From: an uncultured virus (IMG/VR IMGVR_UViG_3300032167_000055)
Taxonomy: Duplodnaviria; Heunggongvirae; Uroviricota; Caudoviricetes
Length of the DNA stretch: 64,000 bases
IMG/VR virus record: IMGVR_UViG_3300032167_000055
Reading direction: 5' to 3' (one strand)
Each line of letters begins with the position of its first letter. The first letter of the stretch is position 1. A program made the position numbers and the translations under genes. Positions 1-64,000 of the stretch are shown here, piece after piece. The notes beneath the pieces are model-generated. The model searched no databases. It was not told the origin of the DNA and was given only the letters and a program-made list of their open reading frames with translations.

Positions 1-2729
1 CCACTTGCGTCGACAGTTACCTTATAAAGACCGCTTGTATATGCAGTATGCGTAGGATGTGTATACTTAGTATCTGTAGGAGTAGCCCAAGTACCATCAC
101 CTCTTAAGAATGATGCCTGTTTTCCAGCCGCAGGAGCAGGAACAAGTCCAGCAGCACCAGCTGCAGATGAAGAAGCACCAGTCATTGCAGAGTAAGTTGT
201 ATTTGTATCTTGGGTTTTAACTGTAAATGAAGTTCCATTACCACGGGTAATCGTAACAGTTGTTCCACTTACGGTTATATTTTTAATATAGGTTTCCGCA
301 ATATTCTGATTCTCATTATCATTAATTGCGTTTGTTGCTGCACCACCTGCTGTTGCAGAACCAGCATATAAATGAGTATGTGCAGAAGGTGTGTATGTGT
401 CAGGTTTTCCAGTTACACCAGACCAAGGAACACTAGATGCAGCTCCCGCTGTATAAACCTTATAACCCTTAGAGTTACCAAGGTTAGTAACATCTATTAC
501 TTTATACATCGGACCACCTTCACCGATTTGTACAGTATCACCTAACTGAACATCATCAGTTGTAAGTGCATACATTGCATCTATACTAGCAACTTCTACA
601 AGTCTTTCTAAAGCACCTGCAGGAATAGCACTAATAGGTACAGTTCCAGTAATCTTACTACCATCAATACTTGTAATATCGTCATTTCCATGCGTATGTT
701 CTTTTTTAGCAGCATCAGTGATTCCATAACCTGCTAAAGTAGTAGGGTTAGAACCAGCTGTAACGTGACCATACGCATCAACAGTTACTGATCTATACGT
801 ACCTGCGGTTACACCACTAATAGGGTGTGTATAAACAGAAGACTTCTTAATAGAAGTTGATTTTCCGTCTGAACCAGTAAGCACAATAGAATCAGAAGTT
901 TGAGAAATTTCGTAAGTTACATTTGGATTATCAGGTAATGTAAATTCTACAATACCAGCTTCAGTGATATGACCATTAGCATCATATTTGAAAGTAGGAA
1001 TCTTAACAGTTCCACCAAATGTAAGATCTCCAGTAGTTCCAGGAACTACTGAACCTGCAGTAACATTATTTCCATGCTTGAATACAGTACCGTCTAATAC
1101 AATACCGTTTGAACCTGTATATGTTGTATCGATATTATCAGGTAATGTCATCGTTTCATAACTTACTGCTGTAATATGACCATTAGCATCATATGTTACA
1201 ACAGGAACTTTGAATCCTTCGCCAAAAGCTAATTTCTTAGTATCAGTTTTAGGAGTCGTACCTGCTGCAATATTATTACTATGACCTATCTTTTCATTTT
1301 CAATTTTAATTCCATTTTCACCTACTAATGGAGTAATTGTAACTGTTTCAGTTCCAACTGTTACAAGATGTCCATTAGAATCATATGTAAAAATAGGAAT
1401 ATTAATAGATCCACCATTAATAATTGATGTATCTCCGCTGGCAACAGCACCAGCTTCTATTTTATTTTTATGAGTGAACTTAATTACTTCATTAGCATCG
1501 TCTTTTTCAGCCTCAATATCATCACTGCTATTAAGTTTTCCAGCTACAGAAGAATACTTAGCTTCAACACCTTCTTCATTAAGTTCAGTTTTTACGTTTT
1601 CAACTGCCTGATTTGCATGTTCTTTAGCTGCAGTTAAAGCGTCTTTAACGGCTTTAGGAGTTGCTGCCTCAGTTTCAGAGTCAGACTCCGCAATAGAACT
1701 TAACTTTACCATACCTTCAACGGATGTAGAACCTTTTCGCACAGATGTTTCACCTGTAGTAGGATCAATTTCTAAACCGTCACCTATTACAATACCACCT
1801 TTAACATCAGCTGATGCAGTAGGTAATGTATATGCTGCTGGTAAAGATACGCTCACTAATCTATGTGATGTTACATGTCCTTTGGTATCAATAGAAAATG
1901 CTGGAATCTTAATTACAGAACCTGCATCTACACTACCTTCAGTACCAATAACTTCACCTGATGCAATACTATTTCTATGGGTAACAGCAATAGTTCTTGC
2001 CATTTCATCCATAGTAAATTTCATATCTTCACTTGTTGTAAAGATATTCATAAGATCAGCATAATTAGGTGTTACACCCTCCATGTCAATCTTAGATATT
2101 TCGTTATTAATATGATCGATAGCGGCTGCTAATGCGTCACTTACAGCCTTAGGCGTAGCAGCATCTGTAGTAGAATCAGAGTTTGTGAGAGAAACAAGTT
2201 TAACAGCACCTGCTTCACTTTCGGTAGCTTCTTTAACAGAAACTAAACCAGTCTGATCTACATTTAATCCGTCACCGACAATAATTCCACCGAGACTTCC
2301 AGTAGAAGCCTTAGGAAGTACATATTCGTTAGGAAGAGTGATAATGCTCTTACCAACAGAAGTAATATGACCGTTTTTATCAAAAGAAAATGTAGGAATT
2401 TCGATTGTTGCACCATACTGTACATCACCAGATGTAGCAGTAGCAGAACCTGCTGCAAGGACATTTTTATGTGTTCCTACAACTGTACCGGTCTCTTCGT
2501 CAAATTCGAATTCAATGTCATCACTATTCTGAAAGATTGCCTGTAAAGATGCGACATTAGGTTTTACACCAGCTTCCAACATCTCACCAAGGTTCTCATA
2601 TTCTGCACTTTCTTCAGTGAGTAAAACATCTACGTCTCTAACAACGGGATATAAGTATAACGTTTGACCATCAGTCGTCTTTTGCGACATCAGGATCGAA
2701 ACATCACTTTCAGTTAAAACTGGACTCAT
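1..2729 (-). CDS. Tail fibre protein, more than 900 aa, runs off the left edge (absent from the ORF track because no stop lies in the window)
   Basis: Manual translation from the ATG at 2729 gives MSPVLTESDVSILMSQK... It has phage-fibre repeats (GxVKL...AATPKAV twice), about 7 D-x-x-G-H-[IVL] repeats, AGLVPAPAAGKQASFLRGDGTW and VPWSGVTGKP...SAHTH motifs. Late promoter at 2782-2793. The frame was spot-checked rather than translated codon by codon. Confidence 0.85.
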   Translation of the reverse strand, partial: MSPVLTESDVSILMSQKTTDGQTLYLYPVVRDVDVLLTEESAEYENLGEMLEAGVKPNVASLQAIFQNSDDIEFEFDEETGTVVGTHKNVLAAGSATATSGDVQYGATIEIPTFSFDKNGHITSVGKSIITLPNEYVLPKASTGSLGGIIVGDGLNVDQTGLVSVKEATESEAGAVKLVSLTNSDSTTDAATPKAVSDALAAAIDHINNEISKIDMEGVTPNYADLMNIFTTSEDMKFTMDEMARTIAVTHRNSIASGEVIGTEGSVDAGSVIKIPAFSIDTKGHVTSHRLVSVSLPAAYTLPTASADVKGGIVIGDGLEIDPTTGETSVRKGSTSVEGMVKLSSIAESDSETEAATPKAVKDALTAAKEHANQAVENVKTELNEEGVEAKYSSVAGKLNSSDDIEAEKDDANEVIKFTHKNKIEAGAVASGDTSIINGGSINIPIFTYDSNGHLVTVGTETVTITPLVGENGIKIENEKIGHSNNIAAGTTPKTDTKKLAFGEGFKVPVVTYDANGHITAVSYETMTLPDNIDTTYTGSNGIVLDGTVFKHGNNVTAGSVVPGTTGDLTFGGTVKIPTFKYDANGHITEAGIVEFTLPDNPNVTYEISQTSDSIVLTGSDGKSTSIKKSSVYTHPISGVTAGTYRSVTVDAYGHVTAGSNPTTLAGYGITDAAKKEHTHGNDDITSIDGSKITGTVPISAIPAGALERLVEVASIDAMYALTTDDVQLGDTVQIGEGGPMYKVIDVTNLGNSKGYKVYTAGAASSVPWSGVTGKPDTYTPSAHTHLYAGSATAGGAATNAINDNENQNIAETYIKNITVSGTTVTITRGNGTSFTVKTQDTNTTYSAMTGASSSAAGAAGLVPAPAAGKQASFLRGDGTWATPTDTKYTHPTHTAYTSGLYKVTVDAS

Positions 2730-2781
2730 AGTTTGATACCCCATCCTTTCCTTTATTTTTGTTGAATTATAGATATTCTGT

Positions 2782-2793
2782 TAATTGATTGTT
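2782..2793 (-). promoter_or_regulatory. Late promoter AACA-N6-TA (tail fibre)
   Basis: Minus strand reads AACA ATCAAT TA; member of a recurrent motif upstream of structural genes. Confidence 0.7.
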
Positions 2794-2837
2794 TTTTGTT
2801 AAAACATCAGCTAGAAGGCATAATAATTGTTAAAATC

Positions 2838-2849
2838 AACAAATATGTA
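2838..2849 (+). promoter_or_regulatory. Late promoter AACA-N6-TA (head operon)
   Basis: AACA AATATG TA, 30 nt before the ATG at 2879. Confidence 0.7.
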
Positions 2850-2878
2850 ACGAAAAATAAGAAAGGAAGGTATCTGTT

Positions 2879-4798
2879 ATGCCGATTTTAGATACAGAAA
2901 AAATTTTAAATGGTACTGATACCAAGCAGATTATTCATGCATATGAAAATCTGAAGAGTCAGTATTCAGATGAAACGGCAAGAGATTATCGTACCTATTA
3001 TATTGGAAAGCCTCTTTCCTTTATAGTAAAGAACGCGAAATATATTATACCTGAACCTCAGTTTGGACTTCCTTTTGTGAGATGGGTTGCTAAGGCATTT
3101 CCTAATCCTTATCGTAATATGATTGCCATTAAGCAGTGTATCGAAGATTACTGGATGACTAATCGTGAGAAAATGCATCCTAGTATGGAAAAGATGTACG
3201 CTGATGCAGTTAACGAAATAGGATCTATCCTTAAGAGCAGATCTCCTGAAAGTGCAACTGAGATGTGTATGTTCAAGGATGATGTATCTGATGAATTCTT
3301 TGATAATTGCTATGCTGCTTTATGTAAAAAGAGACTTGAAAATAATGATGAGTGCGCAACAACTTTATTTGGTAACGATGTACCTTATGCAGGTTGTAAT
3401 GATTTTGATTCTTATATCAAGTCATGCCCTCATCAGATGAAAGTTATGTATATGACACCTTATGCAAAGGAGCTTTGTTTGGAAGGCGTTCTTTGTGAGA
3501 GTTATTCATCTATGATAAATGAGAACTCTACTGGTGGAGATAATAAAGCAACAAATCTTGTTTCGTGCGAAACTGTACAAAATCTTGTACTATCTGAACG
3601 TTTCATGGAAGCTGTAAACCAGTTTTCTAACATCCAACTAAGAACTTTGGTTAATGGAATGATTCGTGCGGATATTGCAGATGAAATTGTGACAGCATTC
3701 AAAGAAGCAGCTGAAGATACGATTAATCCTGTATATGATAGTTCCAGATCTGCAGTAAATGCGATTATGGAAGAATCCGTATTCGATGAAATGTATAAAG
3801 AAGAAAGAGCTTCAACAAAAGCTGAACTTCTTAATATGAAACATGATGTGTATGAATCTGTTAGACAGACTATTCAGAATTATTATGTGGTTCTTGAAGA
3901 AACTGATATTTTACCTGAAACTGAACTTTTCAGTGTAATTAAGGAGTCTATGGGTATTGAAGGACCCATCAGTGTAGGTGATGCATTTAAACTCATTAAT
4001 GAAGCAGTTTCTGAAGTAGAAGCAAATGAATCCTCTTTTTTTGAGAAAGCGGGGGACGGGTCTGCTAATAAGATAATTCAGAGATCACATCGTATGTATA
4101 GAGAAATTGATGAACCTGTTAAAAAAGGTTCAAATAATTCATCTAAAGATAGTGATGATGAAGATGCTTTAGAGGAAGAAGACGATGAAGCGGAACTTCC
4201 CAAGTCTACTAGGGTAGCTAGTGATGACTTGCCTGATTCTTCGAATCCTAACGCTACCAATTCTAAACCACAGAAAGTAAAAGAGGGTTTTTTGACAAAA
4301 GTTCAAAATAAAGCAATGGATGCCCATAAGAATAGTAGAAAGAATTCTGCTAAACTTAGACAAACTGGTACAGCTGTTAAAAATGCAGGTACTGCAGTTT
4401 TAAAGATTCCTGCTGGACTTCTTAATGGGTTAAAAGATATGATCCAAGGATTTGACAAGATGGATGATGATCGAAGAAAAGCATATATGATGCAACCCGG
4501 TTATAGAAAAAAGGTTATTAAGAATCTTAGAGTTGCAGCTACGTATGGTTTAGCATGGCATACTAAAAAGATGCTTATTCCTGTAGTTTGGTTTGGAAGA
4601 AAGTTATCGAAAGAAAAAAATAAGAGAATTCGTAATGAATTTGCACGAGAACTTGATACAGAAATCAAGGTAACCGAAGCTAAAATTGAAGATGCAATGG
4701 CAGCTGGTGATCAAAAACAAAGATACCAACTTATTCGTATTCGAGATGAATTAGCTAGACAGAAAGAACGTGTAAGTACTAACGGAAAATATATCTAA
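2879..4798 (+). CDS. Virion head-associated protein, 639 aa
   Basis: Lies in the capsid operon; many hydrophobic-x-E-[SAG] sites (VLCES, FMEA, FKEAA, IKES, INEA); basic helical C-terminus. Confidence 0.55.
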   Translation: MPILDTEKILNGTDTKQIIHAYENLKSQYSDETARDYRTYYIGKPLSFIVKNAKYIIPEPQFGLPFVRWVAKAFPNPYRNMIAIKQCIEDYWMTNREKMHPSMEKMYADAVNEIGSILKSRSPESATEMCMFKDDVSDEFFDNCYAALCKKRLENNDECATTLFGNDVPYAGCNDFDSYIKSCPHQMKVMYMTPYAKELCLEGVLCESYSSMINENSTGGDNKATNLVSCETVQNLVLSERFMEAVNQFSNIQLRTLVNGMIRADIADEIVTAFKEAAEDTINPVYDSSRSAVNAIMEESVFDEMYKEERASTKAELLNMKHDVYESVRQTIQNYYVVLEETDILPETELFSVIKESMGIEGPISVGDAFKLINEAVSEVEANESSFFEKAGDGSANKIIQRSHRMYREIDEPVKKGSNNSSKDSDDEDALEEEDDEAELPKSTRVASDDLPDSSNPNATNSKPQKVKEGFLTKVQNKAMDAHKNSRKNSAKLRQTGTAVKNAGTAVLKIPAGLLNGLKDMIQGFDKMDDDRRKAYMMQPGYRKKVIKNLRVAATYGLAWHTKKMLIPVVWFGRKLSKEKNKRIRNEFARELDTEIKVTEAKIEDAMAAGDQKQRYQLIRIRDELARQKERVSTNGKYI

Positions 4799-4812
4799 GG
4801 AGGTAATGACTA

Positions 4813-5847
4813 GTGATTGTAAAACATGCTAGAGAAATACCTCTTTTTGAGTCGCTTGGTATTTTTACTGAAGCACCTAAAAAGAAAAGAAAACCTAGAG
4901 TCATTTCAGTAAGACCAATTCGAAAGGATTATACATCAATGGTTGATCCGGATGAATTGATTGATATTGATGATATAGACTCTTTAGGAGATGATTTATC
5001 TGATTATGATTCACTTGATATGGATATAGGTGATGATTTAGCAGATGATGAATTATTAAATGATACACCTATAGAAGGTGACGAAGATGATTTTAATATT
5101 GGTCAAGATGACATTCCTGATGATATTGGTGAAGAACCTATAGACGGTGATGAAGAATTGCCTGATTTTGAAATTCCTGAAGATATTAGTTTTGACGATT
5201 TGACATTAGATGATGATCAAACGCAAAATGATGTACCTGCAGAAGAAATAGAATCACCAGAAGATCAAGATACATCTGATGATGACCAAACTGTTGAAGT
5301 ACCTGAAGGTGAAACTACTGATACTAGCACGGATACAACAGAACAACCTGCAGAGCAACCAGAGGGCGAACAACCTACTGAAGAAATACAAGAAGGAAAT
5401 GAAGTCATCGATGCTACTGGCAGTGAAATGCCAGAAGATATAGGTGCTGAAGTTGATATAGCTGCTGCTGATGGAACTGATTCTTCAGCTGTTAGTACAG
5501 ATACTTCGGTTGATCCTTCTGCTGGTACAGATGAAACATCCATTACAAAGGATGATATGAGAAAATATGAGTTGTTTAAGAGATTTATGAATCTTTTAAA
5601 CACAGTACAATACTTTATAGATAAATTAGAAACTGGTGTTTCTGATAATATAAAGTTTGAATATGCCGCTAATAAGGCACTTATAAAGTTCAAAGCTTTG
5701 GAAGATTTGTTAAAAGATTACATGCTTTTAAAATTTCAGAATGATAGTTTCTTACAGAACTCATTCTTTTATGAAAAAATAAAAGCATCATCACTGTTAT
5801 TACTTGAACTTATGAATTTAAATAAAATTACAAAAGATGAGAAATAA
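4813..5847 (+). CDS. Highly acidic low-complexity protein, candidate prohead scaffold/core, 344 aa
   Basis: D/E-rich disordered middle; N-terminal LFES and FTEA motifs; directly upstream of the probable capsid gene; SD AAGGAGGT. Confidence 0.5.
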   Translation: MIVKHAREIPLFESLGIFTEAPKKKRKPRVISVRPIRKDYTSMVDPDELIDIDDIDSLGDDLSDYDSLDMDIGDDLADDELLNDTPIEGDEDDFNIGQDDIPDDIGEEPIDGDEELPDFEIPEDISFDDLTLDDDQTQNDVPAEEIESPEDQDTSDDDQTVEVPEGETTDTSTDTTEQPAEQPEGEQPTEEIQEGNEVIDATGSEMPEDIGAEVDIAAADGTDSSAVSTDTSVDPSAGTDETSITKDDMRKYELFKRFMNLLNTVQYFIDKLETGVSDNIKFEYAANKALIKFKALEDLLKDYMLLKFQNDSFLQNSFFYEKIKASSLLLLELMNLNKITKDEK

Positions 5848-5951
5848 CAGTAATTTAAAATTACTTCTATTGAGGTAATAAACCTAAAACATATGTATTA
5901 TGAAACCCTTATACGTTAAACTAAAAAATAAATATAAAGGAGGACGAGATA

Positions 5952-7697
5952 ATGTCATTGGCATTTCTTGAATCTGTAAAGGATTTCAATGCAGCTACTA
6001 CTATCGGTGGTTTCAATCTCGCTAACGAAGAGAACGGTTTTGACGCTACTTTTGAAGCAGCTGTAAACGAATTAGAACAGAGTAGAATTAATTATTTCAT
6101 GGATATTGCAGCAATGATCAAGAATCCCGAGATCATGGCAGCTTTCAAGGAGAGCGCATTGTCCAGTATCAAGACTGAGTCTGATCAGAGAAGTGATGTT
6201 GATAAGTGGGGTGCATACTCCAATATGTATAACCAGGTTTCCCAGCTGTGGGATAACTGTACTGCAGACTTCGTACGTGAGTCTACTACAGTAGGTCAGT
6301 TGATGCCTATTAAGGCTATCGATTATCCTGTATTGGTTAAGCAGCATCTGTCTTTGGCTACCAAAGATATTCTTCAGACTGAAGTAACCAAGAGTCCTGT
6401 AATCAAGAAGCAGATGGAGCAGGTTTGGATTGTTGACAACCAGACTCAGGATCGTTGGAGATATCCTCAGTGCTTCTACAATGAAGATTATAAGACCATT
6501 TATGCAGCAGGTAAGGGTCTGCCTATCAAGGAAGACGTTGTTAAGCTGCCTATTTTCAATTATGATATCATCGGCAATTTGACTGATGCTGTTGTTCCTG
6601 CAAGAGAGAAGTTTACCTTCAATCTTAAGATCAAGGCAGTAGTAGCCGGCGATGTACAGATTCCTGTAAATATGTGGATCAATGTTCATACTTCTCAGTG
6701 GATGGGTGGTAACATTGATGCTAAGTATACTGACGCTGAAGGTAATGAAGTTGAAGTTAAGGATATGCTTTCCGGTAACGTTGACTTCATCAGCAACACT
6801 GTAACTCTTTCTTCTGCATCTGGTGCTGTTACCGGAGTTATCTTCGAAGGCTACCTGAGCAATGAAAAGAATGAAAGAGCCGTATCTTTCGATTACACTC
6901 GTGAAGAGCGTGAATGGAAGATTGAAGACGGTCACAGAGTAAACATCCCTTACAGCATCGAGCAGCTCGATGATGCAAAGGCTCTGCTTAATATGGATCT
7001 CTATAAGAAGACATATGATAACATGGCTGAGTACCTTACTCAGATGGAGGATTCTCAGGTTATCGACTTCTTGGATGAGCAGTTTGATCACTTTACCGGT
7101 CTTGAGCTGGATCCTCTTCAGTGGAACAGCTTTGTAAGATTTAAGGATTTCAACTGTGATTCTACAATTCAGACTGTTGCATTGCAGTCAGAGTACATCG
7201 AGAAGCAGCTTAAGTGGGAAATCGATCGTTTCATCATTGATTTGACCAATACTGCTAAGATGGAAGATTTGACTTTTGTTATCTATGGTAATCCTAAGTA
7301 CGTTTCTCTGCTTGGCAAGAACGTTAACTGGGTTCTTAACCAGGGTAGCACAACCGGCGGTATTAAGCATAACTACAGCTATGGTGTTATGACTACCGGT
7401 AATGTAAAGGTTCAGGTTGTTTCTGCACTCAAGTTTGATGAGAAGCATCCTAATCATCAGGGATTGAGAATCGTGCCTATCGCATTGAATCCTGCTCAGA
7501 TGACCTTTAAGCACTTTAAGTACAATACCCATATCCTTACTGCTAAGGACAGCGCTTACAAGGCTCCTGATCTTCCTGGCGGTTCTTACACCAACCTGAT
7601 GGGTGTATCTCGTTACACAGATGCAGCTGTTCAGGGTATCCAGGGTCTGGTAACCTTCAGCAATGCTGAGTTCATCGATTCTAGCTTCAATCGCTAA
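5952..7697 (+). CDS. Major capsid protein precursor (probable), 581 aa
   Basis: Strong highly-expressed codon bias; SD AAGGAGG; ~110-aa helical propeptide with FLES/FEAA/FKES/VRES sites; followed by a strong terminator. Confidence 0.72.
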   Translation: MSLAFLESVKDFNAATTIGGFNLANEENGFDATFEAAVNELEQSRINYFMDIAAMIKNPEIMAAFKESALSSIKTESDQRSDVDKWGAYSNMYNQVSQLWDNCTADFVRESTTVGQLMPIKAIDYPVLVKQHLSLATKDILQTEVTKSPVIKKQMEQVWIVDNQTQDRWRYPQCFYNEDYKTIYAAGKGLPIKEDVVKLPIFNYDIIGNLTDAVVPAREKFTFNLKIKAVVAGDVQIPVNMWINVHTSQWMGGNIDAKYTDAEGNEVEVKDMLSGNVDFISNTVTLSSASGAVTGVIFEGYLSNEKNERAVSFDYTREEREWKIEDGHRVNIPYSIEQLDDAKALLNMDLYKKTYDNMAEYLTQMEDSQVIDFLDEQFDHFTGLELDPLQWNSFVRFKDFNCDSTIQTVALQSEYIEKQLKWEIDRFIIDLTNTAKMEDLTFVIYGNPKYVSLLGKNVNWVLNQGSTTGGIKHNYSYGVMTTGNVKVQVVSALKFDEKHPNHQGLRIVPIALNPAQMTFKHFKYNTHILTAKDSAYKAPDLPGGSYTNLMGVSRYTDAAVQGIQGLVTFSNAEFIDSSFNR

Positions 7698-7734
7698 TCG
7701 AAGGATATTGGTAGATACTGAATAAACCTATAAG

Positions 7735-7768
7735 AGACTAGGGCGGTTAATTCCGCTCTAGTCTTTTT
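7735..7768 (+). terminator. Intrinsic terminator after the capsid gene
   Basis: AGACTAGGGCGG-ttaatt-CCGCTCTAGTCT followed by a T run. Confidence 0.85.
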
Positions 7769-7809
7769 ATTTTTAGTAATAAAATCTAATCATAAAGTAA
7801 CAATTATTT

Positions 7810-7900
7810 AGGCAGTAAAATAGAATAAATTCTGCGTATCTAATACCTTCATTGTACTTTTACCAGAGGATAAGCTCAATGCTTATCCTCACAATTTTTT
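7810..7900 (+). ncRNA. Candidate late small RNA, ~90 nt
   Basis: Exact late promoter at 7799-7810, no sense ORF, ends in the hairpin GAGGATAAGC/GCTTATCCTC plus a T run. Confidence 0.4.
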
Positions 7901-7971
7901 GTTTTATAAAGATGACATTATAATAAGCTAGAATTGGCTAGCAGTTATTCTTGATAAGGAGGTAATAAAGA

Positions 7972-8343
7972 ATGAAAGCTATGTTTTCTGCAAATATTCC
8001 TAATGTCAGTACTCCTGTTGTAGCTATTATTGTTGCATCGGTTGTTATCGTTGTAGCATTAATCGTGTTATATATCAGGAACCGTAGTATTGAAGGAATT
8101 AGAGAAGATGTATACCAGTTGTTCCTCAAGGCAGAGCATTTGTTTGTTGAATCTGGTGCTGGTGCTGAAAAGATGGACTGGGTTTGCGAAAAGGCATACG
8201 AAATGTTGCCTAAAGTAGTTAAGCTTTTCACAACTCCCGATATGATTAGAGTAATCCTTCAGAAATGGTTTGTTCAAATTAAGGATTTACTTGATGACGG
8301 GAAAAAGAATGATTCCGCAGAATCTGTCGAAAACGAAGAATAA
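7972..8343 (+). CDS. Holin-like membrane protein (LL-H-type), 123 aa
   Basis: Single N-terminal TM helix followed by an AE..F...GAGAEKMDWV motif; variant late promoter GACA-N6-TA at 7914-7925. Confidence 0.6.
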   Translation: MKAMFSANIPNVSTPVVAIIVASVVIVVALIVLYIRNRSIEGIREDVYQLFLKAEHLFVESGAGAEKMDWVCEKAYEMLPKVVKLFTTPDMIRVILQKWFVQIKDLLDDGKKNDSAESVENEE

Positions 8344-8348
8344 AATAT

Positions 8349-8383
8349 AACCTGGTAACCTTTTTTAGGGTTACCAGGTTTTT
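8349..8383 (+). terminator. Intrinsic terminator
   Basis: AACCTGGTAACC...GGTTACCAGGTT followed by TTT. Confidence 0.85.
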
Positions 8384-8395
8384 AATCTGTGATAA

Positions 8396-8403
8396 TATAT
8401 TAT
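8396..8403 (+). promoter_or_regulatory. Early promoter TATATTAT (ligase operon)
   Basis: Recurrent intergenic motif, placed just after a terminator. Confidence 0.7.
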
Positions 8404-8407
8404 TTTA

Positions 8408-8535
8408 TTAGTAATTACCATTGGAAACGAGAAGTTGACAGATACCGGCAAGTATCTGTCAACGCATTGTTAAGGAACCCTAATCCAATGAAAAAATTGT
8501 ATGGTATTTTTATATCAGACCATTCTGATTACTAA
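8408..8535 (+). promoter_or_regulatory. Structured 5' leader RNA of ligA
   Basis: Nested stems 8408-8417/8526-8535 and 8419-8425/8484-8490, plus a perfect 12-bp hairpin 8434-8463. Confidence 0.5.
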
Positions 8536-8570
8536 ATTGTTTTTATATTAAAAATAAAGGAGAATAAACA

Positions 8571-10697
8571 ATGAAACGAGTTATTGAATTAACTGACGTA
8601 AAACTTGGACTAGAAAAAGGTACAATAAGTGTTGATGAAGCATCCAACGTTTTACGTCGTAGAGATAATCAAGAATTTATTCATACTATAATTAAAGAAT
8701 TTGATAGTGGCATGACTGCATTAGATGAATCAACGGCTGCTATAATTGGAAACATTGTAGATATCGCATATTATATCTACACTTATTCAGGATTAGATAC
8801 CGGATTAACTGATAGTGAGTATGATAAATTGTATGAAATGCTTACTTTAAATGGTAAAGAAGACTTTGTTACTTTACCCCTTATGAATGAAAAGAATAAA
8901 GAAGTTTCTTATCATTCATTTCCAAAGCTTAGAGGTACCTTAAGTAAAATTCATTATTTACACCATCCGACTGAAAAAGAAAATAAATCAAGAAAATCAC
9001 TTGATATGTGGATTGAATCTGCTGAGAAATCTTATTACCAGAAAACCGGAAAACATATAAATTTTAGAGATCTTGATGTGTATGTATTTCCTAAATGGGA
9101 TGGGGTTTCAGTTATATTTGAATTTGAAGAAGATGGAACTTTAATAAAAGCTTTGACACGAGGATATACCAAATTTAATACAGCAGAAGATATTACCCAC
9201 CATTTTAGAGGACTTAAACGACCTATTAGACGATTAGAAGGTGGTAGTGAAGATTCCGAAGAATATGGTCTTAAAACTGAAGTTATGGTATTAGAAGAAT
9301 CTGTTCTTGAATATAATGCTATGTATGGTAAGGACTATAAACAATCAAGATCTATTGCTAGTGGTATTATTAATTCCGATAAACCTGATGAACGAAATAA
9401 ATATCTGGTTATAATGCAGCTTAGATATATTACGAAAAATGATGATGTCGAGAAACTGTGTCCTGAAGTGTTTGATCATCCATTCATTATGTGTAAACTT
9501 GGAGATTACGATAAAATTGAAGAGTTTGCACAAGATCATAGATTTACCGAAGGATTAAGATGTGATGGATGCGTAATTCATATAAAAGATGAAAATATCC
9601 AACGTATTCTTGGTAGAGAAAATGATAAGAATGCTTTTGAAGTAGCATACAAATTTACTGAAGAATATGAGTATACTACCGTTGAAGATATTGAGTTCCA
9701 GGTTGGATTATTAGGAAGAATTACACCAGTTGTTAAAATTAAACCTGTAAAGCTTAAAGGAAATACAATATCATCAGCATCACTTAGTAATATGGATAGA
9801 TTTAATGAACTTCACCTTGCAAAAGGTGATAAAGTGAAAATACTTTATGACATTATTCCATACGCTACAATCGATGGTGAATGTGAATTTGATAGAAGCG
9901 GAAATAGCCCAATTAAACCTAAAGAAAAATGTCCAAGCTGCGGATCTAAACTTGAACGTCAAGGTGCATTTTTGGTATGTAACAATGTAAACTGTGATTG
10001 CAGAAAGAAAGGTCGTATCTTAAATTATCTTGTAAAATTACGTATACAAGATATCTCATATGCTACAGTTGATGAACTTTATGATCTTGGTATTTTACAA
10101 AGTATTGAAGATATATATAAACTTCATAAACACGGAAAACTTATTTGCTCTATTCCAGGTTTTGGTGAAGTAAGCTTTAATAACTGGATAGACCAGATAA
10201 ATGATAAAAGACGAGTTCCTGATTATTTGGTTCTTGGTGCTTTAGGTATTGATGGAATTGCGGAAAAGAACTTTTCAAGGATTTTATCAAAATATGATTT
10301 CGATGAATTTATGGATATCATTGAATCTGGTGATATTGAAGCTTTAACAGAGATCGAAGGAATTGGTGAAAAGAAAGCCAAGAAGTTAATATCTGGAATT
10401 AAAGATAATAAATCACTCATTAAGTTTTTATGGAAAGAACTTGACATTTATCACAAAGATATATCAAATGCCAAGTTTACAGTGTGTTTCACCAAGGTTC
10501 GAGATATTGAACTTGAGACATATATTATTAATATGGGTGGAGAAGTTGTAGATAATGTAAATGCAAAAACTTCAATACTTGTAGTACCTAATTTGGACAC
10601 AACATCTGGTAAAGTTAAACTTGCAAAGAAACACGGTGTTCGAATTGTGGAAATTGATAAATTGAAATCCGTTATTCAAAGAAGATACGGAAATTAA
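8571..10697 (+). CDS. ligA: NAD-dependent DNA ligase, 708 aa
   Basis: TDSEYDKL, KWDG adenylation motif, ALTRG, DGCVI, AYKF, QVGLLGRITPV OB fold, CPSC/C/C zinc finger, HhH motifs, C-terminal BRCT. Confidence 0.95.
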   Translation: MKRVIELTDVKLGLEKGTISVDEASNVLRRRDNQEFIHTIIKEFDSGMTALDESTAAIIGNIVDIAYYIYTYSGLDTGLTDSEYDKLYEMLTLNGKEDFVTLPLMNEKNKEVSYHSFPKLRGTLSKIHYLHHPTEKENKSRKSLDMWIESAEKSYYQKTGKHINFRDLDVYVFPKWDGVSVIFEFEEDGTLIKALTRGYTKFNTAEDITHHFRGLKRPIRRLEGGSEDSEEYGLKTEVMVLEESVLEYNAMYGKDYKQSRSIASGIINSDKPDERNKYLVIMQLRYITKNDDVEKLCPEVFDHPFIMCKLGDYDKIEEFAQDHRFTEGLRCDGCVIHIKDENIQRILGRENDKNAFEVAYKFTEEYEYTTVEDIEFQVGLLGRITPVVKIKPVKLKGNTISSASLSNMDRFNELHLAKGDKVKILYDIIPYATIDGECEFDRSGNSPIKPKEKCPSCGSKLERQGAFLVCNNVNCDCRKKGRILNYLVKLRIQDISYATVDELYDLGILQSIEDIYKLHKHGKLICSIPGFGEVSFNNWIDQINDKRRVPDYLVLGALGIDGIAEKNFSRILSKYDFDEFMDIIESGDIEALTEIEGIGEKKAKKLISGIKDNKSLIKFLWKELDIYHKDISNAKFTVCFTKVRDIELETYIINMGGEVVDNVNAKTSILVVPNLDTTSGKVKLAKKHGVRIVEIDKLKSVIQRRYGN

Positions 10698-10753
10698 TTT
10701 ATATAAGAACTAACCCAAGTTCTAGAAAATACCATATTAAGGAGGAGAAATGC

Positions 10754-11269
10754 ATGGGTAGCAATTATTGGACTCTTGACGGAATGATAGATTCCGGTAA
10801 GAAGAAAAAGAACAAGGAATCCAAAGAAAAGAAGCACGGTAAGGAGAAAGACAAAGACAAGAAGAAAAAGAAGAAAACTAAAGGAGTAAATTCTACTTTA
10901 GAAAATCATTCTTGTTATTCGATTATTAAGGCTGATAAGAAGTGTCAACCTAGTAACGATTCTGTGTATGTTCCTTATGCTGATTTCTTGAAGAATGATG
11001 GTGAAGGAATATATGTTGTTCGAGCATTAGTAGGTGATACAAAGCTTGAGACATATATCATTAAGTCTGATGAGTTTGAATTCCCGAGAATTGCTTTATC
11101 TAAGTCGGGTGATAGTTACAAAGACTGGCTTAGAAAGAAATTAGAATCTATGGATTCTGATGTAAACGTTAACAAAATTCTTTATGGTAGTTCTGTTAAA
11201 AAGATGGAAGTTCCTAAGGGATTTTTAGCTAAGGTCATTAAAAACAGTAAGTCTTCAGATGAAGATTAA
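10754..11269 (+). CDS. Hypothetical protein with poly-lysine N-terminus, 171 aa
   Basis: SD AAGGAGG; DSGKKKK motif. Confidence 0.75.
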   Translation: MGSNYWTLDGMIDSGKKKKNKESKEKKHGKEKDKDKKKKKKTKGVNSTLENHSCYSIIKADKKCQPSNDSVYVPYADFLKNDGEGIYVVRALVGDTKLETYIIKSDEFEFPRIALSKSGDSYKDWLRKKLESMDSDVNVNKILYGSSVKKMEVPKGFLAKVIKNSKSSDED

Positions 11270-11366
11270 TCTATAAAATGTGCCTTGGATAATTTATCAT
11301 TTTTCAAGGCACATTTACTTACTGGTCATTATTGACTTATTACGGTTTGAAAGGAAGGTTAACCCA

Positions 11367-11918
11367 ATGAGTAAAAAGAGCGATTACTCTAAAGTGTTTG
11401 GTGGAAAATCCAAACATGACACCAAGATCAAAAAGAGTAAAAACCAGAATATCTTTGGTATTGAAGACTCTGGTAAAAAGAAAAAGAAAAAGAAGAAATC
11501 GAAACCTGAAAAGGTTGAGAAAGTATTACGTAACATGCTTAAAGATGAAATTGCTGACGATACTTTGTCAGAATTCATTATCTGGGAAAAGATTAATGAT
11601 CCCGGAATTAAATCTTTTAATGATATTTCAGAAAGATGCAAAGGTCTGTTTGTTCTTGAAGTAACCATTAACGGTGATGAAAGAGCACTGGTTCCTGTAA
11701 CAGTAACACCGAACAAGGAAGTTCTTCATGCTGAAACACATGAACCTATCGAAGAAGTATTTGCGCACTATTCTACCGATGGTGAAATTACAGAAACAGA
11801 TCTTGCTGTTGCTAAAGATGCTTTATCAAAAGCAGAACTTGTCGATGCTGTTTATAAGATCGACACTAACAAGCTCATGGAAAACATCAACTTATTCAAC
11901 ATTGTTGATGAAGAGTAA
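11367..11918 (+). CDS. Hypothetical protein with poly-lysine N-terminus, 183 aa; probable paralog of the previous gene
   Basis: Start moved to the ATG at 11367 (SD GAAAGGAAGG); DSGKKKKKKKK motif. Confidence 0.75.
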   Translation: MSKKSDYSKVFGGKSKHDTKIKKSKNQNIFGIEDSGKKKKKKKKSKPEKVEKVLRNMLKDEIADDTLSEFIIWEKINDPGIKSFNDISERCKGLFVLEVTINGDERALVPVTVTPNKEVLHAETHEPIEEVFAHYSTDGEITETDLAVAKDALSKAELVDAVYKIDTNKLMENINLFNIVDEE

Positions 11919-11938
11919 AAGAAAGGATAAAATACCAT

Positions 11939-12532
11939 ATGAAATTGATGAACACCCAGGATTATATTAAGTCCTTGAAAGAACTTGTAACTGAACTCGG
12001 AAAAGAAGCTTCCGATTACGCAATCAGTTTCCGTCCTGATACTTCAAAAGAAGAGAACGGTTCACTGACATTTGTGTTTGTCATTCGTAACAAGAAGAGT
12101 GACAGATCTAAAGAGTATAAGATTGCTCTGTACATCTTCGAAAACAAGAAAACCGTAACAAGCTTTATTATAAATGGCAGAACGTTGAATATGCTGTTTG
12201 AAAATTCCACAATCAATTCTCCTAATGTGGCACTTCATTATCTCAAAGATATATTATTATCAGAGGTAAAGTGGATACGTGAGCTTGAAGAGACTGTAAG
12301 AAAGCAGGAAGAAGAACGCAAGAAGAAGCGTATGGCTAACAAAGGGAATTCCGGTAAGAAACCCTATAACAATAGGGGTGGACAGAAGAATTTCCATCAG
12401 CAGTCTGGTAAGAAGCCTTATAACGGAAACAGAAATGGAGGGTCTAACCATCACAATTCCGTTGGAACAAGACTTAATATCCGTACCACAAAAGGTACCT
12501 TTGGAAATTCTAAATCAGGAGGTCAGAAGTAA
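11939..12532 (+). CDS. Hypothetical protein with basic G/N-rich disordered tail, 197 aa
   Basis: SGKKPYN repeated twice; SD GAAAGGA. Confidence 0.75.
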   Translation: MKLMNTQDYIKSLKELVTELGKEASDYAISFRPDTSKEENGSLTFVFVIRNKKSDRSKEYKIALYIFENKKTVTSFIINGRTLNMLFENSTINSPNVALHYLKDILLSEVKWIRELEETVRKQEEERKKKRMANKGNSGKKPYNNRGGQKNFHQQSGKKPYNGNRNGGSNHHNSVGTRLNIRTTKGTFGNSKSGGQK

Positions 12533-13242
12533 TGACAAAAGCAGAAGAGTATTTTGACAATGTAGTTGTGGAAGATCGCGACTATATCGAAACAATTGCG
12601 GAAATGGCTCGTCCGGATATTTACCGTAATTTCAAAATCAAAATGGGAAGTAATGCAGTTCCCATCTCAATTTATGCAGTTGTATTTGACTGTATTATGA
12701 AACACCTTAAGTCTCTTCAGAAGACAAAGGAGTCTCATTCTATTATTATCGCTAACAGACTTGAGATTGGTTTTACAACAAGTTTTGATGTTGAAGAAAA
12801 CCAGGATCTTGAGAAACTTGGTAACTTTATGCCGTTCATTAAGCATATTGAAAATGATAAGCTTACTGAGGTTGATGAAACAGAAGATAAGTCTGTTATC
12901 AGATGTACTCAGTGGAACGAATCTAATATCACTACATCTATTGATGACGTGAAGCAGATTACGAAGTTAGCAGTTGATAAGGTAAGTTCTGAATTATCTA
13001 TTCAGGGTGCAAATCCGGAAATTATTATGCCTATTTTCTGTTCTATCCATGATAAGGTAGTAGAGTTCATGAAGCTTAAGAGAGCGGAAGAGGATAAGTG
13101 GGAACTTCGCATGAACATGGCAGGATGTTATGATATTTATGCAAGGCTTATGGAAGATGGTATCGAGATATCATTTAAGCCTTGTGTATACAGCAAAGGT
13201 CTCATCAAAGAAGACGGAGATGCAACCACAAAATATGAATAA
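12532..13242 (+). CDS. Putative tandem HU/IHF-like DNA-binding protein, 236 aa
   Basis: Two internally similar halves; the C-terminal ISFKPCVYSKGLIK resembles HU PAFKPGKALKDAVK. Confidence 0.45.
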   Translation: MTKAEEYFDNVVVEDRDYIETIAEMARPDIYRNFKIKMGSNAVPISIYAVVFDCIMKHLKSLQKTKESHSIIIANRLEIGFTTSFDVEENQDLEKLGNFMPFIKHIENDKLTEVDETEDKSVIRCTQWNESNITTSIDDVKQITKLAVDKVSSELSIQGANPEIIMPIFCSIHDKVVEFMKLKRAEEDKWELRMNMAGCYDIYARLMEDGIEISFKPCVYSKGLIKEDGDATTKYE

Positions 13243-13258
13243 TAAATAAGTGTATTTG

Positions 13259-13300
13259 AGGATTGTCTTGCAGGTTTTACCCTGTGAGTCAATCCTTTTT
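13259..13300 (+). terminator. Intrinsic terminator
   Basis: AGGATTGtCTTGCAGG...CCTGTGAGtCAATCCT followed by a T run. Confidence 0.75.
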
Positions 13301-13400
13301 ATACCCAAATAAAAAGTTATGTAAATCGGCTTTTATTTTTTGAAGAAATAACTTTTAATGATTTATTATTTATATGAAATAATGGAAAGGAGAACATCTT

Positions 13401-14594
13401 ATGCTACCGTTTTTAAAAGACTTCGTAGGAGATTATGAAGACGAATTAAACGTGGATTTAATGACTAAGTCAGCAGATGGTGAACTTGTTGACTATGTTG
13501 TTGACTCATGGAAATCACTGGAAGTAGTAAAGTACATTAAGTTCTTAGGGTATGAATTTAATACTAGAGAATCAACGATTGATATTAATCGCCATATTTT
13601 CAAACGTAATAAAAACGTTCCCAAGAAATATCAGTACGACTACAAATTGATCAATGATGATAGAGTAGGACTTCTTACAGTTCATCTATTAATCAGTATT
13701 ACAGAAAAAGACCCTAAGACAGGTCAGGAAAAAGTTAGGGAGAAAGTAATCAACAAAGATATGCTTATTCCTCTTGAAGATGATGATGGATATCTTTTCA
13801 TCAATGGAAGAAAGTATTATATGATTTACCAGCTTCTTGAAAAGTCTACATATACGACTTTAACATCGACTGTTATTAAGTCACTTATGCCAATCGTAAT
13901 TAAACGTGTACCTTGTGTACATGAAGATGTAGATGGTAAAGGATATATGTTACCACTCTTTAGAACTTTTGTGTTCCATAGAGAGACTGATGTAATGCTG
14001 TTTGTAGCAGCAAACTTTGGTATTGAATATGCCTTGATCTACCTTAAGGTAGATTCAATTATTCATTTAATTCCAAATCTTGACAATCGTAGAGATGATT
14101 GTTTATATTTCCAGGTTTCATCCAAATGTTATTTGGAAGTAAATGAGGAAATGTTTGAGAAGTGGAATTATGTGCAAGCGGTTGTAGCAGGATTCTTAGA
14201 GATTCTTACAAATCGTTTTGATTTATCTCAGATTGATAATACTGAGAACTTCATTAAGAAACTTACTCCATCTAATACAGTTGAAAAAGGTATGGATACT
14301 TTAACATCATTCAATCGTATGCTCGATGAAACGACAAGAAAGATTTTAAAGATTGATGATTACCATAAGAAAGATGTCTATGCTATTATCAGATGGGCTA
14401 TGATGGAATTTAATCAGCTTCGTATGAAAGATAACTTGTCTCTTGAAAATAAGAGACTACGTTGTTATGAATACGTAGCATCATTACTTACACAAGAATT
14501 TAGTACACGTTTGAATCGTATTATTAACATGGGTGCTAAGGTAACACTTGAAAATATATGCGACATTTTCAAATTCCCTGGAACCCTTCTCATT
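13401..14594 (+). CDS. RNA polymerase beta subunit, N-terminal half, exon 1 (spliced product ~576 aa: 13401-14594, 15260-15339, 16318-16774)
   Basis: GYLFINGRKYYMIYQL matches the beta GxFIING.ERV...QL motif; the frame continues across two introns into beta region D. Variant early promoter TTTATTAT at 13362-13369. Confidence 0.88.
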
Positions 14595-15259
14595 TAACAC
14601 AATGGGTGAGAATAAACCTCTTTAATTGCGGGGACATAATCAATGACACTTACTTACTAAACTAAGATAGTAATATACTTAGTGGCAATGGGTAACTCCA
14701 AAGGTATAGTAAAAAGAGTAAGTTAAGATATAATCCGCAGCTAATTATCTATTCGTTACAAAAAATAAAAGGAGTTAATATATGGGTAATAATATAAAAG
14801 ATAAAATACAAGAATCATTAGGAAATATATTAGTTTCAGAACTTGATGAAGAATTGCAGTATAAAGTAATCAAGATGTTTAGATTAAATAATGAAACAGA
14901 TAATGCAATTTTTCTAATGAAAGAAGGTCATCTAATAATATTAACTGATTTAAAAGAAACACCTTATCATTTAGATAAAGATTTTAATGTAGACCCAAAT
15001 GGAGAAAGAACTGTTACATCATTTAAAGATGTTATAGTTATAGACGAATCCCCAATTACAGGTTTATTAATTGAAGCAATACGAAATAATTAATTTAAAA
15101 CGAATAGATACAAGTTCAACGACTATCGAAAGGGTAGCTATAGAGAAATACTATAGTGAGTAACCAAGTAGAGTAGGAAGTAATTCCGAAATGGGAGGCA
15201 TTTTATATTTGATAAAAGAATATAAAATGAAGATATAGTCTAATTGATTAAATCAATTG
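14595..15259 (+). mobile_element. Group I intron 1, 665 nt
   Basis: P1 TTCTCATT/GGTGAGAA with a U.G pair; begins with an in-frame TAA; P4 TTGCGGGGA/AATCCGCAG; P7 TCAACGACTAT/AAGATATAGTC; P9 hairpin then terminal G at 15259. Confidence 0.92.
14782..15093 (+). CDS. Intron-encoded hypothetical protein with no homing-endonuclease motif, 103 aa
   Basis: SD AAGGAG; looped out by the 12-bp stem TATCTATTCGTT/AACGAATAGATA. Confidence 0.7.
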   Translation: MGNNIKDKIQESLGNILVSELDEELQYKVIKMFRLNNETDNAIFLMKEGHLIILTDLKETPYHLDKDFNVDPNGERTVTSFKDVIVIDESPITGLLIEAIRNN

Positions 15260-15339
15260 CAGAAGATGCATGTTTCAGGAATTTTGCGCTTCAACGAGTG
15301 TATTAATGATATGACATTCTTTAACAAATTTAAATGGAC
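15260..15339 (+). CDS. RNA polymerase beta-N exon 2, 80-nt micro-exon
   Basis: Encodes QKMHVSGILRFNECINDMTFFNKFKW(T), aligning with bacterial SQFMDQTNPLSELTHKRRL. Confidence 0.88.
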
Positions 15340-16317
15340 GAAAGGCTTGTCCCGAAACACAGTAATGTGTTGGAAAAACCTATCTAACTGCGGGAACGTA
15401 TCCGTAGTATATATTTACTAAACTAAGATAGTAATATACTTAGTGGCAATGGGTAACTCCAAAGGTATAGTAAAAAGAATATATACTGATATAATCCGCA
15501 ACGAAGCAACCATTTCATTCAATTTATAATGAATGAAAGAAGGTGAATCATATAGGAAAGAATAGAGGAAATATACCTAGAATAAATAAGAAAGGTGAAA
15601 TATGGGTTCCATTAGTTTATGAAGATATTCGTGAAGGTATGTATGAGATTAGTAATAAAGGACGAATTTATTCTATAAAATCTGATACAATTTTGCGACC
15701 AATTAAGAAACATAATGGATACTATAGAGTTAATCTTTCATCGAAGAAAAAAGGTAAACAAAAAGAATACTCCATTCATAGATTAGTAGCAATTCATTTT
15801 ATACCATTACCTGAAGGATATACTTTAGAAGAACTTCAAGTTAATCATAAGAAGGGTGATAAAAGTAAAAATGGTGCTAAAGATTTAGAATGGGTAACAT
15901 CATCTGAAAACATAAAGCATTCTATTGCTATGGGATTACAAAAAATACGTTATGGTGATGAATCTAATAATCATAAATATGATAGTGATTTGGTTAGACG
16001 TATTTGTGTTAATCTTGAAATGGGATATTCAACTAAAGAAATAATAAAAAGACTTAAGTTGGATCCTAAAGCAGAGAATTTAATTAGGCGTATTAAAGAA
16101 AGACGTCATTGGACAGATATTTCTGATGATTATTATTTCTACTAACTATATGAATGAAATGGTTGTGTGTTCATCGACTATCGAAAGGATAGCTATAGAG
16201 AAATACTATAGTGAGTAACCAAGTAGAGTAGGAAGTAATTCCGAAAAGGTAGGCTCCAATATAATGGTAATAGTTATGTTGGATGATGATATAGTCAGCA
16301 TCAAAATATTTGATATG
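15340..16317 (+). mobile_element. Group I intron 2, 978 nt, with HNH endonuclease
   Basis: IGS GCTTGTCC is complementary to the ligated junction GGAC|AAGC; P2 AACACA-gtaa-TGTGTT; P3 CCTATCT/AGGTAGG; P4 CTGCGGGAA/AATCCGCAA; P7 TCATCGACTAT/ATGATATAGTC; terminal G at 16317. Confidence 0.92.
15543..16145 (+). CDS. HNH homing endonuclease with NUMOD4-like N-terminus, 200 aa
   Basis: YEISNKGRI (NUMOD4), GYYRVNL, HRLVAIHFI, QVNHKKGDKSKN..DLEWVTSSENIKH, C-terminal HTH. Confidence 0.92.
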   Translation: MNHIGKNRGNIPRINKKGEIWVPLVYEDIREGMYEISNKGRIYSIKSDTILRPIKKHNGYYRVNLSSKKKGKQKEYSIHRLVAIHFIPLPEGYTLEELQVNHKKGDKSKNGAKDLEWVTSSENIKHSIAMGLQKIRYGDESNNHKYDSDLVRRICVNLEMGYSTKEIIKRLKLDPKAENLIRRIKERRHWTDISDDYYFY

Positions 16318-16774
16318 AAGCAAAGGTCCACATTCATTAGGGCGCAAGAATAGTAATAACATTTCCGCTAAATATAGAGGATTACACCCGTCATTTATTA
16401 GTGAGTTCGATTTGTTAACTTGCGGCAACAGTGACCCAGGTACGAGCGGGATTCTTTCCCCGTTCAGTAAGATTAAAGGTCTCTATTTTAATAACGATGG
16501 AGAACCTGATTTCTTCCTAACAGAATTTGTTAAGGATATTAATCGTTTGATTAAGAAAGAAGGTCACGAATGTATTGAAATTGAGTTCGAGACCAAAGAA
16601 GAGTATTATGAAATTATGAACTATGTAGAGCATTTCCTTGATAACGACATTGTCGCATATGGAGTATTCAGGGATAAACCTGCAGTTATTTTCCAGCGTG
16701 AACCTGATATGATTGCTGAACATGAAACAGGCGAAGTCACAACGGATTATGAGGATACTGAGGATGATGAGTAA
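16318..16774 (+). CDS. RNA polymerase beta-N exon 3
   Basis: SKGPHSLG...YRGLHPSFISEFDLLTCGNSDPGTSG corresponds to beta LGPGGL...[20 protein letters not shown]. Confidence 0.88.
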
Positions 16775-16789
16775 TCATCATCCTCTTAT

Positions 16790-17272
16790 ATGAAAGGAGT
16801 AAAACCAATGGAAGTATTAAAATTGATTTTTGACTTCTTACTTAAATTAGCAGATGGGCATCAGGGATTAGTGGTATGGTTTGTTATACTTTTCTCATGT
16901 CTTTCTGTGATTATATTATTCTTGTTAGTATGTCAAGTATTTGGGTTGTTTAAATCCATTGAAAGATATCTGCTTGAAAATAAGGAACTTAACACAAAAA
17001 GAAATATTTACCACCGATTTTCTGAAATTGCAAGAAGTGCTCAGCTTGCCGGTGGTTATGTTGAAGCATCTAATATCATGGCACAGTGTGCATTGGTATT
17101 ATTTGGTAAAGTCCAGGCGGATAATGAAAAAGATATTATTGGAGATGATAAGAATGCAAGACCAAAATCAGATGTTTCAAGGAGTGAAGAATCCGTTTCA
17201 AGGGAAAGTGGACAAGGTTCTGATAGAACTTCCGATGGTCCCAAAGAATCTTACGCTAAAGTTACGGATTAG
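16790..17272 (+). CDS. Membrane protein, 160 aa (start may be 16808)
   Basis: Long hydrophobic segment; SD GAAAGGAG before 16808. Confidence 0.6.
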   Translation: MKGVKPMEVLKLIFDFLLKLADGHQGLVVWFVILFSCLSVIILFLLVCQVFGLFKSIERYLLENKELNTKRNIYHRFSEIARSAQLAGGYVEASNIMAQCALVLFGKVQADNEKDIIGDDKNARPKSDVSRSEESVSRESGQGSDRTSDGPKESYAKVTD

Positions 17273-17882
17273 GTTTACTCATAATCAGGATACAATATTA
17301 AGGAACCAAAAATTCGGTAAAGTGGTTAGTCCATCCAGAGTACATATTCAGTCGATAGATGGACAGTCATTATATTTATCAAGTTCACCATTAATTGATT
17401 ATCCGTTTAATATGAGAAGTATGGACGGAAGATTTGATTCTAAAACTACAGTATATTTATCTCATACTCATTTAAATGCTCTTAAACAAACACTTCGTAG
17501 TATGCAAAGAGGTTTTAGTAGACAAGATTTATTTTATCTTGTAAATAACCAATTGCAGATAAATGAAGATATTGTAAAAAGAGAAAAACAACTTCTTCCT
17601 ATAAGGGGTTCTATTATTGAAATCATGTATTGTATAATACGTGAAATGACAGGTAATAATGAGTATAGTATATATGAAGGAATAAGAATGATTAATCCTT
17701 CAAATAATACAATTGCTGAACTTACTGTAGATGAACTTGCGGCTTTTATAGATATACTCGATTCAATAAAACCTGCACAGATTTCAATGCAGGCTACACA
17801 GATGGCATTAGGTCTTTCTACAATGAAACCAGATACTGTTTATGGGCTTAATATCCCTAGAGAACAGATAGTGTCTTCATAA
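17154..17882 (+). CDS. Hypothetical protein, 242 aa
   Basis: SD GGAG before the ATG at 17154; overlaps the previous ORF by 119 nt. Confidence 0.65.
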   Translation: MQDQNQMFQGVKNPFQGKVDKVLIELPMVPKNLTLKLRIRFTHNQDTILRNQKFGKVVSPSRVHIQSIDGQSLYLSSSPLIDYPFNMRSMDGRFDSKTTVYLSHTHLNALKQTLRSMQRGFSRQDLFYLVNNQLQINEDIVKREKQLLPIRGSIIEIMYCIIREMTGNNEYSIYEGIRMINPSNNTIAELTVDELAAFIDILDSIKPAQISMQATQMALGLSTMKPDTVYGLNIPREQIVSS

Positions 17883-17891
17883 TTGAATTGA

Positions 17892-17899
17892 TATATTAT
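17892..17899 (+). promoter_or_regulatory. Early promoter TATATTAT
   Basis: Intergenic exact motif. Confidence 0.7.
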
Positions 17900-17925
17900 T
17901 TATTTAGAAAGGAGAAACCTAACCA

Positions 17926-18705
17926 ATGAGTGAGAATACTACATCACAAATCGATGAAGCAATCGAAAAATGCAGAATATTTGGTTCATCTAAAAATGAA
18001 ACAGATGAGACTCAAAAGCAAATGACTTTCCCACTTCATGCGACTATTCAAGGGAAACATATAATGATTATCGGAGAATTTGCAGAATCAAGTTCTAATG
18101 AACTTATTGAGAATTCTTACTATATTCATGACGGTAAAGTATGGAAGTATAAGAAGAAACTCCCTTCAAGAGCTAAAGAATTTCCGATGATCAGTATTGA
18201 TAAGGAACTCGGTATTGTAACGATTCCTTCAATATGTGATGGTGAAATCACGTATGAAAGTGTGGAAAATCAAAGACTCAATTTAATATGCTCAAGAACA
18301 CCGGTTGATGCAGATTTTGGAAAAGATGAAAACAGTGCATACATTGCATCATCTTCAGCTCCGTATGTTCCTGAGATTCTTGAGGAAGATGACTTTCTTA
18401 AGAAATTAATTAAGACAGTCTTTTTGATAAAGAATGTCGCTACAACTAAATACAGAAAGAAGTTATCTAAAGCTTATGCTTTCAGTAATCTATTTCAAGG
18501 TCTTAATTCATCTACAAAAGTTTCTACAACTGTTTGGCAGACATGGATTGAAATTCTTGGAGTTGATTGTGTTATTATACTGAAAGATAGTGGAACAGAT
18601 AACGAAGATCCTATCAGAGATTACATCGTTTATAAGAGTCGTAATGACTCTCTGAATGTAGTAAAGAAGGATGAGATTAAAGAGTTCTTATCAGAGAACT
18701 TATAA
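17926..18705 (+). CDS. Hypothetical protein, 259 aa
   Basis: Long ORF; SD GAAAGGAG. Confidence 0.75.
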   Translation: MSENTTSQIDEAIEKCRIFGSSKNETDETQKQMTFPLHATIQGKHIMIIGEFAESSSNELIENSYYIHDGKVWKYKKKLPSRAKEFPMISIDKELGIVTIPSICDGEITYESVENQRLNLICSRTPVDADFGKDENSAYIASSSAPYVPEILEEDDFLKKLIKTVFLIKNVATTKYRKKLSKAYAFSNLFQGLNSSTKVSTTVWQTWIEILGVDCVIILKDSGTDNEDPIRDYIVYKSRNDSLNVVKKDEIKEFLSENL

Positions 18706-18733
18706 AAATACCAATTAAGAAGGAGACCTAATC

Positions 18734-19564
18734 ATGTTTGGAAAAAAGAAAAATAATGAACCCGTTAATACAGAATTTGCTGAAACTGTAAGAAACCTTA
18801 CAAATATAGATCTTAACCATAAACCTGGTGATGATCTTGAAGTTGAAGATTTGGATTCCATTAAGGAAATAGCTGGATATGTTTCTGAGCAGGAAGATAC
18901 TTCTATTGAACTTATGCAACTGTGTGAATCTAAAAATACAGTTCGGATTGGTGAAGATACTGATGAATATACAATGAATATCCCTTATACAGCGATGGTT
19001 ACAATTGCTGATGATGTGGATTCATTACCGGTTAAAGATTTCCGTATCGCATCATCTCCTGTCGTATATACAATTGATAATTCCAAGAAAGATCATATCT
19101 TGCATAAGAATCCTAATGGAATTTTCGATGCAGCCTTTACTTATATAACGGAGAAGAGTAGTGGATTTAATGAAATCACAGCAGAAGTTTCAGTTTCAAT
19201 TCCGGTTAGACCATTTAAGGTAGAGGATAATGAATCACCTTATGACAAGTGGTTTGTTCTTGTGACTAGTGTTGCTGTTGTTGCTTCATTTAATGTTAAA
19301 GAACCAGTTTCACCATCCCTCATCAAAAATACATTGTTGTATGCTGCTAAATCAGTATTTGAAAGATCTATGAAGTCTGAACTTGCGAATATTCTTATGT
19401 CAGGGAAAGCTTCTCTTCCAAATATCTTTCCGGCAGCAATTGATGACATTAGACCTGTATTTACAGAAGAGGTTACAACGTTCACATGTAAGTACACGAC
19501 ATCTGATGCAAGAATCGATAACATGACAAATGAAGTTTCGGTTAACGGTGTTTTAATAAAATAA
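18734..19564 (+). CDS. Hypothetical protein, 276 aa
   Basis: Long ORF; SD AAGGAG. Confidence 0.75.
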   Translation: MFGKKKNNEPVNTEFAETVRNLTNIDLNHKPGDDLEVEDLDSIKEIAGYVSEQEDTSIELMQLCESKNTVRIGEDTDEYTMNIPYTAMVTIADDVDSLPVKDFRIASSPVVYTIDNSKKDHILHKNPNGIFDAAFTYITEKSSGFNEITAEVSVSIPVRPFKVEDNESPYDKWFVLVTSVAVVASFNVKEPVSPSLIKNTLLYAAKSVFERSMKSELANILMSGKASLPNIFPAAIDDIRPVFTEEVTTFTCKYTTSDARIDNMTNEVSVNGVLIK

Positions 19565-19581
19565 AGAAGGAGTGATTACTT

Positions 19582-19797
19582 ATGGCAAAATCATTTGTAC
19601 AACTTAAATCTTCTCTTGATGATATTAGAGAGGAAAAAGATGCATCCATTAAGAAAGCAGGTAAGGAGATTGCTAAACACTTAAGCGGACCCGGTAGTGA
19701 AGGTGAGAAAAGTGCAACAATTGATAAGTTGCTTGCAGGTTTCACTGATGCTGATAAATTCCTGATTATGAAATATGCTTTCATCTACATGTGTTAG
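19582..19797 (+). CDS. Hypothetical protein, 71 aa
   Basis: SD AAGGAG. Confidence 0.7.
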   Translation: MAKSFVQLKSSLDDIREEKDASIKKAGKEIAKHLSGPGSEGEKSATIDKLLAGFTDADKFLIMKYAFIYMC

Positions 19798-19809
19798 GAG
19801 GATGCAGTC

Positions 19810-19950
19810 ATGCCGAAAGATAAAAAGAAAAAAGCCAATAACTCTATTCCTTCCAGGAATAAAAGTTCGTTCTTTGGTGGAAACCAGAAGAATTTAAATT
19901 CCAAAGGATTTAATTCTATGAAAGTTAACAGGGCTTTTAAATCAAATTAA
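19810..19950 (+). CDS. Small basic protein, 46 aa (MPKDKKKKANN...)
   Basis: SD AGGAGG; followed by a terminator at 19957-19991; below the ORF-track cutoff. Confidence 0.6.
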   Translation: MPKDKKKKANNSIPSRNKSSFFGGNQKNLNSKGFNSMKVNRAFKSN

Positions 19951-19994
19951 TACCACGGGAACGAGTTTGAAATATAACTCGTTCCTTTTTTGAG

Positions 19995-21485
19995 GTGATT
20001 CTTATGCAAAAACGAATAGATGTGTTTCATACACATATAGAAATTTCTCCGTATGTAAAAGGAGAATATTTTGAATTGGAAAAAGCATTATCTAGATGGA
20101 ATCAAATAACTAAAAAACATGGACGATATGAAGCAGTTGCATACTTCATTCGCGAAGATGTTTTATTTATTCCAAAAGGAATTAATATAGAAGCTCTCGA
20201 AGAGTATTTTGGATGCAAAGCTACGATGAATTATAAAGCTAATCCGAAACAAAAGATGAGTGAAAAATACGAAGTATTGATACCACCAAGATCACAAGTT
20301 CAAACAGATAGTGTTGAGTTTTTAACTGCGACTGGAAAATATGCATCCAGAATTGCATATTGTCAATATACACTTAATCTGGAAACAGCTGGTGGTAAAA
20401 CATATTGTGCTATAAACTCATTTACACAGTTAGGGGTTAAAACTCTTATTGTTGTGAATAGAGAATATTTATCATCACATTGGAAATCCGAAATAGCTAA
20501 ATTCACAAATATTCCAGAAGATAGAATTATGCAAGTTGATACTGATGGAATTAGACGTGTTCTTGAAGCTGAAGTTGATGCCGATGTGTATATAGTTATG
20601 CATCAAACTATTCAATCATATGCTAAATTGTATGGTTGGAGAGATGTAAATGAATTTATGAAAGTTGCTGGTATAGGACTTAAAGTATATGATGAATGTC
20701 ATGAATTCATTTCATCTATTTTTGTAATTGATGCGAATACTAATGTTGAAAAAACATTTTATCTCACAGCAACTTATGGAAGAAGTAATAAACAAGAAAA
20801 CAAAGTATTTCAGTTAATGCTTAGTGCATCTTGTAAGTATAATGATGAAAACAGGGATTATGTTAAAAAGATTCATTATCATCCAGTATTATATAAGAGT
20901 AAGATTCCTCTTAAATATGTAATGGCAATGAAATCTGCTCATGGGTTTTCATCTTATAAATTTATAGATGGTGCTCTTAAGTGTGATCCTGAGAAGAAAG
21001 TTCTTCATGCATTACGATTTGTTCTTCATGAATGCTTAGATCGTGATGGACAGATATTAATAGTAACGCCAAAGAAGGAATCTGTAACATTTATTGCAGA
21101 ATTCTTGTCCGAGATTGTCGGTAAATCTCGCAGTATAGGAACTATATTTTCCGATAATAGTGAAGAAATCAATTTCAAGAACCAGAACTGTGATATCATT
21201 AGTTCAACGATTAAATCATGTGGAACTGGATTTAATCCACCTAATTTACAAACTATAATTTGTATTGAGCCGCATTCATCAAGAATAATGACTCATCAGT
21301 TAAAAGGTAGATTGGATAGGTTTAAAGGTGATGATACCTATTTTTATGATTTGATTGATATCAATATTCCATTTATGGAAACAGTAAAAACTGCTCATAC
21401 AAAAGAACTTGAACGTGTTGCAAAAGAAATATCTGATATTGAAATATTAGATCATGGAATTACTAATATTAAAGAAGGATGGTAA
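19995..21485 (+). CDS. Superfamily 2 (UvsW-like) helicase, ~493 aa
   Basis: Walker A TAGGKT, DECH, motif III TAT, GTGFNPPNL, QLKGRLDR. Confidence 0.88.
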   Translation: MILMQKRIDVFHTHIEISPYVKGEYFELEKALSRWNQITKKHGRYEAVAYFIREDVLFIPKGINIEALEEYFGCKATMNYKANPKQKMSEKYEVLIPPRSQVQTDSVEFLTATGKYASRIAYCQYTLNLETAGGKTYCAINSFTQLGVKTLIVVNREYLSSHWKSEIAKFTNIPEDRIMQVDTDGIRRVLEAEVDADVYIVMHQTIQSYAKLYGWRDVNEFMKVAGIGLKVYDECHEFISSIFVIDANTNVEKTFYLTATYGRSNKQENKVFQLMLSASCKYNDENRDYVKKIHYHPVLYKSKIPLKYVMAMKSAHGFSSYKFIDGALKCDPEKKVLHALRFVLHECLDRDGQILIVTPKKESVTFIAEFLSEIVGKSRSIGTIFSDNSEEINFKNQNCDIISSTIKSCGTGFNPPNLQTIICIEPHSSRIMTHQLKGRLDRFKGDDTYFYDLIDINIPFMETVKTAHTKELERVAKEISDIEILDHGITNIKEGW

Positions 21486-21489
21486 AGAA

Positions 21490-22266
21490 ATGAATAAAAT
21501 AAAAATTGTTATATGTCCTTTAGGTTCATTACAAGGTTATTTGCAGGATTCGTATAAATTAATAGATGAAGGCTGTAATGTTTTATTTCATTACATTCGA
21601 GGTATTCCCGATTCTTTAGTATCAAGTCATGTTGAATTTTTGAATATGGCTATAGAAAACTTAGATCTTATTATTATCGAAGTTGATTCATTTGCAGTAA
21701 TTGATAAACTTATCGAGAATGGGATTGATATTGTGGCAATGTGTCCTGATAAATTGATTGCATTCCCTGCATACTCAGCACCTGAATGTGAAGTGATATC
21801 TCGTAATTTCTCAGAAAACTGCAGTAACAGAAATATACAAAAATATGTTTATCCTAGAACTATGGAGTTCTCCAGAATTATGGATAATTTAAACACATTT
21901 GTGAAGAATATGTGTGGATTAGCAGGTCCTAAAAGATATCAATTAGCTGGGATCGAAAAACGTAATATATGGTATGAATCGCAAATGGTTTGTTATCGTA
22001 TGGTAGTTGATAAGATTGCTGAACTGGAATCTGACAAAGATTCAACACTTGATGATGAAACTCGTGGAGCATTATTATCAACTTTAAAAAGAGAGTTAAT
22101 TATATTAGAAAAACTCCAGAATAGTGCACTAGATTCAATAGGTAAACAACTTGATCAGTATCGTTTACTTATGAAGAATGCAAAATTGTATTTAATTGAT
22201 GAAGATCAATATAAATATATGTGCGAATGTGTTGATAAAATCGAACAGATTAAGGGACTTATGTAG
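21490..22266 (+). CDS. Hypothetical protein, ~258 aa
   Basis: Long ORF (track start 21454); followed by a hairpin at 22273-22301. Confidence 0.7.
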   Translation: MNKIKIVICPLGSLQGYLQDSYKLIDEGCNVLFHYIRGIPDSLVSSHVEFLNMAIENLDLIIIEVDSFAVIDKLIENGIDIVAMCPDKLIAFPAYSAPECEVISRNFSENCSNRNIQKYVYPRTMEFSRIMDNLNTFVKNMCGLAGPKRYQLAGIEKRNIWYESQMVCYRMVVDKIAELESDKDSTLDDETRGALLSTLKRELIILEKLQNSALDSIGKQLDQYRLLMKNAKLYLIDEDQYKYMCECVDKIEQIKGLM

Positions 22267-22300
22267 ATTAATAAGACTAGGTAAATAATTTACCTAGTCT

Positions 22301-22308
22301 TATATTAT
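22301..22308 (+). promoter_or_regulatory. Early promoter TATATTAT abutting a terminator hairpin
   Basis: Exact motif directly after AAGACTAGGTAAA/TTTACCTAGTCTT. Confidence 0.65.
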
Positions 22309-22330
22309 TTTCGTAAAGGAGATTAAAAAA

Positions 22331-22804
22331 ATGAAATCTAATTGGAAAGACGCTTCAATTGAAAATCCTATTCCTGAAAAATGGTATACCGTAACATTTG
22401 ACGGTTCTCTTTTAATGGAACCTAATTTTGTAAGTAAGGATATTTATGAAGAAACTCGTGATGGAAATTTTATTTGGAAAACATCATCCGAAAGCGATGA
22501 ATATCGTGTTATTGCATGGGATGAACTTCCTGAAATTTATGATGAAAGTAAAGAAGATAACGGTGATTGGATTAAATTTAATCCGGAGTCTGAAAATCCT
22601 TTTGTTCCAGAGAAGACTTATATTTTAACGATTGAATTCATTACTGAAACTGATAATGGCGAAATATCAGATAGCTATAAAACAATAGAGTTTTTAGATT
22701 ATCATGATACAGGTTTCTGTATCGATGAAACATTAGACATCAATGAGTCTTATGTAATTTTAGCATATCAGGAAGCGCCTGAAGCTTTTGAGAAGGAGAA
22801 CTAA
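22331..22804 (+). CDS. Tandem DUF551-like protein, 157 aa
   Basis: Two W[KI]...P..EK.Y ... [VI][IL]A[WY].E.PE repeats. Confidence 0.6.
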   Translation: MKSNWKDASIENPIPEKWYTVTFDGSLLMEPNFVSKDIYEETRDGNFIWKTSSESDEYRVIAWDELPEIYDESKEDNGDWIKFNPESENPFVPEKTYILTIEFITETDNGEISDSYKTIEFLDYHDTGFCIDETLDINESYVILAYQEAPEAFEKEN

Positions 22805-22805
22805 C

Positions 22806-23153
22806 ATGGAAAAAGAAGCATGCGTTAAAACAGTGATAAATGAAGATGGAACTGACACTTCTGATTTTCCTGTAAATCCGTTAAAAGAGAAATGGGATAA
22901 ATTGTATCCTCCTATGAAAGATGGAAAACCTTGTAATTACATCTTAGGATATAAAGAAGATGGAAGTCCTATAATGAATTATAGCTGTGTTTTATGCCAT
23001 GAAGAAAAATGCCAGTATAGTAATAGCTGGAAAATCCCGGATGAAGATAAAGATGAATATGCTAAATACGAAGAACAAATTAGAGAATACCATAGAAAAC
23101 ATAATCCTGCAATTATTAATATGGTAGAGACTATGTTTGGTGTTAAATACTAA
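22806..23153 (+). CDS. Hypothetical protein, 115 aa
   Basis: SD AAGGAG; CxxC motif. Confidence 0.7.
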   Translation: MEKEACVKTVINEDGTDTSDFPVNPLKEKWDKLYPPMKDGKPCNYILGYKEDGSPIMNYSCVLCHEEKCQYSNSWKIPDEDKDEYAKYEEQIREYHRKHNPAIINMVETMFGVKY

Positions 23154-23166
23154 GGAGGTCGGTATT

Positions 23167-23493
23167 ATGAGTGGTAAACTTCCTCATCATAGATGCTCAG
23201 GTAGATGTGAGGAATGTGATAAAAGCATGTTCTATGAGAAAGGTAAATGGTATACTTGTGATCCAAATAAAACATCTGGAATGATTATAATTTCAAAGAA
23301 TCCTACTATGCGAAGATTACTTACAGATATTAAGTGTTATGCTAGAGGGTGTGATCATAACAATATTGATTGTACGTGTATGTACGGATCTAAATTAAAT
23401 TGCCATGTTAATTGTGATAATTGTGTTCGGAAATGCAAAAAAGTTAATGGTGAAAGAGCATGTAGAAGATTTAAGAGAGGGAATGAAAAATGA
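23167..23493 (+). CDS. Cysteine-rich hypothetical protein, 108 aa
   Basis: SD AAGGAGG; 12 Cys. Confidence 0.65.
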   Translation: MSGKLPHHRCSGRCEECDKSMFYEKGKWYTCDPNKTSGMIIISKNPTMRRLLTDIKCYARGCDHNNIDCTCMYGSKLNCHVNCDNCVRKCKKVNGERACRRFKRGNEK

Positions 23494-24050
23494 TAGCTAT
23501 TTCATGGAATGATTATTTAAAATTTGGTTGTGTGAATTGTGGTTGTGATTCATCTTATGGTGGACCTGTTTCTGGTGGAGGTTGTGGGACTAGAACCTGT
23601 AGAGAATGCGGAACTACATTTTGTTTATTAGCCAATGGAGTGAAAAAATCATCAATAGGGTTTGGCACAGATATGAAAGATAAAGAAGGTAAAATTATAT
23701 TCGAATATCCTGAATTACAAGAGCATCCTAGAAAAGGAATTCCTTGGCATCCATGGGTTCAACCAGATCCCAGACCTGAAGAAGGTGAATATTGGAAATC
23801 AAGAGGTATTGGATATGATCTATCAGGCTTTGTTAAATCTAAAGCTGCAGGTGAAAGACTTCTTGAAATGGTTAAGAAAGTTCTTGGTAACGAAAACCCT
23901 AAATCATGGTTAGATTACAGAGAATTCGAACCAACATGGATTCAGTTTAAATTTCAGAAAGAAGAGTTTGATCTTGAGAAACTTGATAAACTCTCTGAAG
24001 AAAATAATGGAGTTTTAACTGAATCTATACTTATTGAGTGTAAGCTGTAA
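23490..24050 (+). CDS. Zinc-ribbon protein, 186 aa
   Basis: CVNC...CREC; ATGA-coupled to the upstream gene. Confidence 0.75.
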   Translation: MIAISWNDYLKFGCVNCGCDSSYGGPVSGGGCGTRTCRECGTTFCLLANGVKKSSIGFGTDMKDKEGKIIFEYPELQEHPRKGIPWHPWVQPDPRPEEGEYWKSRGIGYDLSGFVKSKAAGERLLEMVKKVLGNENPKSWLDYREFEPTWIQFKFQKEEFDLEKLDKLSEENNGVLTESILIECKL

Positions 24051-24053
24051 AAT

Positions 24054-24092
24054 AAAAGAACCTAACGACGAAATAAGCGTTAGGTTCTTTTT
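24054..24092. terminator. Bidirectional terminator
   Basis: AAAAGAACCTAACG/CGTTAGGTTCTTTT between convergent genes. Confidence 0.85.
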
Positions 24093-24799
24093 TAATTATT
24101 GTTGTCATCTGGCAACACATAAGACTCTATAGGTAGACTCATCAAATCTAAATATAATTCTTTTGCCCATCCATTTCCTCCACGTTTTTCATAACTTTCA
24201 AATTTGATCCTCAGACGTTGTCTTATTTCACGAGTCATCGGTTCACCTTTTGTGATATGTCGTTCATGGAGTTGTGTCAAATAAATGCGAAACTCGTTGT
24301 TCTCTCCTTCAAAGAGAACACCCATATCAGTTTCAATTTTTTTGGTTGATTGTCTCATATCACTAACTATTTCTTGTGTTTCCTTGAGTCTTTCAGCAAG
24401 TTCATCATCATCATGTTGTGATTTATTTGCTAAAGAAGATATATCTGCTTTCATTTCAACCACAGTATTATGTAGTGATCTAGTCGTATCAATCCATTCA
24501 TCTTTTAAATCTCTAAACGAAGAAACTTCATTTGAAAGAGAAAGAACTTGCTGATCAAGCTCAGGAAGATGCTTTGCAATTTGTTTGATACTATCTTGCA
24601 ATTCTTTAGCCTCTTTTAGTTCCTTTTCACGTTTTGCATCACGTTTATCTTTCCAGTCTTTATATACACTATATAACCATTTCCAAAATGGTAAAAGTGC
24701 AATTATAACGACAATGATACATACTATGATAAATCCAATTGGACTTTCCATCATTTTTTCCAGAACTTTATCTACTGTGTTTTCTGGTAGTGTTTCCAT
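24092..24799 (-). CDS. Membrane-anchored coiled-coil protein with GGNG C-terminal motif (holin-like/lysis-associated family), 235 aa
   Basis: N-terminal TM helix, coiled coil, FESYEKRGGNGWAKELY; late promoter at 24833-24844; SD GAAAGGA. Confidence 0.6.
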   Translation of the reverse strand: METLPENTVDKVLEKMMESPIGFIIVCIIVVIIALLPFWKWLYSVYKDWKDKRDAKREKELKEAKELQDSIKQIAKHLPELDQQVLSLSNEVSSFRDLKDEWIDTTRSLHNTVVEMKADISSLANKSQHDDDELAERLKETQEIVSDMRQSTKKIETDMGVLFEGENNEFRIYLTQLHERHITKGEPMTREIRQRLRIKFESYEKRGGNGWAKELYLDLMSLPIESYVLPDDNNN

Positions 24800-24966
24800 T
24801 TGATCATCGTCCTTTCCATTTAATAATATCATTAGATAAATGTTAGAAATAGAAAGGATAACTGGTGCTCTATCCGTAAATATAAATTTGAACAAAAGGA
24901 TGTAAAAGTCACTTATTTCATTTATATATCATATTAGTGAATATAAATGAAAGTGAGGTTATTTGT

Positions 24967-25140
24967 ATGAGTTACGCAGACAGATTGATAGCTGCTTTGT
25001 GGTATGCAGCTATCAATCTTGGATTTGTGTCTGACGAACAAGTATTAATTACTTGGTCGAAAGATCCAAATTCAGTTACATACCTAATGTCTCTTCGTTT
25101 AAAAGCTCTTGAAGCCAAACGAAACGAATTAGGTTTATAA
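24967..25140 (+). CDS. Small early protein, ~57 aa
   Basis: SD GAGGT; variant early promoter TATATCAT at 24925-24932; terminator at 25211-25252. Confidence 0.6.
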   Translation: MSYADRLIAALWYAAINLGFVSDEQVLITWSKDPNSVTYLMSLRLKALEAKRNELGL

Positions 25141-25367
25141 CATACACATCAAACCTGATTTACTATAATACTTAGTCCAGGTTGGTATTTATAGTTATTT
25201 ACGATAAACTATAAGAGAGTGGAACACCTGGTACCACTCTCTTATTTTTTTTGTTAAACCCCGCATAAATATTTAAAAATTTCAATGATATATTATTATA
25301 TTAGAATAATTACAAAAGAGTTCAATGCCTACTTGTAATTAAAAATAATAAATGGAGGAAACAAAAA

Positions 25368-25631
25368 ATGATTGTAACAAAAAGAAAAATGAAAAAGATG
25401 AAAACTGAAATGATGGTAGTTGCAGGTACAGGTGTTGTAACCGGTGTAGCTGGAGTAACCATTGGAACTGTTGCTCTTGTGAAGGAGAACAAACATGAAA
25501 AAGAAGTAAGTGACCGACTTGATAATATTGAACGGGCTGTAGCTGCGACCGAACAATCATGCACGAAAGCATTAAGATGTGTTGTACCAATGCAGGATGC
25601 ATTACTTAAAGCAGGTATTATGATGAAATAA
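25368..25631 (+). CDS. Small early membrane protein, 87 aa
   Basis: G/V/A-rich TM helix; early promoter at 25289-25296; SD GGAGG; bidirectional terminator at 25635-25670. Confidence 0.7.
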   Translation: MIVTKRKMKKMKTEMMVVAGTGVVTGVAGVTIGTVALVKENKHEKEVSDRLDNIERAVAATEQSCTKALRCVVPMQDALLKAGIMMK

Positions 25632-25668
25632 ATTTAAGGGTAATCCGTAATTGGATTACCCTTATTTT

Positions 25669-25902
25669 TTATAATTCTCCGAAACAAGCTTCATATTCCT
25701 CATCAGAAATAGAGATGTCTCTATAATCATAAATTGCATATTCGGAAGGGAACGCATCTTCCAAAGATGACTGATCTAAAAGTCTTGGTGCGCCTAAAAC
25801 ATTTTCCCATCTTGTAACAGGGTAAATTGTCTTTTTAACTGTACCAATACCAGCGATTTTATTTTTTACATGTAAAATTACATCTTTTGGATGTGGAAAC
25901 AT
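25669..25902 (-). CDS. Hypothetical late protein, 77 aa
   Basis: SD AAGGAG; IYPVT motif similar to fibre N-termini. Confidence 0.65.
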   Translation of the reverse strand: MFPHPKDVILHVKNKIAGIGTVKKTIYPVTRWENVLGAPRLLDQSSLEDAFPSEYAIYDYRDISISDEEYEACFGEL

Positions 25903-25920
25903 AATCTTATTCTCCTTCCT

Positions 25921-26136
25921 TTAATTCTTCATATTTCCAGTCAAATTGATAGACAGAGGATTATTATTACTTGGAACCTCAGTATCAACCCTCGTTTCAT
26001 CAAGTACTTCAAATAAGAAGTGTTGAGGATATTCATCAAATCCTGCAGGGTGCTCTCCAATTACTTTATCGTTCATATGAAGACACTGACAGTTATCGAT
26101 GTATAATGATTTAGATGGAGTTAATAATGTAGCCAT
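25921..26136 (-). CDS. Hypothetical late protein, 71 aa
   Basis: SD GAAAGGA; same operon. Confidence 0.65.
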   Translation of the reverse strand: MATLLTPSKSLYIDNCQCLHMNDKVIGEHPAGFDEYPQHFLFEVLDETRVDTEVPSNNNPLSINLTGNMKN

Positions 26137-26154
26137 TTATATTACCATCCTTTC

Positions 26155-27402
26155 TTACAAATTTCTGCCAATAACCAGAAGGTTTTCAGCATTAGCTAAC
26201 TGATCCGTATATTCAACGTTGTCGGATGTATCCTGATACAATGCTCTTTCAAGATCAGAAAACTTATTTACAGACGCAGTTTCTTTCACAGCACCTCCAT
26301 ACTGAATGTCACGAATTTCTTCTGCCCATATAGTATCTACAGGCCACGCTGAAGGTTCTTCAACCTGCGACTGAATTGATCTTGCACCACTTGCTGTAGA
26401 CAAGTATACAATAGCTTGGTCAAGGAATTCAACATCATAACAATGATTGATTAAAGTGTTTTCATTTGTAGGAAGTTGAGATGCTCCAGAAATAAAATAA
26501 AACAAATCAACTGACTGTAAAACTACTCTATCATCAGCTTCCATCATCCTATCTACGATTGGATTGATTCCAGATGTTGCATTACTGTCATTTGCAAGAT
26601 ATCTTTCATACTGCAACTTAGGTGCATAAATTTTTGTAACAACTACATTTATAGTTGTAATGTGTTCCATTTCCTCATCATAATCATCAGGAAAATGGAC
26701 AAAGTTAAATTCATCAAGCTGAATAACAGTTGTAATGTCTTTAACATTCGTTACTGAATTTCCATTAGCATCAGAACCTGTGACTGTAATAGTACAATCA
26801 ACAATAGCATTTGATGCTGCCCATTTTTCTTCATCTCTCCATTCAGTATAAAGATATGGTGACGAATAAAGAGTGGAAATATCAAGCCATTCAGTAAAGG
26901 TTCTTACTGTAGTACCAAAATTAACATATTCATGTTCAGCAAACTGACCAGTAAGATATCCATTAACAGTTCTGTCACCGAGACGTGTAATAGGTTTGAT
27001 ATAAAAACCATTAGTCTTACCTGAAACTTCAAACCGGAAATCTTTTTTATCACCGTAGTTTTTACTGAATTCATGATTCTTCAATAAAATGTCAGTTTTC
27101 TCTTCAATAGAGACGAACTCATCAACATCTACTTTTGTTCCAAGAAGATATGAACCAGGATCTTCAGGATATGTGAATCCGATAGATGACTGGAACTGAA
27201 TATTGAATTCTTGGATAGCTTCATATACACTATGTGATTTCTGGCGGAAACTGATTATCTTTCCATCGTGAGGTCTTTTAATATAAACCTCACCCGTAAG
27301 TTTATCAGTCATTATTTCTCCAGACACACTTTGTTTATTTTTGTCGATGCTTAGAAAACTAGAACCATATCTAACATCTGCATCGTATGTTTGATTTGCC
27401 AT
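26155..27402 (-). CDS. Probable virion structural protein, 415 aa
   Basis: Late operon; beta-rich sequence. Confidence 0.6.
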   Translation of the reverse strand: MANQTYDADVRYGSSFLSIDKNKQSVSGEIMTDKLTGEVYIKRPHDGKIISFRQKSHSVYEAIQEFNIQFQSSIGFTYPEDPGSYLLGTKVDVDEFVSIEEKTDILLKNHEFSKNYGDKKDFRFEVSGKTNGFYIKPITRLGDRTVNGYLTGQFAEHEYVNFGTTVRTFTEWLDISTLYSSPYLYTEWRDEEKWAASNAIVDCTITVTGSDANGNSVTNVKDITTVIQLDEFNFVHFPDDYDEEMEHITTINVVVTKIYAPKLQYERYLANDSNATSGINPIVDRMMEADDRVVLQSVDLFYFISGASQLPTNENTLINHCYDVEFLDQAIVYLSTASGARSIQSQVEEPSAWPVDTIWAEEIRDIQYGGAVKETASVNKFSDLERALYQDTSDNVEYTDQLANAENLLVIGRNL

Positions 27403-27425
27403 GTTTCTTCTCTTCCTTTCTTAAG

Positions 27426-30400
27426 TTATACACCAGCTTCTCCCGTTAACATTACAAAAGATTTTTCAGGATCAGCGTCTGCAGTGTCAATTATCTCATA
27501 TATATTTTTGTATCTATCATAGATTCTAGCAGTAACATCTGGATCTAAATAAATAACTTGAGATTCACCATCATCCGATTCAATCATGAATTCTTTAGTA
27601 AAATCAGGGAAAACTTCAGAGAAGTAAGCCTTATTAAATTGTAATGTATCAGGGTTTCCAAGACCAAGAGGTAACAACTCTTCAAAGAAAAAGATTTTCA
27701 TTTCTTCAATTAAACCATATTCAACATCAAATATGATTGTTTCCTCAGTAGGTTCATTTGGAAGTATGATAGCATTTTCATTTTTAATTGATTCTATATA
27801 TTTATCGATAATAACATCAACTTCCTTAGGACTTAAAAAGATCTCATTTGTAAGATCTGTTGCCAAATAGAAGTATTTGTCATCGCCAACGGATTTTGAA
27901 TAACCGAAATATTCAAAGTCTCTTTCTTTTTCGTAAATAGTAAGTAAATACTTACTTTTAAGACCTCTAAACACAGATTTCGTAGGTCCAAATGCAAATA
28001 AGTTAGGAAGACCAAGTCTTCTACCATTTACATATACTTCGTAATATTCAGGTCTCAAAGGTTTATCAATATATTCAGAGAAGTCTATGATTGCATCTGG
28101 ATCGAACTCTTCCATAGTGCAAATAAGTTCTTTTGTATATGGAGAAAATTCAAACATGTATTGATCTCCTTTTTTACAAAATACCCTTGATTGTACATAG
28201 GATCTTCCTTGTGAATCTACTACCCTAAATGTATTACTTGGTGTTATTCTTCCATTGTAATACATTCTTGCATATGAAACCTCAGGATTTAATTTAAGTT
28301 CAGATAAATCAAATCGTGGATACCCATTTCTATGTGCAACACCTGCAGAAACGAATGACGTTTTGTTTACTTGCACATCTACATTTATAGGGAAAGTTCT
28401 TGTTGTATTTGTAAACTGTATTGAAACATCAGTTACGATACCATATTTATTCACAATATTATGGTTTTCATCTTCCATTGAATAATCGACATCATTTCTT
28501 CTAAGTAACATCGTGTATTCAGTTTCAGGAACTGTAATTCCATTCACTTTAAGTACAATATCACTCATAGTATATTCAACATGATCGACATCAACTAAAT
28601 GAATAACATGAATATCGTCAGAAGACTCAAATTTAAGTGTTTCTACCTGAGGATCTTCCGTTGTCCATTCAAGTTCCATCATGATATAACTATTTTCATT
28701 TACCATATTTGTAGGTAAATATAAATAATCCGTTCCAAGACTATTTATAGTTATGACATCAGTACATAAGATTCCATCGATAAAGATTTTTAATGCTAAA
28801 TAATCTTTACCAGGATTTTTGAATGCAAATACATATCTATCAGTAAGATCAGTGAATTCTACAAAATCCCCAACCTTAACTGAAGGAATTAATAATTTAA
28901 TATCATCAATATATACTTCGTTGTTGATGTCATATGATTTCGAATCCGTTACAATATATGCATTTGGATTTGAATCATCAGTTATATTAGCAGAAGATGC
29001 AAATGATATAATATCATTTTCTCTGTCTTCAAGACGTGTAGATCTTCTTATACGTCCAGACAAATTGATAGTATTGGTGAAGAAATGAAAAAGAGTTTCT
29101 TTTCTTCTTTGTTTAATGACATATTCCGGAAGAACGTTCCAATCAGCTCGTATAAATTCCATCATTCTAGCAATTTTATACTGAAGAGGAATTTCATCTC
29201 CCTGGTAATCGCAAATAAAATCAGGAGTACCATACTTATATTTGTAATCTTGATAATTAAGCATTTTTTCAAATACGGTATAAAATGCTTCCAAATATTC
29301 GTTTTCAAGAACACGAAGTCTAAATACATCCGGATCAGATTCGTTTTCATCTATAGTCTCGTTTACATTATAACCAATTTCCTTAAAATATATCTTATTA
29401 AGGACTTCTTCTAAGGAAAGTTTATTATTAAAACGAGATCTAAGATAATCATAATAAAAATCAAATAGAGGTGTATACCTCATATTTTCATTATGTTTGT
29501 AAAAGTAATATACCTCATATCTATCTTCGATCTTATGATTCTTATCATCTATCTGATAAATATTAGGATAATATAATTTAGTTGTACATTCATATGCTTG
29601 TTCATACCTATCGATTGACGTACCTTCATATATTGATTTGAGAATCAATACATTTTCTTCCGGTACAGGCATAGGAAGAACTGAGCCATCTAAAATAGGA
29701 ATAAACAACTTAGATTCAGGTCTTTCTTCATAAGTTTCTTCTGTGACATAAACTCTTTTAACTGTAGGTACAGTTCCATCAGCAGAAAGAGTAAAGTCAT
29801 ACTTTCTTAAATCTTGGAAAAATATGATCGCAACCTCAATATTTCCCTGTGAATCATTGATAATTTTTGTTGCATTTTTGTTAATTTTTGCAACGATGGT
29901 ATTTTCTTCTACCTTAGTTGGAATAAGGTTAGTTGAATTCTTTTCATTTTTAAATGATACGAAATAAGTTCCAACTTTGAGATTATTGGGATCCTCCAAA
30001 GGAATGATCCCTTTTAATGCATCATCCTTAGTCATAGATATAAATTTGATAACTACGTTAGGGATACACATAATACAAACATCATGAAATTTCTGAGATT
30101 CATATACGTTGTATAAATCCTTTGCAGTCATATGATGAAAAATTATTTTCGTTCCCTGTTCCAGAGGATAAATGCTAATATCCGTTCGAACTTCATTATC
30201 CATAATACCGATAGGAAGTTCTCTAAACAACTTTTTATTGATCATGATCTCAGTAAGAGGAATATCAGTTCTGTAATATTTAGAATTCCTGAATGTTTCC
30301 TTTACTTCAGGAGCTATTATGTCATGATCAATATTTACACAGACTCTCCTCTTATTATCAAGATATAAGTCGCCGAATCGAACCTCACCATATTCAGCGA

Positions 30401-30740
30401 GTATTCTTTTAAGTCTTGCAATTTCGTTAGGGTCAGGATTTTCAGATTTTTCAAGTTCCATCAATTTATCGCCATTTTCCTTAAGACCCATTTTAATATC
30501 GTTATAGGTTGTATTTAACAAATACTCTCTTGTTTGAAAGTGAAAACGTGAATAATTAACGGAATCTCTTTGCAATCTATAAAGATATGCATAAGACGAT
30601 TCCATTGTTTCTTTCAATGTATCTGTTACTGCACTTTCTCTAAAAGAGTTGTTAATTTCAGTTTCTTTAAGAAGCTTCTCTAACGTATCAGGAAGCCCTA
30701 ACACTGGTTTCCAGTCTTTAATTGGAGCCATTATTAACAC
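27426..30740 (-). CDS. Large probable virion (tail/baseplate) protein, ~1101 aa
   Basis: Repeated [IV][FY]..G..L beta-sandwich motifs (IFIDG, YYNGR, VYVNGRRL); late promoter at 30764-30775. Confidence 0.6.
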   Translation of the reverse strand: MLIMAPIKDWKPVLGLPDTLEKLLKETEINNSFRESAVTDTLKETMESSYAYLYRLQRDSVNYSRFHFQTREYLLNTTYNDIKMGLKENGDKLMELEKSENPDPNEIARLKRILAEYGEVRFGDLYLDNKRRVCVNIDHDIIAPEVKETFRNSKYYRTDIPLTEIMINKKLFRELPIGIMDNEVRTDISIYPLEQGTKIIFHHMTAKDLYNVYESQKFHDVCIMCIPNVVIKFISMTKDDALKGIIPLEDPNNLKVGTYFVSFKNEKNSTNLIPTKVEENTIVAKINKNATKIINDSQGNIEVAIIFFQDLRKYDFTLSADGTVPTVKRVYVTEETYEERPESKLFIPILDGSVLPMPVPEENVLILKSIYEGTSIDRYEQAYECTTKLYYPNIYQIDDKNHKIEDRYEVYYFYKHNENMRYTPLFDFYYDYLRSRFNNKLSLEEVLNKIYFKEIGYNVNETIDENESDPDVFRLRVLENEYLEAFYTVFEKMLNYQDYKYKYGTPDFICDYQGDEIPLQYKIARMMEFIRADWNVLPEYVIKQRRKETLFHFFTNTINLSGRIRRSTRLEDRENDIISFASSANITDDSNPNAYIVTDSKSYDINNEVYIDDIKLLIPSVKVGDFVEFTDLTDRYVFAFKNPGKDYLALKIFIDGILCTDVITINSLGTDYLYLPTNMVNENSYIMMELEWTTEDPQVETLKFESSDDIHVIHLVDVDHVEYTMSDIVLKVNGITVPETEYTMLLRRNDVDYSMEDENHNIVNKYGIVTDVSIQFTNTTRTFPINVDVQVNKTSFVSAGVAHRNGYPRFDLSELKLNPEVSYARMYYNGRITPSNTFRVVDSQGRSYVQSRVFCKKGDQYMFEFSPYTKELICTMEEFDPDAIIDFSEYIDKPLRPEYYEVYVNGRRLGLPNLFAFGPTKSVFRGLKSKYLLTIYEKERDFEYFGYSKSVGDDKYFYLATDLTNEIFLSPKEVDVIIDKYIESIKNENAIILPNEPTEETIIFDVEYGLIEEMKIFFFEELLPLGLGNPDTLQFNKAYFSEVFPDFTKEFMIESDDGESQVIYLDPDVTARIYDRYKNIYEIIDTADADPEKSFVMLTGEAGV

Positions 30741-30837
30741 CTACTTTCTTTTAGTTTCAGTATTAGAATAATGTTTTTTCGTTGATTTTACCCTGGGTTT
30801 GTAAACATATATTATTTATGTATATAAATATAAAGGA

Positions 30838-31452
30838 GTGAAAATCATGGTTCATTTTTATAACGATCATAACACGTATATATCAAATGAATTAATTAAA
30901 CGTGAAATATACGATAGATTTGTGAGACAAACTAGTGTTGATGGATTAAGTTTTCCTCCATGGAGAACAGATCATATATCTAGAGCGAGTCAATATGTAG
31001 ATTTTCTATTAGAATTATCCAATATTGTATACCCTGAAATAGCAAAAAGTTTCTTATCAGATGTTTATGAAGATATGACTTGTGGAGACGATGATTTTTC
31101 TATAGATAATAATATCAATGATTTAATATATGCTATAATATCTAAACCGTGGACTATTTTATATCCTGATTATTATGCAATAGGAGGATGGACTGAAAAT
31201 CGTATGGGTCATTATACATGCGCAGATCATATTCGTGATATGGAAATAAAACGAAGAGATAGTTCTGATATAGAGCATATTGATATGTATCAATTTATAC
31301 CATATTATGCTCGAGGTAGAAGACCTGCTACTGTTAAAGCATATGACACTCTATCAAGTGATTTCTCGTCTGAAGAATTTGAATTGAAGCAATTTAAAAC
31401 TGAAAGTGTTTCTAATTATAGAGGGAGGAGGTTATATAATAGATGGAGTTAA
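30838..31452 (+). CDS. Hypothetical early protein, ~201 aa
   Basis: Early promoter at 30808-30815. Confidence 0.7.
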   Translation: MKIMVHFYNDHNTYISNELIKREIYDRFVRQTSVDGLSFPPWRTDHISRASQYVDFLLELSNIVYPEIAKSFLSDVYEDMTCGDDDFSIDNNINDLIYAIISKPWTILYPDYYAIGGWTENRMGHYTCADHIRDMEIKRRDSSDIEHIDMYQFIPYYARGRRPATVKAYDTLSSDFSSEEFELKQFKTESVSNYRGRRLYNRWS

Positions 31453-32087
31453 TAAGAGGATATGAAGATATTAGAAATAATACTATAACAGGAGAATGGA
31501 CGATATCTGTTTCAGAACGTAATATGATGTTAATGCAGGATGTAAATGACTACCATGCTAAAAAAGAGAAACATGATTCCATTAATCAATTTGATGAGAA
31601 TATTGATAAATATATAGAAGTTTCAAAAATTCTTTCCGGAAGTTATTTCCAATGTTTATATAACAGGTGGGTACGAGAAATTCTTCATTGTCCTGTTCTT
31701 GATGTTAATAGTTCTTTTGATAATTATAGATTTGATTCGCTTCATAATCTTATATATAATCCAGATTATATAAGTATGACGACTATTAGAACTCCTAAAC
31801 ATCCATGGTATAAATACGGTGAACATAGAGAAGAAAGCCTTACGAAACGATTACAACGATTATATTCAACGATGGGATTTGAAAAGAATAATATTTCATC
31901 TAGTTTAATTATGATGGAAGTTGGTCTTAGATTAAAATTAGAAACTAGTGATCATGGTGATATAGATGACATATATGATTCAGAGAATGAAGATCCCGAA
32001 ACTCCAGTTTGTCCTATTGATATATACAAAAAACTTTGTGAATTGAATGGATATGATGAAATGGTATCTTCTCATTATTCAATATAA
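31443..32087 (+). CDS. Hypothetical early protein, 214 aa
   Basis: SD GGAGGAGG; bidirectional terminator at 32109-32146. Confidence 0.7.
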   Translation: MELIRGYEDIRNNTITGEWTISVSERNMMLMQDVNDYHAKKEKHDSINQFDENIDKYIEVSKILSGSYFQCLYNRWVREILHCPVLDVNSSFDNYRFDSLHNLIYNPDYISMTTIRTPKHPWYKYGEHREESLTKRLQRLYSTMGFEKNNISSSLIMMEVGLRLKLETSDHGDIDDIYDSENEDPETPVCPIDIYKKLCELNGYDEMVSSHYSI

Positions 32088-32149
32088 TATATGGATTACA
32101 GAAATAAGAAATCCATACACTCAAAAGAGTGTATGGATTTTTTTTTAAA

Positions 32150-33889
32150 TTACGTATATTGAATCGATTGAGAATCATCAAAAGGATCGAATTCTACCAT
32201 TTGATAAATACTCTTATTTATGGCAGTTTTTTCTTCCCTTTCAACTGCATTCTTTTTACCGCGTTTCATATCTTCTAACGCAGACATTTGATTACTCATA
32301 CCAAGCATCATCAGAGGTCTATCGAGTTCAACATCATCAATTAACCTGATTTCATTTCCAGGTTCATAAGGATGATTGAAATATTCGAGTTTTCTCATCT
32401 TGTCATTTTCATCGCTTGACCTATATCTTCGTTTAAGAAGTTTGAATGTCATAAATAATTCAAGAGTTTCTGTTTTAACCTCCTGGTTCAAAACACAAAC
32501 CCAGTCTGAATTTTCTATGATCTCCCATGCTCCAGCAACACCATCACGTCCAATTAACTTTGTAACATCTTCTTTTTTAGCTTGTAACGCAGCATCAACT
32601 ACAGAAGATGCAACTCTGTTAAGCTGTTGCGCTGTTATAACAGGTACGTCAAAATGTGTTGCTAAATTCTTAAGTTCATTTGTGATATTCTTAAGTTCTT
32701 CTTTTTCACTTGCAGCTTTTTCTGCAGGTGCTATTCTTTTTACGTAGTCGAGAATTAATGCAATAACTTCGTCGCCCTCATCATTTAAATCTTGAAATAT
32801 ACCATAGAGATCATCCGTGGTAATAGATCTATTTGGATAATATGTAATAATGATATTAACGTTGTTATTATCTGTAAGGGTTAAGTTACCACCATCTTTT
32901 AATTTCTTTATAATCTGCTTAGGTGTATAATTACGAATATCATCTGCTGAAACCATCATATTGAATATACGTTCAATAGTTTCTTCGATTGAATTTTCCA
33001 TTGTAATATATAACACTGCAGGTCTTTTCTCTGGGTCTTTTGCTTTTACATGACCGTTATATTTCTTAATATCAAGAGCTGATTTAAGAAGTATTTGAGA
33101 TTTACCACCACCAGGGAATGCAAGATACATATAAAGTCTCTTAGACATATATCCTGGTGCTAATAAAGCATTTAATCCCTGAATACCAGTTTTGAAAATC
33201 TTCATTCTATCTTGTAACTTCGTTACAGCAGATACAATCATTTCATCAAACTTATCAGGATCCAAAGTGAATTTTTCATCACTTTCTAAACTATTAGTAT
33301 TTCGTCTTATATTAACGATTGATATTGCAAGTTGTTCAAGATCATCTGCAATATCTTTATATGATGAATATTCTTCATCATCAATTGCATTTAAAAATTC
33401 TTGTAAAACTTCTTTTATAGTTATTACATAACCAAAACGAAGTCTATCATCAAGTTTACGAATAAGTTTCTTGCTATCTTCGTAACCTATATTAAGTGAA
33501 TCTATATTCTTAACATAATCATGTATAAGTTCATCAGACTCACTATCATCCATAAGCTCAGATTTGATAGCATTATATGATTCAAGTCTAGTCTCTACCA
33601 TTAGATGTAAAGACTTTAAAATTACCCAGAACCTAACTCGTAAATCTGGATTCGCATAATAAGGTTCTGGATTTATATTTGAAAATAATTTAAAAATATT
33701 CTTCAACAACTTTTGTGTTTTTAATACACTATCTTTATATAGAAAAGCAACTATAGAATCGAGTGTGAATATTTCTAGCTTTAAGTTGATTTTCTTTAAT
33801 TTGAGTTGTTGAAAGTTAGTTATCTCTTTCAACTTAAGGGAAACGTCGTTCTCTTTTTTATGTTGAATTAATTCCATATTCTTTGCCAT
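32150..33889 (-). CDS. DnaB-like replicative helicase, 579 aa
   Basis: AFPGGGKS Walker A, YITMENS, LILDYVK, PVITAQQLNR, ENSD, LLKRR. Confidence 0.9.
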   Translation of the reverse strand: MAKNMELIQHKKENDVSLKLKEITNFQQLKLKKINLKLEIFTLDSIVAFLYKDSVLKTQKLLKNIFKLFSNINPEPYYANPDLRVRFWVILKSLHLMVETRLESYNAIKSELMDDSESDELIHDYVKNIDSLNIGYEDSKKLIRKLDDRLRFGYVITIKEVLQEFLNAIDDEEYSSYKDIADDLEQLAISIVNIRRNTNSLESDEKFTLDPDKFDEMIVSAVTKLQDRMKIFKTGIQGLNALLAPGYMSKRLYMYLAFPGGGKSQILLKSALDIKKYNGHVKAKDPEKRPAVLYITMENSIEETIERIFNMMVSADDIRNYTPKQIIKKLKDGGNLTLTDNNNVNIIITYYPNRSITTDDLYGIFQDLNDEGDEVIALILDYVKRIAPAEKAASEKEELKNITNELKNLATHFDVPVITAQQLNRVASSVVDAALQAKKEDVTKLIGRDGVAGAWEIIENSDWVCVLNQEVKTETLELFMTFKLLKRRYRSSDENDKMRKLEYFNHPYEPGNEIRLIDDVELDRPLMMLGMSNQMSALEDMKRGKKNAVEREEKTAINKSIYQMVEFDPFDDSQSIQYT

Positions 33890-33971
33890 AAAACAAGTTT
33901 CCTTTTCTCTTTACTAAGTTAATATTTCTGTTGGAAGAAAAATAAGACATTATTCTAATAGAAAATTAGAG

Positions 33972-34445
33972 GTGACTTTTATGAATGATATCGCATTACC
34001 AATTGGTAAAATTATAAAGGCTAAAGTAATTAGTCCTATAAAAGCTAGCAAAGATTATGCTAAGGCTAAAATTACTTTAAGAAAATATGAAAAACAGACA
34101 AATGTAATACCACTTTCTAAATTAAAAAAGAAAATGTTTTCATCTAATGAAAATTTTGTTGATATGGATAAAGAAATATCTAATCCATTAATCAAACTTT
34201 TAAAATCTTCATCTGCTAACACAACAGATGTGTATTATGATTCAAATAATAAAGCGATACTTTCATGTTCATATAAAATGACGCAACGATTAATGAATAA
34301 AGACTCTCAGATAATTTGCAATTGTATTACAGCTGAGGCAACGCTTCATTCAGATTATTACTATGTGGCTTTGTGCATGAGACATAATATCGTTACAGAT
34401 CAAACTGAATCATTATTAACAGGACTTCAGACTAAGATTCGGTGA
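33972..34445 (+). CDS. Hypothetical protein, ~154 aa
   Basis: Variant late promoter GACA-N6-TA at 33946-33957. Confidence 0.65.
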   Translation: MTFMNDIALPIGKIIKAKVISPIKASKDYAKAKITLRKYEKQTNVIPLSKLKKKMFSSNENFVDMDKEISNPLIKLLKSSSANTTDVYYDSNNKAILSCSYKMTQRLMNKDSQIICNCITAEATLHSDYYYVALCMRHNIVTDQTESLLTGLQTKIR

Positions 34446-34530
34446 AAATACCGCTTTCTTTCATTGTATAAAGTTTCCTTCTTAAATCGGCAATGTAATG
34501 GAGTAGCATGTGCTACTCCATTACGCTGTC

Positions 34531-35016
34531 TTATAACCCATGGTATTTATCAACAAGTTTCTTTACATTTTCAATAATCCAAACTCTGTAGTTTGGTTTC
34601 TCTTCTCCAAATACAATTGCTCTTAAAACATCATCAAATATAATAGCAACAAATGATAAGAAGAACCATAAAATCATAAATAATAAACAAACTTGTCCCA
34701 TGATATTGAATGGCAAGTTAGAATAATCCCATACATCCCATCCAAGTTTTACATTTATTAATAAACCTGCAAAAAATTCAACGACAGTAATAATTACAGA
34801 TGCTATAACAGCCTGAATTTCAAGATACATTTTGTATGTGAATACTTCATTAATAAGACCTACGAGAATGAAGCACAAACCTCCTACAATTCCCATAGAC
34901 CAATGTGTATGACCTCTCCATAGTATTTCTACACCGAGGTATACAATACCTCCTGCAATAAAAAGAGCTAAAAGTTTAATTACATGATTTAAAACTTTTT
35001 CTAAATATTTGTCCAT
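34531..35016 (-). CDS. Multi-pass membrane protein of the DUF1113/CmpB-TMEM229-like family, 161 aa
   Basis: EILWRGHTHWSM..GG and EFFAGL...WDYSNLPFNIMGQVCL signature. Confidence 0.8.
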   Translation of the reverse strand: MDKYLEKVLNHVIKLLALFIAGGIVYLGVEILWRGHTHWSMGIVGGLCFILVGLINEVFTYKMYLEIQAVIASVIITVVEFFAGLLINVKLGWDVWDYSNLPFNIMGQVCLLFMILWFFLSFVAIIFDDVLRAIVFGEEKPNYRVWIIENVKKLVDKYHGL

Positions 35017-35097
35017 TTATTTGTTCCTCCTAATAAACATAATATGACAGGTACTAGTTTCCTAGTACCTGTCATTACGTTTAACTGAATTATCAGA

Positions 35098-35846
35098 TTA
35101 AACAATCTGCAACATGAGATCGGTCTCAGACAGATCTGCAGGAATCTCTTCAGCAACGATAACACGTGCCTGAGCTGCAGCAACACCCTGCAATACAGCG
35201 ATGTCTTCAGCGTTCTTAACAGCCTTAGCATCAACAGCGGCAACAGCCTCTTCAGCGGCAGTCTTGTTAGCAGCGATGTCTTCAGCGTTCTTAACAGCCT
35301 TAGCATCAACAGCGGCAATAGCCTCTTCAGCAGCAGTCTTGTTAGCAGCAACAGTCTGAGTCAATGCAGCGATATCAGTCTTATTCTGCTCAGCCTTAGC
35401 TTCAGTAGCATCAGCAGCAGTCTTGTTTCAGTTACAGTCTGAGTCAATGCAGTAACTGCATCTTCAGCAGCCTTCTTGTTAGCAGCAACGGTCTGAGTCA
35501 ACTCACCAATAGCGGTTTCGTTAGCAGCAGCCTTAGCTTCAACAGCGTCAAGGCGATCCTTAATAGCGGATAACTGACCTGCGATAGATGTAGCAACATC
35601 TTCCTGACTCAAGTAGTCGATCAACTCACGCAGAGTATCAAGTGCAGAGTCAGTACCAGCAAAATCAACATCCTTCTTGAAAGTATTCCATGCTTCCAAA
35701 TCAGTGTAAACAGTAGACAATACATCAGCCAAAGCCTTAACTTCGGTACCGTAAGTAACCTCTACCTGTGCACCAGATGTCTTAGGAAGTAATTCGAAAA
35801 TTTCGTCAGCGATTTTACGCTTAATAATAACATTCTTAGATGCCAT
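35098..35846 (-). CDS. Coiled-coil fibre-like virion protein, ~249 aa, split by a 1-nt frameshift at 35426-35428
   Basis: Track ORFs 35361-35846 and 35098-35364 join into one repeat protein if one A is added (GAA AAC AAG ACT); high codon bias; late promoter at 35914-35925. Confidence 0.7.
35196..35349. repeat. 75-nt tandem repeat, 2 copies (25-aa unit AANKTAAEEA[IV]AAVDAKAVKNAEDI)
   Basis: Near-identical copies start at 35196 and 35271. Confidence 0.9.
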
Positions 35847-35954
35847 TACAATTTACCTCTCTTTCGATTTTTTTGTAGGTTAGTTATATTGATAGGGGTG
35901 GTCCCATTTCAATTATTTTAATGTTCAATTTATTTATCCCCGATAATTACGGTA

Positions 35955-36281
35955 TTATTCTACATCGGTAGATGTCATTGTAGGATCATATACATTAAAC
36001 CAGTAACCTCCATTTGCGAAAGTAGGCTTAACTGAATCTACTACAATTGAGTTTTCTGCCATATGATTATATTTTTCAACCATTTCGGGGGTGATAAATC
36101 CAGGTTCTCCAGTCTCAGGATTTACTGGTACTAATTTATCACTAATGCTTTCTAATTGAGCACGTAATGGTTTCCCAGTAATCGGATCAAGAACTGCATC
36201 TATTTGAGTTTCAGGATGGATAACGTCGCGGTTACCTTGTTCATCCTGAGGTGTATATTGTCTGCCAATAATGGTTCCCAT
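35955..36281 (-). CDS. Tail-fibre-associated small protein, 108 aa
   Basis: IHPETQIDAV motif; SD GAAAGGAAGG; late promoter at 36312-36323. Confidence 0.55.
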   Translation of the reverse strand: MGTIIGRQYTPQDEQGNRDVIHPETQIDAVLDPITGKPLRAQLESISDKLVPVNPETGEPGFITPEMVEKYNHMAENSIVVDSVKPTFANGGYWFNVYDPTMTSTDVE

Positions 36282-36402
36282 ATTTGACACCCTTCCTTTC
36301 TTATTGATCATTAGTTAAATGTTTCTTTTCAATAAAGAAAGCGTAAATATTTTTAATAGTTATTCTAACAAAAAGTTAAACGAATTTGAAAGGTGGTAAA
36401 AT

Positions 36403-37017
36403 ATGAGATTTCATAATATTGAACCTAATAATATTGAAAATGGTGCAGGAATAAGAACTGTTCTTTGGGTTTCCGGTTGTTTTCATAATTGTAAAGATTG
36501 CCATAATCCAGTTACGCATGATCCTGAAGATGGGGTATTATTTGATGAAGAATCTATGAAAGAGATTCTTGATGATTTAAATCATGATTATATTCACGGT
36601 TTAACTTTAAGCGGCGGTGATCCTCTTACATATTATCCTGAAGATGTCGTTGAAGTAATCAAAAAAGTAAATGAAACTTATGGCGATGAAAAAACCATTT
36701 GGTTATATACAGGATTCACATTAGATTGGATTATCAAAACTATATTATCTAATACAGATAGAGAAGTGATTGATACATATTGTGGAATCCTTCTTGGGAT
36801 TGATGTGCTTTGTGATGGTAAATATGAAAATGATAAAAATGATAAAGACTATCATTGGGTAGGATCTACAAATCAGAGAGTAATTGATATTAAGAAAACT
36901 CTTGCTCATAATAAAGTTGTATTTTTGGAACCCGAACAAGAAAAATTATGTACCACAGATAATACAGAAACAAATGAATTGATTCGTCAATTCAATAAAT
37001 TTTTAGAAACACGATAA
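36403..37017 (+). CDS. nrdG: Anaerobic ribonucleotide reductase activating enzyme (radical SAM), 204 aa
   Basis: NGAGIRTVLWVSGCFHNCKDCHNP, GLTLSGGDP, WLYTG, DVLCDG, GSTNQRVID; late promoter at 36367-36378. Confidence 0.93.
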   Translation: MRFHNIEPNNIENGAGIRTVLWVSGCFHNCKDCHNPVTHDPEDGVLFDEESMKEILDDLNHDYIHGLTLSGGDPLTYYPEDVVEVIKKVNETYGDEKTIWLYTGFTLDWIIKTILSNTDREVIDTYCGILLGIDVLCDGKYENDKNDKDYHWVGSTNQRVIDIKKTLAHNKVVFLEPEQEKLCTTDNTETNELIRQFNKFLETR

Positions 37018-37020
37018 AAA

Positions 37021-37052
37021 ATGAAGAGATAAGCATTTGCTTATCTCTTCAT
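37021..37052. terminator. Terminator hairpin between convergent genes
   Basis: ATGAAGAGATAAGCA/TGCTTATCTCTTCAT. Confidence 0.8.
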
Positions 37053-37054
37053 AA

Positions 37055-38053
37055 TTATTCGAAAATAAGATCTTTAATAACATTTTCAGCTTCTCTCATA
37101 AAATAAATATATACAGCAGCTGTATATAATACATTCGGAGAAGCGTGTTCGACAAACGGATTTTCGGTTAAAGATGTCAATACATACAAAATTTCATTAA
37201 AACTTATATATTTAGACTCATCATTTATTCGTATACGTATAGATCCATTTTCAGATGATGCAAAATACATTTCATCAAATGATATTTTACGATTACGATT
37301 ATATTCAAGTTTGTTATTTTTTAACACAAATTTAGGAATTGATTTGCACCAAAACTCGTCTTGAATACTTCTTATTACGTTTTTGTAATCTGTAGCATAA
37401 TCTACACATTTACCACTTTGATTAGTTATTATCTTCGATAATAACTCAAGATATTTTATTCCGTTTGTATTAATTATAGTTAAAATATCATCATTCAATT
37501 TAGTAAACGCCATCGTATAACCTTTAAATACATGAGGTTCTGTAATGGATGATACTGCGAATTTAACTCTGTCATATTCAAACTTAAATTTATTTTCACG
37601 ATCTCTAAGTTTATCTTGCCACCGTGTATATGATATCCCAGACGGAAGGTCACCATTAACTCCAACTATAGTATCATAAAATACAAATAAAAATTCTTTA
37701 AAATATTCATCGTTATTTTCCACTAAATCATTTAAAAACAAAGATCCAAAATCAAATAATGGATGATAATTTGCTAATTTAGTAAAATTTGCAATTTTAC
37801 TCATCCACTGACCTTCATCACCCATTGAATGTATGACGTTTTCAATTTCAGATATTTTCATTGTAGTTTTATCTTCGAAAATAAGATTTAACATATTAAC
37901 AATGTCATCTAATGATGATATTGGTTGATAGTGTAAGGTATCAATAAATTCGATAACTGCACTGGTGAATGAAAAATTGTTATTTATATATTTACGAATA
38001 GACATATTTACATTCTTACATGATTCAGTATTTGTTTTCCTAAAAAATTTCAT
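37055..38053 (-). CDS. Hypothetical protein, 332 aa
   Basis: SD AAGGAG. Confidence 0.75.
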   Translation of the reverse strand: MKFFRKTNTESCKNVNMSIRKYINNNFSFTSAVIEFIDTLHYQPISSLDDIVNMLNLIFEDKTTMKISEIENVIHSMGDEGQWMSKIANFTKLANYHPLFDFGSLFLNDLVENNDEYFKEFLFVFYDTIVGVNGDLPSGISYTRWQDKLRDRENKFKFEYDRVKFAVSSITEPHVFKGYTMAFTKLNDDILTIINTNGIKYLELLSKIITNQSGKCVDYATDYKNVIRSIQDEFWCKSIPKFVLKNNKLEYNRNRKISFDEMYFASSENGSIRIRINDESKYISFNEILYVLTSLTENPFVEHASPNVLYTAAVYIYFMREAENVIKDLIFE

Positions 38054-38106
38054 TTCTTCTCCTTTTAAAAAATATAGGGTAGAAACTAATCTACCCTATA
38101 CATTTA

Positions 38107-40209
38107 TTACATAAGTCCTTTAGGTTCACGTGTTCTCTTACGTTTTGTTGTTCCGTAAATTTCACTCAAGTTAGGAACCTTTGTCTGTAAAAACGGATCA
38201 ATATAAGATGTTCCAGTTCTTTCCGTGACAATTTCATCACTAAGAAGCTGTCTCTTAATATATTGAACAGACAGACCGAGTCCAGGAGATTTATTATCTT
38301 CAAGAGCCTTACGAATTGTAATAATTGTATAAGGTTCTAATCTCGTACGTGTAAAATCAGGTCTGTCGTAAATGTTTATATCACTTCGTACTAAACGATT
38401 GATAATACATTCACCTGCAAGAGATGACGCTTTAATACCAGAAACAACAAGAAGTTCTACAAAGCGTTGTGTAACTTCATCAATTGTTTGAGGTTCACCC
38501 TCTTTTCTATTACGGTTCAAAAGACCCATCATTTCATAGAGAGGTTTTGTAAGCTCGTTATTTAAGATATTCATTTCAAATACCTTTACATCATCGGACA
38601 ACTCTTTGAACTTAATATATCCACGACCATGTCTCATAAGTTCAAGTGCTTCATCAGAAATAAATATTTCTTTTCCTTCATTCTTAAGTTTAATTTCTTC
38701 CATCTCACCTGTAGTCATATCAACTACATAGAATACTCCACCCGCAATGAATGTATTATAACCATTTTCATCGTCCATTTCATCAACCTTTTCGATTGTG
38801 TTTGGAGCAATATAAATAGCGTAATTATTAATATCTTCTACACTATCATTTTCATCAACCAACGGATAAACTTCTCCAGATGTTAAAGTGAAGTATTTAT
38901 CAAAAGCGTCATTAAACTCCAACACTTCTGATTTTGTTGTAAGTAAATGCTTAGATGAAAGAACGTTCTGCTCAAGCTCTTTTGTAATTTCTTCGGATTC
39001 GAATCCGGCAACACCATCAGCGATATCATAGTTAAGACCAGCTGTTCTACCAAAACACTTAGCACATACATGGTCACCAAGTGCACAGGTTACAGGAGAT
39101 CTGAGCTGAATTGTTTCACCTATAAGATGCGTATCATTATCGGAATCCAATAATTTTAAACTATCATTTTCATGAAGTCTATAATATCTATTATTGAATT
39201 TCTTAAGCATCTTCTTACTATTAATAGTAATATTAAGTAAATGCTTTGTCTCGCAATCCGAAATAGTACGGGATAATCCAAGTGTTTTAGCAAGCTGTAA
39301 TGTAAGCTTACCAAAGTTACCAGCAGTACCCATAACAGTTTTATTCAAAATTAAGGATTTTCTTGCTGCTGAAGCATCTATATATACATAAGAAGGACGA
39401 TCCAAACCACGAATTAATGTAGAATTTTCAATAGGTACTGGCATAATAACACCATCCAAACTAGGCTTTAATCCTTGAGCTATTGTAAATTCAGCAAACT
39501 GTTTGTGCTTAATTCCAGTTCCTGATCGTAATATTGTACCGATAGGGTTTCCTGGATCATTCATGTAGATTTCCAGCTCTTCTTGTAAATATTTATCAAT
39601 AGTGATCTCAATATCTCTAGGTTGCATTGTTTCATCAAAAGTACATTCCATAATCTCTTTAATTCGAGGGTTCTTCTGATACATCTCAATGAACGTGAAA
39701 TATGAGAAATTGAGATTCATAATTAACGAGAAATCCAACGAAATATTTCGAAGTCTGTTACAAACTTTCGAAATACTTTTGTTAATAGTTATTTCTTTTA
39801 CATTGTAATTTCTGAGAACAGTTATGATTTTTGTATTGATCCAGTAATCAAGATCATACTGTTCTTCAACAATAATTTTCGTTCCATCCATGATATATCT
39901 ATCATTTAAAAACTTGATGGAATTAACATGGACAAAGGGTTCCCACAAAATGAGATTAATTATGAAATGACGTAACTGCATTTCATATGTATTCTTGTCA
40001 TCGTTATAAAATTTAAACTTAACAGGATACTCTCTACATTCTTTCTTTTCAATACACCCTTTGATAATCGCATAAAGTTTTTCAAAGAAATCTTCATAGA
40101 TTTCCTCTGTAGCCATGAAATACTCCAAAGTATAACAACTCATAAGAAGTTCTTTAAGATCATCTGTAGAGTTGATAACCGGAATTTCATATACTTGTTG
40201 TTTACTCAT
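38107..40209 (-). CDS. RNA polymerase beta' subunit, C-terminal half, 700 aa
   Basis: Bridge-helix-like YIDASAARKSLILNKTVMGTAGNFGKL, DCET, LRSPVTC...VCAKCFG zinc site, trigger-loop-like EQNVLSSKH. Confidence 0.9.
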   Translation of the reverse strand: MSKQQVYEIPVINSTDDLKELLMSCYTLEYFMATEEIYEDFFEKLYAIIKGCIEKKECREYPVKFKFYNDDKNTYEMQLRHFIINLILWEPFVHVNSIKFLNDRYIMDGTKIIVEEQYDLDYWINTKIITVLRNYNVKEITINKSISKVCNRLRNISLDFSLIMNLNFSYFTFIEMYQKNPRIKEIMECTFDETMQPRDIEITIDKYLQEELEIYMNDPGNPIGTILRSGTGIKHKQFAEFTIAQGLKPSLDGVIMPVPIENSTLIRGLDRPSYVYIDASAARKSLILNKTVMGTAGNFGKLTLQLAKTLGLSRTISDCETKHLLNITINSKKMLKKFNNRYYRLHENDSLKLLDSDNDTHLIGETIQLRSPVTCALGDHVCAKCFGRTAGLNYDIADGVAGFESEEITKELEQNVLSSKHLLTTKSEVLEFNDAFDKYFTLTSGEVYPLVDENDSVEDINNYAIYIAPNTIEKVDEMDDENGYNTFIAGGVFYVVDMTTGEMEEIKLKNEGKEIFISDEALELMRHGRGYIKFKELSDDVKVFEMNILNNELTKPLYEMMGLLNRNRKEGEPQTIDEVTQRFVELLVVSGIKASSLAGECIINRLVRSDINIYDRPDFTRTRLEPYTIITIRKALEDNKSPGLGLSVQYIKRQLLSDEIVTERTGTSYIDPFLQTKVPNLSEIYGTTKRKRTREPKGLM

Positions 40210-40232
40210 TACGGATTCCTTCTTTCTAAATC

Positions 40233-40754
40233 TTAAAATGTGTCAAGACACATATTATCGGATTGTGACTCCCAAACTGATTTCTCATAAGGTTTTATTG
40301 GTTCTCTTTCGATAAATGTATCTTTGTGAATGTCTACAAATAATGATAATGTATCGATAGTTATATGACCTGAATTGTCATGTATTTGAGTCATTCTATC
40401 AATAACCTCTTCATATTTCTTTTTAAGAGGCCATTGTCTTAGTATCTGGTCTATTTCACCAACCATGTTTTCCATTGCTTCAACTTCATATGTTATTTTA
40501 TCATCTTCTTTTCCTGTAGCAATAAGTTCTACATATTCATTAGAACCAACTCCAGTTTGATAAGGGTACTTATTAAGTTGAAGTAATTTATTTGTATACA
40601 TAAAAATCTTTTCTGCTTCACCTTTAAGCTTCTTTTCTTTAACTTTGAAACAATTAGGGTTTCTTTCATTTAGAAACTTTTCAGCATATTCTTTTACTGT
40701 AGTGAATGCGTAGAGACTTCTATCGTATTTTAAAAAGAATAAATAAAACTTCAT
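40233..40754 (-). CDS. Hypothetical protein, 173 aa
   Basis: Same operon as beta'-C. Confidence 0.75.
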   Translation of the reverse strand: MKFYLFFLKYDRSLYAFTTVKEYAEKFLNERNPNCFKVKEKKLKGEAEKIFMYTNKLLQLNKYPYQTGVGSNEYVELIATGKEDDKITYEVEAMENMVGEIDQILRQWPLKKKYEEVIDRMTQIHDNSGHITIDTLSLFVDIHKDTFIEREPIKPYEKSVWESQSDNMCLDTF

Positions 40755-40760
40755 TTAATA

Positions 40761-41048
40761 TCACCAATCTTCATCAAGGTATTCAGATGCAAAATTTGGA
40801 TCATTTTGGCAACACTCTTCAATCTTATCTGCATCAAATACCAAATCAAGATCTTTTCCTTTTCTTAATCTTTTAGCAGCTTTCCTTGCTTTCTTCATGT
40901 ACTTTTCATACTCTTCACTTGTACATCCTTCAATAAATAAAAACTTGTCGACAAAGTCTAAAAAGTTGTCGATTTGATCTGCCATCTCTTTTAGTTTTTC
41001 AGGTTTGATAGCTGCAATGATTTCGTTTTCACTTTTAATCTTACCCAT
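40761..41048 (-). CDS. Hypothetical protein, 95 aa
   Basis: SD GAAAGGA. Confidence 0.7.
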   Translation of the reverse strand: MGKIKSENEIIAAIKPEKLKEMADQIDNFLDFVDKFLFIEGCTSEEYEKYMKKARKAAKRLRKGKDLDLVFDADKIEECCQNDPNFASEYLDEDW

Positions 41049-41063
41049 TTTAACTTATTCCTT

Positions 41064-41249
41064 TCATAATAAATTACTTTTTCCAAGAAGATAATCTTCA
41101 AATTCTTTATCAGACATATTGTTGATTTTATTATATGCCAGTTGAAGATGGGGTTTACATTTGGTATGAATTTTGTCACCATCACAACCATGCCACTCAA
41201 AATCTTCATCGTCTTTTACTTCATTTCCACAAACAAAACAATTACCCAT
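41064..41249 (-). CDS. Small zinc-finger protein, 61 aa
   Basis: CFVC...HTKC; early promoter at 41283-41290 on the minus strand. Confidence 0.7.
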   Translation of the reverse strand: MGNCFVCGNEVKDDEDFEWHGCDGDKIHTKCKPHLQLAYNKINNMSDKEFEDYLLGKSNLL

Positions 41250-41282
41250 TTTGAATCCTTCCTTTCTGTTTTATCTTATAAA

Positions 41283-41331
41283 ATAATATACTTCTAAAAC
41301 CGTATTTTGAGTTAAAATAAAGATATATTAT
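41283..41331. promoter_or_regulatory. Divergent pair of early promoters TATATTAT (minus 41283-41290, plus 41324-41331)
   Basis: Two exact motifs back to back. Confidence 0.7.
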
Positions 41332-41418
41332 TTTAGTGAATAAAAACTTCATAACGCTATAGCACATAACTACAGTGATCTATAGGTGCAAAAAATAAAC
41401 TTCATAAGGAGGGTCATT

Positions 41419-41895
41419 ATGAATAACAAAATTTCTATGACTATCGAAAAGTATCCTGCAACTATTCTTGAAACTCTTGGTGTATCTGAAGAAGTTATTA
41501 GCTCTCTTCTTCCTTTAACAGGTCTTATTCCTATGGAAGAAGATAGTGCATATGCAAAAGTGTATAATGCATACATTAATGAATTAAAGAGACTTGATGA
41601 AATTCCGGGATTACTTGATCTTGATGTTCGTCAGGTATCAGCATTTGCTGGTGACATTATTGGTACTTTAAGCGGAATGCTTACTGAATCAATGAAAGCT
41701 TCTAGAAAAACTGGAAGTGAATTTGATATCTATGAGTATGCGGATGAATGTAACGCAGATTATTTCCACATCCAGACTGGATACATTTACCATATCCAGG
41801 AATATAACCGAGCTAGAAAGTTCGGTTTACCTACTCCTGGTATTAGGGTAAGTCAGGATGGTGTAACTATTGGTTACGCTGAAAGATTGGAATAA
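41419..41895 (+). CDS. Hypothetical early protein, 158 aa
   Basis: SD AAGGAGG; terminator at 41901-41937. Confidence 0.75.
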   Translation: MNNKISMTIEKYPATILETLGVSEEVISSLLPLTGLIPMEEDSAYAKVYNAYINELKRLDEIPGLLDLDVRQVSAFAGDIIGTLSGMLTESMKASRKTGSEFDIYEYADECNADYFHIQTGYIYHIQEYNRARKFGLPTPGIRVSQDGVTIGYAERLE

Positions 41896-42097
41896 AGAAT
41901 AGAGGAAGGTGATTTATACACCTTCCTCTTATTTTTTGTATAAAAGTTACCCTAGGAGCTAAATGACTCCTAGGGTAAACCTTTGGTTTATAAGTTTAAA
42001 GAAATGGAGGATTAATAACGCATAACACGGATCCAACATGAAAGCAGGAAATAGGTATAATCGTTATGGAATATTCACCAAATCTAAGATAAAACTC

Positions 42098-42793
42098 TTA
42101 ACCAATCTTTTTTGCTGCGTTAGCAATCGTAGGAGCCTTAGAACGTCTCAAACGTACAATGTACTCCTTAGCTTTCTTCATAGCCGGAGCCTTATATCTC
42201 TGGCGAAGAGTTGCTTTCAGCTTTCTTCTAAGAACCTGTACCTTAGCAAGCTTGAAGTATACAGGGTCATTCTTAGCACGGGCAATAGCCTGTACACAGA
42301 TTTCGAACAACTGGTTTGTTCTTGCTTCCTTAGTGAAGCGAACCTGGTTCTTGTTATAGAACTTAGCTTCAGTAAAGAGCTCACCAGTGAATGAACCGAA
42401 GTTATCTTTAGTTCCTTCAAGTGCAAATCCTTCTTCGATAGCCAGATCGAACTCAGCGGATTCAACAAAAGCATCTACAGCTTCCTGAGTGAGAACCTCT
42501 TTCAAAATTACGGGAGTTGCTGCAATATTGATAATGGAATCAGCTTCAGCTTCCTCTTCAGGAGTAAGATCCAAACTGTCCGGCTTTTCAAGATCATCAA
42601 CGAACTCACCTTCGATGGTATCATCGTCGCCATCATCGATTACGATATTATTTATATCTTCTGCACCTTCCACAACAGGTTCAGCAACGGGCTCAGCAGG
42701 GGTATTTACAGGTTCCTCTGCAACGGGAGCCTCAGTAACAACAGTTGAAGGAAGGGGATTTCTTAATGCGTCTAAAAAACTCATAGTCGTCAT
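42098..42793 (-). CDS. Probable internal head protein with acidic propeptide and basic C-terminal domain, 231 aa
   Basis: VTEA, VEGA, FVES, FTEA sites; late promoter at 42835-42846. Confidence 0.6.
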   Translation of the reverse strand: MTTMSFLDALRNPLPSTVVTEAPVAEEPVNTPAEPVAEPVVEGAEDINNIVIDDGDDDTIEGEFVDDLEKPDSLDLTPEEEAEADSIINIAATPVILKEVLTQEAVDAFVESAEFDLAIEEGFALEGTKDNFGSFTGELFTEAKFYNKNQVRFTKEARTNQLFEICVQAIARAKNDPVYFKLAKVQVLRRKLKATLRQRYKAPAMKKAKEYIVRLRRSKAPTIANAAKKIG

Positions 42794-42859
42794 TTCCTTT
42801 CCATATATTAAAAGATTTTTAGATTTCTCTAATTTAAATTATTGTTTTCAAATTAGAAC

Positions 42860-43480
42860 TTACTCAGCATCTTTCTTCTTAAGGTTATCAATCTTTTCCT
42901 TAAGTTCATCTGCTTTAGATTTAGTAGCCTTAGCTACTTTCTCAGCAGCCTCTGTAAGATTACTCTTCATATCTTTGAATGCTTCTTTAACTCTCTTCTT
43001 AAAATCAAGAGCCATGTCAAGTTGCTTCTTAACTTCATCAACTTCATCAGAACTAACGTTAAAGTTTTTAGCTTCAATTTCAGCTAATTTCATTTTAATT
43101 TTCAGTTCGATCTTATCCATAGCTTCATCGGCTTTATGTTGAAAACGATAATAGATATCATCATACTTCTGCATATCTTCTACACCTTTCTTCCAAAGAT
43201 TAAGAAGTTCTTTATTGTACTCTTCCATAGCTGCAATAACATCCTTACATTCGGATGCAATTTCAGACTCTTTAAGAGCTGCAAGAATCTTCTTATTAGA
43301 AGCGATAATTGCTGCTTCAGAATAAGGTACTTCTTTAACCTTTTCGTTAAATACTTCCTGAATATGATCAATATCATCGATAGTTGAAGCAGATTCAATC
43401 ATAGCGATAAGATCTGTAACATCTTCCTTGGGAAGAGAACTCTCGAAAACTTTAAGTTTCAAACTGTCTTTTGTCTTCAT
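42860..43480 (-). CDS. Probable helical head protein, 206 aa
   Basis: KLKVFES, IESA, YSEAA; late promoter at 43531-43542. Confidence 0.6.
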   Translation of the reverse strand: MKTKDSLKLKVFESSLPKEDVTDLIAMIESASTIDDIDHIQEVFNEKVKEVPYSEAAIIASNKKILAALKESEIASECKDVIAAMEEYNKELLNLWKKGVEDMQKYDDIYYRFQHKADEAMDKIELKIKMKLAEIEAKNFNVSSDEVDEVKKQLDMALDFKKRVKEAFKDMKSNLTEAAEKVAKATKSKADELKEKIDNLKKKDAE

Positions 43481-43631
43481 ATTTTATATGTTCCTTTCGT
43501 TGGATTTTTGGTAATATAAACCAAACTGGTTACAAAATTGTTTTCTTAATTAAAAGACTGAAAATAAAATAAGAAATAACAATTAGATGGAAAAGAAAAT
43601 ATGTGTCTAATTTGAAATGGGGTGAGTATTT

Positions 43632-43811
43632 ATGAAAACCTATGCCTATGTATCAAAATCATTAATATCAGATTTATCTGATAATCCAAAATATAATTTA
43701 ATAAACGCAAAAACTAGAGAAATATTTCTTCAAAATAGTTCTATAGAAGAAATTAAAAAATATATAAACGATAACGATTTGGTAATAATTGCAGGTAGAG
43801 AATATCTGTAA
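43632..43811 (+). CDS. Small hypothetical protein, 59 aa
   Basis: SD GGGGTGA; promoter AACA-N6-TG at 43578-43589. Confidence 0.55.
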   Translation: MKTYAYVSKSLISDLSDNPKYNLINAKTREIFLQNSSIEEIKKYINDNDLVIIAGREYL

Positions 43812-43972
43812 AAGTACGTATTTTCGTTAAGAAAAATAAACGTATATTATTATAGTGAATAATTGTAAATGACTTTGGTATTGATATAATAAAATATTAA
43901 AGCATATACAAAAATTTAAAATATCTTAGAACGATGTGTCAAACAAAACTAAGAGGAAAGGAGTTTTAGGAT

Positions 43973-44266
43973 ATGAAAGTTGTTAAGAAAGCAAGAAAGA
44001 CTTTTAAGAAAGCAACTAAAGCAGTTGGTATGTCCAGCATGCAGTCCCGTCGTCTGAAGAAGACAGTTAAGGCTATGTCATACGATGTAGCAGTTAACGT
44101 AGCGACTACTATTACATTGGATATTATTTATACAGCTGCAGATGCTGCTGCTACAGGCGCTTGCCTGGTTGCTTCTAAGGTTGCATCTTTGATCCCTTCC
44201 AAGAAGGGCGAAGTTACTGCTATCGAAGAAGACATTGCAGAAGCTACAGAAGACAGTGAGGCGTAA
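43973..44266 (+). CDS. Small early protein, 97 aa
   Basis: Early promoter at 43843-43850; SD GAAAGGAG; Ala-rich hydrophobic helix. Confidence 0.75.
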   Translation: MKVVKKARKTFKKATKAVGMSSMQSRRLKKTVKAMSYDVAVNVATTITLDIIYTAADAAATGACLVASKVASLIPSKKGEVTAIEEDIAEATEDSEA

Positions 44267-44307
44267 AAACCTCACTGTCTTTACAAAACGAAAAGGAGAT
44301 CTACAAA

Positions 44308-44502
44308 ATGAGAAAATATTTTGAAAATATTAAACGTGTTGCTGATCACGTAAAAAGAAACAGCGGTACCTATATTATTATTGGCATTTTTATGTATCTT
44401 TTCTATCAGGTAATGAAGATGGTATGCGATACCGGTAAAACAAAAACCGGTGAATGCTACTATGAATCATTTGATGAAAATGCGACGCCCAGTGAAGAAT
44501 AA
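44308..44502 (+). CDS. Small early membrane protein, 64 aa
   Basis: SD AAGGAG; one TM helix. Confidence 0.7.
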   Translation: MRKYFENIKRVADHVKRNSGTYIIIGIFMYLFYQVMKMVCDTGKTKTGECYYESFDENATPSEE

Positions 44503-44515
44503 GGAGGATAAAACA

Positions 44516-44695
44516 ATGAGACCTAGCCAGAGAAAAGCTAAAAGAGAGAAAAAAGAATTAATGAAGAATGTTGGTATCGGTGCAGGTGTACTTACCGGTA
44601 TTGGTGCTGCTGTTGCAACAGCATACGGTGTTACCAAGAAAAAGAATTCCGGCAAGACAGAAGATCAGCTCACTGATGTTAAAGAAGGTGAATAA
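44516..44695 (+). CDS. Small early membrane protein, 59 aa
   Basis: SD AAGGAGG; G/A-rich TM helix; bidirectional terminator at 44716-44756. Confidence 0.7.
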   Translation: MRPSQRKAKREKKELMKNVGIGAGVLTGIGAAVATAYGVTKKKNSGKTEDQLTDVKEGE

Positions 44696-44759
44696 TTCAC
44701 CAATTATAAATAAAGATAAGAGTAGTTGGATTACCCAACTACTCTTATTTTTTTTTAAA

Positions 44760-46082
44760 TTAAACTCCTATCATTTTACGAACTCTTGCAAGATCGTCTT
44801 CAGAGTATACGTTATCATTAACTGCTTCAGTCATGAAACTGATAACATCATTTGCTTCGTCTTCAGTTAAAGAAGATTCACAAACAACTGCGTCAAAACC
44901 TGACACAATAGTATTTTCTACGCCTTCTTCAATAGGCTCTTCACCTGAAGGCTCTTCTCCGGCGGGTTCTTCTGTTACAGGTTCTTCTTCACCTTTACCA
45001 CCCTTATCTTCTTTAGCCGGTTCATCTGCCTTAGGTTCTTCAACCTTCTCTTCAGCACCTTCTTTTACAGGTTCTTCTTTAGCAGGTTCACCTTCTGCAG
45101 GTTCTTCAGATGCGGGCTCTTCTTTTTTATCATCTTTATTCATTGCATCCGCAATAAGCTGGTCGAACTTCTCCGCCATCTCTTTCTCTTCATCAGATAA
45201 CTTGATCTTCAAAGATTCAAGCTTTTCAACGATAGAACAATCAGCTCCTTCAGTTACAACATCGTTACCAGATTCAAGAGCTTTCATCTCATTTGCTTCA
45301 TCGATCTTAGCCTTAATTTCTGCCTTCTTAACTTCATCATTTTCCTTAGCGGCCTCAAGATAAGAGGAAACTAAACCAGGAAGCTGATCCGGCATAGCAA
45401 CATCAAACAAGAAATTGTCATTAGCCATTTCTGCAAATACTTCATACTGTGTAGAAGTAATGAGACCTGCATTAAATGATTCAGTAATGAAATGGTTGAA
45501 TCTTTCTCTCTGAGCATCAATCTTTTCATTTACCTTTTCATTGAATACTCTAAGTCTTTCAATTTCACCAGAAACAGACTCGAGAACTGTGAGCATATAA
45601 TCTCTAAGTTCATTACTGATGAGTCCCTTGCTGTTCTCTTCAAAAACATCGAGCTTCATAGATTTTATTTCGTTAGTAGTCAACATGATATCATGTCCTC
45701 CTTCATAAACAACTTTACCGCGTTTTAACGCGTCTTTATTAACTTTAACACCTAAGGAATATAAATCCTTAACGCATTTGTCAATATCGGTTTTGGTAGT
45801 TTTCATATCATCCATACGTCCATTAAACTGGGTTCCTTTTTCCTGTCTTTTTTTAGGATCAGAAGCCTCCATCTGGATACGTTTAAGATATTTAACTTTG
45901 TCGCCAAGTAAATTCATTAATCTACCAACTTCAGCACTAACTGTTCCGTCAGGACTTCCTGTAGGTAAATTTTCTCTACGAATTCTTTCTCTTTCAGCAG
46001 CTTTTGCAAACTGCTTTTTAGTTGTATAAATTGTACTGCCGTCTTTAGCAGTAGTTTTTATATATTCTTTTTTACCAAACAT
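44760..46082 (-). CDS. Probable prohead core/scaffold protein, 440 aa, with a possible internal start at 45686
   Basis: Directly downstream of the protease; about 10 hydrophobic-x-E-[SAG] sites; acidic EEP repeats. Confidence 0.6.
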   Translation of the reverse strand: MFGKKEYIKTTAKDGSTIYTTKKQFAKAAERERIRRENLPTGSPDGTVSAEVGRLMNLLGDKVKYLKRIQMEASDPKKRQEKGTQFNGRMDDMKTTKTDIDKCVKDLYSLGVKVNKDALKRGKVVYEGGHDIMLTTNEIKSMKLDVFEENSKGLISNELRDYMLTVLESVSGEIERLRVFNEKVNEKIDAQRERFNHFITESFNAGLITSTQYEVFAEMANDNFLFDVAMPDQLPGLVSSYLEAAKENDEVKKAEIKAKIDEANEMKALESGNDVVTEGADCSIVEKLESLKIKLSDEEKEMAEKFDQLIADAMNKDDKKEEPASEEPAEGEPAKEEPVKEGAEEKVEEPKADEPAKEDKGGKGEEEPVTEEPAGEEPSGEEPIEEGVENTIVSGFDAVVCESSLTEDEANDVISFMTEAVNDNVYSEDDLARVRKMIGV

Positions 46083-46097
46083 AGTTATCTTTCTCCT

Positions 46098-47021
46098 TTA
46101 AAATGAACTTAAGAAATTACTAACTTCATGTTTTGTTTTGGGAGAAATATTAGCATAGATTGTGTTATCACCATCTCTAATAATTGCATGATTGAGATTA
46201 TTGTCAAATCCTACAATATCATCAAGAGATAAATCAAATGCTTCCAAAATAACCTGAGTGTTAGGATCTTTCATACCTGTATATTCCAGAATCTCCTTAA
46301 GAGGAATTAATACATCCTGAGTATACTGGTTTCTGATATCTTCAATTTCTCTAGCTCTGTCAATTCCGGCAGATTCTAAAGATACCAAAGCAGAAGACTT
46401 CATGATAAACTTAGGTTTGCCATCCATATTAGCCTCTTTATGAGAAGGATATAAAACCCAGTCGTAAGTTATAAGTTTTCTTACGATTACATAAGGTTCA
46501 CCTTCAATCATCTGTATACCAGCAATTGCTCTACAACTAAAGGATGGAATGAGACCTTGAATAATCTCATCACAGAAACCTCTACCTGCTTCAGTACCAG
46601 ATGCAGTCTGAATCTTAGCTCTAAGAATGTCTCCATGAACTTCAGGGCATAATATTTTATGAGATCTTCTGGACATTTCAATTGTTTGAATTCTTTCAGA
46701 AGATAAATCCTGGTTTTTATGAAGAGCGTATGGATGATCCATTTCACCGTACCAACTATTAGTTGATAACATGGTTACAATTCGCTCTGCCTTAAGCATA
46801 TCATTAATATTGGGACCCCAATATTTTCTACCGTTTCGATTTATACATCTGAAGGTTTGTAAAACCGTATCGAATTCCGCATATCTCGTACTGGCACTGT
46901 CGTTATATTTCAAATTGGAGATAGTATTATCTGACGGAGAAACCTGTTCAGAAATATACATAAGACCAATATTTCCAGCACTCTGATTACAGAAAATTTT
47001 AGATGATGTTGCAGTCATCAT
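46098..47021 (-). CDS. Prohead core protease (T4 gp21-like), 307 aa
   Basis: NRNGRKY, GEMDHP, SHKI, PSFSCRA, ITYDWVLYPSH; late promoter at 47056-47067. Confidence 0.9.
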   Translation of the reverse strand: MMTATSSKIFCNQSAGNIGLMYISEQVSPSDNTISNLKYNDSASTRYAEFDTVLQTFRCINRNGRKYWGPNINDMLKAERIVTMLSTNSWYGEMDHPYALHKNQDLSSERIQTIEMSRRSHKILCPEVHGDILRAKIQTASGTEAGRGFCDEIIQGLIPSFSCRAIAGIQMIEGEPYVIVRKLITYDWVLYPSHKEANMDGKPKFIMKSSALVSLESAGIDRAREIEDIRNQYTQDVLIPLKEILEYTGMKDPNTQVILEAFDLSLDDIVGFDNNLNHAIIRDGDNTIYANISPKTKHEVSNFLSSF

Positions 47022-47130
47022 AGGTTAAACCACCTTTCTTTTAAATTTATCTGTTTAGAGTATTGTTTTTGTGCGATTTTTACAACTAAAAGAAAAATAA
47101 AGTTCCAAAAAATAAACGTATATTATTTTT

Positions 47131-47384
47131 ATGTATTTAAATACATATACATGTTTTAGGATTTAATTTATCCGGAAACGTAATCTTAAAGTCAAAATAT
47201 TTTTGAAAGTATACTTATGACGTTTATTAACAAATTACAAAAGATGTTAAAGTCTTTTGTAATACCAAACTTGATTAGAAAATGGTATGTTAAAATTGTT
47301 TGAGTATAGACGTTTGAATGGCGGTGGTTCCGCCATTTAGACATTAAAGGATTTTTGGGTTTTGTTTACCCAAAATTCTTTTTT
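47131..47384 (+). ncRNA. Candidate structured early non-coding RNA, ~250 nt
   Basis: Early promoter at 47119-47126, several hairpins and a three-way junction, terminator at 47346-47384; a new promoter at 47390-47397 serves the next gene. Confidence 0.5.
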
Positions 47385-47430
47385 GTAGATATATTATTTT
47401 TTAGTATGTTTACAGAAAGGAGCCTATGAC

Positions 47431-47766
47431 ATGAAAATTACTGATGAACAAAAACCACGACTTAGAGTATTCTTAAGTCACAAGATGAGTGGATTATCAG
47501 AGCATCAAGTACATCAAATTCGTATCAATGCAAAGCATCAAGTTCGTGCTAAGTATGGTAAAGAATACGAAATTACATTTGTCGATAATTACCACCATCA
47601 CAATGTACCAGTCAACGCTGGTAGATTATGGCATTTAGGAGAATCTATTAAAATACTTGATTCTTGCAATGCTGTATATTTTGTTCCAACACATTGGATG
47701 AAAGCAAAAGGTTGTTGGATTGAAAGATTTATTTGCTTAATCTATAAAGTGAAAATATTAAAATAA
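47431..47766 (+). CDS. DUF4406 / nucleoside 2-deoxyribosyltransferase-like protein, 111 aa
   Basis: VFLSHKMSGL ... ILDSCNAVYF..HW.KAKGC.IE. Confidence 0.7.
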   Translation: MKITDEQKPRLRVFLSHKMSGLSEHQVHQIRINAKHQVRAKYGKEYEITFVDNYHHHNVPVNAGRLWHLGESIKILDSCNAVYFVPTHWMKAKGCWIERFICLIYKVKILK

Positions 47767-47776
47767 ATGAACAGGA

Positions 47777-49195
47777 GTGATTAACACAATGGGAAAACGA
47801 AGAGTTCAAGTTGAACGACTCAATTGGGACGCATGTGCTTTCTCAGATATTTCTACAGGAAGAGGGTTTTTTATTACAGACCCACCTGAGGTAGAGATTG
47901 ATGAATCAAGAAAGAAAGCTTTGTATGGTCCTCAATCTCCTCTTTATGGTACCACGTTTTCTGATGAACAAAGTTTTCAGGAACGTTACCGTTGTAAATG
48001 TGGAGAATTTAAAGGTACTATTTTTGAGGATGAAATTTGTCCTAAATGTGGTACTAAAATTGAATTTAGAGATGTAGATCCGAGGATGACAGGATGGATT
48101 CCTCTTGGTAATAAGAAAATCATTGCACCTCATTATTACAGACTACTTCAGCAAGCTATTGGTAGAGAAGAATTTCCCGAGATCATCTTCTTAAAGAAAC
48201 GTGTAGACCGTGATGGTAGACGTGTTGATTTAACGGAAGAAGAAATGAAGGAATTTGATCCTAAGAGCCCATTCTGTGGTATTGGTATCGAAGAGTTTCG
48301 AATGAGGTATGACGAAATCATAGATTTCTATAAGAAAAAGAAGCCCAATAAGGCTAAGACGTTTGATATGCTTAAGAACGAAAGACTTAAGGTATTCACG
48401 TCACATATTCCTGTTTACACTACATTACTTAGACAACAGTCAGTAACTTCAGAAAACTTTTATTTCACAGGTATCGATAAGGATATAAATACCTGTACGA
48501 ATCTTGCAAGAAATTTAAGAGATTCTGAAGAAATCGAAACACCTGTAATTCTTAACAGAATTCAGTCACGTGCCAACAAGATTTGGGAGTTTAACTTTGA
48601 ACTCTTGAATACTAAAGATGGACTGATTCGTGATCAGCTCATTGGTGGATCGTTAAATTTCACAGCACGTAATGTAATCGTACCTGATCCTACTTTACTT
48701 GATAACGAAGTAGATTTGGGTTATAGCTGTTTCTATGTAATGTTTAAATTAAAGATCATTCACTACCTCATGAAGATTCATGATATTTCATTAGCTCAGG
48801 CTAATACTATTTGGGAGCAAGGATATAATTTTGATCCTCGTATTTATGAAATCATGAAACTTATTATTGAAGTGGAGAAACCTTCTGTTGTAATTAACAG
48901 AAATCCGACGCTAAATTATTATTCCATTATTCTTATGAATATCAGAAGAGTAGTACCTGATAGTCAGTGTTATACATTAGCAGTACCTCTATCGATATTG
49001 CCTGGATTAAACGCCGATTTCGACGGGGACATCCTCAATATCATAGGTATAATGGATGAAGCAGTAAAACAAATGTTTCGTAAGTTTGATCCTGTAAAAC
49101 ACATGATTACATCACGTGACTCAGGATTGCTTAACGATTATTTTGCTGTAACAAAAGGACAGAAGATTGACGTATTTAATTTCTGTCATATGTAG
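47777..49195 (+). CDS. RNA polymerase beta' subunit, N-terminal half, catalytic, ~468 aa
   Basis: CKCG...CPKC zinc finger, KDGLIR, NFTARNVIVPDP, NRNPTL, NADFDGD at 49010-49030. Confidence 0.95.
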   Translation: MINTMGKRRVQVERLNWDACAFSDISTGRGFFITDPPEVEIDESRKKALYGPQSPLYGTTFSDEQSFQERYRCKCGEFKGTIFEDEICPKCGTKIEFRDVDPRMTGWIPLGNKKIIAPHYYRLLQQAIGREEFPEIIFLKKRVDRDGRRVDLTEEEMKEFDPKSPFCGIGIEEFRMRYDEIIDFYKKKKPNKAKTFDMLKNERLKVFTSHIPVYTTLLRQQSVTSENFYFTGIDKDINTCTNLARNLRDSEEIETPVILNRIQSRANKIWEFNFELLNTKDGLIRDQLIGGSLNFTARNVIVPDPTLLDNEVDLGYSCFYVMFKLKIIHYLMKIHDISLAQANTIWEQGYNFDPRIYEIMKLIIEVEKPSVVINRNPTLNYYSIILMNIRRVVPDSQCYTLAVPLSILPGLNADFDGDILNIIGIMDEAVKQMFRKFDPVKHMITSRDSGLLNDYFAVTKGQKIDVFNFCHM

Positions 49196-49263
49196 AATTT
49201 GAGAGTGTAGTGAGATTTATTTCTCACTACACTTTTCTTTTTATGAAAGGAAATAAAAATACT

Positions 49264-49899
49264 ATGAAAATCAAATTATGTATGGATTTAGAAACATCTA
49301 TGGAAGATAAAACTATAGGCGTATCTAAGGAAATTTTTGATTTACTTAATACTGAGTATGTAAGTATAATCAGATATCCTTTAGAAAACGTAGATCAATT
49401 CATCACAGGATGTAAACTTATTTGTATTGATGAATTAGATAATGGAATTTGCAAAGTTCCGTCAAGTATAGTAAGTACTATCGGACTGGATGCTTTTGGG
49501 GATGTTATATTATTAAGTCTTGAAGGAAAAGTGATGTTATATGATACGCAAAAATCACCTTTGAGTACTGAAATTGAAAAAGAACGATTAAAAGAATTAG
49601 CTGTAGAATTAAAGGCATTTGCTAATGAAAATATGATGATGACTCGTAAAGAATATTATGAGTCACAAGGATTTTCAGGCAGTAAAATTGATAGACCTGA
49701 CGATCCAGTTGATTCTGATTTTGTAATTCATGTTGCAGAATTAAAGAAAATGGTTGAAGGTTTTATTGACCATTGTAAAAATAATAATACAACGGATACA
49801 CTAAAAGAAATAAGTGATTATTTATATGATTTAGGTCTTGACCCTGAAGAAGTATTAAATGATCCAGATTATATTTTAGAAAGATTTCAAGGAGAATAA
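49264..49899 (+). CDS. Protein with a degenerate RNAP beta'-like double-psi beta-barrel N-terminal domain, 211 aa
   Basis: Ungapped 50-aa alignment to the upstream beta' catalytic region; GLDAFGD at 49483-49503. Confidence 0.6.
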   Translation: MKIKLCMDLETSMEDKTIGVSKEIFDLLNTEYVSIIRYPLENVDQFITGCKLICIDELDNGICKVPSSIVSTIGLDAFGDVILLSLEGKVMLYDTQKSPLSTEIEKERLKELAVELKAFANENMMMTRKEYYESQGFSGSKIDRPDDPVDSDFVIHVAELKKMVEGFIDHCKNNNTTDTLKEISDYLYDLGLDPEEVLNDPDYILERFQGE

Positions 49900-49900
49900 T

Positions 49901-50425
49901 ATGAGAGAATATAAAATAACATGTAATAAATGTGGTAAAGAAATATCAGAAGCACAAATAGCAACTTTTAAATTATGCGGTGATAAATTTAGACCTGCTG
50001 GATGTATGTGGAGAGATAACATAAATAAGAAGTTAGTTGACATTGAATTATGTGAGTCATGCGCAAAAATTGTATATGGAAAGATTTACAATTTGACGAC
50101 AAATTTCGATACTAAAGTTTCATGCCCTAAAGATGATACCATGGATATAAACAAACCTTATGTACATATAGGCTCTAATTATATTTACTCATTACGTAAT
50201 GTCGATGAATTTATTCAAGCAAACTCAATAGGTTTTAAACTTATTAGAGTTAATAACAGGCGTACTGATGGTTTTGATCAACTTGTTTCGATTGAATTTA
50301 GAGTTGGAAATTTTGATGATACTGATTTTGAAGATAGAGTTATTGAAAATCTTCAGGATTTTAAAGATTTATTTATTGATTATTTTCCTGATACACCAAT
50401 TGAATATTTTAAAGGAAAAGAATAG
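49901..50425 (+). CDS. Zinc-ribbon hypothetical protein, 174 aa
   Basis: CNKCGKE...ELCESC. Confidence 0.7.
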   Translation: MREYKITCNKCGKEISEAQIATFKLCGDKFRPAGCMWRDNINKKLVDIELCESCAKIVYGKIYNLTTNFDTKVSCPKDDTMDINKPYVHIGSNYIYSLRNVDEFIQANSIGFKLIRVNNRRTDGFDQLVSIEFRVGNFDDTDFEDRVIENLQDFKDLFIDYFPDTPIEYFKGKE

Positions 50426-50437
50426 GAGGGTTATATA

Positions 50438-50614
50438 ATGACAAATGTAATTATTCAACCTACGATTGATACAGCATTTGGAATTGATGATAAATATGAT
50501 ATTGTAAATGCTGATACTCTTAATGAACTACATATGAGTATTAATCATTCCGATCTTAGTGGTATAATAGAAGTGAATGATTATAAAGTAACAGATGGTG
50601 AAAAGTATTTATAA
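50438..50614 (+). CDS. Small hypothetical protein, 58 aa
   Basis: SD AGGAGG; fills the operon gap. Confidence 0.55.
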   Translation: MTNVIIQPTIDTAFGIDDKYDIVNADTLNELHMSINHSDLSGIIEVNDYKVTDGEKYL

Positions 50615-50616
50615 CA

Positions 50617-50817
50617 ATGGAGGACATAAAAATGGGTGGAATAGATTGGCAGTGTGGAATCGATACATATTCTAGAAATTTAGACTTTAGTGGAGATACA
50701 ATTAGTACGTATGTAGAATGTCCTGAATGTAGTGGTACCGGTAAAGATAATAGAAGTCTTGATGGACCTTGTTGGAAATGTAAAGGACTAGGATCAATTA
50801 GAAAAGAAGATGAATAG
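50617..50817 (+). CDS. DnaJ-type zinc-finger mini-protein, ~61-66 aa
   Basis: CPECSGTG and CWKCKGLG. Confidence 0.7.
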   Translation: MEDIKMGGIDWQCGIDTYSRNLDFSGDTISTYVECPECSGTGKDNRSLDGPCWKCKGLGSIRKEDE

Positions 50818-51079
50818 GAGAAAATATATGGCGAGTAAGATCGATCAAAATAATTCAAATACACAAAGAGATACAAAAATAGTTCTCACTATAGAAGATG
50901 AACTTCGTTGCGGTAAAATAATAACTAAAACAGATATCAGACGAGAAGGAGGTCTGATATCTGTCAATTTTGAATACGACAGAGGATCAGGTATAGGAAC
51001 TGATCCTGAAGATATAAAGAGGGTTTTAGACCTATGCAATGTAAGTTATAAATCTAATGAAACACGATACAAAATATAG
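50810..51079 (+). CDS. Hypothetical protein, ~83 aa
   Basis: GSGIGT motif shared with the next gene. Confidence 0.65.
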   Translation: MNRRKYMASKIDQNNSNTQRDTKIVLTIEDELRCGKIITKTDIRREGGLISVNFEYDRGSGIGTDPEDIKRVLDLCNVSYKSNETRYKI

Positions 51080-51090
51080 GGAGATTAATT

Positions 51091-51465
51091 ATGTTAGATA
51101 TTATATCAGATACTAATCCAAATGAAAAATCTACATCTACAACACTTTTAGTACCAGAAAGTGAAAGTAGCCATGTAGACAACCCTCTTGAACAACATAT
51201 ATTTGCTACAACTACTTCTCAGATGGAATCATCTTATTATGCACCTGCAAGAGAATCCATTGTTGAAGCGCCTCTTAGAATTGTAGTTAAAGGAGATATC
51301 GAAGAAGAACACGAAACTCATGTATTTAAAACAGATGGTACTAGCATGAGATTTATTACAGAAGGTTATGGTATTGGTACTAGTTTCAAAGAAATTAGTT
51401 CATTTCTCGATTTTCTTGAAATACCTTATACACTTGATTCTGTTATACCATTGGAGGATAACTAG
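51091..51465 (+). CDS. Hypothetical protein, 124 aa
   Basis: GYGIGT motif; SD GGGAG. Confidence 0.7.
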   Translation: MLDIISDTNPNEKSTSTTLLVPESESSHVDNPLEQHIFATTTSQMESSYYAPARESIVEAPLRIVVKGDIEEEHETHVFKTDGTSMRFITEGYGIGTSFKEISSFLDFLEIPYTLDSVIPLEDN

Positions 51466-51601
51466 ACATGAAATCCATGAATGAAATATTTCATTTCATA
51501 CTTGATTGTGTTTTGTATATAGTTTATGATGCATTATGCGGTTCTATCATAGGTTTAGCTATAACACCTATTATATTAACTATAAGTGATATTATGAAAG
51601 G

Positions 51602-52429
51602 ATGATATTCATGAATAATTCAAAAATTCAATATAAAAAATTTACTGTAGGTCAGTCAAATAATTATGATAGTAATATCAATATAGTTTTTGATATTCCG
51701 TTACCTTTAAATATAGACAGTAGACTTGATGAGCAAAAGTATTGTGAAAATACTCTAGAATCAATAATGCTTTTATTTAAAGATAATAGTTTTAGTGTAG
51801 TAAATGGAGTTTATCAGGTTAAAAATACTGATTCATTAATTAAAGTTTTAGCACCAACATGTGAAGAACCGTATATGCTTAGAAGACTTTCAGAAAATGA
51901 ATTAAATACATTCTTAAATCAGGCTATTTATCATGAAAGAATTTTGGATAATCATGATTGGTGTATAGACTTCACTCGATATCGTTTTGACCCTAGATAC
52001 TGCGATTCCGAACCTCATTATAAAGTATTACCTAATAAAATCATTCGCATTATTATAGTGGTAGATTATATGTTAATGGATGTACATACAGTCCAACCTG
52101 ATTTTACGGAAATACAAGAATCTATCAAATCTATACTTAGAAAGAAATTTAGAGAGAATCATTCTGATTTCTTTGTCACCAGTCCATTTGGACCAAGATT
52201 TGATAGTATTTTCATGGGTAGAATTAAAGAAATACTTATTGATTATACAAAGATAAATATAGGTATGCTACCCAAGGGTAAATGGGAATGTAAGTATTGT
52301 GAAGGTATGAATGACGATGCTGATAACTCATGCTCCCATTGCGGTGCTGCTAGAACACGTGATTGTATGTCGTGGGAAACAATCATTTCTGATAATGTAA
52401 AAGTTAGAGATCTATCTATAATTGAATAA
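51602..52429 (+). CDS. Hypothetical protein with C-terminal RanBP2-type zinc finger, ~272 aa
   Basis: WECKYCEGMN....NSCSHCGAAR. Confidence 0.7.
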   Translation: MIFMNNSKIQYKKFTVGQSNNYDSNINIVFDIPLPLNIDSRLDEQKYCENTLESIMLLFKDNSFSVVNGVYQVKNTDSLIKVLAPTCEEPYMLRRLSENELNTFLNQAIYHERILDNHDWCIDFTRYRFDPRYCDSEPHYKVLPNKIIRIIIVVDYMLMDVHTVQPDFTEIQESIKSILRKKFRENHSDFFVTSPFGPRFDSIFMGRIKEILIDYTKINIGMLPKGKWECKYCEGMNDDADNSCSHCGAARTRDCMSWETIISDNVKVRDLSIIE

Positions 52430-52637
52430 AGTATTAATCTAAACTACCATTATCTATTTCACATTAACATAATCGTTTTGGAAAGGAAGTGGTAGATTTG
52501 AGTGATAAATCCGATAGCACTAAAATGTCTGCTATCGAAAATATGATGAATCAAATTACTACATCTTTAGTAGAATCAATTCTAATAGGAGATGTATCGA
52601 TTCATGAATTAGAATATGAAATTCGTGAAAAATATAT

Positions 52638-53027
52638 GTGCAAAATAAATATGGAAGGATTAAACTGAATATGGACAGACAAATTTTAGAACAGAAAATG
52701 AAAGAGCCTGCTAAAATTTATAGTAAAGAACAGATATTTGCTATATTACAGCAGTCAATAATTTCTACTATGGGAGATGGAAATCCTATGGGTCATAAAC
52801 AGCTTATTATTACAGCTGAGGAATTATCTGAACTTACTCAGGAAGTTACTAAAGAACTTCGTGGTAAAGGAAATAAATTAGGTTTAACTGAAGAATTAGC
52901 GGATGTTTTAATTTGTACAGAATATCTTAAGATGATATGCTATATATCAGATGAAGATTTGAATAAAATGATAGGAATTAAACTTGAAAGTTTGAACGAA
53001 AGAGTACTTAATGGTACTTATAAATAA
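52638..53027 (+). CDS. MazG-like nucleotide pyrophosphohydrolase, ~118-129 aa
   Basis: EELSEL..EVTK..RG....LTEELADV. Confidence 0.75.
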   Translation: MQNKYGRIKLNMDRQILEQKMKEPAKIYSKEQIFAILQQSIISTMGDGNPMGHKQLIITAEELSELTQEVTKELRGKGNKLGLTEELADVLICTEYLKMICYISDEDLNKMIGIKLESLNERVLNGTYK

Positions 53028-53040
53028 GAAGGAGGTACAA

Positions 53041-53541
53041 ATGAGCGAAGCTTATTATGAAATTAAAGGTGTTGACGGTATACGATATGTAGATCCTAGA
53101 AAAGAAAAATATAAGAATACTAAATGTATGTCTTGTATTCATTTCGATGTATGTGCTCATAAAGAAAGGATGATTGAAGTCACTAAAAACATTAAGGATA
53201 TTCTTGAAGCGAATGCTGATACACTAAAGGGTGTTACAATATTTGAAGCTGAATTTCCTGATGCTTTTATATTATCTCCAATTACTTGCAAGTTTTATGA
53301 AAGTCGCATGTCTTTACAAATAATAAATCAAATACCGAATTATGATATTGATCATGGTATAGTACAAGATGTACCGTGTCCATACCCTAATGGTAATGCA
53401 GGTACATTTCTTCTTAGAGCTGATGGTAGTAAAGAGTTTATGAGTAAAGGATGTTTGGTTGAAACAGAAGTTCATGACAATTCAGCCATATCTAGAAAAG
53501 TTGTAGCTAACTCATGTGAAGGCGGGTATTTAGAAAATTGA
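53041..53541 (+). CDS. Hypothetical protein, 166 aa
   Basis: SD AAGGAGGT; CMSCIHFDVC. Confidence 0.7.
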   Translation: MSEAYYEIKGVDGIRYVDPRKEKYKNTKCMSCIHFDVCAHKERMIEVTKNIKDILEANADTLKGVTIFEAEFPDAFILSPITCKFYESRMSLQIINQIPNYDIDHGIVQDVPCPYPNGNAGTFLLRADGSKEFMSKGCLVETEVHDNSAISRKVVANSCEGGYLEN

Positions 53542-53861
53542 CCGTTTGTAGTATTCACGGTATTAGTTTTGACTTTGGTGAAGTGGATACTGACATTGAT
53601 GTTACCAGTATCCACGATGATCCTTTTAAAATAAACAAGAAACAACTTACACTAGAACTAGGAAGAAGAACTGAAATAATTCGTATAATAGATGGAAAAG
53701 AAATTCCATTTACAAGAGCATGGACAGGAGATAAATGGGTAGATCGTACAAAAATAAAATCAGTGTTTATTCAGGGTAAAGAAGTAGAGAAATTAATTTT
53801 CCCTGAAAATTATAATGAAACTCGTTGTGCTAAAGTTTCATTTTACGAAAAGGAGACATGA
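53538..53861 (+). CDS. Hypothetical protein, 107 aa
   Basis: Coupled TTG start. Confidence 0.6.
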   Translation: MTVCSIHGISFDFGEVDTDIDVTSIHDDPFKINKKQLTLELGRRTEIIRIIDGKEIPFTRAWTGDKWVDRTKIKSVFIQGKEVEKLIFPENYNETRCAKVSFYEKET

Positions 53862-53862
53862 C

Positions 53863-54165
53863 ATGCAAGTTATTATAAATGAAGATGATCAAAGTTATAT
53901 TGATAAAATAAATAATGATGATAGTATTCCACGGTTTGTACATACAGGTGATAATAGATATTATATTGAGTTTACCGTAACAGATGAAGGTAAAGCTAAT
54001 CTCTTATGCCAGTATTTAATGCGACCACATGATTTCGGAAAGGAATTCTGTGAGACTTTTGGAATCCACACAGAATGCATACGTTTTTCACATCCTGATG
54101 GTAAGAAAAGTGAAATAATAGATATGCTCAAAAATTTCATTTATCAACTTGAAAATATAACTTAA
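53863..54165 (+). CDS. Hypothetical protein, 100 aa
   Basis: SD AAGGAG. Confidence 0.65.
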   Translation: MQVIINEDDQSYIDKINNDDSIPRFVHTGDNRYYIEFTVTDEGKANLLCQYLMRPHDFGKEFCETFGIHTECIRFSHPDGKKSEIIDMLKNFIYQLENIT

Positions 54166-54182
54166 TTTAAGAGAGGTAAATT

Positions 54183-54521
54183 ATGTTAGCTATTGAGAAA
54201 ATTATAAATGGAGAAGAATTGGAAATCGAAATAGATTACCAGTCTTTTAATGCTAAATCAGAATCTACAGGTAGAACAGGAACTTTATACGAGTTTACTG
54301 TACTTGCAGTAGAAGAAAAAGAAGAATGCGTCATTCGTGTAATGCATATGGATGATAATGATGAAATTATTTTTAGTGGAGTTGAAGCAATGATCGTTTC
54401 GGCTAATGACCCTGATGCACTCCCTTCAGTAGCAAGTGTAATTCCATTGATTGAAATGGAAGAGGAAGATTTCAAAAAAGAAATTTGTGAATACGCAAGA
54501 TCTATCATAAATTCTTTATGA
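54183..54521 (+). CDS. Acidic hypothetical protein, 112 aa
   Basis: SD GAGGT. Confidence 0.7.
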   Translation: MLAIEKIINGEELEIEIDYQSFNAKSESTGRTGTLYEFTVLAVEEKEECVIRVMHMDDNDEIIFSGVEAMIVSANDPDALPSVASVIPLIEMEEEDFKKEICEYARSIINSL

Positions 54522-54588
54522 AAATGATAGAAATTATAAAGATATATTATTTTAATATATGTAGAATAAATACAAGGAGGATACTACA

Positions 54589-55410
54589 ATGGCTGAAAAG
54601 AAGTCAACAAGATCAAAGAAATCAACTTATGTAGCACCTGAAGAGGAAAAGGTTGTAAAAGACAAAGCTACAGAACCTACTGAAAAGGTGGAAGAAGCAC
54701 CCGAACCTGCAGAGTTGTCAGTTTCCGATTACTTCAACTATGTAAAAGGAATGAAAGAAGAAACTGATTCTGAAGAAGTAAAACGAACTGCAGATGTTTG
54801 TATGAGTCTGCTTAAGAAGTTTGAAATCCTTGGTCAGAAGGAAGCTGCAAAGAAAGCAAAGAATGCTTTCGATGTATTGAAACGGGACCTTGAACTCTAC
54901 GAGAAAGGAATTAAGCAGTACGTTCATATTGATAATGTTACCAAGTATCTTAAAGAGATTTCTGGTCATTCCGTAAAGCTTATCGAGCTTGAGAATTTCC
55001 CTAGAGAAATTCCAGATGATGTAATGGATAAATGGTTGGCAGTACGAGAATGTTTTGATGGTGCCTACGTAGTTTTCACAGATTACACTGAGAAGACTGA
55101 AGAGAAGAATACAGCCGCTGCTGCATCTGGAAAAACATCGACTGCTGCAGCAGTCGAGAAGAAGAGAAAAGAGAAAGATCCTATTCTCTTCGGTATTCTT
55201 AAAGTTGACAAATCTGTTTCATCTCTTAAGAATAATACTTATGAAAAGATGTATTTTGTCGCTGATTGGGTCGATGATTACTGCGACCTGACATTTGACA
55301 AGATGATCGAAGCTATGGCAGAAAAACTCAAAATGGATAAGTCTGAAGTTGTTAAGGAAATTAAGCCGGTTACAACCAAGGAAGAATTTAAGAAAGAGGC
55401 AGGTATTTAA
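54589..55410 (+). CDS. Hypothetical early protein, 273 aa
   Basis: Early promoter at 54543-54550; KDPILFG...YFVADW.DDYCDLT motif; high codon bias. Confidence 0.8.
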   Translation: MAEKKSTRSKKSTYVAPEEEKVVKDKATEPTEKVEEAPEPAELSVSDYFNYVKGMKEETDSEEVKRTADVCMSLLKKFEILGQKEAAKKAKNAFDVLKRDLELYEKGIKQYVHIDNVTKYLKEISGHSVKLIELENFPREIPDDVMDKWLAVRECFDGAYVVFTDYTEKTEEKNTAAAASGKTSTAAAVEKKRKEKDPILFGILKVDKSVSSLKNNTYEKMYFVADWVDDYCDLTFDKMIEAMAEKLKMDKSEVVKEIKPVTTKEEFKKEAGI

Positions 55411-55412
55411 TT

Positions 55413-56276
55413 ATGTTTGGATTAGGTGAGATTCAGAGCTTCCTGCCTGGAGATATCGATCTCACTGATGACGAAGTATTTCGTGATACAAGACGATTCG
55501 TTCATGATAGAGGGAAGGAATTGAAAAATAATCCACCTTGGGACTCAGGTAATTCTTCTGGAATTTACCTGAGTTCGTCGTCTTCACGAATAAATACATG
55601 GATATCTAATATAGCATTCAATGATGCAGATATATTAATAGATGATTCTTTATTTGATGAACTTATTGAGGTTCATTCTGATGAAGAACTTGCAAGTACA
55701 TCTAGTTCGTTTCGTACTGTAAATACATGGATAGATACTACATCCACATCACTTACTACCGGAACTATATCGTTTTCTGGTAATACAGGAATAACGTATA
55801 GAGTAAATGGTTCAACTGCATCTATACGCAGAATCAAATATTCGAATTATGATGTTGATGACGAATGCGTAGTACAGGAATCTGATGAGTATAAAAACTT
55901 CGTTGAATTTTATAAAGAAGTCCCATTTTCACCAGTATTTAAAGGTGAAAAGTTTTCAGTGAGTGTAAATCGATCTTATCGTAAACTTATGAATTTGAAA
56001 GGTTCATTGTTTGGAGATTGTAAAATTGAATCCGTGAATATTTCTGATTTAAAGTTTGAGTATGGTGACATTTATGAAGTTACTATATATCACGCATCAA
56101 TATCCAGTGATGGATGGCTAACTGAAAATCGTAAACGGAAACGAGATGTTACTATTCCGTTTGGAAAATATGATTGGGGTGATGATAAAGAATATTATGA
56201 TGATCTTAAAGAAGCATTACCTTGGTTAGATCGAAGAGCAAACTTTGTTCTTACAAGAGCATTCGAGTTTGCTTAG
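55413..56276 (+). CDS. Hypothetical protein, 287 aa
   Basis: Long ORF in the operon. Confidence 0.75.
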   Translation: MFGLGEIQSFLPGDIDLTDDEVFRDTRRFVHDRGKELKNNPPWDSGNSSGIYLSSSSSRINTWISNIAFNDADILIDDSLFDELIEVHSDEELASTSSSFRTVNTWIDTTSTSLTTGTISFSGNTGITYRVNGSTASIRRIKYSNYDVDDECVVQESDEYKNFVEFYKEVPFSPVFKGEKFSVSVNRSYRKLMNLKGSLFGDCKIESVNISDLKFEYGDIYEVTIYHASISSDGWLTENRKRKRDVTIPFGKYDWGDDKEYYDDLKEALPWLDRRANFVLTRAFEFA

Positions 56277-56286
56277 AAAGGAAAAT

Positions 56287-56799
56287 ATGAAAAACAAAAA
56301 TAAGGTTTTAAACAGAGTGACAAAGTCGCTTCGCAAATCTCAGGCATGTACGCTGGCAGTTGAAGAAATCTCGGAGTTAATTACTGAGATCTCTTTAGTA
56401 CTTGCAGGCGAAGGTAATTACGATGATTTATGTGAAGAGGTTGCAGATGTAAACATTATGACTGGTTTGATAATGAATACTTTCAAAATCAAATCGTCTG
56501 ATATTAAGAAAGCTAAGAAATTAGCTAGACCGGCTTTTACCAATTACATGAAAAATCATGATAAGGAATTTAACTTGAAATCTTGTGTTTACGAGTTAGC
56601 TAAGTTCCAGAAAGTTATATGCAAAAAGGTAAGAGGTCGTCATAACAAAAAAGATATTATCGACTCAATTGTGGCGGTCGAGTTATCTATAGAGTTTCTT
56701 GCGTCCAAAAACTTCATTAAGGATAAAGATTGCAAGAACTGGGAAAAGAAGAAAATTGAAAGAATGCAGAAGCGCATTCGCAAAAATCAAATCGTTTAA
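56287..56799 (+). CDS. Tandem MazG-like protein, second repeat degenerate, 170 aa
   Basis: EEISEL...LCEEVADV, then YELAKF.K.I.KKVRG....IIDSIVAV. Confidence 0.65.
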   Translation: MKNKNKVLNRVTKSLRKSQACTLAVEEISELITEISLVLAGEGNYDDLCEEVADVNIMTGLIMNTFKIKSSDIKKAKKLARPAFTNYMKNHDKEFNLKSCVYELAKFQKVICKKVRGRHNKKDIIDSIVAVELSIEFLASKNFIKDKDCKNWEKKKIERMQKRIRKNQIV

Positions 56800-56812
56800 G
56801 GAGAATAACAAA

Positions 56813-58300
56813 ATGTTTATTAACAACAATTTTAACCCCGTAAGTTATGCTATTGCAAATAATGTAATCGGAAAGGCAATGGCAGTTGCAAGTAATTCTG
56901 CTCAAAGAATAATTGGTCCTCTTAAGGCAAGTTTGATGGAATATGTAGATAAGAATATCTGCAGTTATTTCAATATTTCCGGGCATTATGACTCTTATAT
57001 TTCTAAGAGTTGCGTATCTATTTTGGACGGTAAGTATTTGTCCAAGAAGTACGGTAGTACTCTTATAGATGTAGATCCTTCATTTGCTTTATGTTCCGCA
57101 TCTATTGAAAGAGTAAAGAAGAAAGTTACTTGTTTTCCCGAACTTGTTAACAAGACAATTGCTCCTGGCATCTATACTTTGATGATGGATAAAGAAGGAA
57201 CAAGAATGATCGTTCTTAAAGAGCCCATTTTATCTAAGGATGACCGTTCTGATAATGGAATCTTAAGTTCGGTGGTTCATTTTAGTACTAGCATTTTCTT
57301 TATTGGACCTAACCGCCAGAAATGGTTTACAAAAGTAAGAAGAGAGATTGATGACCTTGTATCAGCGATCAGTAAAACAAATCAGGATAATAATCGTATC
57401 CGTTACAACAGCTTGTCATCTAATGGAGAAGAAGCAAAAGATCTTCAGGTTAGACCTATGAGTATGCTCACATTCCCTGCGAAGGATTCTTTACTTAAAG
57501 AGATTAATGACTTTAAGAGAAAGGAAAGTATCTACAAAGAATATGCTGTACCTTACAGAAAGGGATTCTTACTCTCAGGAAAACCAGGTACAGGAAAAAC
57601 AGCATTTGCATTCTCCCTTCCTCAGTATTATGAGATGGAATGCGTGAGTGTCAATCTCGATGTATTTGATAAACAGAATGGTGACAATGCATTCGGAATG
57701 CCGAATACTATTTATATCATTGACGAGATCGATTCTCAGATTGTGAATAGACAAACATCCAGTCATGAAGAAGTTCAGAATCAGAATACAACATCAAGAC
57801 GTCTTCTTCATCTTCTTAAGGCTATGGACTCTATGGGTCATGGATCTTTGGTTGTTGCGACAACTAATTATCCTGAAAGACTCGATCCTGCTCTTAGAAG
57901 ATCTGGTCGTTTTGATGTTTGGGTAGAGATGGATGATCTCTCTGAAGAATTTGCAATTGAAATGTGTAAGAATCGTGGTTGTGATCCGGATAAGATTCTT
58001 AAGGGTAAAACATTTCCTATTAATCCAGCGCAACTTGAACAGGATATTATCAGAGCTATTTTGGTTGATAATAGAATTGGTAATCAGAATAAGCAGGCAA
58101 GTTTCGAAGAGCTTGATCTTAATGAAGAAGCACCTGGAAGTAATATCGAAACTATTGCAGAAGATACAGCAGGAATGAAAATTGAAGATGATGACGATGA
58201 TGAAATACCTGCACCTGTAAAATTTAGTTGCGTCGGTGGTGGGGCTGTGTTTAAGAATACGGATGAATACGACGACGATGATGACGATGATGAAGATTAA
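56813..58300 (+). CDS. BCS1-like AAA+ ATPase, 495 aa
   Basis: PYRKGFLLSGKPGTGKT, IIDEID, LLKAMD, ATTNYPERLDPALRRSGRFD; acidic tail. Confidence 0.88.
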   Translation: MFINNNFNPVSYAIANNVIGKAMAVASNSAQRIIGPLKASLMEYVDKNICSYFNISGHYDSYISKSCVSILDGKYLSKKYGSTLIDVDPSFALCSASIERVKKKVTCFPELVNKTIAPGIYTLMMDKEGTRMIVLKEPILSKDDRSDNGILSSVVHFSTSIFFIGPNRQKWFTKVRREIDDLVSAISKTNQDNNRIRYNSLSSNGEEAKDLQVRPMSMLTFPAKDSLLKEINDFKRKESIYKEYAVPYRKGFLLSGKPGTGKTAFAFSLPQYYEMECVSVNLDVFDKQNGDNAFGMPNTIYIIDEIDSQIVNRQTSSHEEVQNQNTTSRRLLHLLKAMDSMGHGSLVVATTNYPERLDPALRRSGRFDVWVEMDDLSEEFAIEMCKNRGCDPDKILKGKTFPINPAQLEQDIIRAILVDNRIGNQNKQASFEELDLNEEAPGSNIETIAEDTAGMKIEDDDDDEIPAPVKFSCVGGGAVFKNTDEYDDDDDDDED

Positions 58301-58359
58301 TAAAATTTCCCCTAGTGCCTTTTGGTACTAGGGGTTCTTTTTTAAGAAAGGAAAATACC

Positions 58360-59355
58360 ATGAATACTTTAAATTTATTTAAATGGTTGGTAACCAAAAA
58401 GACTCATGTTATTAGCACTGATGGGAAAAACTTTTTGGATGAGTTAGAAGGTAAACCTGCTAGAATACTTGTATGTTTATCTGAAAATTTAGCTAATGAT
58501 TCATTCGTTGGTACTTTTATTAGTTCATATCAAAAGGAGTTTCCTAATAAGTTATTTACAGTTTTACATGAGGGGAAAGCAAATGATGAAGCATTTGTCG
58601 TTGATACGATATTTAATGTAAACTATAGACGCGTCGATGAAGAAACTGTTGCAGTTGAATTCTTTGACACTTTTACTGAGTTTTTAAGCACTACGGTAGA
58701 GCATTGGATTTATCCTAATATTTTAAATAATCAAGTTTTATTTTGTTTCACAAAGTTGTCACCGTACAATATAAATCCGTATTTAATGCGTAATTTATTT
58801 ACGCATATAATTGTAGATCCTGACCTTAAAGAGGATCACCACCCTTCGATAGCATCTTCTTTCATATCACTAGGATTAGATGCTAAAATTATCAATAAGG
58901 TCCAAAATATGGTATGCGATGAATTATTAAGAAATCCTATTCAGGATGCGCTTACGTTATCATCAGTATTTGCTAATGATCATGCGGTGTTATCAAAGGA
59001 CATGGATTATAGACTTGATGAATTTTTGTATGACATGGTTGCTTATTGTAAATATGAGAAGTCTATTCTCAAATCACCGCTTGTTAAAATTACTCCTAAT
59101 TTAACGTATTCGATGAAATCTGCTTGTTCGATATTACCTCTAGAGATTTTATGTTTAGGTACTTATCATTATACGAATAGTCCTAACTCTGAATATGCAA
59201 AAACTAAGACGTCTCTTGCTATAGATTATAATCCGGAAAGATTAGTTCATGATACAATAAAGTCTCTTTTGATTTCTATTTGTAGGGATGAAGTCGAAAC
59301 TGATGAAGACATTGAATATGTAATTAATAAAATATTTGAAATTGCAAAGAAATGA
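58360..59355 (+). CDS. Hypothetical protein, 331 aa
   Basis: SD GAAAGGA, after a hairpin at 58309-58343. Confidence 0.75.
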   Translation: MNTLNLFKWLVTKKTHVISTDGKNFLDELEGKPARILVCLSENLANDSFVGTFISSYQKEFPNKLFTVLHEGKANDEAFVVDTIFNVNYRRVDEETVAVEFFDTFTEFLSTTVEHWIYPNILNNQVLFCFTKLSPYNINPYLMRNLFTHIIVDPDLKEDHHPSIASSFISLGLDAKIINKVQNMVCDELLRNPIQDALTLSSVFANDHAVLSKDMDYRLDEFLYDMVAYCKYEKSILKSPLVKITPNLTYSMKSACSILPLEILCLGTYHYTNSPNSEYAKTKTSLAIDYNPERLVHDTIKSLLISICRDEVETDEDIEYVINKIFEIAKK

Positions 59356-59364
59356 GGTGATTAA

Positions 59365-59955
59365 ATGAATACCGGAACTGCATTCTTCGATGAAGCTGAA
59401 CAACTTTTAAAATCAATTAAATCCTCGTTCGAACAGGGTATGATCGAAAGAGATCTTGCTTTATCAATAATTGTAAATCATGACCCTGAAAAGTTCAGTA
59501 AATGCCGCAAAATAAATTATGTTGAAGATGAATATATCTATGATATTATTGATGGTAGTAAGTATTTTTATCTCATATATAAATCTGAAAAGATTCTTGC
59601 TCGAATTAGAATAACAGGAGAACTCTATCATGATTTCGGGTGTGAAGAGTGTATTTGTAAGAGCACAGATCATTTTGATTCTGTTCCAACACCTGTTATT
59701 TTAACAGATTTAATTCAGAGTTATAATGAGAGGAAACTTTATACAGATGCTTCTCAGTTACCTACTCTTGAAGAGTATTTTAAGGATCAGTTTTATAAGC
59801 AGCATTTTAATGCTATTATCAGCGATATTAAAACCATCGATGATTACGTGTTTGATAATAATTCTGATCATGAAGATCTTAGAGAACGATACTATGAAAT
59901 AATAGGTGATCTTAAGAACTTGAAATATCATATTGATCATTTGAAATCAAAATAA
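59365..59955 (+). CDS. Hypothetical protein, 196 aa
   Basis: SD GAGGTG. Confidence 0.75.
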   Translation: MNTGTAFFDEAEQLLKSIKSSFEQGMIERDLALSIIVNHDPEKFSKCRKINYVEDEYIYDIIDGSKYFYLIYKSEKILARIRITGELYHDFGCEECICKSTDHFDSVPTPVILTDLIQSYNERKLYTDASQLPTLEEYFKDQFYKQHFNAIISDIKTIDDYVFDNNSDHEDLRERYYEIIGDLKNLKYHIDHLKSK

Positions 59956-59972
59956 GAAAGAAGGAAAATACC

Positions 59973-60683
59973 ATGAGTGAAACAAAGAAAGAGAAACTTG
60001 AATATATTTTGGGTAAGAAAAGATTCAATAATCTAAAACACGACAGTGATTCGTTGGTTGATAAAATCAGCGATGATCTTCTTGATATCATTTATGATAG
60101 ATTTAAGAATAAAGATAAGAAGATTAAAACCCTGAAAAAAGAGAATGACCGGTACAGTGATATGCGGTTATGTACAAAGAAGGGCGGATGTAAACATGCG
60201 ATCGGTGAAATAACTCCGTCAGTTAAAGAGAACAACAAGTTCGATATCATAAGTACAAACGCTTTTAACAGAGTTATGAGAGCACATTTCATCATTGTTG
60301 AGAAAAGAAAAGATTCTAAATATTCCATAAGGCAAGATATGATTCTATTTTCAATCAATGCAACAAGTGGTGAAAAAGCTGCATTTGAACTTGCTAAAAC
60401 TTTCGGTATGAGTAAGAAGACATTTATAGCTCATCAGAAATATATTGAAGAAGGATTTATTCCTCATATGGTTTCATCTATAGTATCTATATGTGATGAT
60501 CTTACTGCAGATTTAAAGGTTTCTGAACTTATAAAGACATCCAATATTATGTATCTTTGTGATGAATATCTTGAAACAATAACAGGATGTGCATTAACTG
60601 AGAGTGCAATGGGAACAGTTATTAATCATATGCTAGATCTTTATAACAAGCATAAGAATAAAACCGAAACAGAGACTAAATAA
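59973..60683 (+). CDS. Hypothetical protein, 236 aa
   Basis: SD AAGGA; terminator at 60697-60742. Confidence 0.75.
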   Translation: MSETKKEKLEYILGKKRFNNLKHDSDSLVDKISDDLLDIIYDRFKNKDKKIKTLKKENDRYSDMRLCTKKGGCKHAIGEITPSVKENNKFDIISTNAFNRVMRAHFIIVEKRKDSKYSIRQDMILFSINATSGEKAAFELAKTFGMSKKTFIAHQKYIEEGFIPHMVSSIVSICDDLTADLKVSELIKTSNIMYLCDEYLETITGCALTESAMGTVINHMLDLYNKHKNKTETETK

Positions 60684-60752
60684 TGTCTGATTTTTGAAGA
60701 ACACCATGATAAATCAAATAGAATTTCATGGTGTTCTTTTTTATGAAAGGAA

Positions 60753-61196
60753 GTGTTAATAATGAAACGATTGATTAATAAACTTTTTTCTTTTTTGCAT
60801 TGGTTACGTTGCATGGTGCTAGAATTGGTTGGTAAGAACGAACAACCGAACCCACCTGCTAAAATTACTTATATAACTACTGAAGTACGTCTTGCTATGG
60901 AGGATATTGAATCCCAGTTTACAGGTGTAATGACTGTTAGTAAAGATATATTAGCTTCAAGGTATTTAAGTAAAGAAGAATATTCAGTGAAAGACGTTGC
61001 GGAAATTTTTAATGTATCCGAAACAACGATTAGACGTAGACAAAAAATGCTAAAACATCGTCTGAATATTGTTTACACCTTACTTAATGAGAGAGTAACT
61101 GGATACACACCGGAAATGCTTTTAGATGTGTTAGAAGAGTATTATGGACCGAAATTCATATTTGATGAAAACGGTGAAGTTGATATCATCGTTTAA
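60753..61196 (+). CDS. Helix-turn-helix protein (sigma region-4/RinA-like), ~144 aa
   Basis: ILASRYL...YSVKDVAEIFNVSETTIRRRQK. Confidence 0.65.
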   Translation: MLIMKRLINKLFSFLHWLRCMVLELVGKNEQPNPPAKITYITTEVRLAMEDIESQFTGVMTVSKDILASRYLSKEEYSVKDVAEIFNVSETTIRRRQKMLKHRLNIVYTLLNERVTGYTPEMLLDVLEEYYGPKFIFDENGEVDIIV

Positions 61197-61201
61197 AAAT
61201 T

Positions 61202-61237
61202 ATCCCTAGTGACAATTAGTCACTAGGGATTTCTTTT
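61202..61237. terminator. Bidirectional terminator
   Basis: ATCCCTAGTGAC/GTCACTAGGGAT between convergent genes. Confidence 0.85.
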
Positions 61238-63932
61238 ATGTTGTTGCAGGTTCAGGATTTTCACCTGTTCCTTCTTCCTTAGGAGTTTCGTCCTCTACAG
61301 GCTTAACGTTCTTAGGAAGCAGTGCTCTAATAGCAAACATATAATGCTGAGCACGATTTCTGAATGCAGTAAGAACTGCACCTGTGAATACAAGAACTTC
61401 TCTTGAAATTGCTTGTAAAGCTTTAGACTGTTCATCAGTAAGTTCTTCGTTCTTAAGAGAATTAATCTTACTTGTAACAGAATTCTTTAATGACGATATG
61501 TCATTTTCAACGTTCTTATATCCGTTATTTAAATAATAATCTTCACAGAAGTCTATCATTTCAATGGTTTTTACTTTAAGTTCGGAATTACTGATTGCAA
61601 TCTTCTTAACCTCTTTTTGATTTGCACCTACCTTGTAGTACAGGCGAATGTAATCATCAAGAGTCATGTCAGAAGGAACTTTAAGGAAACCAAACATCTT
61701 TTCCTGAATAACTTCAGGTTTAGCATATTCTGCCAGATCCTTAATACTAATCTGGGAAACAAATGCAGAAACCTTGCCAATATCATCAAGAATTGTCTGT
61801 GACTTCAAATTGAAGTAATTGTAAATATTCAAAGTTAAACCGTTATAACTGCGATTTAAAATAGGATCCTTATAGTTCTTAAGGAAATCCGTATTATTCT
61901 GTAACTGCGCAGTAATACCCTTAATGAAGTCAGGAAGAATCTTGTTAAAATACCCATTAATTTTATCAATGAGTTCTTTAATCCTTTCAGAAAGTTTCTT
62001 TTTCTTTTCAGGATCTTCTTTCTTATCTTCATTTTTAGCCTCCTGTGCAGCTTCAGCATTCTGCTGTTTGTCAGCGTCGGATTGCTTAGAAGTATCTTCA
62101 GTAAGTTCAGGAGATGCTCCTTCCTTTTTATTAGGATCTGTGGTTTGATTAGGTTTAGCAGGTTCTTCTGCCTCCAAAACAAGTCCATATTCTTTAGCAA
62201 ACTTAGCATTGCGGAATTTAATCATCTCTCCTTCAATAAATAAACGAGAGAAAACTTCATCCATTTCAATACAAGCCTCAACTGCAAGAATATTGTAACT
62301 TGATCCTGAAGGAACGTTATCCGTTACATCGATAACTTCATCCATGTTTTCAACCAAAACCAAAACCTCATCTTCCAGAGATTTTCCTCTCTGAATGATA
62401 TTTTGAATAACAACACCGAGGAAGTTTCTGTAATCTTTCTCGAAATCATTGACAAGTTTAATCATTTCCATACGAACTAATTCGTTAGGGATTACATTAT
62501 CCATGTTATTTTCAAGATACTTAATAGTTTCCTCGATCTCGTCATATACATCTTTAATCTCTTCACCCAATTCAATCATATTTTTTTCAGAAGCTCTCAT
62601 TTCAGCAAGAATAGAAAACAATACATCTGTCTTTGATTTTCCTGCATTTAAAGCATCAAAATATCTAGAGATATTATTGATTTCTGAAATCATCATAGAG
62701 AAGCGAGCTGTTAAAGATTCACCAATACCTGCAGCATTCATAATTGCTTCAGGAGATGCATATTGATCTTTTACTGCAACAACGATTCTTTCAAGACCGG
62801 ATTCAATCTTATCAAGAGTATCGAAAAGGTCTCCATAAGGATAATTGTCGTCATTGTACTGATCCATAATGAAATCAATAGAGGTCTGTTTAGCAGATCT
62901 ACTGTTTTCATATGTACTTTTAGCTTTATCATAAGTTCTTCTAGACCAATCAATTAAGGAACTCGCGTCACCATGAATGATATGGTTTACTGTAGTATCA
63001 ATATCAGCTGCTGCTAATGAATACTCAAAAACTGATTCATGATATACATTACTTCCCTCCGGATTGTACTTAAGAACTTTTCTGTATAACTCCATATAGG
63101 AATTTACGTTAAATGTGTAGGTATCAATCTTAGTAATAAGAGTAAATACCAAATAGGTGATGAGTTCATCCATAAGTCTGTTCTGATTAAACAGATAATA
63201 GTTTAACGTATTAACAACTTCACCACTAATCTGCCCTTTATCTTTAAGAGCTACAGCAGTATCCGTATATGATCTCATTAAACCGACTGAAGTATTAATT
63301 GCAACTTTAACAGCAGCAATCTCTTCCTGAAGTTCTCTCTTCTTTACAGGGAAAGAACGAAGGAATGGAATACATAAAGTCATAATAGCCTGAGAATCCA
63401 TAGGGACGATATTAGGTCTTTCCTGAGACTTAATATATCCTTTAATATCAGTTACAGGCTTTGTTGAAACGACAAGCTGTCTCTTGATCTTAGAAGTCAT
63501 ATCAGGAGTAAATGTTGTCATCAAATCTCTCATCGAAACTTTACTGTTTACGATATTATTAATTTCAGATGCCGCAGATTTTGCAATCTGAGTTAAATAC
63601 TCAGGTTTCAATCTTCCAATTTCATTCACATTCTTAAGAGGTGTAGAAAGAGGAATTTCATCCAACTCTTCAGTATGCTGAATCTTTGTAAAGAATTCAG
63701 CCATTTGGTCAGCGTCAACTGCAATATCAGATAATACTGCAAATGCATCATCAATCTTTTTGATATATTTATCACTTACGTTGTTGATTACCGGAACTAA
63801 TACTTTAGAAGCATCAGGATTACCCATAGCATTTTCAACAAGTAATTTTGCACATTGTACATCATAGTTAGTTACATTATCAGAAGATTCCATAATCAAA
63901 CCATGCTGTACTGAAAGAATAGATTCAAACAT
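61236..63932 (-). CDS. Large helical probable internal head protein, ~898 aa
   Basis: MFES, IMES, YHES, AVEA, VLEA sites; ATG at 63932 with SD GGAG (track start TTG at 63947). Confidence 0.6.
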   Translation of the reverse strand: MFESILSVQHGLIMESSDNVTNYDVQCAKLLVENAMGNPDASKVLVPVINNVSDKYIKKIDDAFAVLSDIAVDADQMAEFFTKIQHTEELDEIPLSTPLKNVNEIGRLKPEYLTQIAKSAASEINNIVNSKVSMRDLMTTFTPDMTSKIKRQLVVSTKPVTDIKGYIKSQERPNIVPMDSQAIMTLCIPFLRSFPVKKRELQEEIAAVKVAINTSVGLMRSYTDTAVALKDKGQISGEVVNTLNYYLFNQNRLMDELITYLVFTLITKIDTYTFNVNSYMELYRKVLKYNPEGSNVYHESVFEYSLAAADIDTTVNHIIHGDASSLIDWSRRTYDKAKSTYENSRSAKQTSIDFIMDQYNDDNYPYGDLFDTLDKIESGLERIVVAVKDQYASPEAIMNAAGIGESLTARFSMMISEINNISRYFDALNAGKSKTDVLFSILAEMRASEKNMIELGEEIKDVYDEIEETIKYLENNMDNVIPNELVRMEMIKLVNDFEKDYRNFLGVVIQNIIQRGKSLEDEVLVLVENMDEVIDVTDNVPSGSSYNILAVEACIEMDEVFSRLFIEGEMIKFRNAKFAKEYGLVLEAEEPAKPNQTTDPNKKEGASPELTEDTSKQSDADKQQNAEAAQEAKNEDKKEDPEKKKKLSERIKELIDKINGYFNKILPDFIKGITAQLQNNTDFLKNYKDPILNRSYNGLTLNIYNYFNLKSQTILDDIGKVSAFVSQISIKDLAEYAKPEVIQEKMFGFLKVPSDMTLDDYIRLYYKVGANQKEVKKIAISNSELKVKTIEMIDFCEDYYLNNGYKNVENDISSLKNSVTSKINSLKNEELTDEQSKALQAISREVLVFTGAVLTAFRNRAQHYMFAIRALLPKNVKPVEDETPKEEGTGENPEPATT

Positions 63933-64000
63933 AATATTATTCTCCAATCTTTTAGATTTGCTTATGGTTTAAACACCACATTCGGATTCAACTTTTTTAG

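Follow-up and report, generated by a model that had tools for sequence, protein, structure and literature searches.

Introduction

In jumbo phages, AR9 included, the genes for RNA polymerase (RNAP) subunits are frequently interrupted by one or more introns, according to a preprint (bioRxiv 10.1101/2020.12.14.422802). AR9 and the Staphylococcus MarsHill-like phages, in which RNAP, terminase, and gyrase genes are split by introns, belong to the same phage group as the virus described here, and have a non-virion RNAP (nvRNAP) of the AR9 gp105 type. In the accessible sections of another report, gp105 is an early gene product, and the late promoters must be read by the nvRNAP (PMC5312081). Several similar group I introns within one gene, separated by short exons that bring a risk of, or an opportunity for, exon skipping, are described in the available text of PMC3073962. 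That arrangement is like the present one, but was found in another phage family and in another gene.

The locus described here occupies positions 13401-16774 of the window (the whole 64-kb stretch of DNA that was analysed), which probably derives from an AR9/PBS1-like jumbo phage of ~279 kb. As far as the available preprint text extends, the locus resembles the AR9/MarsHill-like systems in the genes that are hit (RNAP subunits and the large terminase), in having one or more introns per gene, and in intron positions that vary between close relatives (bioRxiv 10.1101/2020.12.14.422802). It differs from AR9 g105, which is annotated as one continuous coding sequence. The reading proposed, with a probability of roughly 85%, is that an nvRNAP beta-N gene is split into three by two group I introns of an exchanging family, and that both are excised to give a single 576-codon mRNA.

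The Interrupted Polymerase Gene

Joining 13401-14594, 15260-15339, and 16318-16774 by coordinates (all on the plus strand) gives 1731 nt, or 576 codons and a stop, with no internal stop. The segments removed measure 665 nt (intron 1) and 978 nt (intron 2), and the exon between them 80 nt. A preliminary description of this DNA had proposed these coordinates and an open frame of 576 residues, which proved exact to the base; its assignment of the gene, its two group I introns, its exon of 80 nt, and the junctions that it gave, CTCATT|CAGAAG and TGGAC|AAGCAA, all hold.

Exon 1 (13401-14594, 398 codons) was assigned by tblastn to AR9 g105, annotated as the N-terminus of non-virion RNAP beta (28.5% identity, E = 9e-37, 95% query cover), and by a match to phrog_2943, "polymerase" (E = 9e-17). 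Exon 2 (15260-15339; 26 codons and 2 nt) agrees at every residue with the uninterrupted relatives, across both junctions, and aligns with AR9 gp105 without a gap; the region is gap-free in alignment with AR9, SA1, and LPJP1. Exon 3 (16318-16774; 1 nt, 151 codons, and the stop) was assigned by phrog_2943 (E = 2.9e-4) and a tblastn match to the relatives, and is uninterrupted at D464|P465 and T467/S468, the intron sites of relatives. The spliced product aligns end to end with AR9 gp105, as a homolog of the AR9-type nvRNAP beta-N subunit, and the continuous exon of a relative was matched by chain c of PDB 7S00 (E = 9.3e-51, residues 12-466). A family profile aligned the exon 2 segment with the SQLSQFMDQ...RRLSALGPGGL stretch of the bacterial beta subunit, at an E value of only 0.019; we take this stretch to be region D of beta, and the earlier region D label is roughly right by that alignment.

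Megablast of the entire region against 50,697 phage records returned zero matches. No exact counterpart of the AR9 early-promoter motif (ATATATTAT at two annotated sites) was found upstream of 13401, and a sigma-70-style scan gave 15 sites, fewer than the 21.8 found in shuffled sequence.

Intron-Free Alleles and Placement of the Junctions

Five non-identical metagenomic relatives (L023, L024, L025, and L027 at 87% identity; L026 at 79%) are all continuous across residues 398/399 and 425/426, and contain the predicted residues there. The preliminary description had staked its reconstruction on agreement between intronless homologs and the restored junctions, an agreement that was found in each of the five. 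Both insertion sites are empty in every relative examined, and the relatives carry other introns.

In-frame, stop-free donor/acceptor pairs were scanned for intron 1 (332 pairs) and intron 2 (496 pairs) and scored against the uninterrupted L023 and L026; the proposed junctions were top-scoring. For intron 1, 14594|15260 ranked first among all in-frame splice combinations and is canonical. For intron 2, three placements tie for the best-scoring protein, and only 15339|16318 yields an intron that ends in G. Removal of both introns restores a frame that is colinear with the intron-free alleles.

Anatomy of the Two Introns

Intron 1 (14595-15259) is a 665-nt, IA-like group I intron, delimited by U14594 at position -1 and by omega-G15259, as placed by the splice scan and covariation. 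Its P1 (14587-14612), an 8-bp helix read from the sequence, pairs exon UUCUCAUU (14587-14594) with the guide GGUGAGAA (14605-14612), and has a U14594·G14605 wobble at the 5′ splice site. P2 is absent. The 5′ core (14617-14739) comprises the P3 5′ strand (14617-14622), P4 (14627-14632/14734-14739), and a P5 extension that contains a 64-nt block (14654-14717) shared with intron 2. The P6a stem (14746-15110) is an inverted repeat of 17 nt with 88% complementarity (14746-14762/15094-15110) that encloses an open reading frame (ORF). In the 3′ core (15121-15259), P7 (15121-15126/15235-15240) is followed by P7.1 (15138-15143/15151-15156), P7.2 (15176-15179/15184-15187), P3′ (15193-15198), P8 (15199-15229), P9 (15242-15258), and omega-G15259. 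A population variant in run X7 combines U15202C with A15226G, a compensatory change in P8.

The ORF of intron 1 (14782-15093, 103 aa) is an orphan of no known family. It gave no significant Pfam match (best E = 0.11, below the cut-off) and none in PHROGs, and a search of 5.8 billion proteins, covering lengths of 56-181 aa, returned a single homolog at 97% identity. Scores in the ESM Atlas (<= 0.81) were at chance level, and a single-sequence AF2 model (pLDDT 41.9) was too poor for a fold search. A relationship to the HNH endonucleases was ruled out by hhalign against the HNH ORFs of the family (probability 0.2%). The ORF differs in a variant contig by 8 nt, of which 6 are synonymous.

Intron 2 (15340-16317) is a 978-nt, IA-like group I intron, placed by the splice scan and a sub-threshold Rfam score, with C15339 at position -1 and omega-G16317 at its end. 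Within the P1/P10/P2 region (15336-15371), whose pairings were likewise read from the sequence, exon GGAC (15336-15339) pairs with GUCC (15349-15352) to form P1, so that a C15339-G15349 pair lies at the splice site; P10 pairs GCUU (15345-15348) with AAGC of exon 3 (16318-16321); and P2 is a hairpin (15356-15371) closed by a GUAA loop. Once ligated, the junction GGAC|AAGC reads as the perfect reverse complement of the 8-nt guide GCUUGUCC. The 5′ core (15379-15500) holds the P3 5′ strand (15379-15384), P4 (15389-15394/15495-15500), and the 64-nt block (15415-15478), and the P6a stem (15507-16165) is an inverted repeat of 15 nt with 100% complementarity (15507-15521/16151-16165). The 3′ core (16176-16317) consists of P7 (16176-16181/16291-16296), P7.1 and P7.2 as in intron 1 at an offset of 1055, P3′ (16248-16253), P8 (16255-16283), P9 (16300-16314), and omega-G16317. 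The P1, P2, and P10 pairings given here are our own reading, without covariation support.

The P6a stem of intron 2 encloses an ORF of 200 aa (15543-16145), a predicted HNH-type homing endonuclease with a NUMOD4 motif. The Pfam NUMOD4 model scored 41.2 bits against a cut-off of 23.4 (E = 2e-10), HNH_3 scored 19.7 bits, below its cut-off of 24.8, and phrog_59, an HNH endonuclease family, was matched at E = 6e-35. The protein is 33-43% identical to those encoded in the family introns I4 and I5.

Covariation of the Ribozyme Core

Fifteen family introns from three genomes were compared. P3 is fully paired in 14 of them and comprises 10 different strand pairs; for P4 there are two forms, UGCGGG/UCCGCA and UGCUGG/UCAGCA, that compensate each other; the P6 duplex spans inserts of 30-966 nt in all 15, with a different sequence in each; and P8 is represented by 10 distinct stems. 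P7 showed just one compensatory change among the 15 sequences. In alignment A2, 91.6% of the cells were paired, compared with 72.7% after shuffling and 35-44% in slid controls, and both sides had changed in 20 of 27 pairs; none of 500 shuffles reached the observed values. The P5 stems of the family introns are misaligned by MAFFT.

The group I core, comprising P3 to P9 with the P3/P7 pseudoknot, is thus present and covaries. The J8/7-P7 motif GAUAUAGUC and omega-G occur in both introns, the latter as the terminal G15259 and G16317. Introns of subgroup IA are defined by two additional hairpins, P7.1 and P7.2, that lie between P7 and P3′, and two covarying hairpins are found at this place. These features support the assignment of an IA-like group I core to both inserts.

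The group I covariance model of Rfam, a means of recognizing the introns that the preliminary description had named, scores both far below threshold. At gathering level, Rfam gave no hits in the 64-kb window. In a permissive search with RF00028 (cut-off 50), intron 2 scored 17.6 bits (E = 0.17, 16171-16313), and intron 1 gave a partial match of 11.7 bits (E = 9.7, 15200-15254); a sister intron in the terminase gene scored 15.6 bits.

Shared Blocks and the Intron Family

The introns share two blocks. Positions 14654-14717 and 15415-15478 are identical over 64 nt, with no extension on either side, and 15120-15191 and 16175-16246 differ over 72 nt by one mismatch (G15134/A16189), again with no extension, exactly as first reported. 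Independent repeat detection returned these as D1 (118 nt, 83% identity) and D2 (86 nt, 95%). A segment of 43 nt from the shared block is present twice in the window, versus 0.00 expected from 100 shuffles. Recombination between the repeats would be expected to delete exon 2.

The preliminary description had called the two introns sisters, which is too narrow. The 3′ core matches five places in genome G001 (E <= 1e-33). The family has at least five copies in the phage genome, among them a pair in the gene for the large terminase and a single copy in a second gene for RNAP beta; a relative contains at least eight. From P7 to P3′, mean identity is 87% within G001 versus 73% between G001 and G002. 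A connection between the guide of intron 2 (GUCC) and that of the intron at the DPGT site of a relative (GUGUCCC) was considered and dropped, since resemblance between the two introns is otherwise low (69% from P7 to P3′, 46% in P8-P9).

The near-identical blocks would also be expected if one intron had recently been duplicated in tandem, its guide retargeted and its cargo replaced, with the blocks not yet diverged. The 64-nt identity and the single mismatch in 72 nt agree with such a history, as does the finding that introns 1 and 2 are each other's nearest neighbours from P7 to P3′ (95%), and the terminase introns I3 and I4 form a comparable pair (99%). In P8-P9, however, introns 1 and 2 are only 46% identical, the lowest value in the row of intron 1 and the joint lowest in that of intron 2 in a 15 × 15 matrix, and intron 1 is nearest to I4 and to G002_268k, both at 73%. 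The differences had been placed in P1 and its guide, P2, and the cargo; they are found there but not only there, as the P3, P6, P8, and P9 sequences of the two introns are also unrelated. The 64-nt block is just as unchanged in terminase intron I3 (62 nt), and both introns are absent from all five relatives, which carry others, so that the two insertions need not be linked. Recent duplication is therefore considered unlikely. Gene conversion, the other possibility originally offered, fits better, since 95% identity from P7 to P3′ is combined with 46% in P8-P9; the blocks are best read as patches of conversion between neighbouring copies, rather than as the remains of a recently duplicated whole intron. 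Part of the identity of the core block could reflect selection instead of conversion.

The 5′ Splice Site of Intron 2

A U·G pair at the 5′ splice site is described as a conserved rule in the accessible part of PMC1891724, where it is also reported that a change to C-1·G22 raises P1 undocking ~80-fold in Tetrahymena. With the junction fixed by homologs, intron 2 departs from this pattern: C15339 at position -1 pairs with G15349. The 5′ site could be placed in seven family introns, four of them anchored by uninterrupted homologs and three by P1 pairing and reading frame only; six have U, and C is found only in intron 2. C15339 occupies the middle position of a conserved Thr codon, and for that reason cannot change to U. 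A literature search for group I introns that naturally have C at -1 returned mechanistic papers only. Splicing after C had been suspected for terminase intron I3 as well, wrongly, as its G002 ortholog shows a conserved P1 (ACGUG/CGCGU) with a canonical ACGU| site.

Intron 2 could conform to the rule if its exon ended at U15348 and were joined to 16318, which would extend exon 2 to 89 nt and add three residues. Among the combinations with both U at -1 and omega-G, this one scores best (399), and it agrees with the U·G rule as set out in the available text of PMC1891724. It scores below the junction at C15339 (425), however, and the three added residues have no counterpart in L023 or L026, or in AR9, SA1, and LPJP1, whose alignment is free of gaps. 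No guide complementary to the exon end AGGCUU was found within the 5′ portion of the intron, whereas GCUUGUCC fits GGAC|AAGC exactly. Use of U15348 is accordingly judged improbable.

Splicing after C15339 is the basis of a more extended reading, in which intron 2 would be a naturally maintained ribozyme that cleaves after a Watson-Crick C-G pair in place of the near-universal U·G wobble, a state in which its position inside a conserved Thr codon would lock it. Intron 2 may derive from a family member to which a new 8-nt guide, lying ahead of the present P2, gave another target, and the identical blocks may be traces of continuing gene conversion by which ribozyme modules are kept alike between neighbouring introns of one phage genome. 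If this is true and C-G splicing is slow, intron 2 could time assembly of the non-virion polymerase, and hence the early-to-late switch. The odds on this reading as a whole, with the retargeting and the timing role included, are put at even.

Assembly and Sequencing Runs

Parts of the stretch were found in 20 runs, of which only two are RNA (shares of 0.09 and 0.05). Contigs of DNA runs X1 and X7, from different studies, cover 30 of 30 bins of 13401-16900, although one of the two may be the sample behind the assembly of the window. The contigs break off precisely where the repeat blocks lie, so that short-read graphs alone cannot assign the ORF-bearing middle segments to their introns, and the order A..B..A..B would let these segments swap with no change in the k-mer graph. 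A misjoin or collapse of repeated intron blocks is nevertheless very unlikely. The 3′ end of intron 1, exon 2, and the 5′ end of intron 2 are bridged by a single contig in each of the two runs (X1 record 6, 15171-15441, with 0 differences; X7 record 28, 15120-15444), and two IMG/VR contigs have the identical layout. The P3 strands, which flank block A on its left and block B on its right, pair within each intron (CCUCUU/GGGAGG and CCUAUC/GGUAGG) and would mismatch if crossed, the conserved protein would be incomplete without exon 2, and no joint was reported that would skip 761 or 1055 nt.

In the metatranscriptome runs X19 and X20, every exon bin has a depth of zero and coverage is confined to the conserved intron blocks, with many loose ends; their contigs thus come from related introns elsewhere and are uninformative on splicing. 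That the inserts remain unspliced, leaving a pseudogene or a gene that mobile endonuclease cassettes have broken up into distinct polypeptides, is hardly credible: spliced RNA was not seen in X19 and X20, which have no exon cover, and jumbo-phage RNAP subunits are naturally divided into separate genes, as the accessible part of PMC7598289 describes, but an 80-nt piece is implausible as a separate subunit, both inserts have a covarying ribozyme core that ends in omega-G, their removal restores the frame exactly, and the same layout recurs in runs of several studies and is hence maintained.

Proposed Explanation and Significance

Taken with the observed anatomy, homology, intron-free alleles, and covariation, the preferred reading of two excised introns is as follows. 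Each intron would fold as a ribozyme with helices P1 to P9, and would be removed by the pair of transesterifications, initiated by guanosine, that are typical of group I introns, joining the three exons into one 576-codon mRNA. What the 80-nt exon encodes belongs to the best-conserved stretch of the protein. Intron 1 would use its canonical U·G site and carry the orphan ORF in its P6 loop, whereas intron 2, with the predicted HNH/NUMOD4 endonuclease in P6 and an extra P2 hairpin, would probably use the C-G pair. Members of the family appear to swap sequence modules, presumably by conversion. Late transcription would then depend on both splicing events.

Because the Rfam model is below threshold here, this essential polymerase gene would appear in pipeline annotations as three unrelated ORFs or as a truncated gene; read correctly, it yields a complete nvRNAP beta-N subunit. 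The clade also provides a compact natural data set for the spread and remodelling of group I introns, with 15 related introns in three genomes, four different insertion sites that lie no more than 70 codons apart in a single gene, and alleles both with and without introns. In intron 2, a candidate natural departure from the U·G splice-site rule is open to testing in vitro.

Comparison with Known Systems

The HNH intron of the jumbo phage PhiPA3 reportedly lies in an RNAP gene. As described in the available part of the report, it resembles intron 2 as a jumbo-phage intron with an HNH homing endonuclease, and acts in competition between co-infecting phages; it differs in being a single intron, in a nucleus-forming Pseudomonas phage (Science 2024, PMC11620839). 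The introns of the Bastillevirinae, to the extent that the accessible text describes them, are likewise phage introns of the IA type, mostly with a homing nuclease in a loop (NAR 2025, PMC11878797). In the same text, where the word "wobble" does not occur, the reductase gene of phiNIT1 has a small exon between two introns, as here, and an internal exon of the SIOphi terminase is skipped; the genes affected differ, being polymerase, terminase, and reductase genes rather than those of a multisubunit RNAP (PMC11878797). Intron-split RNAP genes are already known in phages of this kind, but at the present locus intron 2 seems to splice after C and not after the usual U.

Gene identity and intron-free relatives

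Joining exons 13401-14594, 15260-15339 and 16318-16774 gave 1731 nt, or 576 codons with no internal stop, and the coordinates and restored 576-aa frame of the preliminary description were exact when rechecked on the sequence. In a tblastn search, exon 1 matched 19 phage records, all from jumbo phages with Bacillus, Staphylococcus or Listeria hosts, headed by vB_BspM_Internexus (E 6e-37) and AR9 (E 9e-37; 28.5% identity, 95% coverage). The AR9 counterpart, g105, is annotated as the N-terminus of the non-virion RNA polymerase (nvRNAP) beta subunit, and the continuous exon of a relative matched chain c of the solved AR9 polymerase (PDB 7S00) with E 9.3e-51. Aligned to AR9, SA1 and LPJP1, the spliced product is gap-free at both junctions. 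A family profile placed the segment encoded by exon 2, together with the first part of exon 3, on SSQLSQFMDQ...RRLSALGPGGL...HPSHYGR of a bacterial beta subunit, at only E 0.019, with which the earlier assignment to "region D", presumably the name for this stretch, roughly fits. Upstream of the beta-N gene, just past the stop of the preceding ORF, 13261-13305 holds what resembles an intrinsic terminator, made up of an inverted repeat (AGGATTG...CAATCC) and a run of T after it; this candidate was absent from the output of a simple scan.

An IMG/VR scan returned six loci, one identical to the window, four at 87% and one at 79% identity. In all five non-identical relatives the gene is uninterrupted at residues 398/399 and 425/426, where it reads ...PGT[I/L]LIQKMH... 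and ...FKWTSKG[P/E]HS..., the very junction residues that had been claimed. All in-frame, stop-free donor/acceptor pairs near each intron were enumerated (332 for intron 1, 496 for intron 2). The top-scoring pair for intron 1 (14595-15259) was 14594/15260, with U at position -1 and an intron that ends in G. In the case of intron 2 (15340-16317), three placements gave the best protein, and an intron-terminal G is obtained only with 15339/16318; the best fully canonical alternative, 15348/16318, adds three residues and scored 399 versus 425. Relatives with neither window intron have different introns in the same gene, each with a canonical U·G pair: one of 1105 nt with an HNH ORF (locus L023, 6403-7507), inserted after GGGACAU at T467/S468, and an ORF-less one of 448 nt (locus L026, 6393-6840), inserted after UCUGAU at D464/P465. 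The beta-N insertion sites number four in 70 codons of the protein's most conserved part.

Gut and faecal metagenomes are the only known source of the phage. DNA contigs from two studies covered the whole stretch and bridged exon 2 to both intron ends. The contigs break at the repeats and so give no independent information on which middle segment lies in which intron; the P3 strands, which lie outside the repeats, pair correctly inside each intron, and no deletion joints of 761 or 1055 nt were seen in the DNA contigs. The metatranscriptome runs gave no exon coverage, and splicing is a prediction. One 188-nt contig from RNA run X20 joined 16242-16296 (with five differences from intron 2) to 15351-15381, that is, a 3′ core of the family followed, some tens of bases on, by a P2-P3 segment of the family. 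This contig could derive from a circular form or from a further pair of tandem introns, carried by a related phage.

Structure of the group I core

No group I call was made by Rfam at the curated threshold, and a permissive search gave partial RF00028 matches that scored 17.6 and 11.7 bits, where the cut-off is 50; the group I case therefore rests on comparative structure. Fifteen family introns were compared, from the phage's own full record (G001) and two related genomes (G002 and G003). P3 pairs along its whole length in 14 of them, through 10 distinct strand pairs, P4 occurs in two compensating versions, the P6 duplex closes an insert of 30-966 nt in all 15, and P8 is formed by 10 different stems with a conserved loop. 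On a MAFFT alignment of the 3′ halves, the proposed structure (P7, P7.1, P7.2 and P8) was 91.6% paired, compared with 72.7% in shuffles, with both-sided change at 20/27 pairs; none of 500 shuffles attained the observed pairing values, and slid controls reached 35-44%. P7 is almost invariant, with a single compensatory change. RNAalifold, applied to four ORF-less members, independently recovered P3, P4, P6, P7.1, P8 and P9. In P8 of intron 1, U15202C and A15226G occurred together in one DNA run and are compensatory. Subgroup IA is defined by hairpins between P7 and P3′, and the hairpins seen there point to this subgroup.

Predicted splice sites

In P1 of intron 1, the exon sequence UUCUCAUU pairs with GGUGAGAA, placing U14594·G14605 at the cut, and there is no P2. 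In P1 of intron 2, the exon GGAC pairs with GUCC and the preceding GCUU pairs with bases 1-4 of exon 3, so that the 8-nt guide, which is followed by a P2 hairpin, is perfectly complementary to the ligated junction. Position -1 of intron 2 is C15339, paired with G15349. C15339 is the middle base of a threonine codon, and since this threonine is kept in close relatives, AR9 and SA1 (not in LPJP1), U is unavailable at that base. The 5′ site could be placed in seven family introns, four anchored by uninterrupted homologs and three placed solely from P1 pairing and reading frame; the pair is U·G in six of the seven, intron 2 being the one with C-G. The U-1·G22 pair is described as conserved and required, with C-1·G22 undocking about 80-fold faster (PMC1891724), and for an engineered Anabaena intron a pyrimidine ("YNN") is reported to be tolerated at that position (PMC12355055). 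Taken together, the C-G site of intron 2 is unusual but plausible.

Intron copies and their mosaic similarity

The repeats between the two introns agreed exactly with the 64-nt and 72-nt blocks first described: 14654-14717 and 15415-15478 are identical over 64 nt, with no extension on either side, and 15120-15191 and 16175-16246 differ by a single mismatch (G15134/A16189). An independent search returned the same repeat families and an inverted repeat enclosing each intron's ORF. The ORF of intron 2 (200 aa) is a predicted HNH/NUMOD4 endonuclease. That of intron 1 (103 aa) showed no family, no fold of good confidence and no connection with the HNH ORFs, and the only relative found was a 97% variant; six of the eight base differences of a variant contig in this ORF are synonymous, which suggests a real gene.

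BLAST of the conserved blocks on G001 (278,849 bp, rated complete) revealed at least five copies: two in the window, two in the large terminase gene and one in a second RNAP beta gene. At least eight family copies were found in G002, an 87% relative, and at least two in G003 (one match from the search and the intron of its own beta-N gene). The large terminase gene (about 3103-7130 of L020, G001:164500-174500) is split by I3 (about 3927-4606) and I4 (core 6415-6693). The ORF-less P6 loop of I3 (4100-4350) holds about 250 nt at 47-50% GC, versus roughly 30% for the genome; in Rfam this stretch matched nothing at E <= 1, and its fold did not outdo shuffles (z -0.27). In I4, the HNH ORF (5586-6407) precedes the ribozyme core, ahead of P3, whereas other members carry it inside the P6 loop. 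The second RNAP beta gene (Rpb2_6, phrog_3295; minus strand, about 4790-3587 of L021, G001:151500-159500) is split inside the RFGEFE motif region by an intron with a 309-aa HNH ORF. An intron near 80 kb in G002 (about 1940-2460 of L039) has an intron-1-like 5′ layout that lacks P2 and includes a P1 loop similar to AACACAAU, but its guide is different. With intron 2 it has in common the variant CAUCGAC before P7, and the two resemble each other in P9.

The preliminary description had proposed recent intron duplication or gene conversion. From P7 to P3′, introns 1 and 2 are 95% identical and the terminase pair 99%, and the five G001 copies average 87% among themselves, versus 73% with G002 copies. 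Across P8-P9, introns 1 and 2 share only 46%, the lowest value for intron 1 and the joint lowest for intron 2; intron 1 is nearest to I4 and a G002 intron (73%), and I3 to the G002 intron at the orthologous position (84%). Of the 64-nt block, in P5, I3 keeps 62 nt without a change; in other genomes the copies show 2-7 differences, of which some are compensatory. The HNH ORFs are only 27-43% identical across the family. These comparisons suggest that some modules have been homogenised within the genome, most strongly between neighbours in the same gene, and that others have had their own history. Gene conversion or module exchange fits the mosaic better than recent whole-intron duplication, which accounts less well for 95% and 46% identity in the same intron pair. 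Selection acting on the core sequence may also contribute to this identity.

Comparison with known systems

In AR9, gp105 is reported as an early product and late promoters as requiring nvRNAP (PMC5312081); the dependence of late transcription on both splicing events, as had been proposed, would thus follow by homology. According to the MarsHill preprint, jumbo-phage RNAP genes, including those of AR9, as well as terminase and gyrase genes, are often split by at least one intron, and intron positions vary among close relatives. A Twort gene with three similar introns and exon skipping has been described (PMC3073962), and in Bastillevirinae a small exon flanked by two introns, and also a skipped exon, are reported (PMC11878797). 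The split beta-N gene is a finding of this already known kind, correctly described at the outset, in which two features stand out: the splice site with its C-G pair and the homogenisation of the intron copies module by module.

Follow-up and report, generated by a model that had tools for sequence, protein, structure and literature searches.

A near-orphan gene behind the non-virion RNA polymerase β′-N gene of an uncultured jumbo phage encodes a conserved module of about 50 residues joined to a β-rich domain

An uncultured jumbo phage (278,849 bp; IMG/VR record rated complete, G001) carries, directly behind its non-virion RNA polymerase (RNAP) β′-N gene, a real, near-orphan accessory gene, whose product contains a conserved module with no description in any of the libraries we searched. 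These two results are firm; a link of the product to RNAP function is, as far as sequence comparison reaches, a candidate only. Our leading reading, which we hold tentatively, is that the gene encodes a lineage-specific, non-catalytic accessory binding protein of the phage. The incomplete aspartate triad of the product, its acidic composition and the lack of a match to any enzyme family suggest that it is probably non-catalytic.

The window, by which we mean the whole 64,000-nt stretch of DNA that was analyzed, agrees with the G001 record in 100% of sampled words and also encodes a recognizable major head protein, NAD-dependent ligase, helicases, head protease and RNAP β′-C. The ORF lies on the + strand at 49264..49899 and, read from ATG 49264, yields a protein of 211 aa (P0001); an alternative start at ATG 49243 gives the 218-aa form recorded by gene callers (P0003), and the longest frame opens at GTG 49210. 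Identical copies of the 218-aa protein are recorded on 20 contigs and a homolog with 76% identity exists, both of which identify the ORF as a real gene. Its position directly behind the β′-N gene, asserted by an earlier sequence-only reading, was confirmed by matches of the 472-aa upstream product (47777..49195, +) to the Pfam family RNA_pol_Rpb1_2 (PF00623; 2.3e-9) and to phrog_2987 (4.2e-56). This β′-N protein has an intact catalytic loop, 364 metagenomic homologs at E ≤ 1e-10 and, among cultured phages, nearest relatives below 30% identity. Its stop codon is separated from ATG 49264 by 68 nt, and between the stop and the start of the ORF stands a terminator-like hairpin of 15 pairs with a 6-nt loop, followed by a T-run (49201..49236, +); the interval 47000-51000 contains three terminator-like sites, compared with 0.9 ± 1.0 in shuffled sequences. 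On its 3′ side the ORF is start-stop coupled to the next one, with its stop 1 nt before ATG 49901 of a Cys-rich, 174-aa ORF (49901..50425, +), for which Pfam gave only weak zinc-finger hints and which is not homologous to the gene in the same position in the relative represented by locus L040. A series of small + strand ORFs follows.

Several other ORFs of the window are worth recording. The small-gene run to which the ORF belongs includes a 66-aa ORF with two CxxC pairs (50617-50817, +), whose weak matches to the DnaJ central domain and to anti-TRAP-like proteins, at about 2e-4, fall below the cut-offs. Just 5′ of β′-N, a 111-aa ORF (47431-47766, +) has a partial match (8e-7) to a nucleoside 2-deoxyribosyltransferase PHROG and may have some relevance to modified nucleotides. 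On the opposite strand, a 440-aa ORF (44760-46082, −) with a long Glu/Pro/Lys-rich stretch of low complexity and without a PHROG match adjoins the head maturation protease (46098-47021, −) and may encode a scaffold-like protein. Farther downstream, a 273-aa ORF (54589-55410, +) matches PHROG 10081, annotated as 'transposase', at 4.5e-45, with no Pfam match at E ≤ 0.001; a transposase-like gene thus sits within a jumbo phage genome.

The protein consists of four segments, which would have different histories: an N-domain (residues 1-88; 49264..49527, +), a connector (residues 89-124; 49528..49635, +), a conserved module (residues 125-175; 49636..49788, +) and an acidic helical tail (residues 176-211; 49789..49896, +). 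The sequence-only reading had recognized two parts, a small barrel and an acidic helical domain. This layout holds in so far as the N-part is β-rich and the C-part is acidic and predicted to be helical, with AlphaFold2 helices at residues 103-209 (pLDDT 70-94) and a pI of 4.4 for the whole protein (N-domain 4.2, tail 4.05); the C-part, however, is more than a generic acidic tail, as it carries the conserved module. The tail proper, in which 11 Asp and Glu stand against 2 Lys and Arg, is not conserved outside this phage.

The module contains the motifs TRxEYY, G-[FL]-S-G-S and DRPDDP and a following helix. Exhaustive phmmer searching of 1.84 billion representatives returned 20 proteins at E ≤ 0.001, 19 of which match only query residues 109-194; the clusters that these represent (P0005-P0023) match the module with E values from 4e-17 to 3e-4. 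Thirteen positions are nearly invariant (T127, R128, E130, Y131, Y132, G136, S138, G139, P145, D150, F153, H156 and L160), and P0001 has all of them, which makes it a member of this unnamed family. AlphaFold2 models the module with pLDDT 81-94. We found no match to it in Pfam, PHROGs, NCBIfam, PADLOC or the PDB, and NCBIfam and PADLOC returned nothing for P0001 as a whole; the best hit in the PDB profile search was SpoIIIAG (E 0.0066), aligned over non-module columns. The module is thus conserved, modular, present in about 20 clusters of related uncultured phages and undescribed in the libraries searched.

The settings in which the module occurs vary. It forms the N-terminus of helical proteins of about 180 aa, precedes zinc ribbons, follows Cys-containing N-parts, or stands alone, as in an 84-aa ORF (L086 7992-8246) of a 200,990-bp phage record (G007), which lies between gyrase-A-like and RecA-like genes, 2.5 kb upstream of an RNAP β gene. 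The connector, comprising a strand and a long helix (AlphaFold2 helix at 103-123), also recurs: BLASTP aligned residues 89-121 of P0001 with residues 68-100 of P0005 at 45% identity (E 4e-7). In P0005 the module comes first and the connector-like segment after it, an order reversed relative to the ORF, and we therefore conclude that these parts have been shuffled between phages.

A further feature of the family concerns two module columns, corresponding to P0001 residues 157 and 171, at which most module proteins have Cys (H-C ... C-K). P0014, P0018, P0019 and P0020 are without both, and P0001 keeps the second only. The paired loss hints at a common role for the two residues, for instance in a metal site or in a contact.

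In contrast to the module, whose relatives are numerous, the N-domain has a single homolog among the 1.84 billion representatives (exhaustive phmmer), the 134-aa protein P0004, with 76-78% identity. The domain contains an RYP motif and a D-A-F-G-D stretch, and P0004 keeps both (R-Y-P/R-x-P and D-A-F-G-D), as expected at this level of identity. AlphaFold2 gave no usable model of this part, with pLDDT 33-50 in the full-length prediction (21-row alignment) and a mean of 34 for residues 1-100 when the single homolog was used. The low-confidence models contain strands and a single helix, arranged such that a strand-strand-helix-strand unit could be present twice; a test for an internal repeat in residues 1-96 was not significant (P = 0.67). 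Neither Pfam nor the PDB profile search returned a match for the N-domain at E ≤ 10. A weak match of the N-domain HMM in loci L012 and L013 (E 0.019) was rejected, as it aligns a helical-looking segment.

In a language-model protein atlas, the named clusters nearest to the N-domain are CDC48_N and Molydop_binding, with scores of 0.80-0.83 and 141-150 of 256 features in common, although scores below 0.9 count as leads only according to the tool and a third of shuffled proteins reach 0.8. Both families, CDC48_N (PF02359) and Molydop_binding (PF01568), are double-psi barrels. The N-domain resembles them in its size of about 90 aa and in a G-D pair before the last strand, but differs in lacking any HMM match to them (Pfam, E ≤ 10); moreover, the atlas clusters comprise archaeal or bacterial cellular proteins of about 90-110 aa, not phage proteins, which are without the C-terminal module. 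The CDC48_N model and that of the AbrB/MazE swapped-hairpin barrels (PF04014) both gave nothing on the phage record at E ≤ 10. From these predicted features, we consider the N-domain possibly, though not quite probably, a small barrel of the cradle-loop or double-psi type.

We infer the fold of the N-domain, and likewise the mode of binding and the target of the protein. The protein would act as a binder and not as an enzyme. Its conserved module would attach to a conserved partner, and the specific activity would come from the variable domains appended to the module, which elsewhere may be coiled coils, zinc ribbons, nothing at all or a fragment of virion-RNAP β′ and here are represented by the acidic N-domain. 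The most likely such activity would be the sequestering or blocking of a host or phage protein. A complex prediction of β′-N with the ORF product scored 0.00, which carries no weight either way.

The distribution of the ORF is patchy and not syntenic. Among 80 β′-N loci from IMG/VR, the module or the N-domain occurs in two (L006 and L007), in which β′-N is 100% identical to that of the window, and the remaining 78, with non-identical β′-N, contain neither. The module is also absent from the whole records of all five relatives. The gene downstream of β′-N in a relative with 84% identity is unrelated to the ORF, and a relative with 76% identity differs in this region as well. Given the absence from 78 loci and these differing downstream regions, we conclude that the ORF is an accessory gene specific to this lineage, that it lies in a variable region and that it does not belong to a conserved RNAP gene set. 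Within IMG/VR, the module was found in only two phage types and P0005 in none; most module proteins lie on Logan, ENA or NCBI contigs, which are up to 181 kb long. Searches of cultured phages by tblastn with P0001, P0008 or the L086 module ORF gave no match, and scanning JGI metagenome contigs and GTDB genomes for the module yielded no confirmed case.

A distribution of this kind is also what one would see if the ORF were cargo of a selfish or fast-turnover region, with the module carried in small mobile genes that move between jumbo phages, possibly alongside introns or homing endonucleases, and with no dedicated link to RNAP. We regard this explanation as unlikely. Besides the restriction of the module to two IMG/VR phage types and its absence from the five relatives, the variable and permuted architectures speak for it, as do the complete difference among relatives in the region 3′ of β′-N, the insertions in the β′-N gene of relatives, one of them with an HNH_3 ORF, and a NUMOD4 ORF that lies 2.7 kb from the module ORF of L086 (4664-5287, between gyrase-B-like and gyrase-A-like genes). 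However, neither within the ORF of the window nor next to it did we find a nuclease, an integrase or a repeat boundary, the module is too small for an endonuclease and matches no homing-endonuclease family, and its 13 strongly conserved positions argue for a selected molecular function.

The β′-N genes of the relatives deserve a separate description, as they are interrupted and the copy in the window is not. In L040 (5554-7490; relative G005), β′-N breaks after residue ~298 and again before the catalytic-loop exon, and the insertion at ~298 encodes a 296-aa ORF with HNH_3 plus HTH. In L008 (about 6300-6840; relative G002), the frame departs from β′-N within the catalytic-loop codons, and the match is taken up again farther downstream. 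By their sequence, these interruptions resemble introns that carry a homing endonuclease.

The sequence-only reading had interpreted the N-domain as a stand-alone, catalytically degenerate double-psi barrel of RNAP β′, and the 50-residue ungapped alignment that it offered is correct to the letter. ORF residues 32-81 align with residues 370-419 of β′-N, the barrel segment of that protein, and score 22 with BLOSUM62. The 13 identities comprise R, P, N, VP, SI, D and GD and, in addition, V, I and I. The substitution of the middle catalytic Asp by Phe is likewise real: D-A-F-G-D of the ORF stands opposite D-F-D-G-D of β′-N, and the D-x-D-G-D aspartate triad is incomplete in P0001 and P0004 alike. 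By contrast, the proposed resemblance of the first strands dissolved into 2 identities in 19 positions, and the absence of the ~45-aa helical insert of β′, though true, carries no information, because it follows from the small size of the ORF alone.

How far this likeness exceeds chance was assessed with several measures. The quoted alignment lies on the best diagonal between the two proteins, which holds all of the top 8 of 68,526 50-mer pairs, the next diagonal scoring 11, and both proteins have a spacing of 43 residues between the Arg of R-x-P and the final Asp of G-D. BLASTP did not list the alignment (best E 2.6), and the gapped Smith-Waterman score of 34 was matched by 26.8% of 1000 shuffles (P = 0.27). 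With hhalign, comparing a 2-sequence ORF profile with a 15-sequence β′-N profile, the same region was the sole match, at a probability of 0.83% (P = 0.067). HMMs of the β′ barrel gave the N-domain 2.9-3.7 bits. Among 3000-5000 shuffles, 1.3%, 2.2% and 2.8% scored as high, and among 1678 real 92-aa windows taken from other phage ORFs 0.8-2.3% did so; the power of this test is low, as the control, the barrel of the phage's own virion β′ and thus a true paralog, obtained only 10.8 bits. Against virion β′, the best local alignment of the ORF fell on a matching RYPL motif (score 44; 4.2% of shuffles). PF00623, which detects the neighboring β′-N at 2.3e-9, gave no match to P0001 at E ≤ 1 and none to residues 1-105 at E ≤ 10, and no match in Pfam, PHROG or the PDB backs a polymerase barrel in the ORF product. 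A recent DNA duplication of the 3′ part of β′-N was considered and rejected, the identity of the two aligned segments being an unremarkable 55/150, rank 12 of 423 in-frame windows. Statistical support for the likeness is therefore marginal, barely above chance.

These results bear on the possibility that the N-domain is a minimal double-psi barrel descended by duplication from the neighboring or the virion β′, with loss of the middle catalytic Asp, and that it binds phage or host RNAP, for example at the β-subunit barrel, as a decoy, assembly factor or inhibitor. In common with the RNAP β′ barrel (PF00623), the ORF has R-x-P, a V-P-x-S-I stretch, the terminal G-D, the spacing of the neighboring β′-N and, as far as can be guessed from prediction, a matching order of strands and helices; it differs in the Phe for the middle Asp, in having no significant sequence or profile match and in being without the insert and the other β′ regions. 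The coincidence of the best diagonal and of the sole hhalign match with the barrel segment, the RYPL alignment with virion β′, the rank of the HMM score within the highest 1-3% for shuffles and 0.8-2.3% for real windows, the adjacency of the ORF to β′-N and the fusion of one module protein, P0012, behind a virion β′ fragment would all accord with such a descent. Nevertheless, every test is marginal and the comparison was chosen after the fact. A 278-kb phage has hundreds of 92-aa windows, and a 1-2% tail in the HMM score is therefore expected several times by chance; the low-powered HMM test neither excludes nor supports descent. The unremarkable DNA identity, the poor first-strand alignment and the absence of the gene beside β′-N at all 78 loci with non-identical β′-N further count against it. 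We consider descent from β′ together with a decoy role rather improbable, and we read the likeness to the catalytic barrel as, at most, a barrel-type sequence pattern common to both proteins, which does not demonstrate descent.

A third explanation starts from P0012, in which the module is fused behind a segment matching the virion β′ polypeptide at its C-terminal end (phrog_2962, 1.2e-18). This segment aligns with residues 679-749 of the 794-residue virion β′ of G001 at 35% identity over 71 residues (E 7e-9), a better match than that to the non-virion β′-C (E 0.005). On this basis, the module might be a docking or packaging element for the virion RNAP or for the virion generally, and the ORF product might be virion-associated or injected together with the virion RNAP. 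We judge this distinctly improbable. P0012 is a cluster with only one member, comes from contigs no longer than 1776 bp and could be a truncated or recombinant gene; longer fused forms of the module and virion β′ were not found, which is weak evidence, and the ORF of the window lies among small non-structural genes. An origin of the module from the virion β′ tail, with which it has a G-L-S-x-S-x-I stretch in common, was examined in five phage records (G001 and four relatives) and rejected, as the tails scored 0.8-2.7 bits with no gradient of likeness. Finally, it is very improbable that the product joins a catalytically dead copy of a phage β′ barrel to the module and attaches to the split RNAP of the phage itself, at the β-subunit barrel or a subunit junction, as a switch, assembly chaperone or inhibitor between the virion and non-virion enzymes.

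Among described systems, the lineage-specific accessory protein that we favor can be compared with gp68 of phiKZ, the fifth, phage-specific subunit of the non-virion RNAP. By description, both are phage-specific, are without characterized relatives and occur in phages with split RNAPs; homologs of gp68, according to parts of PMC7598289 and PMC7824862, are found in all such phages, whereas the ORF is absent from the close relatives examined. The same portions of these two papers describe β′ and β barrels each with its own inserts, in addition to gp68 (PMC7824862, PMC7598289), and a common split site after the β′ barrel (PMC7598289), and in these portions a stand-alone inactive barrel is not mentioned.

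If the barrel reading were true, the ORF would encode the first stand-alone pseudo-catalytic RNAP barrel, and this would bear on the origin of two-barrel polymerases from small barrels and on the regulation of two polymerases in jumbo phages. As things stand, the case illustrates that a barrel-like pattern ending in G-D can mimic the β′ catalytic loop. The module, tightly conserved over about 50 residues in uncultured jumbo phages and missing from the libraries searched, lends itself to pull-down experiments and structure determination.

A last observation concerns the virion β′ gene itself, which encodes a single long polypeptide in G001 (C1 about 2967-7058; L001) and G002, with open frames of 866-934 aa. 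In G003, G005, G006 and G007, virion β′ matches as two separate pieces, which are ~110-150 kb apart in G003, G006 and G007 and adjacent in G005 (236424-237452 and 237688-239070). The split state of virion β′ therefore varies within the clade.
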